A stretch of DNA of 64,000 nucleotides from Paraspadella gotoi. Taxonomy: Eukaryota > Animalia > Chaetognatha. The stretch is taken from NCBI GenBank assembly GCA_051294375.1, contig CM119269.1, positions 23,107,497-23,171,496 of the forward strand. The letters are read 5' to 3'. The position numbers and the translations under genes are program-made. Below, in pieces: positions 1-64,000 of this stretch (position 1 is its first letter; each line of letters begins with the position of its first letter). The notes beneath the pieces were generated by a model. It was not told the DNA's origin. It did no database searches and saw nothing but the letters and a program-made list of their open reading frames with translations.

Positions 1-496
1 TTTTTGAACTGCTTGTCCATTTTTGGGATCTTGAGCTATATGTAGAAGCTGCAGATGTAAATTTTTTAAAGCGCCGCGCTTAGTTTTCAGATTGATACAA
101 GGTGCTACAACACGAATTATTTGTTAATTTTTTTAAAAATATTGTATCATAACATATGACCCAGTTGATAGTCTAACAATTTAATCGAAATATATTCTTT
201 TTGAGTCCAAATAAGAACAAATTTGTTTGTTAACAAAAAATTTAATTTTTTATTTAATATTACATTAAATTGATTAAAATGTGTATTTTATACGTAGCAC
301 CCTGTATCTCTCTCGATCCTCCTCGCAGCCCAGAGATCTCTCTTTCTCTCCTGTCTGCCCGACGAATTTAACAAGTGTGACCTTTCCTTCTCTTACTCTA
401 ATGTACCTCTCTCTCTCTCTCTCTTAACCCTCCCTCCTACTAAAATACATCCTCCCCCTTTTCCCTCTCGGCCGACAATCCCCTTCCCAACTGTAG

Positions 497-688
497 TATC
501 TCGTACCACGGTGTCCGTTTGTCACGACCGGGACTACCGGTGCACCCGTTACGAGTCAGAAAACCGTTGCAGAGATTGGCCCAGATGGATGAGGGAGTAT
601 TGTCCCTCTACCTGTGGGTTTTGCTTTCCTGATCAGTCCCCCATACCGGGCTTGACTGACCTCGATAAGACGAAAAAGCATAAACATG
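497..688 (+). CDS. ShKT (ShK toxin-like) domain exon
   Basis: Flanked by ctgtag and G|gtgcgt. Encodes CHDRDYRCTRYESENRCRDWPRWMREYCPSTCGFC, the six-Cys ShKT pattern (CxDxxxxC...C...MxxxCxxTCxxC). Phase 1-1 exon. Confidence 0.88.
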
Positions 689-3600
689 GTGCGTTGCGAA
701 CCGGACCCTCCCTTGGCACACTGAGCATGAAATGTATTTTAAAAAAAGTTGTAATGGGGGTTTTGAATGTCTATAATGACACACCGGGTCCTTGACGTTT
801 TTATGTTCAGTTGTAATTGATGATTTTACTAACAAAAACAACGCACACTGGGTTTTTTTAAAATTTATGCAGTGTTGTAAAAGAATTGCGATATGTATTA
901 AATTAATAGTTTGAAGAGAGAACAATGTTTTGTTAATAAACAACGGTTTCTTTTTTTCATTTCAGTAGGAAAAAACAAATCGTTTTTTGTTAGCCAATGA
1001 TTTTTTCTTCAAATTTATAACCGCTATATAAAGCTTTCATACAAAGCTCATAGTTTAACAGAAGTTTACTGGGTGGTTGTGTTAGTTTAAAAAAAAAGCA
1101 AAACTGAATTTGTTTAGGTATTAACACCTTTTAGATATACCAATTTGGTTCTTATAACTAAATTCTTTTAATATGAATTTAAATTTTTATAAAACACAGG
1201 TTCTCACTCTTGTCTTCGCACTTTGGTTTCACAGTCGACATAAAAAAGTCACTTTTATGGGATTTCGTTGTTTCACGCACTGGCACCTTAATACAATTGA
1301 TTATATTAAATACTGTTACAGCAATAATCTAATTTTTTTTCCTTTTTTCCCCTACCCTTTTAAACCACCCTTCCCTTAAAACGTTGAAGGCGTTTCAAAA
1401 GTGCCACATAAATCGTCTTCAAAGGTAAAATTTATTTTCATACTCCCCCCAAAGTAGTGTATAGTAGTATAAAGTAGTAATAATGTATAAAAATTCATTT
1501 TATTGTAGCCAACAAAGCCCGACCCTACGAAATTCATCACTCGTTATGACGGGGATAGAAACGTAAGTTTTTAGTCAAATGTAAATTTTTAGATATAAAT
1601 TTTTCTTATCCATAAATATTAAATATTCTTAATTTTTTTCTATAAATTGTTTGTATTATTTGTTTTTTTTTTGTTTTTTTTTTTTATAAAAAAAACTTTT
1701 CTTCTCTGAATCGTAAAAAAAGGGGGAACGTCCTCTTAAAACCCTCCATTCTCCGAAGCCCCCTACGAAAATTCCCTCAACCACCGACCCAGTTGTAACT
1801 TCCCCCGTGACATCGTGGGGAGATGATTTTTCTATGGAAGACAATGAAAATGTTAAGGGGGAAACAGCTGATTCCGATTTTGATCGAACTGAGGTAGAAA
1901 ATGGCGAGATTTAAATTTGGCAGATTTAGAAGTTGATTTTTGGCGTTATTGCACATTAACCGACTTGAAACTTTTTTATGAACGATAAATTTCATTTAAT
2001 ATTTTGTACCATTTTGATAGAATATCACTGAGTTTGGGGTAGAAAGGGCACAAGGGTACATATTACGAAATGGTCGAGGGAAGAAGGGTTTGAGTATTAA
2101 AGTAGTTGGTTTAACGTTTAGGATGATTAGGAGTGGATAGCTTTTGGGTTGAAAGGCTTGGTGTATGTTATGTTAGGTTTTGGGTAAAACATTTTTCAAA
2201 ATATTAGCTACAATAAAAGTTTTGGTTTATAATAGTGCAATTTTGCCAAATTTTCAAGACTTGATGTGCGCAAATCGAGATTTAACTTAAAAAGACAGAA
2301 TAAAAGCTTTTTTGTTTTTTTTTAATGTAAAATGTGGAAGGCAGACCCTTCTGTATTTTACATCTCTGGATAATAATATCGATTATTCGAATGTTTAGCA
2401 AACTGGAACTATAATTACCACTAAACAATTAAAAAAGATCTCACATTGTAAATTTACCAAGCTGTAAGTTAGACGTTCGGAGTTTTTGTAGATTAGATTT
2501 AAAATATCAAACTTTGTTTATTATAATTTAATTGAATATCTCCTCAGTCGAATTTTGACGACAACACGAATAAAATTCATCATGACGGGAAGACCGCCTA
2601 CGATAGAGAAAACGGTGAGCGATCCATTTTTTTCTTTTGACTTTTGTTTTTTTGTGTTTTGTCAATTTCGATTCATTCAAACTGTTTAAGATTATATGTT
2701 AAATTGTTTGAGATTTTAAGCCCGTGACTTGTAATGTTTGTATGGGCGGTGCAAAAGCATAAAATGTAAATATAGTACTGTATAATTTTAGTGTACTGTT
2801 GGTGACGGAATGATTTTAACTTGTTGAAAATCTATTTAAACGAAGTTTTAAAAAGTCCAAAATTTTTTTTTATTAATTTCGAAACCATTATTAACAAATC
2901 CAATAATAAAAAGAATTAAAAAAAAAAGACATGGATTAATTTATTTTAATTTGAAGTCAATATTAATTACGTAAATTGTTCTCTTTTTTTAAACAGAATA
3001 TGATCGTAACGAAATCCCTAGTATAGGAAAAGCCGTCATGGGCCCGAAGCATCAGCATCATGGTGGAAGTTTATGGACGCAGCCGGGCATCTTAGCAGGT
3101 GATCGGTGATTGGCTGGTGATTAATCACTTGCCAGGGTTCTTGAGTTAATTGGTTTTCTTTTTCATATGCATGAAGCTGTTTTTTTATTTTTTTTTTTTT
3201 TAATAAAAAGCCAGTCAAAATAAAAGACCTTAATGCGGTTTTATTTTAATAATACTGTATCTACTTTCTTACACAAAACAAAATTTTCACTCTTTCATGA
3301 CTTTGGCAATTTGATGTCGCTGCTTAAAAAAAAATACAGTGTGTAAGTCAAAAAAAAGTCAATTTTTTCTTTTTCCGGGTTTCTTGCGAATAGTACCGTA
3401 GTTGTAGGGCAAATGATTTCCTTGATCATTAAAAAAATCATTGATTTGCACAAAATTAATATTGTAATATTTCGACAATCAAAGTCTACTACAAATTGAA
3501 GGCCTTTACATTTAATGTAATATTAATTTTCACTTTGGTCAGGGTCGTCAGTTTTTAAATATTTGGGTAATTTAAAAACTTGAATTGTCGAAATTGCTGT

Positions 3601-5719
3601 GTAATCTGACAAAGATCTACAATGTTTAGGGAGGAAATGTACCCTTCATTTCGTATATGGTCCTTTTTATTCATTCAAAATAAGTTTTCCAAAATTTCTT
3701 TTGAAAAATGAGGGTTTTTTTTTTTTATTAAGAAAAAGGTTCTTTTTAAGCATGTCGTGGTACATGGCTCCGGAGGGTAAAATCCCATTTTGATGGGCAA
3801 TAGATGGTAATAGTTTTATAATTTAAGGGAATATTATGTGATATATTCTGCATTTATTATTACTTTCTGTAACAGAAATTGATTTTGAATCTCCATTGTT
3901 TTAAATGGCGGGGAAGATAGGGAAAGTATGAGAAAAATTTAAGAAAAGAGAGGGAGAGAAAGAAAGAAAATAAAGAGGGAGAAAGATACAGATACACAAA
4001 AAGAGAAGTGTTACTAACCAATTGTTAAGTCTATTTTTTTTCAGTAGTCAAAAAAAAAAAAAATAAAATAGTTGAAGTTTATAAGGAAAGTAACTGACAT
4101 TTGAAACTGACACTTCATACTTCACAATTCTATTAAATTAATTGTGATATCAAGGTTTTCAATGTCGTTTTTAAAAGCTAGTGCATTTTCAAACAACGAA
4201 TTTCACTTAATGGTTCCTTTATTCGAGGTAATAATATCCATTTATTGTGAGAATAATAGTTAAATTTTTTGAATGATAGATATGTAATCGAGTTGAGATT
4301 AAGGTCATAGAAACTTGTAACGTCATTGGTTAGGATACCTCATCTTTAATCTTTAGTACAAAAAAAATATAATTTTATATATTTTAAACCGACTCCCTTC
4401 CCTGCTTTGCCCTCATAGCTTAAATCAATATGCAGAACCCTCCTAAAATTGTAAAATATCAATTAAACGTAATTCAACGTATAGACCCGTTAGACGTAAC
4501 CTCGATTTTATTCTCGATTAACATCGGTAGACCTTGATTCCATAATCCTGCATAATTTGCTGTGCGGAATGTTTTCATTTACATTTAATTATTAAAATAA
4601 AAAAACAATCTACAAACCGAATATGAAATTTAACTTGTTGCGTTAGTTTGATCTTATTTCCCCCCCTGCAAAAATTGTTTAACAAAATTAATTAAATTCG
4701 CGTGTGCTAAATGTGTGACAATTAATTTACGAATCGCTCGTCTGTTTGGTTACTGATTTTTTTAATTCAGAATTAAAAATAAATTAGATATTAAAAATTT
4801 TAAAAATAGCATCTCTTTTATTAAAGACTTATTAATTAAAATTTTTTAAAAAGATCTATCCCGCTCCCCAACTATATTTTTGTTTTAGTTTTTTTCTTTT
4901 GTCTTTTGTTTATTTTTTTTTTGGTTTTTCGATTCAGCCGTCATCGGCGCTGCGGTCGTGGGATTGCTCTGCGCCGTCCTTCTTGTCATGTTCATCGTTT
5001 ATCGAATGAGAAAGAAGGACGAAGGTGAGATGGGAACCGGTTGGGGATGGGAACTGGTTGGGAATGGGAGCTGGTTGGGGATGGAAACTGATTGGGTATG
5101 GGAGTGGTTTGGGGATAGGAACTGATTGGGGATGGGAAACATGGTTATGGCTTATGGAACTGGTTGGATGGGAACTGTTTGGGGATGGGAAACTGGTTGG
5201 GATGGGAATGGTTGGGGATGGGAGCTGGTTGGGGATGGAAACTGATTGGGGATGGAAACTTGTTGGGAATGGAGCTTGTTGGGATAGGAACTGATTGGGG
5301 ATGGAAACTGGTTGGTATGGGAACTGTTGGGGATGGGAACTGATTAGGAAGGGGAATCTGGTTGGGGATGGGAACTGTTGGGTAATGGGAACTGTTGGGG
5401 ATGGGGAACTGATGGAGATGGGGAACTGGTTGGTTATGGGAACTGGTTGGGTATGGGAACTGGTTGGGGTAGGGAACTGTTGGGGATGGGAACTGGATTG
5501 GGGATGGGAACTGGTTGGGGATGGGAAACTGTAGTCAAACAAACATTTTCATTGGGATGTCCAAAAAAAATACCCTCGATTCAGACGCTGGTTCCGTTTT
5601 CCGTAACCAATTTTCCTATCAATTCTTGTTAAGGCTCCTACGATTTGGACGAAACGACGAAACGGTCGCCGCGAATCAACGGTTATCAGAGGACGAATCA
5701 ACACGAGTTTTACGCGTGA
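497..5719 (+). CDS. Sdc: Syndecan (transmembrane proteoglycan core protein), 5'-partial, probably including an ShKT exon
   Basis: Firm exons 2997-3098, 4938-5024 and 5634-5719 splice (GT-AG, phase 1) to ...SLWTQPGILAAVIGAAVVGLLCAVLLVMFIVYRMRKKDEGSYDLDETTKRSPRINGYQRTNQHEFYA*. This gives the syndecan TM segment, C1 motif (RMRKKDEGSY) and C-terminal EFYA PDZ ligand. Phase-compatible upstream exons are 2548-2614, 1723-1893, 1509-1562, 1390-1424 and 497-688 (less certain). No start codon or signal peptide lies in the window. Confidence 0.92.
5025..5530. repeat. G-rich ~17-bp minisatellite (GGGGATGGGAACTGGTT)n in the last syndecan intron
   Basis: Degenerate tandem units are directly visible. It is the source of the spurious G/W-rich and P/S-rich ORFs here. 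Confidence 0.9.
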
Positions 5720-6307
5720 GAGAGACGACGATGACGACGACGATAATGTAGACGAAGACGACGACGATGAGGACGACGACGACGATAAAGACAACGACTC
5801 CAGCGCCACCACTTAAACTTTCAAACTTCTTCCCTCCAAAACGGATTTAAAAACAAAAAACAAAACAAAAACTCAGTTCCGTTCTTCCTCATCCCTTTTC
5901 CGCAGTTCCCTCCCTCCTTGATCCTCTTCCTCCCTCCCTCGCCCCCCCAGGTCTGTCTCCCCCCGCCCCCCAAAAAAAAATATTTCCCTCCCCATCATCC
6001 ATCTTTCTCATTCCTCTTCTCTTTGCGTCTTAAGGGAAAATAAATTAATTTCTGAGACGCGATTTTCTCTTTGATCAGAGATTCTTTGCTTGTCCCGCCG
6101 CTGTTCTCTCTGCTTATCTCCCCCTCCACTGTTTGTCCCTCTCTCTCTGCTTGTCCATCTTCTCTGCTTGTCCCTCTCTCTCTGCTTGTCTCTCTCTTTA
6201 GCCCTTCATCCTTATTTCTAGAAAGAATATGCTCCTTCCTTAATCCTCTCTCCCTCTTCTTTCTCCCTCTTCCCCTTGAATCCTTTTACCCCCCTCTTCT
6301 CTACATG

Positions 6308-6363
<56 letters not shown>

Positions 6364-6690
6364 TCTCAACCCTTTTCTCTCTCTCTCTCAACCCTTTCTC
6401 TCTCTCTCTCAACCCTTTCTCTCTCTCATTAAAATTCAGCTACATTTTCTCATTTTTTTTTTTGGTTTGGATTCAAAACACTTAGTACTTATTTTACAAT
6501 ATTTTACATTTTGTTTTAAAACGGCTAAAAAAACCATCGCGCATCCGAAAAAGAGGCGATTTTAATTTTATCTCTACATTTGGTTCGTTAGAACCGAAAT
6601 TTTGTTCTTTAAAACCGAACGAGGTTGAAAAATGTTCATTCTCTGATAACGAAATTTCGAGAGGCGTTTAAACCGATTTCGCTCATCTCT

Positions 6691-7540
6691 CGGGAACTGG
6701 TTGGTTATGGAACTTGGTATGGGAGGTTGGTGGACTGTTGGGGATGGGAACTGGTTGGGGATGGGAAACTGTAGTCAAACAAACATTTTCATTGGGAGTC
6801 CAAAAAAAAATACCCTCGATTCAGACGCTGGTTCCGTTTTTCCGTAACCAATTTTCCTATCAATTCTTGTTAAGGGCTCCTACGATTTGGACGAACGACG
6901 AAACGGTCGCCGGCGAATCAACGGTTATCAGAGGACGAATCAACACGAGTTTTACGCGTGAGAGAGACGACGATGACGACGACGATAATGTAGACGAAGA
7001 CGACGACGATGAGGACGACGACGACGATAAAGACAACGACTCCAGCGCCACCACTTAAACTTTCAAACTTCTTCCCTCCAAAACGGATTTAAAAACAAAA
7101 AACAAAACAAAAACTCAGTTCCGTTCTTCCTCATCCCTTCCGAGTTCCCTCCCTCCTTGACTCCTCTCTCCTCCCTGCCTTCCTCCCCCCAGGTCATGTC
7201 TCCCCCCGCCCCCCCCAAAAAAAAATATTTCCCTCCCCATCATCCATCTTTCTCATTCCTCTTCTCTTTGCTCTTAAGGGAAAATAAATTAATTTCTGAG
7301 ACGCGATTTTCTCTCTTTGATCAGAGATTCTTTGCTTGTCCCCCCATTTCTCTCTGCTTATCTCCCCCTCCACTGTCTTGTCCCTCTCTCTCTGCTTGTC
7401 CATCTCTCTCTGCTTGTCCCTCTCTCTCTGCTGTGTCTCTCTCTTTAGCCCTTCATCCTTACTGTTTAGAAAGAATATGCTCCTTCCTTAATCTCTCTCT
7501 CCCTCTTCTTTCTCCCTCTTCCCCTTGAATCCCTTTTACC

Positions 7541-7600
<60 letters not shown>

Positions 7601-7943
7601 CTCTCTCTTCTCAACCCTTTCTCTCTCTCTCTCTCAACCCTTTCTCTCTCTCTCTCAACCCTTTCTCTCTCTCATTAAAATTCCAGCTACATTTTCTCAT
7701 TTTTTTTTTTGGTTTGGATTCAAAACACTTAGTACTTATTTTACAATATTTTACATTTTGTTTTAAAACGGCTAAAAAAACCATCGGCGCATCCGAAAAA
7801 GAGGCGATTTTAATTTTATCTCTACATTTGGTTCGTTAGAACCGAAATTTTTGTTCTTTTAAAACCGAACGAGGTTGAAAAATGTTCATTCTCTGATAAC
7901 GAAATTTCGAGAGGCGTTTAAACCGATTTCTGCTCATCTCTCT

Positions 7944-7945
<2 letters not shown>
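6691..7945 (+). other. Near-identical second copy of ~5430-6690 (syndecan last exon and 3' UTR), likely an assembly duplication
   Basis: Co-linear copy differing almost only by 1-nt indels (e.g. taagggctcc vs taaggctcc; gacgaacg vs gacgaaacg), which break the EFYA reading frame. Confidence 0.8.
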
Positions 7946-8018
<73 letters not shown>

Positions 8019-8083
8019 GTTATATATTTTTTTTTTCGCCTTACCTTATTCTGTCTTTTTTGTTCGACCTGAACATACCGGTT

Positions 8084-8140
<57 letters not shown>

Positions 8141-8632
8141 TCTCTCTCTCTCTGTTCACATTTACCCATCATTCCCCCTAAAAAAAAAGAAATAAACTGT
8201 CTCCGCCCCGACGTTCTCATCATTTTCCAAAAANNNNNNNNNNNNNNNNNNNNNNNNNAAAAATGTAGTTTTAAAAAAAATCTTTCCATCAAAAACCGTT
8301 TGTTTGTTTAGTAAATAACATTTCGTGTAGTTTTGTTATTTTTATCCGTCGCTTTTCAATTAAGTTCAAATCTTAAATGAAACTAGTTATTAAATACTTG
8401 AGAAATTGTGGACATTGAAAATAATTTTATTTTTAAATAATAAGTTTATATTTTTAAAATATACCCCAAAAAACTGCCCATATTCAAAATGAGAAATGAA
8501 TTATTTTTTTTATTTAATCCGCCCATCAGTTTTAGAACGCAACATTTGAACTAAATTATAAATTTTATACATTTATAAGTATAAAAAATTCAAGATTTGA
8601 ACTTTGAACAAAAGCGAAAGTGCAATGAATCA

Positions 8633-8686
<54 letters not shown>

Positions 8687-10232
8687 GTACCTGTGATTTT
8701 TTCCCCATCGTGCAGCTTTTTTTAATGCATCGTTTATTTACTTAATAACAAACAAAAAACTTTTTCCAGTTTTAAATGCTTTGTATCTTCGGTCCGTAGG
8801 TCCGTATATACGTACGAAAACCCGTACGTATGTATACACAATTATATTTAAAAAGTGATTGTAGAAAAGAATGTTTTGTCTATTGAATGCATTTTTCTGT
8901 TACTTGGAAAATGAAAAAAAACAAAAGAGACTCCGACATGCAATTACAACTTTTTGCCTCAGTTTGATTTATTAAAAAAGGCACTCTTTTTGCAAAAGCG
9001 ACCGATTTCAATTAGAATTAAAGAATTTCTTAAAAATTAGGGTTAAAAATGAAAATTTTGAATTAAAAAAATATTAATATTAAATTGACGTATTAGGAAA
9101 CAAAGTTGGGCGCTTTTGGAAAATGGTATCAAAAAATATTCCTTGTTCATTTTGTTGTCTCATTCTTTTCCCCTTATTTAGGTAATGCAATATTACGTTC
9201 CTATTAATTTTAATTCTTTCACATGTCAAGAATAAAAATGTCGATTAGTTTAATTTTTTTTAGTTTGTAAAGTTTAAAATTGAAAAAAAAAATATTTCAG
9301 TTCTGCTAATAAGTTCTGAACGCGTTTTCCAGAATTAAAAGTAGTGTAAAATGTCTGTAAATTGGTTTAGCATGATGTATTATATTCATAAAGCATATAT
9401 ACGTTTTTGTTGAATGCATAAAATAAAAGAATTTATGCAAATTTTTTGAGTATCTGCGACGTTGTGTGTTGATAATTTGCCATAATTTCAGAGACAAAAA
9501 AAACAAAATTAATAAATTATCTCGCCTGTAGATTTCTCTCTTTTTTTCAAAACAAATTGGTCAAACTTCTTTTTAACGACAATCCTGTTTTTTATTTGTT
9601 ACTTATGATTTTTTTTTTTAAATAGAAGTGATTATATGAAAACTGGTTTATTATTGATTATGACAATTGATTTACAGAGTTCAGTTGATTTTACTGCTGC
9701 ACAGTTAATTTCATATTTTGAATACCGCATTATTTCAAAAGGGTAGGGTAAGTAATATTTTAATTAGCCTCCAATTTAGTAATTAACTTTCATTCAAATT
9801 TTGTCTCTCTAAATATTCTTAGTCTCAAAGTTTAATATCTTGTAGATTCTCAGAGCTCGGCTCATACTTTGTAAACATTTAGTGAATTAGATAAACAAAG
9901 GAAGAGAGACGGGAAGGAGGCAGAGAATTAAGTGCATTCCATTTTTAGATCTCAAGGGATTAAGACACACTATTTTATCATGGTTTAAAATTACATTTAC
10001 AACTGGGGCAAATCTACAATTATTTCAGGTAACTTCAAAAACTAATTAGACAGACTATGCATAGTTCAGCTCTCTATCCGTCATCTATTGAGGGCCAAAG
10101 ACCACGTTACCAACATTAGGGTAAGGGTTCGTTGAGTTTAAACTAAAGTATTTCTCATTCGGCTTAATTTTTTTAGAATTTTGTTTAACAAAGTTTAATT
10201 TTATTTTTGCAACGAATTTTATTGTTACAAGA

Positions 10233-10273
10233 GCAGACATGTTTCGGCTCACAGTACGAGCCTTCATCAGCGC
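10233..10273 (-). ncRNA. Minimal type I hammerhead ribozyme (Penelope-like-element type)
   Basis: Minus strand reads gcg-CUGAUGA-a-GGCUC-guacugu-GAGCC-GAAA-CAUG-UC-ugc. It has an intact core, a 5-bp stem II, a palindromic ACAUGU stem III, a GUC cleavage triplet and a 3-bp stem I. Confidence 0.75.
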
Positions 10274-10846
10274 ATATGAGTTGTGAGGTTGAATTTTGTT
10301 AAAATTTGAGTTGGAAAAAACTTTTTTCATTGATAAAAGATCATTTTCTTTTTTTGGGAATTTATTTTCTGACCATCATAAATTTGGGTGTTTTATTTAT
10401 GGTTATAAATTTATAAATTTGGGTTTAATTTATGATTTTTCCCCATCCATATATTTCTTTGGACAGACTTTGGTGGTTTAAGGCCTCCATCACTCTTACA
10501 AGATATTAACATAGCAATTCCAGCAAAGCTTTCAATCCAGACTCTCTGATTGGTTTGTTCACTCCCTAAGTATATTTTGTTTCATATTTAAATTAAGTTT
10601 ACTTAAGATTGATACTAGTTAAAACTTAAAAGCAATTTTTATCTTCTTCGAATATTAATTAATATAATTATGTTGACAGATGAGGAGCAGATAAGCGTAA
10701 TTTATTTTCTTAAAATTCAAATTCATTGAGACGAATGAAATTTTAAAAATAATACAACAATAGCAACTGATATTTCAACGTATTTTAATCAAGTCTAGCG
10801 CGAGATCCGAATGTCAAACGACAGTTATATTTAATAAACAATACAT

Positions 10847-13800
10847 TTAACTATATCTCCATGAGATGGCGACGGAGACGATCCAAGTGGCAAGAATTCG
10901 CGAGGTCCAGAGATTTCTGTTCACGGAACTTCGCCAAGAAGAAGCGGATGAGACGCAATCTTGATCGCTAGATGTTAATAAGAAAAAAATATTATGAATC
11001 CCTATTTTAGAATATGATCACTTTTGTCAACCCCATAACTTTGTCAGCTAAAATTCTTCATGAGGAAATTTAAAAAAAAAAATGAAATCATTAGCCCAGT
11101 TTCGATTTGTAATACATAACGAATTACTAGTCTCACATCGCCTTTGTCATTCTTTTTTATCTTCCCTGTCATTGATATCTCCTCAGGTCATCNNNNNNNN
11201 NNACATAACGAATTACAAGTCTCACATCGCCTTTGTCATTCTTTTTTATCGCCCCTGTCATTGACATCTCCTCAGGTCATCATCGCCACTATCATAGTTA
11301 TCATAGTTATCATAGTATCAGTGTCGGGAAGAAACTTTCGTGAAGATTCATCATAGGACTTTTATTCTTTTGAATATTTATTCATTGACAAATAAAACAT
11401 TTCACTACGTGTCTACTGTCTATTCATTTATCATTGCCTTTCCTTTTCAGCTATCATGAGTTATTAATGATTATAGGAGAGGTGTTGGGTTACTGATAGG
11501 TTATGTGGTTCTTGATCATTGCGTTTCTCTTCTGATCGGAGATCGGACTTGGTTGAAACGAGACATTCTGCCACGCCTTGACTTTTAGTGACACTCCTTT
11601 GGTCACCCCACACTTATCATTACCCGTTAGGGGGTACGCAGGATTCGCCCCCTAACACTGGTGCATCGTCCTTTATCCACACTGAGTGAAGAACCCGGTA
11701 ATCTCTATCATTGCCCCTATCATAACTTCTATCATAGTCCCGGTAATCTCTATCATATCCCTTACTATCCACTATGCCGCCTATCATAACCCCTAAAATC
11801 ACACTTATCATCACTCCTGTCCTCCCTGTCATAACTTCTATCATCACCCCTATCATCTTCCCTTTCCTCACTATCATCACGACTATCATAACTTTTATCA
11901 TCGCTATTATCATCCCCTTTGTCATGGCCATTATCCACGGAATCATCCCCCTATCATAACCCACTATCATAATCCCGATCATCGTTTCTATCATAACTCC
12001 AATCACATCATCTTATCACCTCCCACTCTCTATCATTACCTCGCTCCTTCTCTCGCCAAATCCATCAGTTTTTCCCACCAAAGCTCAGGATCGGGTGGAG
12101 GGGTCTGTCCGTCCGGCGGCCGTACGTCGTTGAGTCCGCACGTCCGTACGGCCTCGTAGAGAGAAGAGGAGGAGGCGATGACGGCGGCCGATTGGTGAGC
12201 GTTCACTTCGTCCAGATCAAAGACTCCTATGTTGATGAGAGAAATATAGATGTCTACATTATGTTTAAACATAATTTACGTGATAAATAGATATAAATAT
12301 TAAATATCCCCATCCCAAATGGATAAATAATATTGTATTGGCGTTCGCGGTGCGCAACGCGGGCGTCGCCGTAGGGGCAGGACAGCTCAACGTTCGACGG
12401 CAGAGATTTCGACATCCGAGTCCCAAGTTTCCTGATTCGCGAGGACGACGACGATTAATATGAAGAAAAAAGCAAATATCTGGGTTATTTTTAACGTTTG
12501 AAATTTAGGAAAAGTGAGAGGCAGTCGCCTCGTTAAGCCGCGACGTCGAACGTTTTCACGTTGCTTTTAACGTGTTGCTTTTAAAGTATTTTTATCGTTT
12601 TTAAATCATTGTTTGTTTTGAAACAACTTGAAATATCACCGATTGCATTAATATCACTAAACATTTTAAAACATCGTTGGATTCTCGGTCGTCGTCTACG
12701 AGAAAGTCAGCAAAAATAAACAATTTTGATATCATTAAACCGAGGCAGCTCAAACAAATATTATATTTAACACAAAAACATTTTAACAAATATATGAAAT
12801 CATAAATAATAGTTGTTTTAAATTAAAAAAAATTAAATAAATATAGTGAAACAAGTAATTTTGCAACTTCATATATGAAAATTGCAAAATTACTTGTTAT
12901 CCTATTCTATTTTTATATATTTTAAGATATTTAATAATATTTAATATATTACGGTTTGATTTTTTATATCTTTGACACACACTGCATTAGAATTTGTCTT
13001 TTATTCTGTTTTTGTTAAAACAGAAATTCTTTTTACATCAGCAAAAGGTAATCGAGTGACTTTACAAGTAGCGGTAGCCGACCGAATTCAAATTTTAATG
13101 GGAACAGCATTAAACTAATCCATTATTGGTATTAATTATTATGTTAAAATATTATTTTGCAAAAATGTTCCGAACCATGAGTAATTCGCTAATTAATATT
13201 ATTATATTGCTATATAATGTCAAAAAATTTTGGGGGATATTTTAAGTTTTTTTAATTGATTCTGATAGAGCTTAAAAAGTTAAGCAAAAAATATAATTAC
13301 AACTTTTTAAAATTTTGATGTTTTATTATTAAAAATTAGTAAAAACTGCTAAAATCATTTAATGATAATGATGATGATAATTTTGTAAGGTTTTTCCCAA
13401 TTTTAACCCACTTATCATCAAAATATTGAAAAAAGAATTATATTTTGTGTAGATTTGAATCTGCTTATAAAAATACAAAATTCAAAAAAAATTTTTTTTA
13501 CATTTCCTATCTATAAATAAATATTAAAAAATTAATTACTAATGCTTCTAGCAATTTTAGAAAATTTTGGTCCATTGAAAGTTTTCTCAGAAATGTATGA
13601 AGTTTCATTTGAAAAGGTTCCCAAATCAAACTTCTGACCCACCCCATTGACAAAGTTTGGCTCTATCACTAGTAGGATATATGGTCATATATATATATCA
13701 ATATATATTGTTCACTCTAAAGGTACTATGGTACCTTACCTTTATACCAAATACGAACTTAATCGATACAATATTACCCAAGTTATTTTTAATATAAGTG

Positions 13801-14207
13801 GGACCCTCCGACAGACAATCATACCGACCGACCGACCGAAAAGTGACTTATAGCGCCATCAAAAACTTTTACAATATAAACTTTACCGTCTTTGTCCGTA
13901 TGTCTCAGCATAAATATGTATTCATCTCCGATCTTCAACTTTGTTCCGCTGCAAGTTGATCTGGGAAAAATCCGTCGAATTTCGATCTGGGATGGAATAT
14001 CCATCTCAGATTTTTTCAAGATGGCGTAAACGTGGGAAAGGGAAGAAGTGGACGAGGGAAGTGGGTAGAAAGGGTCGGCTAGAGGGGGGTGGGTTGTGGA
14101 TAGAAAAGTGGGTAGGGAAGGAGGTCAGGTATTAAGGGAATTTTAAAAAGTTTTGATGCAAATTATTTGTGGTAATATTTTGATAGAATATGCTTCGTTT
14201 ATCAATT

Positions 14208-14238
<31 letters not shown>

Positions 14239-14724
14239 TGTCTTTTGAGATTGTGAGAGAGTTTGGATTGAAAGTTTGCAGGGCCTTTACTCACCATAAC
14301 CAGTATTAAGTCAGGAGGCAAGATTAATTATTTATTTAATTAATGGATAATTTTTATATTAGTTTTCCCTTTTAAAAACATTTTTATAATCCAGTATCTT
14401 TTATGCAATTGGATAACTTAACTTAAGCATTCAATCAAGACTCTCTTAGTATTTCAATCAAAAAAACTATCTATCTTTACAATTATCCTTTATTATCAAT
14501 AAATTAATAACTTAATAATTTTGATTTATTTTTAATTCTGAATTATTCTTACTTCTATTTTCGCTCCTCGTTATGTGATTAGCATCTTTGCCATAAACGA
14601 CTATTTCACTTTTCAGCATAAGTTGAACATCAGAATAAATCTGGTATAATTCAATCGCGATGGAACAGCCCGTGCCTTCTCGGGCAGAGGCGGCCCACAA
14701 AATTAGCCAAAGAGTTGGCCACAT
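10847..14724 (-). CDS. Secreted/GPI-anchored NtA(agrin N-terminal)/TIMP-like protein, paralogue 1
   Basis: Exons 14724-14553, 14078-13887, 12226-12040 and 10967-10847 are all GT-AG and in phase: signal peptide MWPTLWLILWAASA..., CSIAIELYQIYSDVQLMLKSEIVVYGKD, HVYAILKK, IEIRRIFPRSTCSGTKLKIGDEYIFML, FDLDEVNAHQSAA..AVRTCGLNDVRPPDG, and tail DQDCVSSASSWR...ILATWIVSVAISWRYS*. Exon-by-exon homology with paralogue 2 supports the model. The fold assignment is inferred. Confidence 0.82.
11690..12035. repeat. Degenerate (CTATCATNNCCC)-like ~12-bp tandem repeat
   Basis: Repeated tatcat/atcac units within an intron. Explains the Ile/Met-rich ORFs. Confidence 0.75.
13064..13852 (+). mobile_element. Helentron/DINE-1-like non-autonomous element
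   Basis: Starts ACAAGTAGCGGTAGCCGACC and ends with a (GACC/GACA)n microsatellite plus AAAAGTGACTTATAG. An inverted copy of its body is at 20295-20716. Related 3' ends with a GTTGC-CCGCGAGTACTCGCGG-GCAAC hairpin occur at 19700-19808 and ~37500-37532, and a microsatellite end occurs at 33845-33910. Confidence 0.65.
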
Positions 14725-15044
14725 GTTTTAGTTAGTAGTTGTTTGTAAATAATAAACATAAACGATGTCAAATTAAACTTGGAGGCGAATATCGTACAAA
14801 CTTATGATTGTTTAAGTAAAATTGATGTTTTTTTCTTATTTATTTATTTAATTTTTTAACGTTTTCCGCGTCAGGAGCGATTACAAAAATTTTCGAAATG
14901 TTTTTCGAGTTTGAACTCTAATCTTTTTTTAATTCGTTTTTTTATTAATTCCGCCGTTTTTAATCTTTGATTTTAATCAATTTGATTTTGAGCTAATTTT
15001 TTTTCTTCTTCTTCCATACTAGGATGTCAATTCAGTCTATGACT

Positions 15045-15098
<54 letters not shown>

Positions 15099-16037
15099 TT
15101 CATCAGCCAAATCCAGTGTCCCTTCTTGTCTCGTGACAAAAAAATTCAGACTCAAATTCTCTATTTTTTTTTCTTTTTATTTTCCTTGAAAAACAAAAGA
15201 TCATTCGATTCTTTTTTCAATTTGAGTCATTTTAATAATTTTTAGGTTCTAATTTCTAAAAGCGCCTCATTTATGTTATTTTATCACTTAATTNNNNNNN
15301 NNNTAAAAGCGCCTCATTTGTGTTATTTTATCACTTAATTTTAATATCTAATGATAAACTATTATCTAACTTTTAAACCAACTATTAACCTTAAATCCTT
15401 GTTCTAAATCTTTCTACCTAATCCGTAACCGCTCAGGGCCTAATCCATAACCGCTCTGGTCCTAATCCCTATCCGCTCTTGTCCTAATCCCTAACCCTAA
15501 TCCCCAAACCTAAAAGACTAATCACTAACGCTTATTCTTAAAATCTTAATCTTTAAACCAAAAACTTAACTAAATCCTTAATTTAATCTGAAATTGGGCG
15601 CGTTTAGACAATTTGGCCAACAAAAGATCATGGATTTCTTGTGAACTTTAGTCATTTTAGTGATTTTTGTATGACTTTGGTTACGCATAAGTTATTTCGA
15701 GTATAGCTCGTGATTGTTCGGCCAACCTTGGTGAGTGATTCAAACATTTAAGTCTTACGACTCCTGTTAGATTAATTTAATCAGTCTTCGCTTATTTGGA
15801 CTGCTAACTGCAGTTATGATGGAGTATTTTAAATAAAAAAAGCAAGAAAAAACAATACATTAAAAAAGTTTAATTTCAATCATTCCAAATCACCCAGATT
15901 TTTTGTAATATAAAATAAAGAAAATATAATGCAAAGTAAAGAGAATCGATAGACTTGATAAAAAAGTTTCAAAATTACAGATTTGATTTTTTTCACTTGA
16001 TGCAAAAGGCGTAAAAGGCTTTTTTTTCAGATAGCCC

Positions 16038-18797
16038 CTATCTCAGGGAGACAGATGTTAAAATGGCAAGAAATAATAAACTCGTCCAGTTGTCTTTCGC
16101 TAATGTCCGCCATGAACCTGCTCCAGATTTGCAATTTTCGTCACTAAAAAATAAAAAAAAAGGATTTATGGTGGACTAAAATCCACCAACCGTTCATCAG
16201 CGGCCATTGGTGCCGGAGGCAAGTCATTCGCTTCCCAACCCAAAGGTCCGGGGTTCTAGCCCGGTGGTCGTCTGGCAGTTAAGAGGGACTGGGGCGTTTA
16301 AACCGCCTGTAACATGGTGTTACAGCCTGATCCGAAGCTCAGGGACTGCTTGTATTGAACGGTTCTGTCACTAACCCATAACAATAATTACTGTCTCTTC
16401 AGATTAAACTTTTTTTACACAATTTTTCACAAAATCTAATTTATTATCATCAATCCTTTGTCATCTTTTCCGATCATCAAACTTAACAACACTGCCGACC
16501 AAGCGCTAATGGGGCCAAAGATTGCTATCCGCAACTTCTTGAACCCCTTCTAGCAGCCATGGAACGGGTCCTGGGCTTGGAAACAGGATTCAGGGTTTTC
16601 CACGCCCCCCATGGCGGCTAACGGCCGTCCTCACGTTTCCCGCAGGGTAGGTAACATTGGGAATCGATCCCGGTACTTGATTGGACATGAGCTGATGTTA
16701 TTACTCAATGAGCCACCGGGTCAAGACTAAAGGCGTCATGCATATAGGGGGTGAACTTATTGCAATGCCAGACAACACATCCTTACTCCGCCGATGCCGC
16801 ATCAAGAGCCGACCATTTTCGCTCCCAAAGGTCCGGATAAGGCCGAGCGTCCGCACCGTTGGGCCCAGTGTCCGTACCGTCCGGACGCAAGACATTGTTC
16901 AGTCCGCAAATTCGTACCGCGTCGCTGAGCGTCGAGTTGGTCGCGAGGATGGCGGAAGAATGAAGCAAACGTTCGTGAAGATCGAATATTCCTGGGGTTA
17001 GAAATAATTAAATGAAATTGGTACCACCAATATAAAAATTATCCATTCATTTAATAAATAAGCTATCTTGCCCCTTACTTTGGATCGGCTTGGGTGGTTT
17101 AAGGCGTCCATAACTCTTAAAAGAGAGATCATTGGTCAAAACAAGGTCACGTAAAAACAAAATATCTCTCTCTCTCTCTCTCTTTTTTTTTTTTTAAAGC
17201 AAAACCAATTGACCCAGCTTCCATCCCTTCTTCCCAGCCTGCCTTGCTTGTTAAAGCATCACTTATTGACCACTGACCAATCTTCCTAGCTTACTAGCCT
17301 GATTTGCTAATTAAAGAACAAGCTCCCTAATTAGTACCAGCCTGTCCCGTCGGCTTAATCATGAATAGATATTCTTTTCCAGTCTCGATCCTCGTGTTGG
17401 AACAACTCGTCATCGGCCAAACATCATGAATTTCTATCTGATAAGGAATTTTGATGTTTTTATCTTTTTTCAGAATCGCATAGACGTGAGTGATGGAGCT
17501 GTTGTGAGAATCTGATGGGGGAAAGAAAATTGGGGTTAAGTGAATGATGTTTGTGAGAAGTGAATTAAGCGTTAGGGTGAGGCGAGATTGAAGTTAATAT
17601 CCGAAATCTTTAAACTTAATCTTAATATATGATTTTGAAGAGACAGTAATTATTGATAAGTGTTAATGACAGAACGTTCATATAAGCAGTCCCTGAGCTT
17701 CGATCAGCTGTAACACCATGTTACAGGCGGGTTAAGCGCCCCGTCCCTCTTAACTGCCAGACGACCACTGGCTAGAACCCCGGACCTTTGGGTTGGGAGG
17801 CGAATGACTTGCCTCCGGCACCAATGGCCGCTGATGAACGGTTGGTGGATTTTAGTCCACCATACATCCCCCCTCCCGTAGGGAAAAATCTGTTGCGTCT
17901 CTTCAGTGAATTGTTGTTGTTGGTGGAAAGTTCGTCACCAAGTTGAGGCATGTCGCCTGATGTGTTGTGGGCGGAAAGTGCATCGCCAGGTGGAGGCATG
18001 TGCCTGAGAGTGTTGTTGTTGCTGTTGTGTCGGAAGTCGGGCTCACCAATGAAGAGACAGTAATTATTATTATGTGTTAGTGACAGAACTTCAATATAAG
18101 CAGTCCCTGAGCTTCGGATAGGCTGTAACACCAAGTTACAGGGGGTTAGCGCCCCGTCCCTCTTAACTAGACACACGGACGCTAGAACCCCGGACCTTTG
18201 GGTTGGGAGGCGAATGACTTGCCTCCGGCACCAATGGCCGCTGATGAACGGTTGGTGGATTTTAGTCCACCATAATTTTAAACTTTTATTATATTTATAT
18301 AAATATAATATTAATACCAATCTTTAATCCTTAAAACCCCCTTTTATCTTAAATTTGGAATGAAATAATTTTTTTTATTTTAAGATTAGATTAAGACCCT
18401 CACCCCGTTATATTTAATATCAACGCAGGAAATGGAGCTGTAAATGCATCTGATGGATCTCACCATTGCTACTTTTTTCGTTGATATTATAGTTAAAATT
18501 AAAATCTGTGATAAAGGAACAGAAATGGGGCACTCTCGGAAAAGAAAGCCCATTCTAAATATGTTTATATGTTTATATTATAATATGTTTATAATATGTT
18601 TTTATTCTAGATATGTTCATGTACTAACTCGGTTCCGGAAGAAAGTGTTGGTGATCTTTGCCGTAAACGACGTTCTCGCTATCGAGCATCAACTCTAAAT
18701 CGGTGTACATCTTTTCTGGGCCCATAATTGTACAAGGAGTGACATCTGATGGGAAGAGAGAGAAGGCGACCAACAAAAGAGCAAGGGGTGGAGACAT
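16038..18797 (-). CDS. Secreted/GPI-anchored NtA/TIMP-like protein, paralogue 2
   Basis: Exons 18797-18629, 17511-17338, 16991-16787 and 16143-16038 encode MSPPLALLLVAFSLFPSDVTPCTIMGPEKMYTDLELMLDSENVVYGKD...HVYAILKK...IEIHDVWPMTSCSNTRIETGKEYLFMI...FDLHERLLHSSA..AVRICGLNNVLRPDG...DENCKSGAGSWR...SLLFLAILTSVSLR*. Intron positions and phases match paralogue 1. Confidence 0.85.
16170..16400 (+). mobile_element. tRNA-derived SINE-like family A (~230 bp)
   Basis: Contains a tRNA-like block GCGGCCATTGGTGCCGGAGG...(C/T)TCCCAA...GGTTCTAGCCCGGTGGTCGT with A/B-box-like motifs and a CCC (Gly) anticodon-like loop. Five copies lie in the window. Confidence 0.75.
16502..16775 (-). mobile_element. tRNA-derived SINE-like family B
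   Basis: Reverse-complement homologue of 26176-26454. Confidence 0.7.
17637..17861 (-). mobile_element. SINE-like family A copy
   Basis: Reverse complement of 16170-16400, with high identity. Confidence 0.8.
18051..18271 (-). mobile_element. SINE-like family A copy
   Basis: Reverse complement of 16170-16400, with high identity. Confidence 0.8.
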
Positions 18798-19984
18798 GTT
18801 CGAGGAGAAACGCCAAAAAATTGTGAATAAGATTTGCGTTAACGGTTTTTTATGGTTGAGATCTTTAGCGATGTATTAAATAAGGTATTTTTTAGATGTT
18901 TTGGAACATTTTGAGTTTTTAAGGGCAGTATTTTGTTAGTCTTTATTAGCTTTCTTCAATAGCAAATTTATGTAGAATTCTTTTTGTATAGTAGGAACTT
19001 GCATTTGATTTTATATTTATTTATATTACTGTTTGATGTATAGGACTCGTTTTTGTCAATTAAAGTTATTTTGAGATGAAATATTATTATCAGTCTTAAT
19101 TTTTTAAGTCGAAATGATTCAGGATTTAATTTTGTCTGCTTGAGAATGAAAACCAGTTTCTGAAAAATCATGAGAAGAATTTGCGAGTTTTGTTTATAGT
19201 TCACCTTTTTGGAGAAAATAACAAAAGATCAGTCGTGATATCAAAAGGAAAAAAGCTATACAATATAGTATACATAGTATACATTGTCGCACTACATGGA
19301 TTAGGAAGCCATGTTCATAAACGGGACCAAATACAACCTGTACAATAGTCAACTAAGTCAGGAGGGAAAGTAGCTTATTAATATTCTCTCTCTCTCTCTC
19401 TCTCTTTTTAGCCTATAAAAATTTCAACAGAATAAACCATTTAGCTACAAAGAGTGGAGATTAAAGACGCAACATTAAATGATTTATTGTGACGCCAAAT
19501 TTGAAGGTAAATTTGAAAGTATTAACACCTCACTTAAGGTGTTGCGCCGCTTCACTTTTCTTTTTACTTATTTACTTATTTACTTATTTACTTATTTCTT
19601 TAAAAACAAAAGGCAGCACCAGTAGTCGATTAGATTTGATTTTTAACAAATGAGCATTATAACTTATAACAAACTATAGGCAAGTAAAAAGCGTTTTTAA
19701 TGTAAGTGGGACAGACCGACGGACAGACATACAGACGGACCGACTGACCGACCGACCAAAAAGTGACTTATAGAGTTGCTCCGCGAGTACTCGCGGCGCA
19801 ACTAAAAACTAGACACTATAAATAAATAACTTGTCAATGTTTTATTCTCGTTTGTTTACAAACTAATTTGAGCTTTTTAACTACTCGTCACCTAATTAAG
19901 AAGTCAGTCAGAAACAGAGGCAACTCGAATAAATTTTGAATCGTATTGCCGGTTTTCCGTGATTTAATTTTCCATAAATTCTTC

Positions 19985-20790
19985 GGCTCTTTTATCCAAG
20001 AGCACCCTGTTTCTATTCCTTTATCCCGGAATTTGAATTCACCCTTAATATTCAGCATAAATATATTTTTAAACTTATAATAAAATTATAATCCCGAACC
20101 TTAACCAGGTTAAGTTAAGTTAAGTTAACCTAATCTTAAACTTTTACCCTAAACCCTTATTACTAATTAACCTTAAACCTTAATCCCTAACCCTAAACTT
20201 TAACCTTAAACCTTAATCCTTAACCCTAATCTTTATCCACTAACCAAATCCTTAACGTTAAACTTCTACCTAATTAGGATCAATATTTATCAATAGGGTG
20301 GGTCAGAAGTTTGATTTAAGAACCTTCCCAAATGAAACTTCATACATTTCTAAAAAAACTTTCAATGGATCAACATTGTTTAAAAATGGCTAAAAGCACT
20401 AGTAATTAATTCTTTTTTCAATATTTTAAAATTAGAAAAAACCTTAAAAAATCATCATGATCATTATCATCTGATAATTTTAATAGTTTTTATTAATTGT
20501 TTATTAAATTTTTTTAGCATTATCAGAATCAATTAAAAAAATTAAAATATAACAAAATTTTTTGATATTATATAGCAATATAATAATTTTTATTAGCGAA
20601 TTACTCATGCTTTGGAACATTTTTGCAAAAAAATATTTTAACACAATAATTAATACCAATGATGGATTAGTTTAATGCTGTTCCCATTAAAATTTGAATT
20701 TGGTCGGCTACCGCTAACCTAATCAACCTAATTCTAGAAATTAACCTAATTTCATATTTAAGACGAAATGGGGCGTTCTCGGAAAATAAA
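19985..20790. mobile_element. MITE-like element with imperfect TIRs and internal TAACCC(T)-like repeats, interrupted by a DINE-like insertion at 20295-20716
   Basis: Left end ggctcttttatccaagagcaccctgtttc and right end gaaatggggcgttctcggaaaataa are imperfect inverted repeats. Related copies lie at ~15256-15615, 26721-26950, 35614-35870, 44006-44360, ~51410 and 58064-58231. Confidence 0.6.
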
Positions 20791-21878
20791 TCTCGACTTT
20801 ATAATCCATAAAGTCGAGTAAAATTTAATCGTATTCGGTCAATGACAGTTACTCTTGTATTAAAAACGAGTTTCTCTCGATAATTTGCAATTGATTATTG
20901 TTGAAGTTTTCAAGGATTTTAAGGATCCGGCTTATAAGAACAATTGTAAAATTTGTCCCTGAGCAATTTTTTTTTTTACAGTTATTTTTGTTTTCTTCTT
21001 TCAAAGAAATTTATGATTGGAGTGATTTCAAATAAGTGGAATTTTAAATAAAATTAACCAATGTTTATATATAAATTTTCTTTTTAATATGGAAGATTAT
21101 AAAATGATTAAAGAAAGGATATATGAGGCTCTCTCTCTCTCTCGCTCTCTCTCTCTCTTTCTTTCTTTGCTCTTACTCTTAAACTACTCATTTGTCCAAA
21201 GAATTCGAAATATTGGTCATTAATAAATATTGTACCTGTACTCCATGTGTAATCTTTAACTAATTCTTAATCTCGGTACATGCGATGACTATCATAGAAT
21301 AAATAACGAATCATATTATGCACTCTTAATTTCGACGACATGAGTCTGGTACCATATCCTACATGACGCTATGGATACAATTAATTAATTATAAAATAAA
21401 TTAATTTAATTATTTTAAATTATTTTTTTAAATTTAATAATTTTTCTGATTTTATTTTTTTTTAAAAATTTATTAATAACAAACGATATTAACAAAATTC
21501 AAAAAGCAGTAATGCGCTAACAGTAACAGTAACGCAGTAACAGTTATGCAGTAATAGTAACGCTATCAATAACAGCATAAAGAGACTGGAACACAAAAAC
21601 TGGAACATTTTTTTTAATTTACAATCTTGAAACTAAAAAAATTAATTAAAAACGAAAAATTAAAAAAAAATTAAATTATTGTAGATTAATAGCATTTAAT
21701 TTCAGAGAAATTGTATTATCTTAGTAGGCGATTAATGTTGTTTGATTAGTTTTTTGATATAAATTAAAACTACTTCTTTTAAAATGAAAGCCATGAAATA
21801 TGCAAAATGATATTATTGTTGATGAAATGATATTTTTTATACAAGAAACCACTCATCCGCATTCGTCATAACTGCAAT

Positions 21879-24800
21879 ATGCAAATGAGATTTATGCTTC
21901 CCCCTTCAGCGACGAAGCTGACGAAGAGATTGTCGGTGCTGCTTCTTTCCGAGTCCAACAACTCGATGACTCAAAGGCTTCAGGTCGAAGTCTCTCGTCT
22001 CGGACACAGAGTCTCTTTGAAGACAGGATTGAGGTCGAGCGAGATGCAAGCGGCCGTGGAGGAGACAAAACCAGAGGTTCGTAATATTTTTAACTAAATT
22101 ATTATTGAACCAAAATGAAAGTATAGCTAAAATAGTAAAATAAGTTTTCTATAAAGACCGTATCAAAATATATGAGAAATGATCTAAACTACTACAAAAT
22201 CATCGCAGGAGTATCAAACCACCAAAAGCAAAAGATGAAAGAAATCAATATTGTTTGAAATGAACCACAAAATTACTTTGGTACATTTTCTTGTTTTTTA
22301 AAGTTATTTTGTAGTTCTTCCTTGTTTATCTGTTTTGTTTTCATTTGTCTGTTGCATTGTTTCGTTGTTGTTGTTCTTATCTGTTTTGTTATTGTTTCGT
22401 TTCACTCTTTCAATACTATATTATTATTATTCTATTACACTAAACTAAGTATGTACATAACAGTTATAACATTATTCCAACATGATTTAAAATTTGATGC
22501 TAGTGCCGAGTTTTCCTCAATCTAATACTGAAGGGAGTGGTCCTTTATACAATTAAAACATTTCTTGAAATATTATACCACTTCATTGATAGGGAAGCCA
22601 GTTACTCTGGGTGTGAATAAACGAGACTGTGAGAGAGTCTTGATTGAAAGCTTGCAGGGACCTGCTATGTCATAATCTTGTAAGAGTGAAGGAGGCCTTA
22701 AACCACCTGTCCAAAGTCAGGGGCAAGATAGTTTTTATATTAAATGACTGCAGAATTTTAAATTGGTTGTACCAATTTCATTAATCTCTCTCTCTCTCTC
22801 TCTCCCTTCAGATCATTATCTGCCCGTTTCTCAAAACCTTCGTTCCCGAATCGGTTTACTCCGTGCCCGGTCGGCCTTGCCTCATTGTCCACCCCGGCAT
22901 CATCGGCGATCGCGGCCCTTCCTCTTTGGACTGGGCCGTGAGAGAAGGGCGAGCCACTTGGGGCGTGACAATTTTGGAGGCAGCGAAAGAAATGGACGCT
23001 GGGGATGTTTGGTCTTCCGCTGAGTTTAAAGTAAGTTTAAGGGTAAATATTAGGATAAGTAAAGGATAAGAATAAAGTCTATTTAATGGTAAGTATTAGG
23101 GTAAGTTAAGGGTTGAAGAGACAGTAATGATTGTTATGTATTAGTGACAGAACCGTTCAATATAAGCAGTCCCTGAGCTTCAGATGAGGCTTTAACACCG
23201 TGTTACAGGCGAGTTAAGCGCCCCGTCCCTCTTAACTGGCTAGGCGACCACCGGGCTAGAACCCGGACCTTTGGGTTGGGAGGCGAATGACTTGCCTCCG
23301 GCACCAATGGCCGCTGATGAACGGTTGGTGGATTTTAGTCTACCTAGGGTTGATATCTTTCTCTCTCTCTCTCTCTCTCTCTCTTTCCGTTTTAACTTGA
23401 AATCTCCCGCTTCATATCTTGTACAGTGAATATCATTTCCTTCAATTTCTACTCCAGTTTTAAATTTGTTTTTTCACATTTTATTTCCTTTTATTTACCT
23501 CTCCCTCACCCGAAGGTCCCCACCGCTGCCACCAAGTCGTCCCTCTACCGCCTTCAAGCCCAAGAGTCCGCTGTTCGATCCATCAAAGACGCTCTCGTCT
23601 CCTTTCAAAAGAATCTCTCACGTGACTCGACCCCTTTTGTTCCACGACAAGTGGACCCGAATGACCGGAGCGTGGAGGGTCGCGCCATGCCAACCATGAA
23701 GCGCGCCGATCGACGCATCGATTGGTCAGCGTCGTTGGAGGAGGTGGACCGGGCGTTGAGATCTTCGGAGAGTTGGCCGGGTTCTGTAGCCAGGTGGGTG
23801 TGGGGTTTTGAATTGGATATGGCTCAGGTTGCCCTCTCTGACCCAAAAACACTCTTTGACCCTTAAATTTTCCAAACTGACCTTTCTGATCCTTTCTGAT
23901 CTTTTAATCAATCCTTAGACCTTTTAATCACCCACTTTGACCCTTCTGTTTTTCGCGCCAACATTTTATGATCCTCTTCAACTCATCAACGACCCACAAT
24001 GATCATTTAACATTCAATTACCCACATTGACCAATGGTCAATGGTCAATGACCATCCAACATTCAATCGCCCACACTGACTTTTAAAACGACGCAGACTG
24101 ACCATTCAATATTTCAATCGCCCACACTGCCCTCTAAAACGAACCACACTGATTTTTCAACATTTCAATTACCCACACTGATCTTTCCCCATCCCCAGTT
24201 TCCCTAACCTAATCCCCGACCACGAGTTCGGTCTCTTTGGTCCCCGACTCGAGACTGACGCTTCCCTTATCTCCTTCGCGCGCCGCAACTTCGCCTCCTT
24301 CTACGGCGTCGCGCCGACCCCTGGCGCCGTCATCGGGCACCGCGAAGGCGCCATCTTGGTTGCGTTGCGAGAGACAGAGGCTGGGGTCTGGATATCTCAT
24401 TTGAAACCTAAAGCTGGAAAGAAGTGAGAGGAAGGGGGAGGAGAGAGAGAGAGGGAGAGAGAGAGGGAGGAGGGAGAGAGGAGGAGAGAGAGAGAGGGAG
24501 GGAGAGAGGGAGAGGAGGAAAGGAGAAAGAGAGAGGAAAGAGAAAGAAGACAACGAAAAAATAGAGAAAGAGATAATGACAAACAGGTAATCTGTAATCT
24601 GTATGTCTGGCCAATCCGTAGAATCAGTCCGTGTATCTGTCCCGCCGTCGGCATGACTGTCTGTTTGTGAGATTCAGTCGGTATGTCTGACTGTCCGCAT
24701 CGCCATTTTGTTATTCTGTCGGTTCAGCTAGTCTGTCAGTATGTCTTTCTGTCAGTCCGTATGCTTTAAATCTGGTTTCATCATCCTGCTCCACTACAGT

Positions 24801-26686
24801 TACTTCAAAAGCAAAGCTCGAGTGGAGCTGCCGATTCCAGAGGAGCTTTTGGTTCCGGCCTCGGAGGAGCAGTTGGAGCGAAGTTGCGATTTTAAATGGA
24901 GCTACGTTAGATTTGGGGAACGATCCAGAGGATTTCAGGTTTCAGTTTAATTGATGGGAAAGGAATATTTAAATTGATAAATAAATATTTTAATGAATGA
25001 ATATATAAAACTATGTATGACAAACTATAAACCTTTAAACAAATCTAAATAAATGAATAAAAATGTATCAATCAATCAATGAATAGATACTGAAAAGAAT
25101 ATACTAATAAATATGTAAATTAAGTAAATCTATGTTAATGTAACGGGATATATGAATAAATAATTAATTAATACCTATGTAAAATATTTTAAACTTTTTT
25201 GTTCATTTTGAAATTGAGTTTAATTTAGTTTAATATCGTAAAACATGTAATTTTTAAATTTTTTCTCTATAAATAAAAATTGACAAATAGTTGAATTATT
25301 AAACTAATGAATAAATAGATAAATAAATAAAAAATAATATCAAAATATATAAATAAATAAATAAATAAATAAATAAATATATAAATAAATATAGAGAGGA
25401 CGAAGGGAGCCGGAGACTGGCTCCGCTGACGACATAAATATATAAATAAATAAATAAATAAATAAAAACAATTATATAAATAAATAAACTCGCATTTTTC
25501 TTTTCTCCCAGCAAGTCTACATGAGAGAGGATCCAGACTTACCCATTACTTACCTCCATTTCGATTTTTCCGGTGGTGCCAGCTCAGCTGAGCAGAGCTG
25601 GAGATTGTGCGGTGCTGTGGCTCGGGCCTGTCGCGATCTGCGAACACGATGCCGTCAGGTCGTTGGAAGTGGGAGGCAATGACATTGCAGATAGTCGAGC
25701 ACGTTGTGACAATGTGGATTTTTCTCTATCGTTTATTTATAAAAAGAAATTACTCAATAAATAAACTATCTCGCCCCTGACTTCTTACTAGATAATAACA
25801 TACTACATTGCAAGCTTTGAATCAAGACTTTTTTTTCAACCCTAGAGCACTTGGCTACCCTAACCTATCTTATAGGTCAAAGTTCAAGGATGCAAAATAA
25901 CCTATTAATTTTGTCAATTTGTACTAATTCAGCATTTAAGCCTTTAATTAAAAGGATATAAATAAATTATTCAATTTTTTTTTTATTCAGGAATTGAAAT
26001 CTGGAAAAGCGATGAATCCTCCCCTTCTCGTTTTGATGGGAGGAGATCAATTCTTCAGGTGAATCTGATTCTGAATCTGAATCTGAATATAAATCAAAAT
26101 TTGAATCTGAATCTGAATCTAAAACAAGTTTGAGCAAACGATGCCGGATCTGCCCACGATCATTAGTGTTAATTATGTAGTCGGGCATTGCCTAGGTTCA
26201 CCCCGCCTAGAATCATGACACTTTCAGTTGTGACCCGGTGGCTCATTGAGTAAAGCCATCAGCTCATGACCACTAGGTACCGGGTTCAATCCCAACCCTG
26301 TACCTACCCTGCGGGAAGCGTGAGGACGGCCGTAAGCCGCCTTGGGGGAATGGCAAACCCTCAAGCCTGGTTCCAAGCCCAGGGACCCGTTCCATGGCTG
26401 CTAGAGGGGGTTATAGAAGTTACGGACAGTCATCTTCAGCCCACGTAGCGCCTTATCCACAAATTATTTAATTAATTAATTAATTAATTAATTAACTACT
26501 CTACTTAACTACTATACTCTCTCCCCCAACTTTATTCACTATCACAGTATAACTCACAGTATTACCGCATTTAATTCACAGCAACGGCATCGATTTAAAT
26601 TGGATCCATGGGGCACAAGCGCCTGACCTGGCTTCTTGGATTAGCATAAACGCGTTTAATGACGTCATCAAAACGTAAATCAATAA

Positions 26687-26720
<34 letters not shown>

Positions 26721-27252
26721 GGCTCTCTTTTCCGAGAGTGCCCCGTTTCTGTTCTTTTATCCCAAAATTTAATTTTGATCTTAATATTTAAACCTAAATA
26801 TATTTTTAAACCTATAAACCATTCCCTAACCCTAATAGCTAATCCTTAACCCCAACTTAATTCTCAACCCTAACCCTAACCCCAACTTAATTCTCAACCC
26901 TCACCCTAACTCTAACCCCTAACCATAAACGCTAACATAAATCCTTACACTTTTTTATTATTATTATTTATTATTTATTATTCCTTTATTATTTATTATT
27001 TATTTATTATTTATTATTCCTTTATTCATCTCCCAGGTTTCTCTTAGAACCGGAAGTCGTGGTGGCGGCGGCGTTAAGAAGAAACGCCGGCGCTGGCGGC
27101 GTCATGTTGGCCGCGGCCACTGATCACGTCATCTCTGGAGACTCGGTCATTCTCAATCCTTCTTACAAAGTGAGACTTTAAATCAAATTTAAATCTTAAA
27201 ATAAATATAAAAATTGGAATTAAGACGAAAACCAACTCAAATTGAAACCCCC

Positions 27253-27289
<37 letters not shown>

Positions 27290-27662
27290 AAGCCCATGCG
27301 TCTTTTCGGGTCGGAATACTGGACCCATTTTCTTCCTTCACGAGTTGGACCCGACACGGCGCGCCTTTGGACGGAATCGCCTGCGCCGGTCGGCGCTCAC
27401 GAAGCGAAAGACGCCGGTCTGGTGGACGCTTTAATCCCGGTTCCATTGGGCGCCGATGACGAGGACGACGCCTTCGTGGCGGAAGCGCGCCGGTACGCGG
27501 CGTCGCTCGAGATCGGCGCCGTGCGGGACCGAAAGTTGAGTCTCGTCGGCGTGGCTGAAGGAGAGGCGCTGGAGAGAGCGAGAGAGAGAGAGTTTGTAGA
27601 AATGAGAAGATGTTTCCTGGATGGAGGAATTTCACGAAGCGAGAAGAAAGTTTGTGATGCGT

Positions 27663-27665
<3 letters not shown>
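21879..27665 (+). CDS. hypX: HypX/HoxX-like protein (N10-formyl-THF formyltransferase domain + enoyl-CoA hydratase/isomerase domain), ~610 aa, 9 exons
   Basis: Exons 21879-22076, 22812-23030, 23516-23793, 24199-24423, 24800-24938, 25512-~25670, ~26582-26674, 27037-27169 and 27293-27665. Motifs: LLLSESNNSMTQRL, IICPFLK, LIVHPGIIGDRGPSSLDWA, WGVTILEAAKEMDAGDVW, KSSLYR, MKRADRRIDW, SESWPG, YLHFDFSGGA, SNGIDLN, SWISINAFND, NAGAGGVMLA, LNPSYK, LFGSEYWTHFLPSRVG, EMRRCF..FHEARRKFV. The exon 6/7 junction is unresolved. One extra base near 27622 must be removed to reach the HypX-like C-terminus EEFHEARRKFVMR*. Confidence 0.93.
22531..22777 (+). repeat. Interspersed repeat family C (unclassified)
   Basis: Near-identical to 32349-32605. 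Fragments lie at ~10450-10560(-), 14250-14360, 17020-17125(-), 25760-25830(-), 46150-46270 and 55290-55350. Confidence 0.75.
23115..23344 (-). mobile_element. SINE-like family A copy in hypX-like intron 2
   Basis: Reverse complement of 16170-16400. Confidence 0.8.
26176..26454 (+). mobile_element. tRNA-derived SINE-like family B (~280 bp) in hypX-like intron 6
   Basis: Internal A-box-like TGGCTCATTGAG and B-box GGTTCAATCCC, with a CTCATGA loop between them. Other copies: 16502-16775(-), 32695-32839(+, partial) and 56636-56874(-). Confidence 0.72.
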
Positions 27666-27739
<74 letters not shown>

Positions 27740-29174
27740 GAGAGAGAGAGAGAGAGAGAGAAGAGGAAGGGAGAAAGGGAAGATGGAAAAGGGAGAGAAG
27801 GGAGGGAGAGGAAGAGGAAAAAGGAGAAGCCAGAAATTAGGAAATTTAAAAGAAAACGGTTATTGAAAAGACAAGAAATTACAAGAGAATAAATTGTATG
27901 AAAATTGCAAAATTACTTGCTAATGACACAATGTCATTTTACTTATTTGTTGGATTAGGCCCTACTTCTTTTTAAAAAAAAAATTTTTCCTAATTTTTAT
28001 TTTTCTGAAAAGAAAACAGAGCAAACAAATAATTGCGGGAATGGTTGCAAAAATATCTTATGTCAACAATAAACGTGAACAAAAAATATCTTAAAATATC
28101 TTTTAAGATGTATTTTTTTTTATCGGTGTTTGTTTTTATTAAATGTTTCTACTGCTAATTATAATTCTTTTTTTCACTCATTCGCTAGCTGGACGAATCG
28201 GTATACGAGCAGATTTGGCCGTACTTTTGATTAGCTAATTTATCCGTACTTATCTCAAGTCAGTTGGAATTAGCTAATGAACGGCAAAATTGATTGCTAT
28301 TTTGTTTAAAAATACAACTTTTTCCTGGGCATATACCGCAGCGTCTATTAACGGAAAAAGCTTTCATCACGAAACAAAGAGCAAAGTTGTTTCATAGGCA
28401 GTAGGGTGGAGTGATGAAAAGATTTAGTGATTGAACATTATTTGTTTGCTGCCTATGGACTTGTAATTAATTAATTTTAAATCCTTTAAAAAATTATTTT
28501 AGCATAACAGTATATTAATCTCAATTATTTATATAGTAATATCCTTATAAAATCATTAAATTTCAAAATATTTTTATTTTTATTTTTAAGAAAAGATTTG
28601 AATTTGCTGTAAAAAAATAAAAAAACTTTTTATAAAATATGTTATATGCTAAAGATGACAAAATTTTTGATAACATGTTTTCTATTTTTGATTCAACTCT
28701 TTAAGAAGAATTTGAATCTTTAATAAAAGTTTTAAAAAAATTATTTTTAAACTTTAATATTTTATAAAAATATTACTATAAATATGTAACAATATGAACA
28801 AAATATTTTTTTTATTAATTAATCATACTATCTCACATTTAAATATCCTTATTTCATCATTCAAATAATTTTTTATTCTTGAATACTCTATTTAATAGGC
28901 AGTTCTTTTTCCAAGATTAATTTTGATATAACATAATATAATAATATAATATAATATTTGGATTACTGTATTATTAAATAATAGTAAGCTAATGCTAGTG
29001 TTTAATTTAATTAATTCCTACATAAAAAATAAATTTAAATTCTCATTTTTGTATATCATCCACATTTTATATTCCATTTTCTAATAGCAAGTTATTAGTT
29101 CTTTTTCTTTTTATCGGTGGGTCAATATTACGTTACGTCTCAGTAGTAAGGCGTAATGAAAGTTGCAGATCAAA

Positions 29175-29214
29175 AATCCTGGGGTCGTGGGTTCGAGCCC
29201 CACATTGGGCGCCA
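29175..29214 (+). pseudogene. 3' half of tRNA-Lys(CTT) ending in CCA; reads as an extended primer-binding site on the minus strand
   Basis: AATCCTGGGGTCGTGGGTTCGAGCCCCACATTGGGCGCCA matches the metazoan tRNA-Lys(CTT) 3' half as recalled (AATCYCAGGGTCGTGGGTTCGAGCCCCACGTTGGGCG) plus CCA. The 5' half is absent. Confidence 0.8.
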
Positions 29215-30906
29215 CTCTATCTGGGATAGTGGTAATCTGGGTCTAACTAACGAAGTCGTAAAGGAAGAAGGCGAAATGTAGGAAAACGTGTATACTGTAT
29301 ATACTACTAAAAAGGCAAAAAAAGGTGTACAAAAACTGGAGGGAAAAATCGGAAGGAGCGGAGAGGAGAAAGTAGAGGGGAGAGAGTAGAAACGAGAAGT
29401 GAAAACTGGGTGAGCCTCGAGCCCTGGGTGCTAGGAGGAGGAAGAGGAAGGTGAATGCGTGGCTGACGAGACACGAGACTCGCGCTCGGGCTGGTTTGGT
29501 CGTTGTTTATGATTAGTACTCATTATAAAAAATAAAAAAAAATTTAAATAATGTTATTTTGTTTTGAAAGGAGATTCAAATTCTTATAAAAGTTGATAAA
29601 AAGAAAATATAATCTTAATCAAAAATTTTTTATTAAGTTAGCCAAAAATTCAAAAAACTACATTTATTATAAATAAATTTAATTATAGGTTAATAATAAT
29701 AGTTTTTTTAGGATTTTGACCAAATAGATTAATTATATTTCTTTCGAATTCGAATCTGCTTTTAAAAATAAAAATTTTTACATTTTTTATGGTGAGTACT
29801 ATACATAAATATGGGCAAAAGCTAAAATTAAAATTTTTTTTTTATTTAAAAATGTTACATGTACAAGCCTTTTCGTGATCGACTATTCAAATTTTGATTC
29901 TACTTGATTTTAATATTTTTGCTACGCTTTACTCAGTCGGTCTGTATACTAAGTATAACTTTCAAAATCTAAAAACCTGACAAGAAAAAAATTTGTTGAA
30001 CGATAATTAAAATGAATTAATTAAAAAATAAAAAAAATATAATTAAGGACGTCATTCATACAATAGTTTTTCAATAACAGCAATGATTATCAAGATTTAT
30101 TAATTGGGGAAAGCGGTTGATTCTTTGAATTATTAATTTATTATAAAATATGAAATAAACCTGAAATTCAAGTTAAATGAATGACAGATAGTATGCTAAT
30201 GGGGAAACATGTACGATGGCGGGATGTAAGGTATTTCCCGACAGCTGGCGCTCAAGGATTTTTGACCCACTTTATGAAGGATTTTTTTAAAAAAAATTAT
30301 ATTTCTTTTTATCAACTTTTTATGACGAATCCAAATCTGCCAAAAAAATCTTAGAAAAACTGTTTTAAAATTAACATTTATTATGGCCTACTGCGTAAAT
30401 TGTAAAATTTATTAGAAGTTTTTTTTTATACCTAAATGTTCATTAGTATAATGTTGTTCGTTCCTCACTTTTAGAATTTCAATTAAAGTTAAATTTAAAA
30501 ATTTTATTACGCCTTAATAACCACCGTATCACTAGCGAGTTTACGCCAACACAATTAAATACAACCAGCACGACCGTTAGGGAATTGAACTCGTAATTTA
30601 CGGTTCGTGAACGAATACTTAACCAATGGAACAAACTGAGTTTTATGAAGCTATACAGAAGGCGAATTTAGGATTCGTCACAATACAAGATTTTCTCAGA
30701 TCTGTAACGCACACTCAGTGTAGAAAAAGGTCAGACTCAATATTGACGTGACTCAGTCACGTCAATATTTGGCCTTATTTTCGAAGAAAGCATAATGAAT
30801 ATTAGATCTTAAGTTTAGGAAGTTTAAAAAAAAAACAGCAATGGGGTGCTTTCGGAAAAGTGAGCCCAAAATTTTAAATAAGAATTAATATTGATATTAT
30901 TCTGCC

Positions 30907-33327
30907 TTAGCACAGAAGCCAGTCCCTATGTTCTCTCGGTCGGCATTTATCTGGACAAGGTCCGTTCGTCTTCAGGGCCACTGAACCAGTTCTGCCCCCG
31001 ACGTAATTCACCACGTGAGGGTCAGTAAAGTTTGGTCCGGATATCCGTCGCGTTGGCCAGGGTCTGTTCAGTTCGCTCTTGAAGGCCTCGCACAAGTAGC
31101 TGTCGTGGGCGACCATGTCGTTTTTGAAAATTGGCCAAGCGAATCTGGAGAGAGCGTGCTGTGAAAGAGAGAGAGAGAGATTGAATGCGTATTTTGTATT
31201 TTGAAATTTGTAATAGTATTTTGTATTATGTAATATGTATTCATTATTTGAAATTCATAATCTTGCCAGCGATAATGATTTTTTGTTATTTTAAATTTTG
31301 CAGAAAAAAAAGTTGATTTTGATGTCATCCTCTCTTGGCAATTATTTTCTTTTAATTAAAGTTTATATTAAAAGATTAAGAAAGTTAGGGATTAAGTTAA
31401 GGATTAAATTAGTGGTAAAGATTAGGAAGTTGGGGTATGATTAGGTTGGGGACCAAGGAGTTGAGGGTTCAGGATTATGGTTTAAAATTGAGATATCTTA
31501 AGATATATTTAGGTTAAATATTAAAATTAAAATTGAAACAAAAATGGGTCACATTTGGAGAATAGAGCCTCCCTAACCTGATCCAAAGGCCTCCATTGAT
31601 TGCTGCCCGCGAATTTCAAAATGGCGTCGAACAAATTTCTCAGCCTTTCCCTTTTGTCCGATTTGATCTTCATTCCGTGCAATCCCGCCAGGATGTGAGC
31701 TTTCTGCATCTTGTGATCCCTCATGACGTGAAACGAGTATCCAGTCGCGTTCCAATCTTTCACCGCCGCCACTTCACGGGGCGTGATGCTGGAGTCAAGG
31801 TCACGACTGTGATATTCCACGCACAGTGGATCGGCCATCGTGGCAAATCGCCAGAGTCGTCCGTGATTGAGAGAGAGAGCGGGATACTGTGCTGTGAGGA
31901 TTGAACGGGGGAGGGGGAGAGAGAGAGAGAGAGAGTGAGGAAAAATAGGAGGAAGAGAAAGAGAGATTTGTCAATTTTGACAATCTCTCTCTCCTTCTCT
32001 CTCTTTGTCTTTTTCACTCTCTTTTTTGTTCCTTTCTGCCTACTTATTTTGCTACTTCCCCCCGCTCTCTCTCTCTCTCTCTCACTCTGCTCTCTCTCTC
32101 TCTCTCACCAATGTCTCCGACATCGCAAATGTCAAAAATAGTTTCGTTGCAAAAAACTTTGCAAAGCTCAGAATTTTCCTCTTTTGTTAAATTTTTCCAA
32201 TTTACGTAGAGACGCATTAAATATCCGGGATAGAAATGACGGATTTGACCCAAATTCTTTGTGATGCCTGTTAAAATAAAATAAAATCCAGCTCCTTTTA
32301 TTTTGATGCTGGGCGGAGTTCAATATAGCATTCCCCGATCTAATACATAAGGGAGTGGTCTTTTCATAAAATTGAAACATTCTTTGAAATATTATACCAC
32401 CTCACTGATAGGGAAGCCAGTTACTTTGGGAGTGAATAAACGAGACTGTGAGAGAGTCTTGATTGAAAGCTTGCAGGGACCTGCTATGTCATTATCTTGT
32501 AAGAGTGATGGAGGCCTTAAACTACCAAAGCCTGTCCAAAGTCAGGGGCAAGATAGCTTATTTATTAAATGAATGGATAATTCTTATATTAATTGTACCA
32601 ATTTCAAACAAATATATGATATAAATAAATAAATAATATGACGTCCCGGCAAGTTTACCGGTCTTTAAGCCAGTCGCCTTAAGTCGCGATCTGATCCCTG
32701 AGTACTGCCATCAGCTAATGGTACCTACCTCGCGATATGCGTGAGGACGGCCCTAAACCGCCACTGGTGCCTGGAAAACCCTCAAGCCTGGTTCCAAGCC
32801 CAGTTCAAGAAGTTGCGGATAGTCATCTTCAGCCCACTTAGTATTAATATAATAAATATATTATGTTTAATTTTATTCTTTCATCCGTCTTACAAGATAA
32901 TAACAAGCTTTGAATCAAGATTCTCTCAGAGTCTAGTTTGGCTTTCTTATAAATGGACCACTCTCACATGTTAACCAGAATTACTATCTAATATAAATGT
33001 TACTCAATGAAATATAAACCCAAACCCTTTTATATACAAACCAGTATAAAATCTCGAGTAAAACAAAGTCGAGGATGAACCAAAAAACGAATAAGCGAAT
33101 ATTTTTTGTCCCGATCCTCGATCCGTGGCTACTTGACTGCACAGCGATCTATTCCCGATCTGAGTTTCCTCAATCTTTTTCACCACTTTACACCCACACT
33201 GTGGGTCGAGTTCGTTGCGTTGCGTTCGTACGATAGAAAATTGAAATGAAAAATCGCAGTATTTTATGTATAAATGTATGCAGATCGTCAGTAGGAGACA
33301 AGTGACTACGAAGATATTCTGTTTCAT
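30907..33327 (-). CDS. Type II membrane, putative glycosyltransferase-like protein, paralogue A
   Basis: Exons 33327-33042, 32267-32109, 31891-31578 and 31158-30907 are in phase. N-terminal TM, then YSFFG, FYPGYLMRLY, GRLWRF, HSRDLDS, REVAAVKDW, FHVMRDHKMQ..ILAG, DQ, WP, HDSYLC, RPWPTRR and CPDKCRPREHRDWLLC*. Confidence 0.88.
32349..32605 (+). repeat. Interspersed repeat family C copy
   Basis: Near-identical to 22531-22777. Lies in the paralogue-A-specific intron. Confidence 0.8.
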
Positions 33328-34019
33328 TTTTAAAATTGCGTCTTTTTTTAAATGATCTGGATATTTGAGGAAAACTGGTTCCCTTTACTATTGAGCGGAG
33401 ATGTCGCTTTTTTTGTAGAGGCGGGATTAATTAGGGTGATATTTTGTAGTTCGTTTGAGTACTCGTTGATTTTAAATACATTTGGAATTTAGTTTGTTAC
33501 AGTTAAATTGAAATAAAAGGGTAACTGAGAGATTGATTTTTATGTTTTGACTAAAATACGCGACGAGATATGAAACGAGAACGCTAATTCCTACGTGTTG
33601 CGCCGCAAAATTTATTTTCACGTGCATTTCCTTTTGATGACATGATATGACATGACATTACATGACTAAAAAACTTTTTTGCCCTTGTATTTATGACATG
33701 CACTGCATCAAAATTCTGTCTTTTATTCTTTATAGTTTTAGGAATTCCTAAAGGAGGCGCTAGCAGTCTCTTAGAATTTAGTTTTTTTTCGGTTTAAACA
33801 AATGAGAAACCAACGATAGGCAAATTACATGCATTTTCAACGTAAATGGGATAGACCGAAGGACAGACATACGGACCGACCGACTGACCGACCAAAAAGT
33901 GACTTATACTAAAAAAAATCTTAAAGTATAGTGATCTAGCCAGACTTTACTATCAAAGAAAATTAATGAAAAAATCCAGAAAAAAACGAATGATTGATGC
34001 GATTACGAATTATTGATGT

Positions 34020-34247
34020 GGTGGACTACAATCAACCACTTGTTCGTCAGCGTCCATTGGTGCGGGAGGCTAGTCATTCACCTCCAAACCCAAAGGTCCG
34101 AGTTTCTAGCCCTGTGGTCGCCTAGCAGTTAAGAGGGACGGGGCGCTTAACCCGCCTGTAACATGGTTACAGCCTGATCCGAAGCTCAGGAACCGCTTAT
34201 ATTGAACGGTTCTGTCACTAACGCATAACTATAATTACTGTCTCTTC
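34020..34247 (+). mobile_element. SINE-like family A copy (more diverged)
   Basis: Co-linear with 16170-16400. Confidence 0.78.
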
Positions 34248-35110
34248 AAGTAATTGATTATTGATAAATAAACGAAAAGAAAACGATAGTAAACTTGAAA
34301 ATAAAAATCTTCAACCAAAAACAGGAAAAGCGAGAAAGAATTTTCCTTTTTTTTGGTTGATTGACTCTCGTAGTTTAGACGATCGATCCATTTTTGCACG
34401 AGATAATCATAATATAATTACATATATCTTTTTATCAAATTTTGGAGCCGCCTCCTTTGACGTACAAAAAATATGATTAAATTGTAAATATAGCTTTAGC
34501 TTAAGCCTTCGTTTCAGAAAAAAAAAAAGAAAATGTCTTTGTTTTGGTCTTTTACGCTCGTTTTTCAAATCGACGAGAGGCTCAACCGGTTTTTTTCTTT
34601 TTTTCGAAAATTAGACTCGAATTTTATATCATGGAAGAATGATTTTTGAAAAAAAGATTTTTTCTTTACAATTTGATCTTGTAATATTTATATTTTTATT
34701 AGTAATTATTGTCGGAAACAAAAATAATAAATGTTTCCGATAAAAAAACAATAGAGGACAATTTATGGTTTGTTGTATTTTTTTTAAAGACTCGTTTTGC
34801 ATTATTTTTATTGTTGACCCAAATTAAATAATAGATATTCAAAATTAAAAACTTACAAAATGGTTTGATTGCTTTTTAAAGAAAAATAATAATGAATACA
34901 TAAATAATCTTCTGTAGAAGACGAAAATATTTAATTAATTATCAATTAATTTTCAATCGATTATATATTTAATCCGCAAAAGCACAAATAAATTAAGGGA
35001 AATTAATGAAAGTCAAATAAAATTAAATAAAAAAAAAATTCATTAAATTAAAAAAGTAAATAAATGAATTAACGTCATGTATAAATTAAATTAAAAAAAA
35101 CAATTAAAAT

Positions 35111-37010
<1,900 letters not shown>

Positions 37011-38632
37011 TGTTTTTTGTTTTTTGTTTTTTTTTTCAGAAATGAACTTTAGAAGATAAACAAGAACGATAATTCCAATTTGTTGCGCTGCAGTGTCTTT
37101 CTTATTAATTAATTATAAAATAAATGTGTAATAAACGTTCTTGGTTGTTCGTTTATCTGCAAAGTCTTAACTTAAAACAATTAAATATTGTATATTATAT
37201 TGTATAGCGCGTTGATCACGTGACCACATTTTTTTATGGTTAAATAAAAAGCATTTACTGATTCCTTAACAGACGGTCGAGTAATAACTAAAATAACTAA
37301 GTATTTTATGAATAACGTCATATTAAATTTGGGGTCGTATGATCGTTTTTTGATTTGATCACATGAATCACATGAATCTGTTATATATGCATAATAGAAG
37401 TTTTATAATGGTACCTTACCATTCTACTAAATATGAACTTAATTGATGCGGTGAGTGGGAAAGGCAAATAGACAGACAGCCAACCTCCGATAGCCCGCTA
37501 GTACTCGCGAGTACTCGCGGCGCAACTAAAAATTAAGATGTTTTTTTAGAAACCTTTAATATAGTTCATTTCTGATTTCTATATATATATGCGCATTGGT
37601 TGGTTACCGCGTTACACATCTCAAATGAAAAAACATTTTAAATGTTTTTGAAAATGTTATTTAAATTTGTTGTGTATTTTTTAAAGAAGGAAACAGTAAC
37701 TTCTAAAAACTATATGTATAATTCGTCAATGAGTTGAGAAATCAGATGTATACATTTATTTATTGTTATTATTGAACAGCAAGACTTTAATTTTTATTAT
37801 TTAACAAAAAAAAAAATATCCGTTTTGATTTTTTTTAGCTGATTTTTAACTGATTTTTTTACTCGGAACACGACGACGACGACGACAACAAAGACGACGA
37901 AAACGACAATGCAACCGTTCGCCACACGGAACATTCTGACCCTTTGCCTGCAAGAAACCAAAGCCGACGCCGACAACGAGTTTAACATGCAATTTCATTT
38001 CTTCCATCTGCTCTTCTGGTCGGTCGGTCTTTGTCATGTCATTAATNNNNNNNNNNTTTGTCATTCCATTAATAATTAATAAAACGACACTGAATTTAGC
38101 CTTTTTTTTTTAAAAGCGCTTAATTTCAGGGTTAGAGATGTTGGACATGAACTCTCGTCGTAATTCATCATTCTTATTTCCATTTTATAAAAAAAGTTTA
38201 TAAATATAAACAAGCGATATTTGGTTACAAACATTACTGTTCATTACTATCTCATTGCTTTGCTTAATCATGATTCCATTTTATACAGATTGTAATAATA
38301 TTAATTAGCCATCGTCGGGGTTTAGTATTTGTTTGCGTGGTTTATTTATGGTTTATATCGCTTGTGGCTAAGCCGAGCTTACCTGAGAGGTCATTGTTTA
38401 CTGATTGATTATCGATGCTTGCTTTTTGCTTACCTCTAGTTCTTGATCTCTAAAGACTCGTTTCAACCTGCGTTATTGATACTCTCAGAAGGGTGAGCAA
38501 GAGACGGAAAACCCCGCTCATCACTGGTGCATCGTCCAGTTCAATTTTTGTGTCAGAATCCCGGGTATCTCTCTCCCCCCCTCGTCCACACCCAGTGGGT
38601 GCGGATGCTCATCAGAGAGAGAGAGCTGGAAA

Positions 38633-38676
<44 letters not shown>

Positions 38677-39299
38677 CCTTAAATTTTTAAAGTAAAACTT
38701 TCTGCCATTCTGTATTTTTTTTTATAAAAAACAGTAAACAAGTATAAACTAAACTATTAAAATTCAACAAAAAAAGGACTCATGAATAAAATGTTATGAA
38801 CTAATTCATAAGAAACTATCAAATATATTATATAACGTTCAAGAACGTTCCAAATTCAAATTTTTAAACCAAAAAAACATCAAGTATATATTACTTAATA
38901 ATACTTATATCTTAACTTATCTTATATATAACTACAATGAAATAACTGAACAAAAATTAAGTGGAAAATTAAATAGTCATTAAACTCTATCTAAAGTAAA
39001 AAAGTAAACTAAGACTTCGATGAAAACCGTATCATAAGATATAAAAAATGATCTAAAGTACTATAGTATGTAAATGAGAATAAAGACCTCAATCTCATAA
39101 GAAATGAACCACAAATAACTCAACTACACCAATTTTCTTCTGACTCAATTACAATTACAGTAAAAACAAAGCGAGGGCTTTTTTTAACGTAATTTTTTTT
39201 AAAACACTTACAGATATTGCTTTTACTTTGACTTATAGTCCATAAACAATTACAATTTGTTACATCCAAGTTATTCGCTCTTTTGTTCTTTTTTAAAAT

Positions 39300-39419
39300 T
39301 TTCGTCTCTGCCCGAGAGATGGCCGCGCGACTCTACCCCTCCTATTCGTCGGGGGGGGGTAGGGCGTGGCTCTTAAGGAATTTGACACGCGCGCGAGAGA
39401 AAAAAGTCATGTGTCACGC

Positions 39420-39451
<32 letters not shown>

Positions 39452-39856
39452 AGGCTGAGGAGAAAGGGTGTCACACAAAAAAAGTTTTTTTAAAAGTGGT
39501 TTATTCTTATTTATATTTTTGAAAAGAAAAAAAAAGTTTTTTCTTAAATTATCGCTTCAATTTGTTTAATATTATAATCGTAATAAAAATTCAATAAAAA
39601 CCTTTCATTATCGTTTCAGAATTTTTATCTTCCTGGATCTAAATATTCAAATTAGTACTTCAAATAATTCATCAAAGAAAATCTTTAATACCAACGATAT
39701 ATCTTAAATTCAAAATAATTAGAAATAAAAATAAATGAGAAATAAATATTTTCTTTTTTTTTTGAAACACCTCTTCCCCTTAAAAGGGAGGCGGGGATAC
39801 AAATCGCGTGACTTTAAAAGAAAAGATTGATTTTTGGTTTTTCTTTTGAGGGAGAC

Positions 39857-39913
<57 letters not shown>

Positions 39914-39960
39914 CAAGTAAGCTTGAACGCGCGACGTTTGGAAGAGTCCGTGTCGTCGTC
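39300..39960. promoter_or_regulatory. CpG-rich promoter-like patch
   Basis: AGATGGCCGC (YY1-like), GGGCGTGGC (Sp/KLF-like), several CGCGCG and TCGCGTGAC motifs, and GA repeats in otherwise AT-rich DNA. No linked CDS was identified. Confidence 0.35.
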
Positions 39961-42900
39961 GTTGTTGTTGTTATCGTTGTTGTTTGTGAAGTCATGATAA
40001 TTTATGAGGTTATAACTTGAATTATCATTACAGCACGGGAGGACGTACAGATTACATATAAGTTTTACAGAACCGGAGTGATAACGATATTCTAAAAATC
40101 TTTTGTTTTTTTTATATTTGTTTCGGGGAGGGGATTTTTTTGAAAGAAAAACGATAGAGGGCGGGACGTTCTGCGATTTTTTGTTTTTTTTTAAATATAT
40201 TTGCATCAATGGCGAAATTCTATTTTTTTATTAAAAAAAAAGAGTTAATAAAATGAAAATATTGTTCATTGAAAAAGGAATTTCGCTATTTAAAAAAAAG
40301 CCGAATAATGTATAGAGGCTCGAATTGAATTAGTGTTTTTTGCACTTAAAAAAAGGCATTTTTCATTATTATTATTTTTCAAAAAAAGCGCTATTATCGC
40401 ATTATTTTTTTGTGTTATTAAAGAATACTGTTAATCACGCCATCTGAAATTTGACATGCAGGAGTACTACTTATTTTTTTGACTTTCTGTTTGATTCAAA
40501 ATAATTTCAAGTCTGTAATTTTTTTGTTTTTGTTCTAATTTGTTTTTTTTGTCATGAGTTATTGAGAATCTACACGTTTATAGGTTTCTAGCAGTACTTA
40601 CAAGGGAGTCAAGTACTTTAAATGAGGAGCAGCTATGTTCTTCTTTTTTTTGTTTTTACTGAAGGAAGTTAAGTACTTAACTATTTTTTTATTCTTTTTT
40701 GTTTTTAATAGTCAACTACTAGGTACCTACACATGACTAATAGTTACTTGTCGAATTCTTATTTAATTAATCATTTGGTAAAGTAATACATCGGAAATAA
40801 CGAGATGGTAGGGAGTTCGTTGAAGACGAAGAGACTCCGAAAGGCTGTGACTACGACATAAGCTTTAAAAAAAGCTTTAAAAAAGCTTTAAAATTTTACA
40901 GTGCTTTAGAATATATTTTAATTTTAAACCTAATATTAAATTAAAAAAAATTATAAATTTAACGATTGAATGATTGAGTCACTCGCCCAAAGGAAACTAG
41001 GGCTTCAACGACCTACTTCTTATAAGGAATAACATTATTTTTTCTCCAAAGTCTTTTTTTAAAAACTCTTTTACCTTTTTTTATTTGATCCCCTTTTTTG
41101 TTTTTTCTCTCTTTTTTTAACGCGAGAGGGACGGGGAAAGAGAGAGAGGGAAAAAACAGGGCAAGGCAAGATTTTGGGGAAGAGATTGGAGCAGGGCGGA
41201 GCAGGGCAGAAGCATGGGGAAAGGATAAAAGGCAAGGGGAAGGCGGGGCATAAATTGGGCAAAAAAAGGTCTTTTCTTTGTCTCTGTGAGGAAGTCAGCT
41301 TAGAATTCCCTTCGACCATTTTTGTGGGGCAAATTTATTTCTTGGCGGCGATCTTGTTAGGACTATGAAAAGCGTCAGGTAGTTGACTCGTACCCAAATG
41401 AAGCCAAATTAGGCTAAATAAGGCCAAATTAGGCCAAATGTGGCCAAAATAAGACCAAATGCAAGCCTGAGACAGTTTAGGGCTGTGCCCAGATGGACCT
41501 AGCTTAGGAACTTAGGCCACCTTGCTAAGTGAATTTAGGGAAAGGTACTATGCAGGGTTCTGCAAATTGCCTCTCTCTGCTTCCAGTGTGGTAAAGATAT
41601 TTTGATTTTATTTTTTTTTGTTTTCAATTATTTATCCCTCATCTGCTTTTCTGCATTCATGTCTAAAACCGTCCGAACTTTGAGGATTAGTAAGCAAAAA
41701 CAAAATTTCTGCTTGCCTGAATATCAGCAAAAATAATGATGATGATAATATTTTCTGTACTGTTATAATTTTATTGGTTTTTTTTTATTAGCTGAATTTT
41801 TTTTAGCAAAGCAATATACATGCGAGAATCTGGTAAGTTACAGCTTAATTGGCATCCATTTAAAAAAAAATAACTTTAAAAATTAATTAATATCTGTAAT
41901 TATTTATTAATAAAAAGTTTATTTTAAAAAATAAATTTTTGATAAATAGAATTATTCTTTCTTTTAAGTGATATTATAAAATCAAAAACAGTATACTATT
42001 AGGGCCATCATTAGTTGAGAAGCTGATAAATGCAATTTAAAAAAAGATTTATAAATGTTTAAAATTAAAAATTATTTAAAAATATTAATTGGTAGAAAAA
42101 GGATACCTATCATGCTGTATGAGTAATAATAAAAAATCATATGCTTTTTTAAAGATTAAAATATAAAAATCTCTGGATATAATTTTTAACAATAAGAGTC
42201 TTTTTATACATTTGTATCCATAATTTTAAGATTTATAATTCTAATTAAAAATATCTTCAAATTTTTTTTAAGCTTGTGCTTATTAATATTTCTAAACTTC
42301 TCCTTAAGAATAAAACATAAAAGTATTTAAAAATAATTTACTAATTTGATTTTATAAAAAGTATCATAAGAATATATTCCTTTTAGAATAAAATCTTAAA
42401 AGTTTTTAATTTAAAACTTTGATGTATAAATTTTTATGAATATAAAATTAAAATTAGTGTTCTTTTATAGCAGAAAATTTGCTTTACTTTCAAGCCGCAA
42501 CAGTGCCCTCTATAATATTTATTTTGGTTATTTTTTTTAATTAAGGGTAAAATTTAAACTATTAAATCTTTTTAGATACATTTTTGGAAGAAAAATTTGC
42601 TTTTATTTTTATTGTTCAAAATAATTTATATATTTTTCAGAAACCAAAAGATCATAAAAAATTTTCATAGACCTTATTTTAATTCAAAATGAATACAATG
42701 ACTAAATCAATTTCTTATCCAATTTGTCTCAAACTCTTGATGAATAAAAATACTCAAAATTCGGTTTTTAGATAGAATTTTTTCAATTTTTTTTGTACAG
42801 ATGAGCGAAGTGACTTTTATTTATCTCCTCCAAGCGGAAGTCGCGATTTTTTAAAATTTCATTTTGGTTTAAAAAAATAAAAAGAAAAAAAATATTTAAG

Positions 42901-44684
42901 CTCCTTTTTTATTTTTTTGGTTTGAAAAGGTCATTTTTTTAAGGTTTTTATTTTGTATGGGGTTATTTAATGGAGCATAATGGGGCATAGCCCTTTACTT
43001 TTTGTACAGTAGTTTTTTTATAAGTAATAAATTCAACAATAACAACAGGGGGCGAACGAAACTTTAGATTGAAGCCCAGAGAAAAATCGGATCAATATTT
43101 TTTTTAAAACCTTTGTAAAATTTGAATTAGAATCAATAACATATTGTATTTTCCTCGAAGAGAGAAAACTGGCAATTAATTAATTAATCAGCTAATTAAA
43201 AAAATGTATTTAAAAATAGCAAAATTGCGTGAAGGGTGAAAAAGCTTTGGACAAAAGAATTTGAAAACTCTTTTTTTTTGCTCAATTAATGACATAAAAT
43301 TTTTAATTCTTTTCTTTAAAGTTTTAGTTCGCTTGAAAAAAATACTTTAAACTTTAGAGGGCAGCACGAGACGAAAATTGATTAAAATAAAGTGCATCAT
43401 TAAAACAAAATAATTTTTGTAAGGTTTAAATATTTCTCATAATTGTGTTCTGATACTAAATGACAATTTTGAATACTGAAATTAATTTAGTAAATAAAGC
43501 AGGAGTAAAAAAATATAGTAACACAGATTTAAAAAAAAATTGAGCAAAATGACTATATGGGTTTTTTCTATAAAACAGCTTTAACAAGTGAGAGAAATAG
43601 GAGGTGCCTTTTTTGTTTACATATATAAAGTTTAGTACTGAATGTTGGTTTACAAATAAAGCAAAATCAGAATTTGTTAACACGACTGAAAAAACAAACC
43701 TAGATGAGTGTTAATTGGTAAATAAGAGACAAAAAATAAAAAAAATTCGCTGTAAGATTTTTTTTTTGCTTGGCTCCGAAACAAAACTTTTTTGTGACTC
43801 ATGCGCTTGGTGATAGTTTTTTAAAAAAATATGAAATAATAGATTTATAAATTTAGTAATGAATTTAGGTTAGTTACAACAATTTATCTTTAGGATATAC
43901 ATTTGACGACCGATTTTTTTTTCCAAAACAATTTTTTTGTTGGTAAATTTTTATTTTTTGAGAAGAAAAATAAAAATCGATCATTTTTTTGGGTTTTAAT
44001 TAAGGAAAGGCTCTCTTTTCCGGAACTGCCTCTTTATTAATCCTTAACTCCTAAACCTTTGTTTAACCATTATGTTTAACCCTCTATTCCCTAATCCCTA
44101 ACCCAAACTCTATACCCTCATCCTTAACCCTAACCTAAAATATAACCCTAACCCTAATCTTTAACCCTAACCCTTGACCTGAAACCTAAATCCTTAAACG
44201 TACCTAATCACCAACCTAATCCTTAACCCCATAACCATTAAACTATTTCTTAACCTAATTTCTAACCCTAACTCTAACCTTTTAAGCTAATCTTTAAACC
44301 TAAAAAATAACCTAATTTCGAGTTTAGGATGAAATGGAGCGCTAGGGGAAAAGGTGGCTTAATGGGTATTTTTTTTTTTAAATTTGTAAAATTTATATGA
44401 TGTATTTTTCAACTTTTTTATTACCTTTCGTTTTGTATTTGTTTTTTTTTGTGGTGGTGTTTTGTTTGGTTGAAATTGTATCGCCTTCACCGAACATCAT
44501 AGACTTTTTATTGTTTTAATAATTAAGCCGTATTAATAATATACGGTGACCATATACAGTACCAACGCACGGCATACCGGTAGAGGTCGTTCCGTATAGT
44601 ATATAGCTGGATGTAGTTTTGTTTTTTTCGGAGGGCGCGGGGGGGGGGTTAGTTTTCAGGGTTAAAAGTTTTTTTGTTTTTTTT

Positions 44685-44976
44685 TTAGTAAGATCCGATG
44701 TAGACTTGGCACTTGGGCAAAAGTGATGAGCGGCCTTCAGTTCTCGAAGACAAAAGGGAATGAAGCAGCAGCTGGAAAAGTAATGGAATCTTATTATTAG
44801 TATTAATAGTAATAAAAATAATATTAAGAAGTAAAAGGTAGTATTGTAATAGTAATAATAATAATAATACTAATGATAATAATAATAATGATAATCATAT
44901 TAATAATAATCATATTAATAATAATAATATTATTAATAATAATAATAATAGTAATACTAATAATATTAATAATTAT

Positions 44977-45035
<59 letters not shown>

Positions 45036-48000
45036 TAATGATAATATTATATTAATAATAATCATAATAATAATAAGTTTGTAGGTTAGTTTTAAAGTTT
45101 TTTTATAAATATAAATACATTCTAAGTTGGACACGGAACATACTAAACTAAAAAGTCCAAGGTTCAATCCTATGATAATAAAAATAAAAATAGGTATTAT
45201 AGTATTATAGTATTAATAATGATAAGTATCGTATTACTATTAACATTACCTAATTGCTAAAAATATTAACAAAAACACATTTATCAATTAAATATTTAAA
45301 AATATTTAATTGTATATCTTTTATTGTTCTTAAATAGTTATTACACCTATATAGTACATATTCTGTTCTTTTTACCAATAATTCAAAACAAGTTTGTGAA
45401 CTTACTGCAACACATTATTCTAATTTCACCCTTTGATTACCAGTTCTCAAGGATTTTTAAATGCATGCAGTTAACTAAACTAAAATAAGCCAACCGAAAC
45501 TCACTATAAGCGCTTATTATTTGTTACTTAGTATTAGTATTCCCCACATTTTCTGCTAGTACCAGTCAGTACTCACCAACATATACAACAAATGCCAGCT
45601 GCAAAATATGTGCAGTCATCTGATTTGTAAGTGATTTTGGTGTATATCTGCTTGTAACAGTGAGGGCATTTCATGAGTTTTGGGTGTTGGCCAAGATTAG
45701 CTCGCCACTTCAATGGCCTGGCTGCAGAAGGTCCTGCATTACAAAGATGAAAAAAATGGAATCATATCAATTGGATCAGGATAAGACTGGTTAAATAAGG
45801 TTAAGAAACGGTTCTATTTTCCCAGAGCGCCCCAAAAATAAATTACCTGGAGTTGTTTGTATTGGCTGCACAGTTACTGTTGTCCCCGATGGTAAAAGTT
45901 GACCGCCTTAAAAACAAACAATACTTTGTATCATTAATTTTTACTTCGTGTCAATTGATTTGACTCACGGGGTAAATATGAGAATAAAGTATTCCATGTT
46001 AAAGTGTTTTATGTACAAATGAATTGAAATGTAGTTTTTTAAAACATTTTTCGGAATATTTAAGCTCCCAGTGGTGTTTTGAGGGTACAATCACAATATA
46101 AAAGTATTTTTATTGTTTTTTTTATTATTATTATTTGGATACAGTCTTTATCTTCTAAGAGTGACAAAGGCATTAACCCACCAAAGCCTGTCCAAAGTCA
46201 GGGTCAAGAATCAAGATAGCTTATTTATTAAATGAATGAATAATTTTCATACTAGTTGCACCAATTTGGATTTTATTGTCAATTCATTCAATTAATATGC
46301 TTGCTCATGACTTGGAACAGGCTTTTTTATCGTTTACAGGAAACCCAGTTAGATATCCCCTTTGAGTTTTACAAACCTTTGTACTAAAATTAAAAAGTAA
46401 TAAACTTCGGGGAAAACACTCTAGGTATAGGGGCCGCCCCCTACAGCTGCCTTTTCAGATGACGTCATATTTTCATATTTTCATAATTACAATCAAACAC
46501 AAGAATTATTAAACAGCAATAGGGGTTGCTTTCCGATACTAGCGCCTCCAACTGACCTTCAGATGTTTCTTTTCTATCTTCGTGTTCCTCCACGTGTTTG
46601 TTGCCTCCGTCGTGTCCCCCTCCTCCTCCTCCTCCTCCTCTGGAGGACCCCGTCATGACCATCGACTTGACCGTCTCCGCCTCTTCGGAAGTCTCGGGAG
46701 TTTTGGAGGAAATCTCGCCCGGGTTGAGGGACCCGATTGACGCGGGGTACACGCTGGGCGCCACGTGGGCTGTTTGAGGGTTTTGGGGCAAAGAGGGAGG
46801 AGGGAGAAAGGGGGGAGAGGCGGTTGGGGTTTGGGTGTTTGGTGTGAGGTTGGGGGAAAGTTGGGGGAATGTGGGATGAGAGGAAGAGGGAGAGTTGGGG
46901 GAAGTTGGCAGGGGAGGGAGGGGGATAGGGGGGAGAGTTGGGGGAAGTTGTGAGGAGGGGGAAAAAAGAGGGGGAGAGTTGGGGGAACGTTGGGGGGCAG
47001 GTGGGAAAAGGGGGAGAGGCGGTTGGGGTGTGACTTTAGTTGGGATATTTTTTCCTTTCTTAAAGCTCCTTGAATGATTTCTTTAAATTTAATTTTTTAA
47101 GGAATACATAAAGCTCATTTTTTATTCTAATATGGTTTGTTAGGAATTCTTAATAATATTTTTTTAGAAAGTAATTAAAGCCCGATTGAAAAAAAATGTC
47201 ACAAAAAAATTACACATGGTTTTTTACCTTTAACAAATCATTGGTAAAAAGTATTAGATGACATTATACATTATGAGCTAATTTGGTTAATTTGGTTGAT
47301 TTTGAATAAAATGCTTAAAAATTACATTTGATTAAAATTTACTTTTGATTAAAATTTGCATTTGATCAAAATTTATATTTGATTAAAATTGACAATTGAT
47401 TAAAATTGATATTTGATTAAAATTGATATTCCCCCTTCATTCATTCACTCCCCCTCTCATTCATTCCCCCCTTCATCTCATTCATTCCCCCTTCATTCTC
47501 TCATTCATTCCCCTCCTCTCATTCTCTTCCCGAATTTATTCTCATTCATTCCCCCTCTCATTCTCTCCCCTCTGCATTCTCATTCATTCATTCTTCCCAC
47601 TCATTCATTCCCCCCTCTATCATTTCCCTCTCTTCTTTCTATTCCCCCTTCATCTCATTCATTCCCCCTCTCATTCATTCCCCCCTCTCATTCTCTTTCC
47701 CCCTGCATTCTCATTCATTAATTCCCCATTTCATTCATTCCCCCTCTCATTCATTCCCCTCCTCTCATTCATACCCCTTCTCTCATTCTCTTCCCCCTTC
47801 ATTTCATTCATTCCCCTCTTCATTCCCATTCATTCCCCTTTTTTCATTCTCTTCCCCCCTGCATTCTTATTTATTCATTCCCCCTCTCATTCATTCCCCT
47901 CTCATTCATTTCCTTTTCATTCTTTTCCCTAATTCATTCTCATTCATTCCCCCTCTCATTCATTCTCCTTCTCTCATTCTCTTCCCCCCTGCTTTCTCAT

Positions 48001-50769
48001 TTATTCATTTCCCCTCTCATTAATTCCCCCTGTCATTCATTCCCCCCTCTCATTCTCTTCCCCCCTGCATTCTCATTCATTCATTCCCCCATTCTCATTC
48101 ATTCCCCTCTCCTCCCTTCCCCACCCTAACCTTTCCCAGTCATCGATCTAGGTATCGGATGCCCTGGTCCGGCTCCCGCCAATCCCGCCATGCCCGGATG
48201 TGGCCCACCCGGCATCCCTCCGGCACGGCGCCTCCGGCGCCGTCCGCAAGGCCGACGAGGTCGCTGCCGCGCCAGGACGGCGCGGCGGAAAGACGCCGCC
48301 CGATTGGACGCTACTCAATTGCCGTCGCTCGTACAAAAACTTGCTGCCTTCCGCAATCTTCATCGCGTAATAATCTGGAGGAAAGGGGGGGGGGGCGGCA
48401 CGTTGAATCCGGTAGCGAGGTGGACGTCATAAAATTCCGGGGGTGTGGGAAGGAGGAAAAGGGGAGTTAGGGGGGGGGAGGAAGAGTGAGTGAGGAAGAG
48501 GGGGAGAGGAAAGAGGGGAGGGGGAAAAAGAGGAGAGAGGGGAGAGAGTGGAAAGAGTATAAGAGGGAGAGTGAGTGAGTTGAAGGGAAAAGAGGAGAGA
48601 GGAGCGAAGAGGAAGGGAGAGAGATGAAGAGCAAGAGAAAAAAAATGGGGATATATTGGAGAAAGGAGGGCATCCTACTTGTTGAGGTAGTCAGGTTTTA
48701 AATAATTAATATTATTAAAATTTCTTATAAACTATACTCACAAAACCAACCTGCATAATGGCATACTATGAAGAATATGCCATACCATGCCAAACCTACT
48801 TTAGCCCCGGCCACATTAATTACAGAAATAACTTCCCACAAATTTAATGATTTTTACTCTCGACTTTTTAATCACATATCACACTTCCTACTAGTCTCAC
48901 ATTTCCCACACCACGCACACTGATCCACACCTGCATCAGTTTTCACGCGCGCCTTTTCCTTTGGTCGGTAATGACCGGGAAGACTATGGCTGGTTCCCAG
49001 AGACGTGATATCTGAGTTGGAAGAAATGAAACAAAATAATTTAATAAAATATAAATTAATTAAAATAAAAACATAATAAATCATTGATAAGCCTATGGCT
49101 GGTTCCCAGAGACGTGATATCTAAGTTTGAATAAATGAAACAAAAATAATTTAATAAAATATCAATTAATTAAAATAATAAAAACATAATAAATCATTGA
49201 TAAGCCTATTGCTGGTTCTCAGAGACGTGATATCTGAGTTGGAAGAAATGAAACCAAAATAATTTAATAAAACATCAATTAATTAAAATGAATTCATTCT
49301 CCTACTATGATATTAATAATTTATAATGACTGTAGGAGGAAACGAATGATAAATAATATCCAAAGAACAATCAATGAATGATCGATGAATAATCAATGAA
49401 TGATCGATGTATAATCAATGAATAATCGATGTATAATCAATGAATAATCAATGAGTAATTAATCAATGAATAAAACAACTGAATGAATTTCCGATGAGAA
49501 ATGAATCCGATGATGAATAAGTTCTTCAAAAGTTTCTTCCCGATCTGGGTGGTTCCAAGGGACATGATATCTGGGTGGTTCCAAGGGACATGATATCTCT
49601 GAAATAAAAATAATTTAGTAAAATATCAATTAATGAAAATTAATTTAAATTTAAATTTAAATTTAAATTCCAAGGGACATGATATCTCTGAAATAAAAAT
49701 AATTTTGTAAAATATCAATTAATGAAAATTAATATATAATAAATTAATGATAAGACTATATCTAGTTCCCAGAGATGTGATATCTGAGCTGGAAGAATAG
49801 TATACACCTTTTTAAACCATAAAAATTATTACAATAACTCGCCTAAAAGATTTACATAGATAAATTCAAAAAAATGGCAAAATTGAAAATGAAATTTTAA
49901 ATATTATTAGTTTCTACAATTTTGTTCATTCTTGATTTAATATCAAATTTTGATCAGAAACAAATCAATAATACTTAATTTTCCTAGATTTTTATTACTT
50001 TATATTTATTTTTTTTAAAATTATAACTAGAAGGACTCAGAACCTCATAAAATTTTGAATGTTAATCTTAACAAGTCAGAGCCAAGAGCTCCCAACAACA
50101 ACATCAACCACAACATCAACAAACTCGCCTTGCAATGGCTCCCCGAGGAAAGACGTTTCTTGCATTTCCTGCATTTTTTTGAAAGGAAGCGCCGGCCCAG
50201 GATGATCGCGCCCCTTGAGCCCCGATGCGGCGTCGTGAGGGGCGCCGGGAATGGCGCCGCCTCCTTGCCCGGCGTCGCCGCGTCCCCACAACCAAGGATC
50301 GTAGGATTTGACGCGCGGCGCCAAGGGCGTCAACTGCTTGTCGAAGACCGAGGCGCCGCCGAACCCCGGGGCTCCGGAGGAAGAGGAAGAGTTTTGTCGA
50401 TGCCAAAGCGGGTCCGAGATCCCGTTCCCAATTGCGCTAATTCCTAACGAAGGCTCCGAAGAGCCCGCCAGGCCGAGCCCGCCGCCCAAGGAGCCTCCCT
50501 GCGTGCCTCCCGGGCCGCCGCCGCCGAAGGGCCCCAACCCGCCTCTGCCAACGCTACCGCCGCCTCCGCCGACTGCGCCGTCGTAACTGGCCCGCTCTCT
50601 CGAAGAAGATTGATGATGCGAGGCGGAATGATGCCGTCCGCCTGAGTCGCTGCTTCGATGCTTTCGTCGACTTCGCGATTGTCTGGGGGCGTGGTTCAAG
50701 GCGCTCGATGATGAGCCGCCCACGACGAGACCGCCCGACGAGGTTAGTTCGTTCTTGGCAAGAACACCA

Positions 50770-50814
<45 letters not shown>

Positions 50815-52009
50815 AGTGCGGGAGAGTAGAAGGGTTTGCCGGGCGAATGCGAAAGCAGCGAAGAGGCGGCGGGGTAGCGGCCGCCGCCCAATCCGCCGAG
50901 TCCGCCTCCCGAACCGGAAAAGTCGATGTGCTGCAAGGGATGCTGCAAAGGATGATGATGATGTTGCTGTGGTTGCTGCAAAGGGTCCGTCGCGAGGTGG
51001 GGGGTCATCGTAGAGGGTAGGTCAAAGTTTTGGTAAGGACCGCCGGGCGCGGCGTCCAGGCGTAGGTGAGTTTGCTGCTGTTGGTGAGAAAGGTCAGCGC
51101 CTTTCGCCGATCCGGCGTGGTTCACCATACCGACGGGCAGACCGACAGACGGACCGACGCCTCCGCTCCGTACGCTGAGCAGAGAGACGTTGTCCGGCGC
51201 GCCTTTGCTCCACTGAGAGAGTCCGGCTAAGGAAGGGAGCCCGGCTGGAGCGGCGTGTGCTCCTATAAAGGGGGGGCGGAAGAATGGGGGGAAAGGATTA
51301 GTGAACAAGGATTAGTTAAGGATTAGTGAATAGAGAAAAAGATTATGGGATTCTCGGTGATTGATATTTTTTAAACGTTTTAAAATAAAACTTGGCGGGC
51401 TCTTAAACCAACTGTTTTCTGAAAGCGCCCCTTTTCTGTTCCCTAATACATGAATCTAACTTTTACTCCTAATTCAAGCCTAATCTTTTGAGAATATTTA
51501 ACACTCAATCGGTAAATTTAATCCTTAAACCATTGTGTTATGATCCTTTATTTTCGTTGCCTTATGAGATTAGAGAAAAGTTTGAAATTAGATTTCAACG
51601 ACTTTTTCTCTATGAAAATAAAAACTAATTTCAAACTTTTCTCTAATCCTTAAACCATCTTTAGTATCTTAAAAATATAAAAAAATTTATTTGAGCATAT
51701 ACTCACTCAACATTTTTCACTCAAACCATTGAGTGGGGCGACCCCTCCTTTAATTCTTAATCCTTTATTTACATAATCCCTAACCATAATTCCCAACCCT
51801 TAACCTAAAATATGATCTAAAACCGAAAAAGTGGCTTTTTGAATAATATTAATAAGGCTCTATTTTTGCCAGCCTGAGGCTGACCCTTGCCAAAGATAGG
51901 ATTTATCCCGCTCAAGCAAAATATGAAAGAAGCAATGCAAATAAAGCCAAAATAAAGCAAAAAAAAGATCACTTGAATAAAGCAGAGGATGATCCGGTTT
52001 GTGCGCCAT
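44685..52009 (-). CDS. LITAF-domain protein with long Gly/Ser/His-rich N-terminal region (~640 aa if all exons join)
   Basis: Exons 45733-45577 and 44771-44685 give LGQHPKLMKCPHCYKQIYTKITYKSDDCTYFAAGICCICCCCFIPFCLRELKAAHHFCP(KCQVYIGSY*). This is CxxC-hydrophobic-HxCxxC, i.e. LITAF; one missing A must be restored near 44713. Upstream exons are 45906-45847, 46769-46557, 48374-48131 (net +1 frameshift), 51262-50129 (GC donor) and a tentative first exon 52009-51973, all joined by phase-1 introns. The LITAF part is firm; joining of the upstream exons is inferred. Confidence 0.75.
44840..45080. repeat. (AAT)n microsatellite
   Basis: Directly visible; source of the poly-I and poly-L ORFs. Confidence 0.95.
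47428..48115. repeat. Pyrimidine-rich minisatellite (CTCATTCATTCCCCCT)n
   Basis: Degenerate ~16-17-bp units in an intron. Confidence 0.9.
48982..49800. repeat. Degenerate ~105-110-bp tandem repeat (CTATGGCTGGTTCCCAGAGACGTGATATCT...)
   Basis: Units start near 48983, 49093 and 49205, with diverged units at ~49545-49800. Confidence 0.8.
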
Positions 52010-52622
52010 TTCGGTTTCTCGTCCGGCCGACGATCGCCCGGCGCCGTCGGCCGAAAACAACGCCGGATGAAAAAGAACGCCGGTTTTAAGTTTCGGTGCG
52101 GTCGATCGGCGTCGATTCTCTGCTGATTGGGCGCCAAGGCGGCGTCATTCTCCTCCTCTTCCTCTTCCTCCTCCTTACTATAAAAAATAAATGATAAATG
52201 ATAATAAATAAATAAATTAAACATTAGTAGTTTAGTAAAAAAAAATAAAGTTTTCATATTTTTTGTGAGTATTTTTTAAGGGTTTTTTAAAAGTTTTTTA
52301 GGGGAAAACTTAAACTTAAAGCTATATGTAAATACTTATAAATATTTATAATTTAATACCAAGCTCTTCCTTTATTCTTGTTGCTCTTTGGTGGTTTTAA
52401 AATTATTTAATTAAATAAATAAAAGACTATTGATTATGGTTCTTTAGTAGATTATTATCTAAAAATATTTTTCACCTGCTTGAAAAAAAACTTTGTCCCG
52501 AGGCTCGAGTTTTTTTGGTCAGGGAATAATTTTAGTGAACGAGGTTTTTAACTTTTTATGGTTTTTCAGTTTTTTTGGGAAAACGTTGGGAGACGACCGA
52601 TGCTCCAGAGGTTGAAGTGAAA

Positions 52623-52676
<54 letters not shown>

Positions 52677-52872
52677 CAGAAAGGGTTCTTTCTTTTTTTT
52701 TTGTTTCAGAGAAAAGAAATTAGAAGAAAAAATGTTTATTCATGTAAAATAATAAAAATTGACTTTCATCTCATTTTCTTTGAGTCCAAATTTGTTTTCA
52801 TTCATGAGAATAAAGGCAGTTGTTTTTTTTTGTTGTTGTTGTTGTGAAAGCCAAAAAAAGATGATATTTTGG

Positions 52873-52908
<36 letters not shown>

Positions 52909-54430
52909 CAGAAAAAAATGATAATAAAAGCTTGGAAGGGTTTTTTTAAAAAAAAAGATAAAAATGCTAGTTGTACTTTGGGAATTTGCGGGAAATGAGT
53001 AAATTGAGAGAAGGAATCATTTGCAGCGAGCCCTGAAAAAAAGAGAGAAGGAGACACTTAGGATTAGGGATTAAGGATTAGAGATTAAGGTTAGACACTT
53101 AGGATTAGGATTAAGATTAGGGATTAGAGTTGTGGTATTTTTGCAAAATATTCCTCATTAGGTTCATTTTTGTGAGAAAGTAATCGATAGCAAAAAATGA
53201 AAATAGCAGTTACACCGAGCTCAATTATTTCTTTTACTATATTGGACTAAATAAGACTAAATTTTAAAAGGAATATAAATGTTTAACATATTTTACAAAA
53301 GTAATAACTTAAAATATAATTTAATTACTTTGATATTTAATAATGTAATGAGGACAGGGACGTTAGTGTTGTCTTTTTTTAAATAGAGGAAACATTTATA
53401 CTTTATTACAATTATTCATAACTATTAATCATTACTCACCATATAGTAGTAGGTTTGTTTTTTTTTATTTCTTGAGGATGAAATATGTTTGAATTAAAAG
53501 TTCAATGTGTAGCTAATGATGGAAGAAATCTTTCGTTGCTTTGATTAACATAAATTGTTTTCTATTTTGTTTTGTGTGTTTGTTTGTTTGTTATATATTT
53601 GCTTTTTTATTTTTCTTTCGGAGCGGCTTTGATTGTCACATAGTTGAAGAAGATAGTTAAAATCTGTGTGTCAAAGTTTTTTTAAACAAAATAGTTAATT
53701 GGGAATGATAAAGATTTACATTTACATTACAAGCAAATTAAAATTTATTTAATTTTTCAATGACATTTAAGAGAGAAAGAATGACATTTTAAAGACAAAA
53801 AATGACAAAAAAATTGTAAAAATGGCGAATTTAAAAAAAACAACTTATATTGAGAAGACAATAATTAATGAAGTCGAGGATAATAATGATTACGTCAAAA
53901 AATGATAATTAGATTTTTGCCGATTTAAGCATCGCGTCTGCAAATATAAACACAAACATTTTAACATTTAAACATTTAAACAATTTCATAATCATAGAGA
54001 AAAGGTAAGAAGGACAAAAAAGATTTCAACATTACGTTTAAACGTTGATGAACACGGACGGCTGTTGTTCCAAGACGAGTTGATGTAGTTGATGAAGTCA
54101 ACATCCGACCTTCGACTGAAAAAATTGACGTTGCTGCTGGGAAATGATGAAGAAATTGATGTTGCTGCTGGGAATTGATGAAGAAATTGATGTAGTTAAC
54201 GAGATAACATTATTGATGTTTCTGCTGTAGAAATTTGATGGTTGTCGTGATACACGTTGCGATGATAAATTTGATGTAAACGTCTGGTAAGATAAGATAA
54301 CGAAGTAACAAAAAAGGGAAAGCTTGTGATAAATATTATCAGTTTTATCACAAGAAAAATAATCAATTGTTTATATTTAAACGAATTGAATGAAAGGCTA
54401 AACCGAAGCGAGAAGACGATGATTGATTGG

Positions 54431-54475
<45 letters not shown>

Positions 54476-54659
54476 GGATTGATTGATTGATCGATCGATT
54501 AAAAAGTCTAACGCGTGAGACAAAGCTGACTGTGATTTTGAGTTGACGCAGTGAAAGAAATTCGTCTCCCGCAAAAAGTGAAAGAAGGAAAAGTCGTTGT
54601 TGTTGTTATTCCTCGTCCACTCCCTCTCTATCTCTCTCTTTATTTTTCTCTCTTCACGC

Positions 54660-54708
<49 letters not shown>

Positions 54709-54724
54709 TCTCTTCTCTTTCTCT

Positions 54725-54757
<33 letters not shown>

Positions 54758-54769
54758 GTCGAGAGACGC

Positions 54770-54981
54770 CTTGCCTTTTTTACTTTACTTCCGGTCAAAC
54801 GATGCCATGCCATGCCATGCAATCCAGCGTCACGTCATGCTACGCTGCGCCACGCCACCCATGCTGCGCCACGCTACGCTGTGCCACAGCCACGCTACGC
54901 TGTCGCTTCCGCATTTTTTTAGTCTCTGGGAAATTGTGAGACGCGCGATTTTCAAAATGGCGGACGAGGGAGGAGCGCGCG

Positions 54982-55079
<98 letters not shown>

Positions 55080-55544
55080 CGCATGCACCAGAATCTCGCA
55101 CGCATTTCGTCGTCGTCATCGTCGCCGTCGTCGTCTTCGTCGTCGTGGGTTCAAGTCACGTGTTCAAGTCACTTCCGGATCATGAAAAGTCTTAACCAGA
55201 TTTTTTTTTGCAATCAAATTTTTGTTGTTGCAATCAATAGGGCAATCAATATATCAGTCAAATCAATTGGGTTATTTCGATAAGACTGTACAGCTTGCAG
55301 GGACCGAATGTGCCTTGAAAGATTAATTGAGGCCACTAAACAGTAAAGCCTGTGGAAATATTTTTGTTGGACATCTACGAAAGCGGTTATTATGTTTATA
55401 ATGATAAAAAAAGTTTTGTATTCGTTAATTAATCTCTCTTTTTTAATATATATAAATACAATATTTTTATTAATTTCTTTTCACAATCGCTTAATGATTA
55501 ATGACTTTTTTCACAACCGCTGGATCGGATTTTTGATCCGGTAG

Positions 55545-55609
<65 letters not shown>

Positions 55610-55718
55610 CACAGTTTTGCTTCTTCCTCTCTTTTCTCTTTTCCTGTTAAATGGACGACTCTGCTTGGAACGTGCACGCAGCGGAAGTAGCGGCGAGCAG
55701 AAAAAAGCACGCGCGCAC

Positions 55719-55781
<63 letters not shown>

Positions 55782-56340
55782 TTCATGGTGCCAGCGACTG
55801 CCCTCCGCTTTTAGACGCGGCAGGGATTTCGAAACACGCGGCCTGGACTCAATGCCGTTCTCTCATTGGGCAAAATTCTTTCTCGTTCTCTCATTGGCTC
55901 AAATATCTACTTCGGACGCGTCGCCGTTCTCTCATTTGTTCTCTCATTGGTCAAATTTCATTCGCCGCCTCTGATTGGCTCAATTACCTCCTGTGGAAGC
56001 TTCACTCTTTTTTCATTGGTCGATAAACGTTTTCATTTTTCTCATTGGATCAAGAAATGGATTTTCAAGATTACTTAAAAATATTATTTCTTTCATGCAC
56101 AGTTAGAAAATTTTGTCTCGATAGGGTTTTTTTTTCATTAAAATTGTCAAAATTTAATAATAGTTTAGCATGAGTACAATTGCACTTGGTGATTTCATTG
56201 GCCTAAATGTAAGGTTTTCTTATCCTCTGATTGGGTTAATTTCTCCCAGGATCACAGAATAGACGATTCTGATTGGACGCTGAGCTGGAATGGGGGGTAG
56301 GATGAGGCGCTTGTTCTCGATTCTCATTGGTCGAACTGTC
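54770..56340. promoter_or_regulatory. CpG-rich promoter-like region with a CCAAT-box cluster
   Basis: About ten ATTGG motifs lie between 55860 and 56330. Also ACTTCCGG/CGGAAGT (ETS-like) at ~54787, 55171 and 55682, AAAATGGCGG (YY1-like) at ~54954, CACGTG at ~55157 and long GA repeats. Upstream of the minus-strand LITAF-domain gene. Confidence 0.55.
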
Positions 56341-56345
56341 AATGG

Positions 56346-56419
<74 letters not shown>

Positions 56420-56635
56420 GAGAGAGAAGAGAGAAGAGAGAGAGATAGACTGTCGTAGACATAGGTACAAGTATTCGATATAGCCGTTCTGTCTATCTCT
56501 CTCTCTTCTCTCTCTCTCTCTCTTTTTTCTCTCTCTCTCTCCCCGGACTGGGGTTTACGACGTCTGATACTGGGATGCGTCCGCCGTCGGAGTCATTGAG
56601 AATGCAAAAGAATGCAAAGGCATCTATATAGGGAT

Positions 56636-56874
56636 AAGGCGCTCAGTGGGCTGAAGATTACTATCCGTATCTTCTGTGCTCCATCAGCAGCAATGAAACG
56701 GGTCCTGGGCTTGGATCCAAGCTTGAGGGTTTTCCAGGCCCCCAAGTGGGTTTACGGCCGTCCTTACGCTTCCCGCAGGGTAGGTACCGGGTTGGAATTG
56801 AACCCGGTAGCTAGTGGTCATGAGCTAAAGGTGTCATGCTTATAGGCGGGGTGAACTTAGGCAATGCCCGACTA
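56636..56874 (-). mobile_element. SINE-like family B copy
   Basis: Reverse-complement homologue of 26176-26454. Confidence 0.75.
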
Positions 56875-58707
56875 CCGACATAGAATGCAAATAACAACAA
56901 CGACTGATAGGGTGAGCGACTGAGCGTAAATACAAATACGATACTGTAGCGGCAGTATTAACTAAAACGGTAAATTTTACGCTTAACTGTGAACTAAAAT
57001 ATAAGCTCTCTTAATGTTAAAACATTAATCCTGTTTTAAAATTAAATATTAAAAAAAAGATCATATATGATTTTTTTTATATTTAATGTTTAATAACACA
57101 GGAAATTAAAAAAACATTGCACGTCGAATTATTTTCGGTCAAAATAATAATCATTGACAAAGAATGAGAGATGACGATAAATGACGACATTACTTGAGAT
57201 TTTATTTTATTTTTTTGATTTTTAAACAAAAATTGTACGATTTATCAAAAAACAAAAATGCTTAATGTTTTTTTAATTATCGAAAAATCTTAGAAATACA
57301 ACCTCACGATATTTTTTATTTCTTTTTTATATCTAATTGTTTAAAAAAAAAGATATTAAAAAAAAGAGCACAGATCAATTTGGAAAATAAAAAAAAATCA
57401 GATCTAAAAAATCACAATTACATTCTGGAAGAAACTAATCTACCTATAATCTAATAGTAATTCTTTTCTGTTTTTATCTAAAAACGGATTTGAGATTTTT
57501 TTCATTAGTTTACTTTTTGTAGAAAAAAAAAGTTAAAAAAAAATGCTTAACTTGTTGACAAAAAATTTAAATTAGGTTTTCTTCAGGTAACAAAAATAAT
57601 AACTATTAAAAAAGATCGTTAACTAAACTCGCATAACTAAATTAAGAAATCATAATATAACGATCATGAAACGATTAAGCGTTTAATAATCACGGGTAGC
57701 ACATATATAGTTTAAATAAAGTTTAATATGATCAATTTATAATTGGGTTATATAATTAATTAGTTTTAAATTTAATTAGTTAATTTTCGTAACAGATAAT
57801 TGGTAGGTTAACTTTATATATCTAAAAAAATTTTTTTAGAAAATAAATATTAAATAAAAGATTAAAAATTATACATAATTGATAATATATAACTTAATAC
57901 GCACCTCCCAGCCGTGACTATAAAAAAAAACGAAAAAAAACCAGTAGTAGAAATATAAGGAAGTAGATAATGTATCACTTTAAGACGTTCATCTTTTATC
58001 ACAATATCATCGCGATACTTTATCACTTTATCATGATTCACCAGCGAATCACACAACTTTACGCTTTATTATCCAAGAGCGCCCCGTTTCTGTTCCATAT
58101 CCCTAACCTTAATCACTAACTTAATCCGCAACCTTATCTATATATAATCCTAACCTACAACTTAATTTTTAACTCTTTTCCACCTAATTCTGAATTTAAA
58201 ACGAAAAAGGGCATTCTGGGAAAATAAGGCCAAAGCTTTTTTTTTAATTGGCATGGTCTCAATTAAAAAAAAATGGCCATCGTGATAATCAATATATTAA
58301 TAATAATTAAGATGATAATTAATTAAAATTCAGAGTTTCTACGTCGTTTCGACAAAGGGATGTTCTTTTGTTGAATCATTTGTTTTCTTTTATCGCAGCG
58401 ACATCTCTCGTTCGCCGCCGAGATTTCCATCGTCGCTCGTCGTCGTCGTCATCGTCGTCTCTGTCTCTCGATCGCCACGACGCCGCGAATCGACGCCGGT
58501 GAAAGTCAAAATAGCGCCGGTTTGAGAAAACGAGAATCGGGGTCGTCGTCGTTTTTTGTTTCGTTTTGATTTTTTCGTGATGAAGACGACGACGATGATG
58601 ACGACGATGACGACGACGATGATGACGACGGTTGGAAGGGGACGACGACGACGATGATGACGACGATGAAGAAGACGACGATGACGGCGACGACGAACGA
58701 TCGATCC

Positions 58708-61687
58708 TCATTTTAGTTTCTTTATCTCCGCCGCCGCCGCTGACACCGCCGGCCCGCGCCGCAGCCGGCCCTCGCCGCAGCCTGCCCCCGCCGCCGCCGC
58801 CGCCGCCGCCGAAAGAGTTTGGCGCTCGACGCCTGGAGAATTTTGACGCAGTTTGCGGCGTGAATTGTGGCGAAATTTGTGGCGTGAATTGTGGCGAAAT
58901 TTGTGACGTGAATTGTGGCGAAATTTGTGACGTGAATAGTGGCTGGCGTTGGCGTGGAAGAGGTGGCGTTTATTCGGGAGGTGAAGGCGGATTCTGAGGT
59001 GGAAAGGAAATTGAATTAATGAGAGAGAGCGAGAGAGCGAGAGGAGAGAGAGAGAGAGAGGAGAGGAGAGAGAGAGAGGAGAGAAGAGGAGAGAGAGAGG
59101 AGAGAGAGAAGAGAGAGAGAGAAAAGAAACAGACGAACCGAGCCAGAGACATTTTTCACCCTTTCCCCGACCAAACACCTGGCACGCATCTGTACTGCAC
59201 TTGACGTAGTCATGAAACCAAAGTTTGCTGGGCTCTTTTATCCGTGGCGCTTCTGTTCGACGCCACGACGCAAATCGCGCCCGTCGCAAGAAGGGCCGTG
59301 CCACGAGGTGCAGAGAGGGGTCGAGAGGACGCGCCCGGCACGGACGGGCGCGACCTCGGTGACTGCGGAGATCGGCGGCGTCGTAGGCAGGTTTTCTCGT
59401 CGGATCTGTCCGCCTGTCGGTCGGTCAGTCTGTACGTCTGTCGTCGTCGTCTTAGGTCGGTTTCGACACGCTCAATTCTTTCAAAGTGACAATTGTAGTG
59501 TTGTATTGCCCACCGTAGTAAGACCGATCCACCTTTGGAAGGGGTCGGGTAGAAAAAGAGAAAAGAAGAGATAGAGAGTGAAGAGAGAGAGAGAGAGTGA
59601 GAGAGAGAGAGTGAGAGGAGAGAGACGTGAGATAGAGAGAAGTGAGATAGAAGACGGTTTGGTAGAAAGAAGGACCATTTAGCAGACAGAGGGACAGGTT
59701 TAGATGATAAAGAAGAATAGACAGACTAGGCACTTTATCGGACATAAAGGACAGTCAGATAAACAGGAAGAGAGTCAAACTGACAGAGACAGCCAAAAGG
59801 TGCAATACAGCTTTAACAATTTAGTGACTTTTGATGACTGTTTTATCCTCGTATCCGCTGACGACAGTAAGACAGACAAAAGGACAGACAGTTTCCCACT
59901 CAATGGCATATTTCTCGCCATCCACTCTAGACAGAAAGACCGTTTAACAGAAAGAGGCCATTGAGATAGACAGATAAACAGTTCCTAACCCATATTCTAC
60001 TCCAAAGAGACAGACATTCAGACTTGACAAAGAAATAGACACACATACCTGAATGACATATTCCACGACTCCTCTCCGCCTTTAGGAAGACGCAATCCAA
60101 GAGAAGTTTGCCAGTTTGATAGAAGTGGTTACACTCGGTCCGCGGTGGGCATGACAACGTCGGGCGGTGGGGCGTAGATGGCCAGTTGTGGCGAGATGGG
60201 GCAAAGTTGTGGTGAGTAGGAGATGCGTGTTGGGGGTGAATGCTGAGATGGGGAGAGGAGAAATAAATAAATAAATAAATAAATAAATACATAACCATTG
60301 TATTATTCCTTTCTTTTCTTTGATTTAGAAGATTTAGAGTTTGAAATTTTATGATAAATTCGTTGGAGAACAAAATTTAGCAAACTTTTCTCAAATAATA
60401 TAATATAAAAAAATAAAAAAATCTAAAAGTAAATAGATAAATAAATAATAAAATAGTAATAAATAAGATATAAATAAATAATAAAAATTAATAATAGAAT
60501 AGAAACATAAATAAAGAATAAATAAAAAATAAATAAATAAATTAATATAATAAAATAAATATAATAATAGTTAATAAATAAAGAAATAAATAAGTTAAAA
60601 GTTATAGTTAAATAATAATAAATAAATTACATNNNNNNNNNNNNNNNNNNNNNNNNNCCCCCGACCAAACACCTGGCACGCATCTGTACTGCACTTGGAC
60701 GTAGTCATGGAAACCAAAGTTGCTGCATCTTTTATCCGTGGCGCTCTGTTCGACGCCCACGACGCAAACTCGGCGCCCGTCGCAAGAGGGCCGTGCCACC
60801 GAGGTCGCGAGAGGGGGTCGAGAGGACGCGCCCGGCACGGCACGGGGTCGACCCGGTGACTGCGGAGATTCGGCGGCGTCGTAGGCAGGTTTTTCGGTCG
60901 GTCTGTCCGCCTGTCGGTCGGTCAGTCTGTACGTCTGTCGGTCGGTCGGTCTTAGTTCGGTTTCGACGACGCAATCCAATTCTTCAAAGTGACAATTGTA
61001 GTGTTGATTGCCCCAACCGTAGTAAGACCGATCCACCTTTAGAAGGAGTCGGGTAGAAAGAAGAGGAAAAGAGAGATAGAGAGTGAGAGAGAGTGAGATA
61101 GAGAGAGAGTGAGAGAGTGAAAGAAGAATAAGACAGACTAGGCACTTTTATACGGATAGAAGGACAGTCAGATAAACAGGAAGGAATGTCAAACTGACAG
61201 AAGGACAGCCAAAAAGGGCAATACAGCTTTACAATTTAGTGACTTTTGATGACTGTTTTATCCTCGTATCCGCTGACGACAGTAAGACAGACAAAAGGAC
61301 AGACAGTTTCCCACTTCAATGGCATATTTCTCGCCATCCACTCTAGACAGAAAGACCGTTAGACAGAAAGAAGGCCATTGAGATAGACAGATAAACAGTT
61401 TCTAACCCATATTCTACTCCAAAGAGACAGACATTCAGACTGACAAAGAAATAGACAGACATACCTGAATGACATATTCCACGCCATCCTCTCCGCCTTT
61501 AGGAAGACGGCAATCCAAGAGAAGTTTGCCAGTTTGATAGAAGATGGTACACTCGGCCGCGGGTGGCATGACAACGTCGGGCGGTGGTGGCGTAGGTGGG
61601 CCAGTTGTGGGCGGAGATGTGGGCAAAGTTGTGGGCGTGGAGGGAGGATGGGTTGGGGGTGAAGTGGCTGAGATGGGGAGAGAGAAA

Positions 61688-61770
<83 letters not shown>

Positions 61771-61904
61771 ATAGTTAAATAAATAAAGAAATAAATAGTT
61801 AAAAAGTTAAATAGTTAAATAAATAAATAAATAAATACATAAATAAAGAATCTAGCGCAGTACATAGATATTAGATAGATACATATAATTTTTTTCTAGC
61901 ATTG

Positions 61905-61992
<88 letters not shown>

Positions 61993-62246
61993 CCGACCGA
62001 CCGACCGACCCCTTACCTTTCTCCGCTTTGACCAGCACTAACGATTCTTCATCCGCGGTGCTGAACAACGATCCATTTGCAGACCCGCGAATTCCGCTCC
62101 GCAACGACTCTGCAACGCCGGTCACGTCCAGACCGGCGTCGACGTCGCCGCTCGGTGGCGCCGTACACCCGGTCGGGCAGGACGGCCGGCGCCGCGGACT
62201 CGGCACCGCAAAATGGACGGTGAAGTCAACGACGACACTTCCGGCG
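58708..62246 (-). CDS. SEA-domain / mucin-like protein, partial (5' part missing, 3' exons noisy and duplicated)
   Basis: Exon 62246-62017 encodes AGSVVVDFTVHF... (SEA GSVVV motif). It splices in phase to 61667-61465, which encodes the Pro/Thr-rich ATSPPTHPPSTPTTLPTSPPTTGPPTPPPP then ECTIFYQTGKLLLDCRLPKGGEDGVEYVIQ. Further GC-rich exon-like blocks at ~59160-59540 and 58708-58994 cannot be framed reliably. Confidence 0.6.
60658..61850. other. Near-identical copy of ~59164-60630 across an N-gap (assembly overlap)
   Basis: Co-linear duplicate with dense 1-nt indels, separated by the gap at 60633-60657. Confidence 0.85.
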
Positions 62247-62269
62247 CTGTGGAAGGGGGAGAGAGAGAG

Positions 62270-64000
62270 ATGAATAATCAATGAATAATCAATGAGTAAT
62301 TATCAATGATAAAACAACTGAATGAATTTCCGATGAGAAATGAATCCGATGATGAATAAGTTCTTCAAAAGTTTCTTCCCGATCTGGGTGGTTCCAAGGG
62401 ACATGATATCTGGTGTTCCAGGGACATGATATTCTGAAATAAAAATATTTAGTAAAATATCATTAATGAAAATTAATTTAAATTTAAATTTAAATTCAAG
62501 GGAATGATATCTCTGAAATAAAAATAATTAGAAAATATCAATAATGAAAATGAATATTAATAAATTAATGATAAGACTAATTAGTCCCAGAGATGTGATA
62601 TCTGAGCTGGAAGAATAATATACAACTTTTAACCATAAAAATTATTACAATAACTCGCCTAAAAGATTTACATAGATAAATTCAAAAAAATAGCAAAATT
62701 GAAAATGAAATTTTACATATTATTAGTTTCTACAATTTTGCTCATTCTTGATTTAATATAAATTTTGATCAGAAACAAATCAATAATACTTAATTTTTCC
62801 TAGAACGACTCAAAACCTTATAAAAATTTGAATGATAATTTAACAATCACCAATAGCTCCCAACAAACAACACAACACAACATCAACAAACTCGCCTTGC
62901 AATGGCTCCCCGAGGAAGACGTTTCTGCATTTCCTGCATTTTTTTGAAAGGAAAAGCGCCGCCCAGATGATCGCGCCCCTTGAGCCCCGATGCGGCGTCG
63001 TGAGGGGCGCCGGAATGGCGGCGCCTCCTTGCCGGCATCGCCGCGTCCCCACAACCAAGGATCGTAGATTTGACGCGCGCGCCAAGGGCGTCAACTGTTG
63101 TCGAAGACCGAGCGCCGACCGGAACCCCGGGGCTCCGAGGAAGAGGAAGAGTTTTGTCGATGCCAAAGCGGGTCCGAGATCCCGTTCCAATTGCGTAATT
63201 CCTAACGAAGGCTCCGAAGAGCCCGCAGGCTGAAGCCCGCGCCCAAAGAGCCTCCCTGCGTGCCTCCCGGGCCGCCGCCGCGAAGGCCCCAACCCGCCTC
63301 TGCCAACGCTACCGCCGCCTCCGCCGACTGCGCCGTCGTAACTGGCCCGCTCTCTCGAAGAAGATTGATGATGCGAGCAGAATGATGCGTCCGCCTGAGT
63401 CGCTGCTTTCGATGCTTTCGTCGACTTCGCGATTGTCTGGGGGCTTGGTTCAAGCGCTCGATGATGAGCCGCCACGACAGACCGCCCGACGAGTTAGTTC
63501 GTTCTTGGCAAGAACACCAGCGCCGCCGCCGCCGCCGCCGCCCGCCGCCGCGAGGCCCAGTGCGGAGAGTAGAAGGGTTTGCCGGGCGAATGCGAAAGCA
63601 GCGAGAGGCGGCGGGTAGCGGCCGCCGCCCAATCCGCCGAGTCGCGCCTCCCGAGCCGAAGAAAGTCGATGTGCTGCAAGGGATGCTGCAGAAGGATGAT
63701 GATGATGTTTGCTGTGGTTGCTGCAAAGGGTCCGTCGCGAGGTGGGGGTCATCGTAGAGTAACTCAAAGTTTTGGTAAGGACCGCGGGCGCGGCGTCCAG
63801 GCGTAGGTGAGTTTGCTGCTGTTGGTGAGAAAGGTCAGCGCCTTTGGCCGATCGGCGTGGTTCACCATACGACGGGCAGACCGACGGACGGACCGACAGA
63901 CGGACCGACGCCTCCGCTCCGTACGCTGACAGAGAGACGTTGTCCGCGCGCCTTTGCTCCACTGAGAAGTCCGGCTAAGGAAGGAGCCGGCTGGAGCGGC
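62270..64000 (-). other. Indel-ridden duplicate of ~49430-51254 (large exon of the LITAF-domain gene); probable haplotig or mis-join
   Basis: Co-linear with 49430-51254, but the 378-codon frame is broken many times by 1-nt indels. Confidence 0.82.

What the first reader, a model, noticed from the sequence alone, without database searches (positions are those of the whole stretch)
21879..27665. Intron-rich animal homologue of HypX/HoxX, the bacterial carbon-monoxide-generating enzyme, with catalytic residues apparently intact
Seen: a ~610-aa, 9-exon gene with spliceosomal introns carrying host SINEs, so it is genomic rather than contamination, and with full-length two-domain HypX architecture. 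Established: bacterial HypX transfers a formyl group from N10-formyl-THF to CoA and decarbonylates formyl-CoA to supply the CO ligand of [NiFe]-hydrogenases. From my recollection of the Aquifex structure, the key residues are His/Asp/Asp in the N-domain and Tyr/Glu in the C-domain. Here they map to H and D of VHPGIIGD, D of EMDAGD, Y of NPSYK and E of GSEYW. Animals have no [NiFe]-hydrogenase. Inference: this is a haem-oxygenase-independent route to CO (a gasotransmitter), or a formyl-CoA/one-carbon overflow pathway, from ancient HGT or patchy retention. I recall HoxX-like automatic annotations in fungi and some invertebrates, but no demonstrated function.
Basis: partly seen in the sequence, partly recalled or inferred. 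Interest (0 to 1): 0.9.

Follow-up and report, generated by a model that had tools for sequence, protein, structure and literature searches.

The report
Mitochondrial CO-making enzyme in an animal
This animal genome holds an unbroken ten-exon gene for a relative of HypX, the bacterial enzyme that turns a folate-bound formyl group into carbon monoxide; it keeps all five catalytic residues and most likely belongs to an unstudied eukaryotic family that likely works in mitochondria, where it would be a haem-independent source of CO.

Summary
The gene is real and intact. It has ten exons, not nine: a missed 68-nt exon closes the 'broken' junction. The late frameshift is an assembly error, absent in 4 of 4 public runs. 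One contig shows introns 8 and 9 spliced out. The 609- or 623-aa product is a full two-domain HypX homologue (36-38% identity) that keeps all five catalytic residues but is unusually diverged.

It is not unique: HoxX-like proteins are already auto-annotated in corals, Nematostella, Trichoplax, amphioxus, sea cucumber, a tardigrade, a gnat, mosses and algae, and this scan reported the family before in a clubroot parasite and a fungus.

New here: the eukaryotic proteins form one side of the tree (SH-aLRT 98-99). Most carry mitochondrial-type presequences (62 of 80 extended, against 4 of 119 bacterial). Some are fused to FolD, which makes their substrate. Bacterial relatives occur in genomes without hydrogenase, and sit beside MHYT gas-sensor genes in five lineages.

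Best reading (0.55): a mitochondrial 10-formyl-THF decarbonylase that releases CO without hydrogenase or haem. Main rival: formate release. No eukaryotic member was found tested in print.

The parts
21879..22076 (+). Exon 1 (aa 1-66): start codon, N-terminal extension and start of the formyltransferase domain
   Evidence: upstream in-frame stop at 21828
21879..21929 (+). 17-residue N-terminal extension, 4 basic and 0 acidic residues; predicted mitochondrial presequence (short and weak on its own)
22510..22740 (.). Host repeat in intron 1
   Evidence: one near-full copy at 89% and 5 partial copies elsewhere in the window
22812..23030 (+). Exon 2 (aa 67-139): formyl-transfer triad H93 (22890-22892), D99 (22908-22910), D128 (22995-22997)
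   Evidence: Pfam Formyl_trans_N; HypX 6J0P E 4e-20
23140..23320 (.). SINE-like host repeat in intron 2
   Evidence: 4 other copies at 87-92% in the window
23516..23793 (+). Exon 3 (aa 140-231): R151 (Aquifex R131) and S225 (S194) kept; D224E and W226 (Q195) deviate
24199..24423 (+). Exon 4 (aa 232-306): Formyl_trans_C subdomain
24800..24938 (+). Exon 5 (aa 307-353): interdomain linker
25512..25658 (+). Exon 6: start of the crotonase-fold domain; the family's FYNGAM motif reads FSGGAS here; the donor may instead lie after 25616
25991..26058 (+).
   Evidence: GT/AG and phase fit; aligns to VLVLMGG..FF of homologues
26130..26460 (.). Host repeat in intron 7
   Evidence: 6 partial copies elsewhere in the window
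26582..26674 (+). Exon 8: SNGI loop
   Evidence: its last 30 nt join exon 9 in the X9 contig
27037..27169 (+). Exon 9: NAGAGG helix and catalytic Y499 (27164-27166)
27293..27665 (+). Exon 10: catalytic E508 (27314-27316), C-terminal helices, stop at 27663-27665
27623..27623 (+). One extra base in the assembly; an error, not a frameshift
   Evidence: left out in 4 of 4 runs from 3 studies

Best explanation
This is an intact, spliced animal gene for a full-length HypX-family enzyme that is likely imported into mitochondria and likely converts 10-formyl-THF to CO plus THF through enzyme-bound formyl-CoA, with no hydrogenase to serve. Shown here: the gene structure, splicing of 2 of 9 introns, the two domains and the five catalytic residues. 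Established for bacterial HypX: the N-domain His/Asp/Asp triad moves the formyl group from 10-formyl-THF to bound CoA, and the C-domain Tyr/Glu pair decarbonylates formyl-CoA. Inferred: mitochondrial import (a family-wide presequence signal, weak for this copy alone); the same chemistry in eukaryotes; descent from an old eukaryotic acquisition, most likely within the metazoan subclade. Speculative: what the CO does. It could be an outlet for one-carbon units that regenerates THF without NADP+ or ADP, or a local signal or brake on haem proteins such as cytochrome c oxidase.
For: Catalytic residues: H74, D80, D109 and E426 equivalents in 287 of 287 aligned homologues, Y416 in 283 of 287, all five in 22 of 22 named eukaryotic proteins and in this gene. 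Chemistry: structure paper PMC6802093; the review PMC12134894 states that formyl transfer and CO release were shown in vitro. Fold: a model of the window's best BLAST hit, P0131, matches 6J0P at TM 0.83/0.92, rmsd 2.1 A. Location: N-terminal extension of 10 aa or more in 62 of 80 eukaryote-side proteins against 4 of 119 bacterial-side; 45 of the 62 are basic and acid-poor. Substrate supply: C-terminal FolD fusion in 8 of 84 eukaryote-side proteins (Ascophyllum, Cladosiphon, Rotaria, Pharyngomonas) and in one Chloroflexota locus; folD or formate-THF ligase is the adjoining gene in 5 of 80 bacterial loci. Use without hydrogenase exists: no hyp or hydrogenase gene within about 5 kb in 79 of 80 loci closest to the eukaryotic alignment; no HypD in 11 of 30 hand-picked genomes; no NiFe large subunit over cut-off in 5 of the 5 of those that were tested. 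A gas as product: an MHYT gene lies in 11 of those 79 loci and 0 of 141 hydrogenase-linked loci. These are five lineages in four places on the tree, each with a chance of 0.2-0.7%. MHYT of CoxC senses CO (abstract of PMC11347149).
Against: No eukaryotic member was found assayed in nine paper searches. This copy is a long branch (1.9-2.4 against medians of 0.67-0.84) and keeps 84 of 96 conserved columns (median 93.5; sixth lowest of 124). The losses include N306->G and Q195->W, two of the three residues whose added mutation lowered CoA binding in Aquifex. N306->G is, however, also in 80 of 80 Streptomyces proteins, 76 of which sit beside hydrogenase genes. The presequence here is only 17 aa, and no targeting predictor was run. 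8 of the 10 MHYT-linked genomes searched still have HypD elsewhere, so MHYT could sense O2 to control ordinary hydrogenase maturation; MHYT was also absent from the 20 hydrogenase-free loci of the other two scans. FolD fusion shows the substrate, not the product. The host genome is not held, so absence of hydrogenase in it rests on general knowledge.
Confidence: 0.55

Rival explanations
1. Same gene and compartment, but the product is formate: the enzyme is a CoA-mediated 10-formyl-THF deformylase in which the Tyr/Glu pair activates water to hydrolyse formyl-CoA. It would then be a one-carbon overflow valve like PurU-type deformylases (recalled).
For: FolD fusion and adjacency to folD or formate-THF ligase fit folate recycling equally well. 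The structure paper itself considers a water activated by Tyr416/Glu426. Making CO next to cytochrome c oxidase is costly (general knowledge).
Against: The same residues give CO in bacterial HypX. No substitution separates eukaryotic from hydrogenase-linked proteins at the five sites; the shorter Tyr-Glu loop (9 against 10) also occurs in hydrogenase-linked Streptomyces and Clostridium proteins. The MHYT linkage points to a gas.
Confidence: 0.2
2. The family makes CO, but this copy has drifted: weakened CoA binding, low activity, or a new acceptor or product.
For: Long terminal branch; 12 of 96 conserved columns changed, 9 of them in the C-domain; W226 is unique among 287 rows; possible 14-residue insertion after the FSGGAS helix.
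Against: All five catalytic residues and 84 of 96 conserved columns are kept across ten exons with an open frame and a spliced transcript. One of the 12 changes (position 601) reverts with a base read in the laid runs. N306->G occurs in hydrogenase-linked proteins.
Confidence: 0.17
3. On origin only: an independent, lineage-specific transfer from a bacterium (for instance actinobacteria that share the FxGGA motif), followed by intron gain.
For: Identity is about equal to animal and to bacterial homologues. The AU test did not reject a tree joining it to a Nocardia protein (p 0.15). Signature columns are weak: 4 eukaryote-like, 2 bacteria-like, 5 neither.
Against: It falls on the eukaryote side in 4 of 4 free trees. 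The best tree found joins it to the metazoan clade (3.5 lnL above the free search), whereas the Nocardia join is 27.7 lower. Like that clade it ends right after the FVxx motif and has an N-terminal extension.
Confidence: 0.1
4. Pseudogene, contaminant or mis-assembly.
For: The assembly shows a frameshift near the end, and introns 1-7 were not checked by reads.
Against: The frameshift is absent in 4 of 4 runs and a spliced contig exists; no stops, canonical introns; host repeats in introns and GC3 like the neighbours.
Confidence: 0.03

Closest known systems
HypX/HoxX, 10-formyl-THF decarbonylase (Aquifex aeolicus, PDB 6J0P; Cupriavidus necator)
   Same: Formyltransferase N-domain plus crotonase-fold C-domain in one chain; H74/D80/D109 and Y416/E426 equivalents; Q15, R131, S194, A392 kept; the same fold for a close eukaryotic homologue.
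   Different: Spliceosomal introns; N-terminal extension; no hyp genes or hydrogenase to serve; Tyr-Glu loop one residue shorter; N306->G, Q195->W, M309->S; activity untested.
Auto-annotated 'hydrogenase maturation factor HoxX-like' proteins of Nematostella, Oculina, Trichoplax, Branchiostoma, Apostichopus, Hypsibius, Bradysia; unnamed ones in Ceratodon, Chara, Plasmodiophora, Euglena
   Same: Full-length homology at about 35-38%, the same side of the tree, same catalytic set, N-terminal extension.
   Different: This copy is much more diverged and has no close relative in the searched libraries (best exon-10 hit E 1e-8). No function for any of them was found in print.
ALDH1L1/ALDH1L2 (10-formyl-THF dehydrogenase) hydrolase domain and methionyl-tRNA formyltransferase
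   Same: Homologous N-domain and formyl donor; transfer to a pantetheine thiol in FDH.
   Different: Far weaker match (E 3e-6 against 4e-20); no ACP or ALDH domain; His/Asp/Asp rather than His/Ser/Asp; crotonase C-domain present.
Haem oxygenase (recalled)
   Same: The accepted enzymatic source of CO in animals.
   Different: Unrelated fold; uses haem and O2, whereas this enzyme would use a folate one-carbon unit.

Membership tests
HypX family (sequence and fold) | Formyltransferase N-domain joined to a crotonase-fold C-domain over about 560 aa | tested here: met
   Pfam on exons; full-length BLAST, residues 3-623; best PDB hit is HypX for exons 2 and 10
HypX family (sequence and fold) | Formyl-transfer triad His74/Asp80/Asp109 | tested here: met
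   H93, D99, D128
HypX family (sequence and fold) | Decarbonylation pair Tyr416/Glu426 | tested here: met
   Y499, E508; spacing 9 rather than 10
HypX family (sequence and fold) | CoA-tethering residues (R9, Q15, R131, S194, Q195, N306, R542) | tested here: inconclusive
   Q15, R131, S194 and a terminal Arg kept; R9->S and Q195->W at columns that vary in the family; N306->G, also seen in hydrogenase-linked Streptomyces proteins
HypX family (sequence and fold) | HypX fold of the window's own protein | not testable with these tools
   The spliced protein could not be folded; its best BLAST hit P0131 was folded instead (TM 0.83/0.92 to 6J0P)
HypX family (sequence and fold) | CO release from 10-formyl-THF through formyl-CoA | not testable with these tools
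   Needs an assay
HypX as a [NiFe]-hydrogenase maturation factor | Works with HypC/HypD and a [NiFe]-hydrogenase in the same cell | not testable with these tools
   No whole genome is held; animals are not known to have these genes (general knowledge). Not filed as a maturation factor.
Eukaryotic HypX-like clade | Groups with the other eukaryotic members, apart from bacteria | tested here: inconclusive
   Eukaryote side in 4 of 4 trees, split support 0.99, 0.89, 98, 99; best tree with metazoans; but a bacterial sister was not rejected, p 0.15
Eukaryotic HypX-like clade | Basic, acid-poor N-terminal extension | tested here: met
   17 aa, 4 basic, 0 acidic, hydrophobic moment 0.54 over residues 1-24; import itself untested
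ALDH1L / FMT formyltransferases | ACP and ALDH domains (ALDH1L), or a stand-alone two-subdomain enzyme (FMT) | tested here: not met
   The C-terminal half is crotonase-like; TIGR00460 28.6 bits on exon 2 alone and 43.7-51.5 on two full-length homologues, against a cut-off of 201.5

The most novel reading that the evidence does not exclude
Many eukaryotes, including corals, sea anemones, placozoans, echinoderms, amphioxus and this animal, have a dedicated mitochondrial CO synthase that turns folate one-carbon units into CO without haem. It ties serine and glycine catabolism to a gas that can act on respiration or signalling. The enzyme's general role is hydrogenase-free CO production, read in several bacteria by adjoining MHYT sensors, and hydrogenase maturation is only one use of it.
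Probability: 0.3. Interest if true: 0.9.

Novelty: new variant of a known kind. Interest (0 to 1): 0.64.

Why it matters
Enzymatic CO in animals is normally credited to haem oxygenase (general knowledge). A conserved, probably mitochondrial enzyme that makes CO from 10-formyl-THF would be a second route and a new exit from one-carbon metabolism. It would matter for hypoxia and respiration control in corals and other invertebrates, and for biological CO sources. The claim is cheap to test: one recombinant assay with an established CO read-out, and a knockout in Nematostella. The single gene adds little alone; the value lies in the family-level pattern (presequence, FolD fusion, MHYT linkage).

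Tried and rejected
Pseudogene reading: rejected. 'Broken exon 6/7 junction': explained by the missed exon; a frame-shifted extension of exon 6 was considered by eye and is not needed. Run search: no listed holder was on record as RNA; this is no evidence either way, and the splicing claim rests on the laid contig. Read support for introns 1-7 was not obtained, so the exon 6 donor stays open; the length of the X9 contig fits both donors and does not decide. No whole genome is held, so copy number, haem oxygenase content and absence of hyp genes in the host were not tested. Host lineage: a neighbouring exon found no homologue; phylum unresolved. Tyr-Glu loop length as a marker of hydrogenase-free proteins: rejected; 51 of 56 HypD-linked loci have spacing 10, but spacing 9 occurs in 80 of 80 Streptomyces loci and in one Clostridium locus. 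CO-dehydrogenase genes near MHYT genes: none among 32 of 71 called ORFs scanned from four 19-20 kb regions of two actinobacterial genomes. The ORF clustering had a coordinate bug and was redone; only its tblastn part is used. The FastTree sister P0256 is a long-branch join and was dropped from the last tree. 27 of 314 rows were dropped as partial before the first tree; later trees used 124, 59 and 37 selected rows of 461. NCBIfam gave no HypX-named family among the top five hits shown per protein. No complex prediction was run: no binding is claimed. Paper searches that found nothing on eukaryotic HypX/HoxX; one search was on MHYT. Most subscription papers are outside the library, and no supplements were read; the homologue list of the original C. 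necator paper may name eukaryotic sequences.


Full report
Gene structure. The region holds ten exons on the + strand: 21879-22076, 22812-23030, 23516-23793, 24199-24423, 24800-24938, 25512-25658, 25991-26058, 26582-26674, 27037-27169 and 27293-27665. All nine introns begin GT and end AG, the phases fit, and there is no stop in 625 codons. The 68-nt exon at 25991-26058 supplies the missing LVLMGG..FF motif and closes it. The exon 6 donor has two in-frame candidates. After 25658 (623 aa) the donor matches consensus at 6 of 9 positions. After 25616 (609 aa) it matches 4 of 9, but the motif spacing becomes 40 residues, within the 38-41 seen in 104 of the 108 rows scored, where the longer model gives 54. 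This is unresolved. Residue numbers below follow the 623-aa model.

Intact and spliced. Four runs from three studies were laid on 27020-27670. The base at 27623 is left out in 4 of 4, so the apparent frameshift is an assembly error and the frame ends at TAG 27663-27665. Run X9, which the tool only guesses to be RNA, has one 1957-nt contig. It covers exons 9 and 10 at adjoining record positions, has no cover in intron 9, and its loose end before 27037 is the end of exon 8. Introns 8 and 9 are therefore spliced out; introns 1-7 were not tested by reads. Repeats in introns 1, 2 and 7 recur elsewhere in the window, and GC3 (0.60) matches three neighbouring exons (0.61-0.64). A syndecan exon and an ShK domain nearby mark the host as an animal. 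The phylum was not determined, and no whole genome is held.

Identity. Exon 2 hits Aquifex HypX at E 4e-20 and formyltransferases at 3e-6 or worse; exon 10 hits only HypX. The model aligns over nearly its whole length at 36-38% to the best of 233 homologues. Through the tardigrade-Aquifex alignment (chain numbering is offset by 20) H93, D99, D128, Y499 and E508 equal His74, Asp80, Asp109, Tyr416 and Glu426, the residues named in PMC6802093 (parts 1-4 of 7 read: abstract, results, discussion). That paper proposed the mechanism from structures. The review PMC12134894 (ten passages read) states that formyl transfer and CO release were later shown in vitro; that primary paper was not read. Four of the five residues are in 287 of 287 aligned rows, the Tyr in 283, and all five in 22 of 22 named eukaryotic proteins. 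The window's own spliced protein could not be folded; a model of its best BLAST hit matches 6J0P at TM 0.83/0.92.

Against an unqualified 'intact'. This copy keeps 84 of 96 columns conserved at 90% or more (median 93.5, sixth lowest of 124) and is a long branch. Q195 is Trp, unique among 287 rows, and N306 is Gly. Both are among three residues whose added mutation lowered CoA binding in Aquifex. The Gly is tolerated elsewhere: 80 of 80 Streptomyces proteins have it, and 76 of those 80 loci hold hydrogenase subunit genes. The Q195 column is variable across the family.

The family. Homologues are already auto-named HoxX-like in Hypsibius, Bradysia, Nematostella, Oculina, Trichoplax, Branchiostoma and Apostichopus. 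They also occur in Ceratodon, Calypogeia, Chara, Plasmodiophora, Ascophyllum, Cladosiphon, Rotaria, Euglena and Pharyngomonas. In four trees the named eukaryotic proteins and the window lie on one side of a branch and the named bacterial ones on the other: FastTree on 287 rows (0.99; 27 partial rows of 314 dropped) and on 124 rows (0.89), PMSF on 59 rows (98) and on 37 rows (99). Many rows on the eukaryote side are unnamed, the sample grew from a tardigrade query, and the trees are unrooted, so one early acquisition is likely but not shown. The window's place within that side is unstable. The best tree found joins it to the placozoan-cnidarian-echinoderm-amphioxus clade (3.5 lnL above the free search). 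Joining it to a Nocardia protein costs 27.7 lnL but is not rejected (p 0.15). Signature columns are weak (4, 2 and 5).

Where it likely works. An N-terminal extension of 10 residues or more is in 62 of 80 eukaryote-side proteins and 4 of 119 bacterial-side ones; 45 of the 62 have two or more basic and at most one acidic residue in the first 25. This is the make-up of mitochondrial presequences (general knowledge). The window has 17 such residues, four basic and none acidic. No predictor was run; the moss, liverwort and insect-clade proteins fit less well.

What it likely uses and makes. FolD, which produces 10-formyl-THF, is fused to the C-terminus in 8 of 84 eukaryote-side proteins and 0 of 122 bacterial-side database proteins, and in one Chloroflexota locus; folD or formate-THF ligase adjoins the gene in 5 of 80 loci. 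Of the 80 bacterial loci closest to a eukaryotic alignment, 79 have no hyp or hydrogenase gene within about 5 kb. Of 30 hand-picked genomes 11 lack HypD and 19 have it. Five of the 11 were tested and none has a NiFe large subunit over cut-off, including two records titled as chromosomes. So the enzyme is kept in bacteria with no hydrogenase. An MHYT gene lies in 11 of the 79 loci, in 0 of 141 hydrogenase-linked loci and in 0 of 20 other hydrogenase-free loci. The 11 are five lineages (Methylococcales, Nocardia, Actinocrispum, Trueperaceae, one unnamed) in four places on the tree. Their genomes hold 1-4 MHYT genes each, so the chance per lineage is 0.2-0.7%. The MHYT domain of CoxC senses CO through copper (abstract of PMC11347149). 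This is indirect support for a gas as product. The limit is that 8 of the 10 MHYT-linked genomes searched have HypD elsewhere, so O2 sensing for hydrogenase maturation is an alternative.

Mechanism and odds. Most likely (0.55) the protein enters mitochondria, binds CoA, takes the formyl group from 10-formyl-THF at the His/Asp/Asp site, swings formyl-CoA to the Tyr/Glu site and releases CO and THF. The chemistry is carried over from bacteria by residue conservation; import and product are inferred; the purpose of the CO, overflow or signal, is speculative. Rivals: formate release (0.2), a drifted copy (0.17), pseudogene or artefact (0.03). On origin alone, an independent bacterial transfer has about 0.1.

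Prior knowledge. Eight searches of the paper library for HypX/HoxX in eukaryotes or for haem-oxygenase-independent CO listed nothing on the subject; only listings were seen, apart from the two HypX papers above. The library lacks most subscription papers. This scan noted the same family before in a clubroot parasite and a fungus. I saw the Plasmodiophora protein in my own trees; fungal members were not checked. A word search of earlier notes for the MHYT and FolD links found none.

Verdict. A real, expressed, divergent member of an old and unstudied eukaryotic branch of a known enzyme family: a new variant of a known kind. Interest 0.64, because the family-level evidence makes a haem-independent, probably mitochondrial CO source directly testable.

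Noticed in passing
window 4928-5026 (+) and 427-723 (+): A syndecan transmembrane and cytoplasmic exon (Pfam 58.5 bits) and an ShK-like domain (34.2 bits); used as evidence that the host is an animal.
   Followed up: partly
window about 30900-37100 (-): Two tandem paralogous multi-exon genes. One exon had no Pfam hit and another no homologue in the protein search. Function not determined.
   Followed up: partly
L032, L036, L040, L054: Four Bacteroidota HypX proteins, in loci with hyp genes, have Thr in place of the catalytic Tyr416. Either the Tyr is dispensable there or the chemistry differs.
   Followed up: no
P0086, P0108: A Methylomonas HypX-like protein and an unnamed relative are fused to a C-terminal hemerythrin domain, a non-haem iron gas-binding fold.
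   Followed up: partly
L006:1691-4225; L180, L220, L226; L181, L199: A bacterial HypX-FolD fusion (Chloroflexota), folD directly beside the gene in three loci and formate-THF ligase close downstream in two.
   Followed up: yes
13 of 80 loci in L161-L240: A DJ-1/PfpI-AraC regulator recurs near hydrogenase-free HypX-like genes, often directly upstream, mostly in methanotrophs.
   Followed up: partly
P0011, P0121/P0370, P0123, P0231: The tardigrade protein is sister to a Euglena cluster (93-94), the gnat protein groups with plants and protists, and the bdelloid rotifer protein is a FolD fusion. All lie outside the main metazoan clade, so secondary transfers into animals are possible.
   Followed up: no
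P0200: An unnamed protein with a long basic N-terminal extension groups with Clostridium on the bacterial side; it may be a separate eukaryotic acquisition.
   Followed up: no
window 27585, 27595, 27628: Three base differences between the window and the laid runs near the microsatellite-rich end of exon 10; the assembly looks error-prone there.
   Followed up: partly
window about 26820-26930: Degenerate CCCTAA-type repeats inside intron 8, seen by eye.
   Followed up: no
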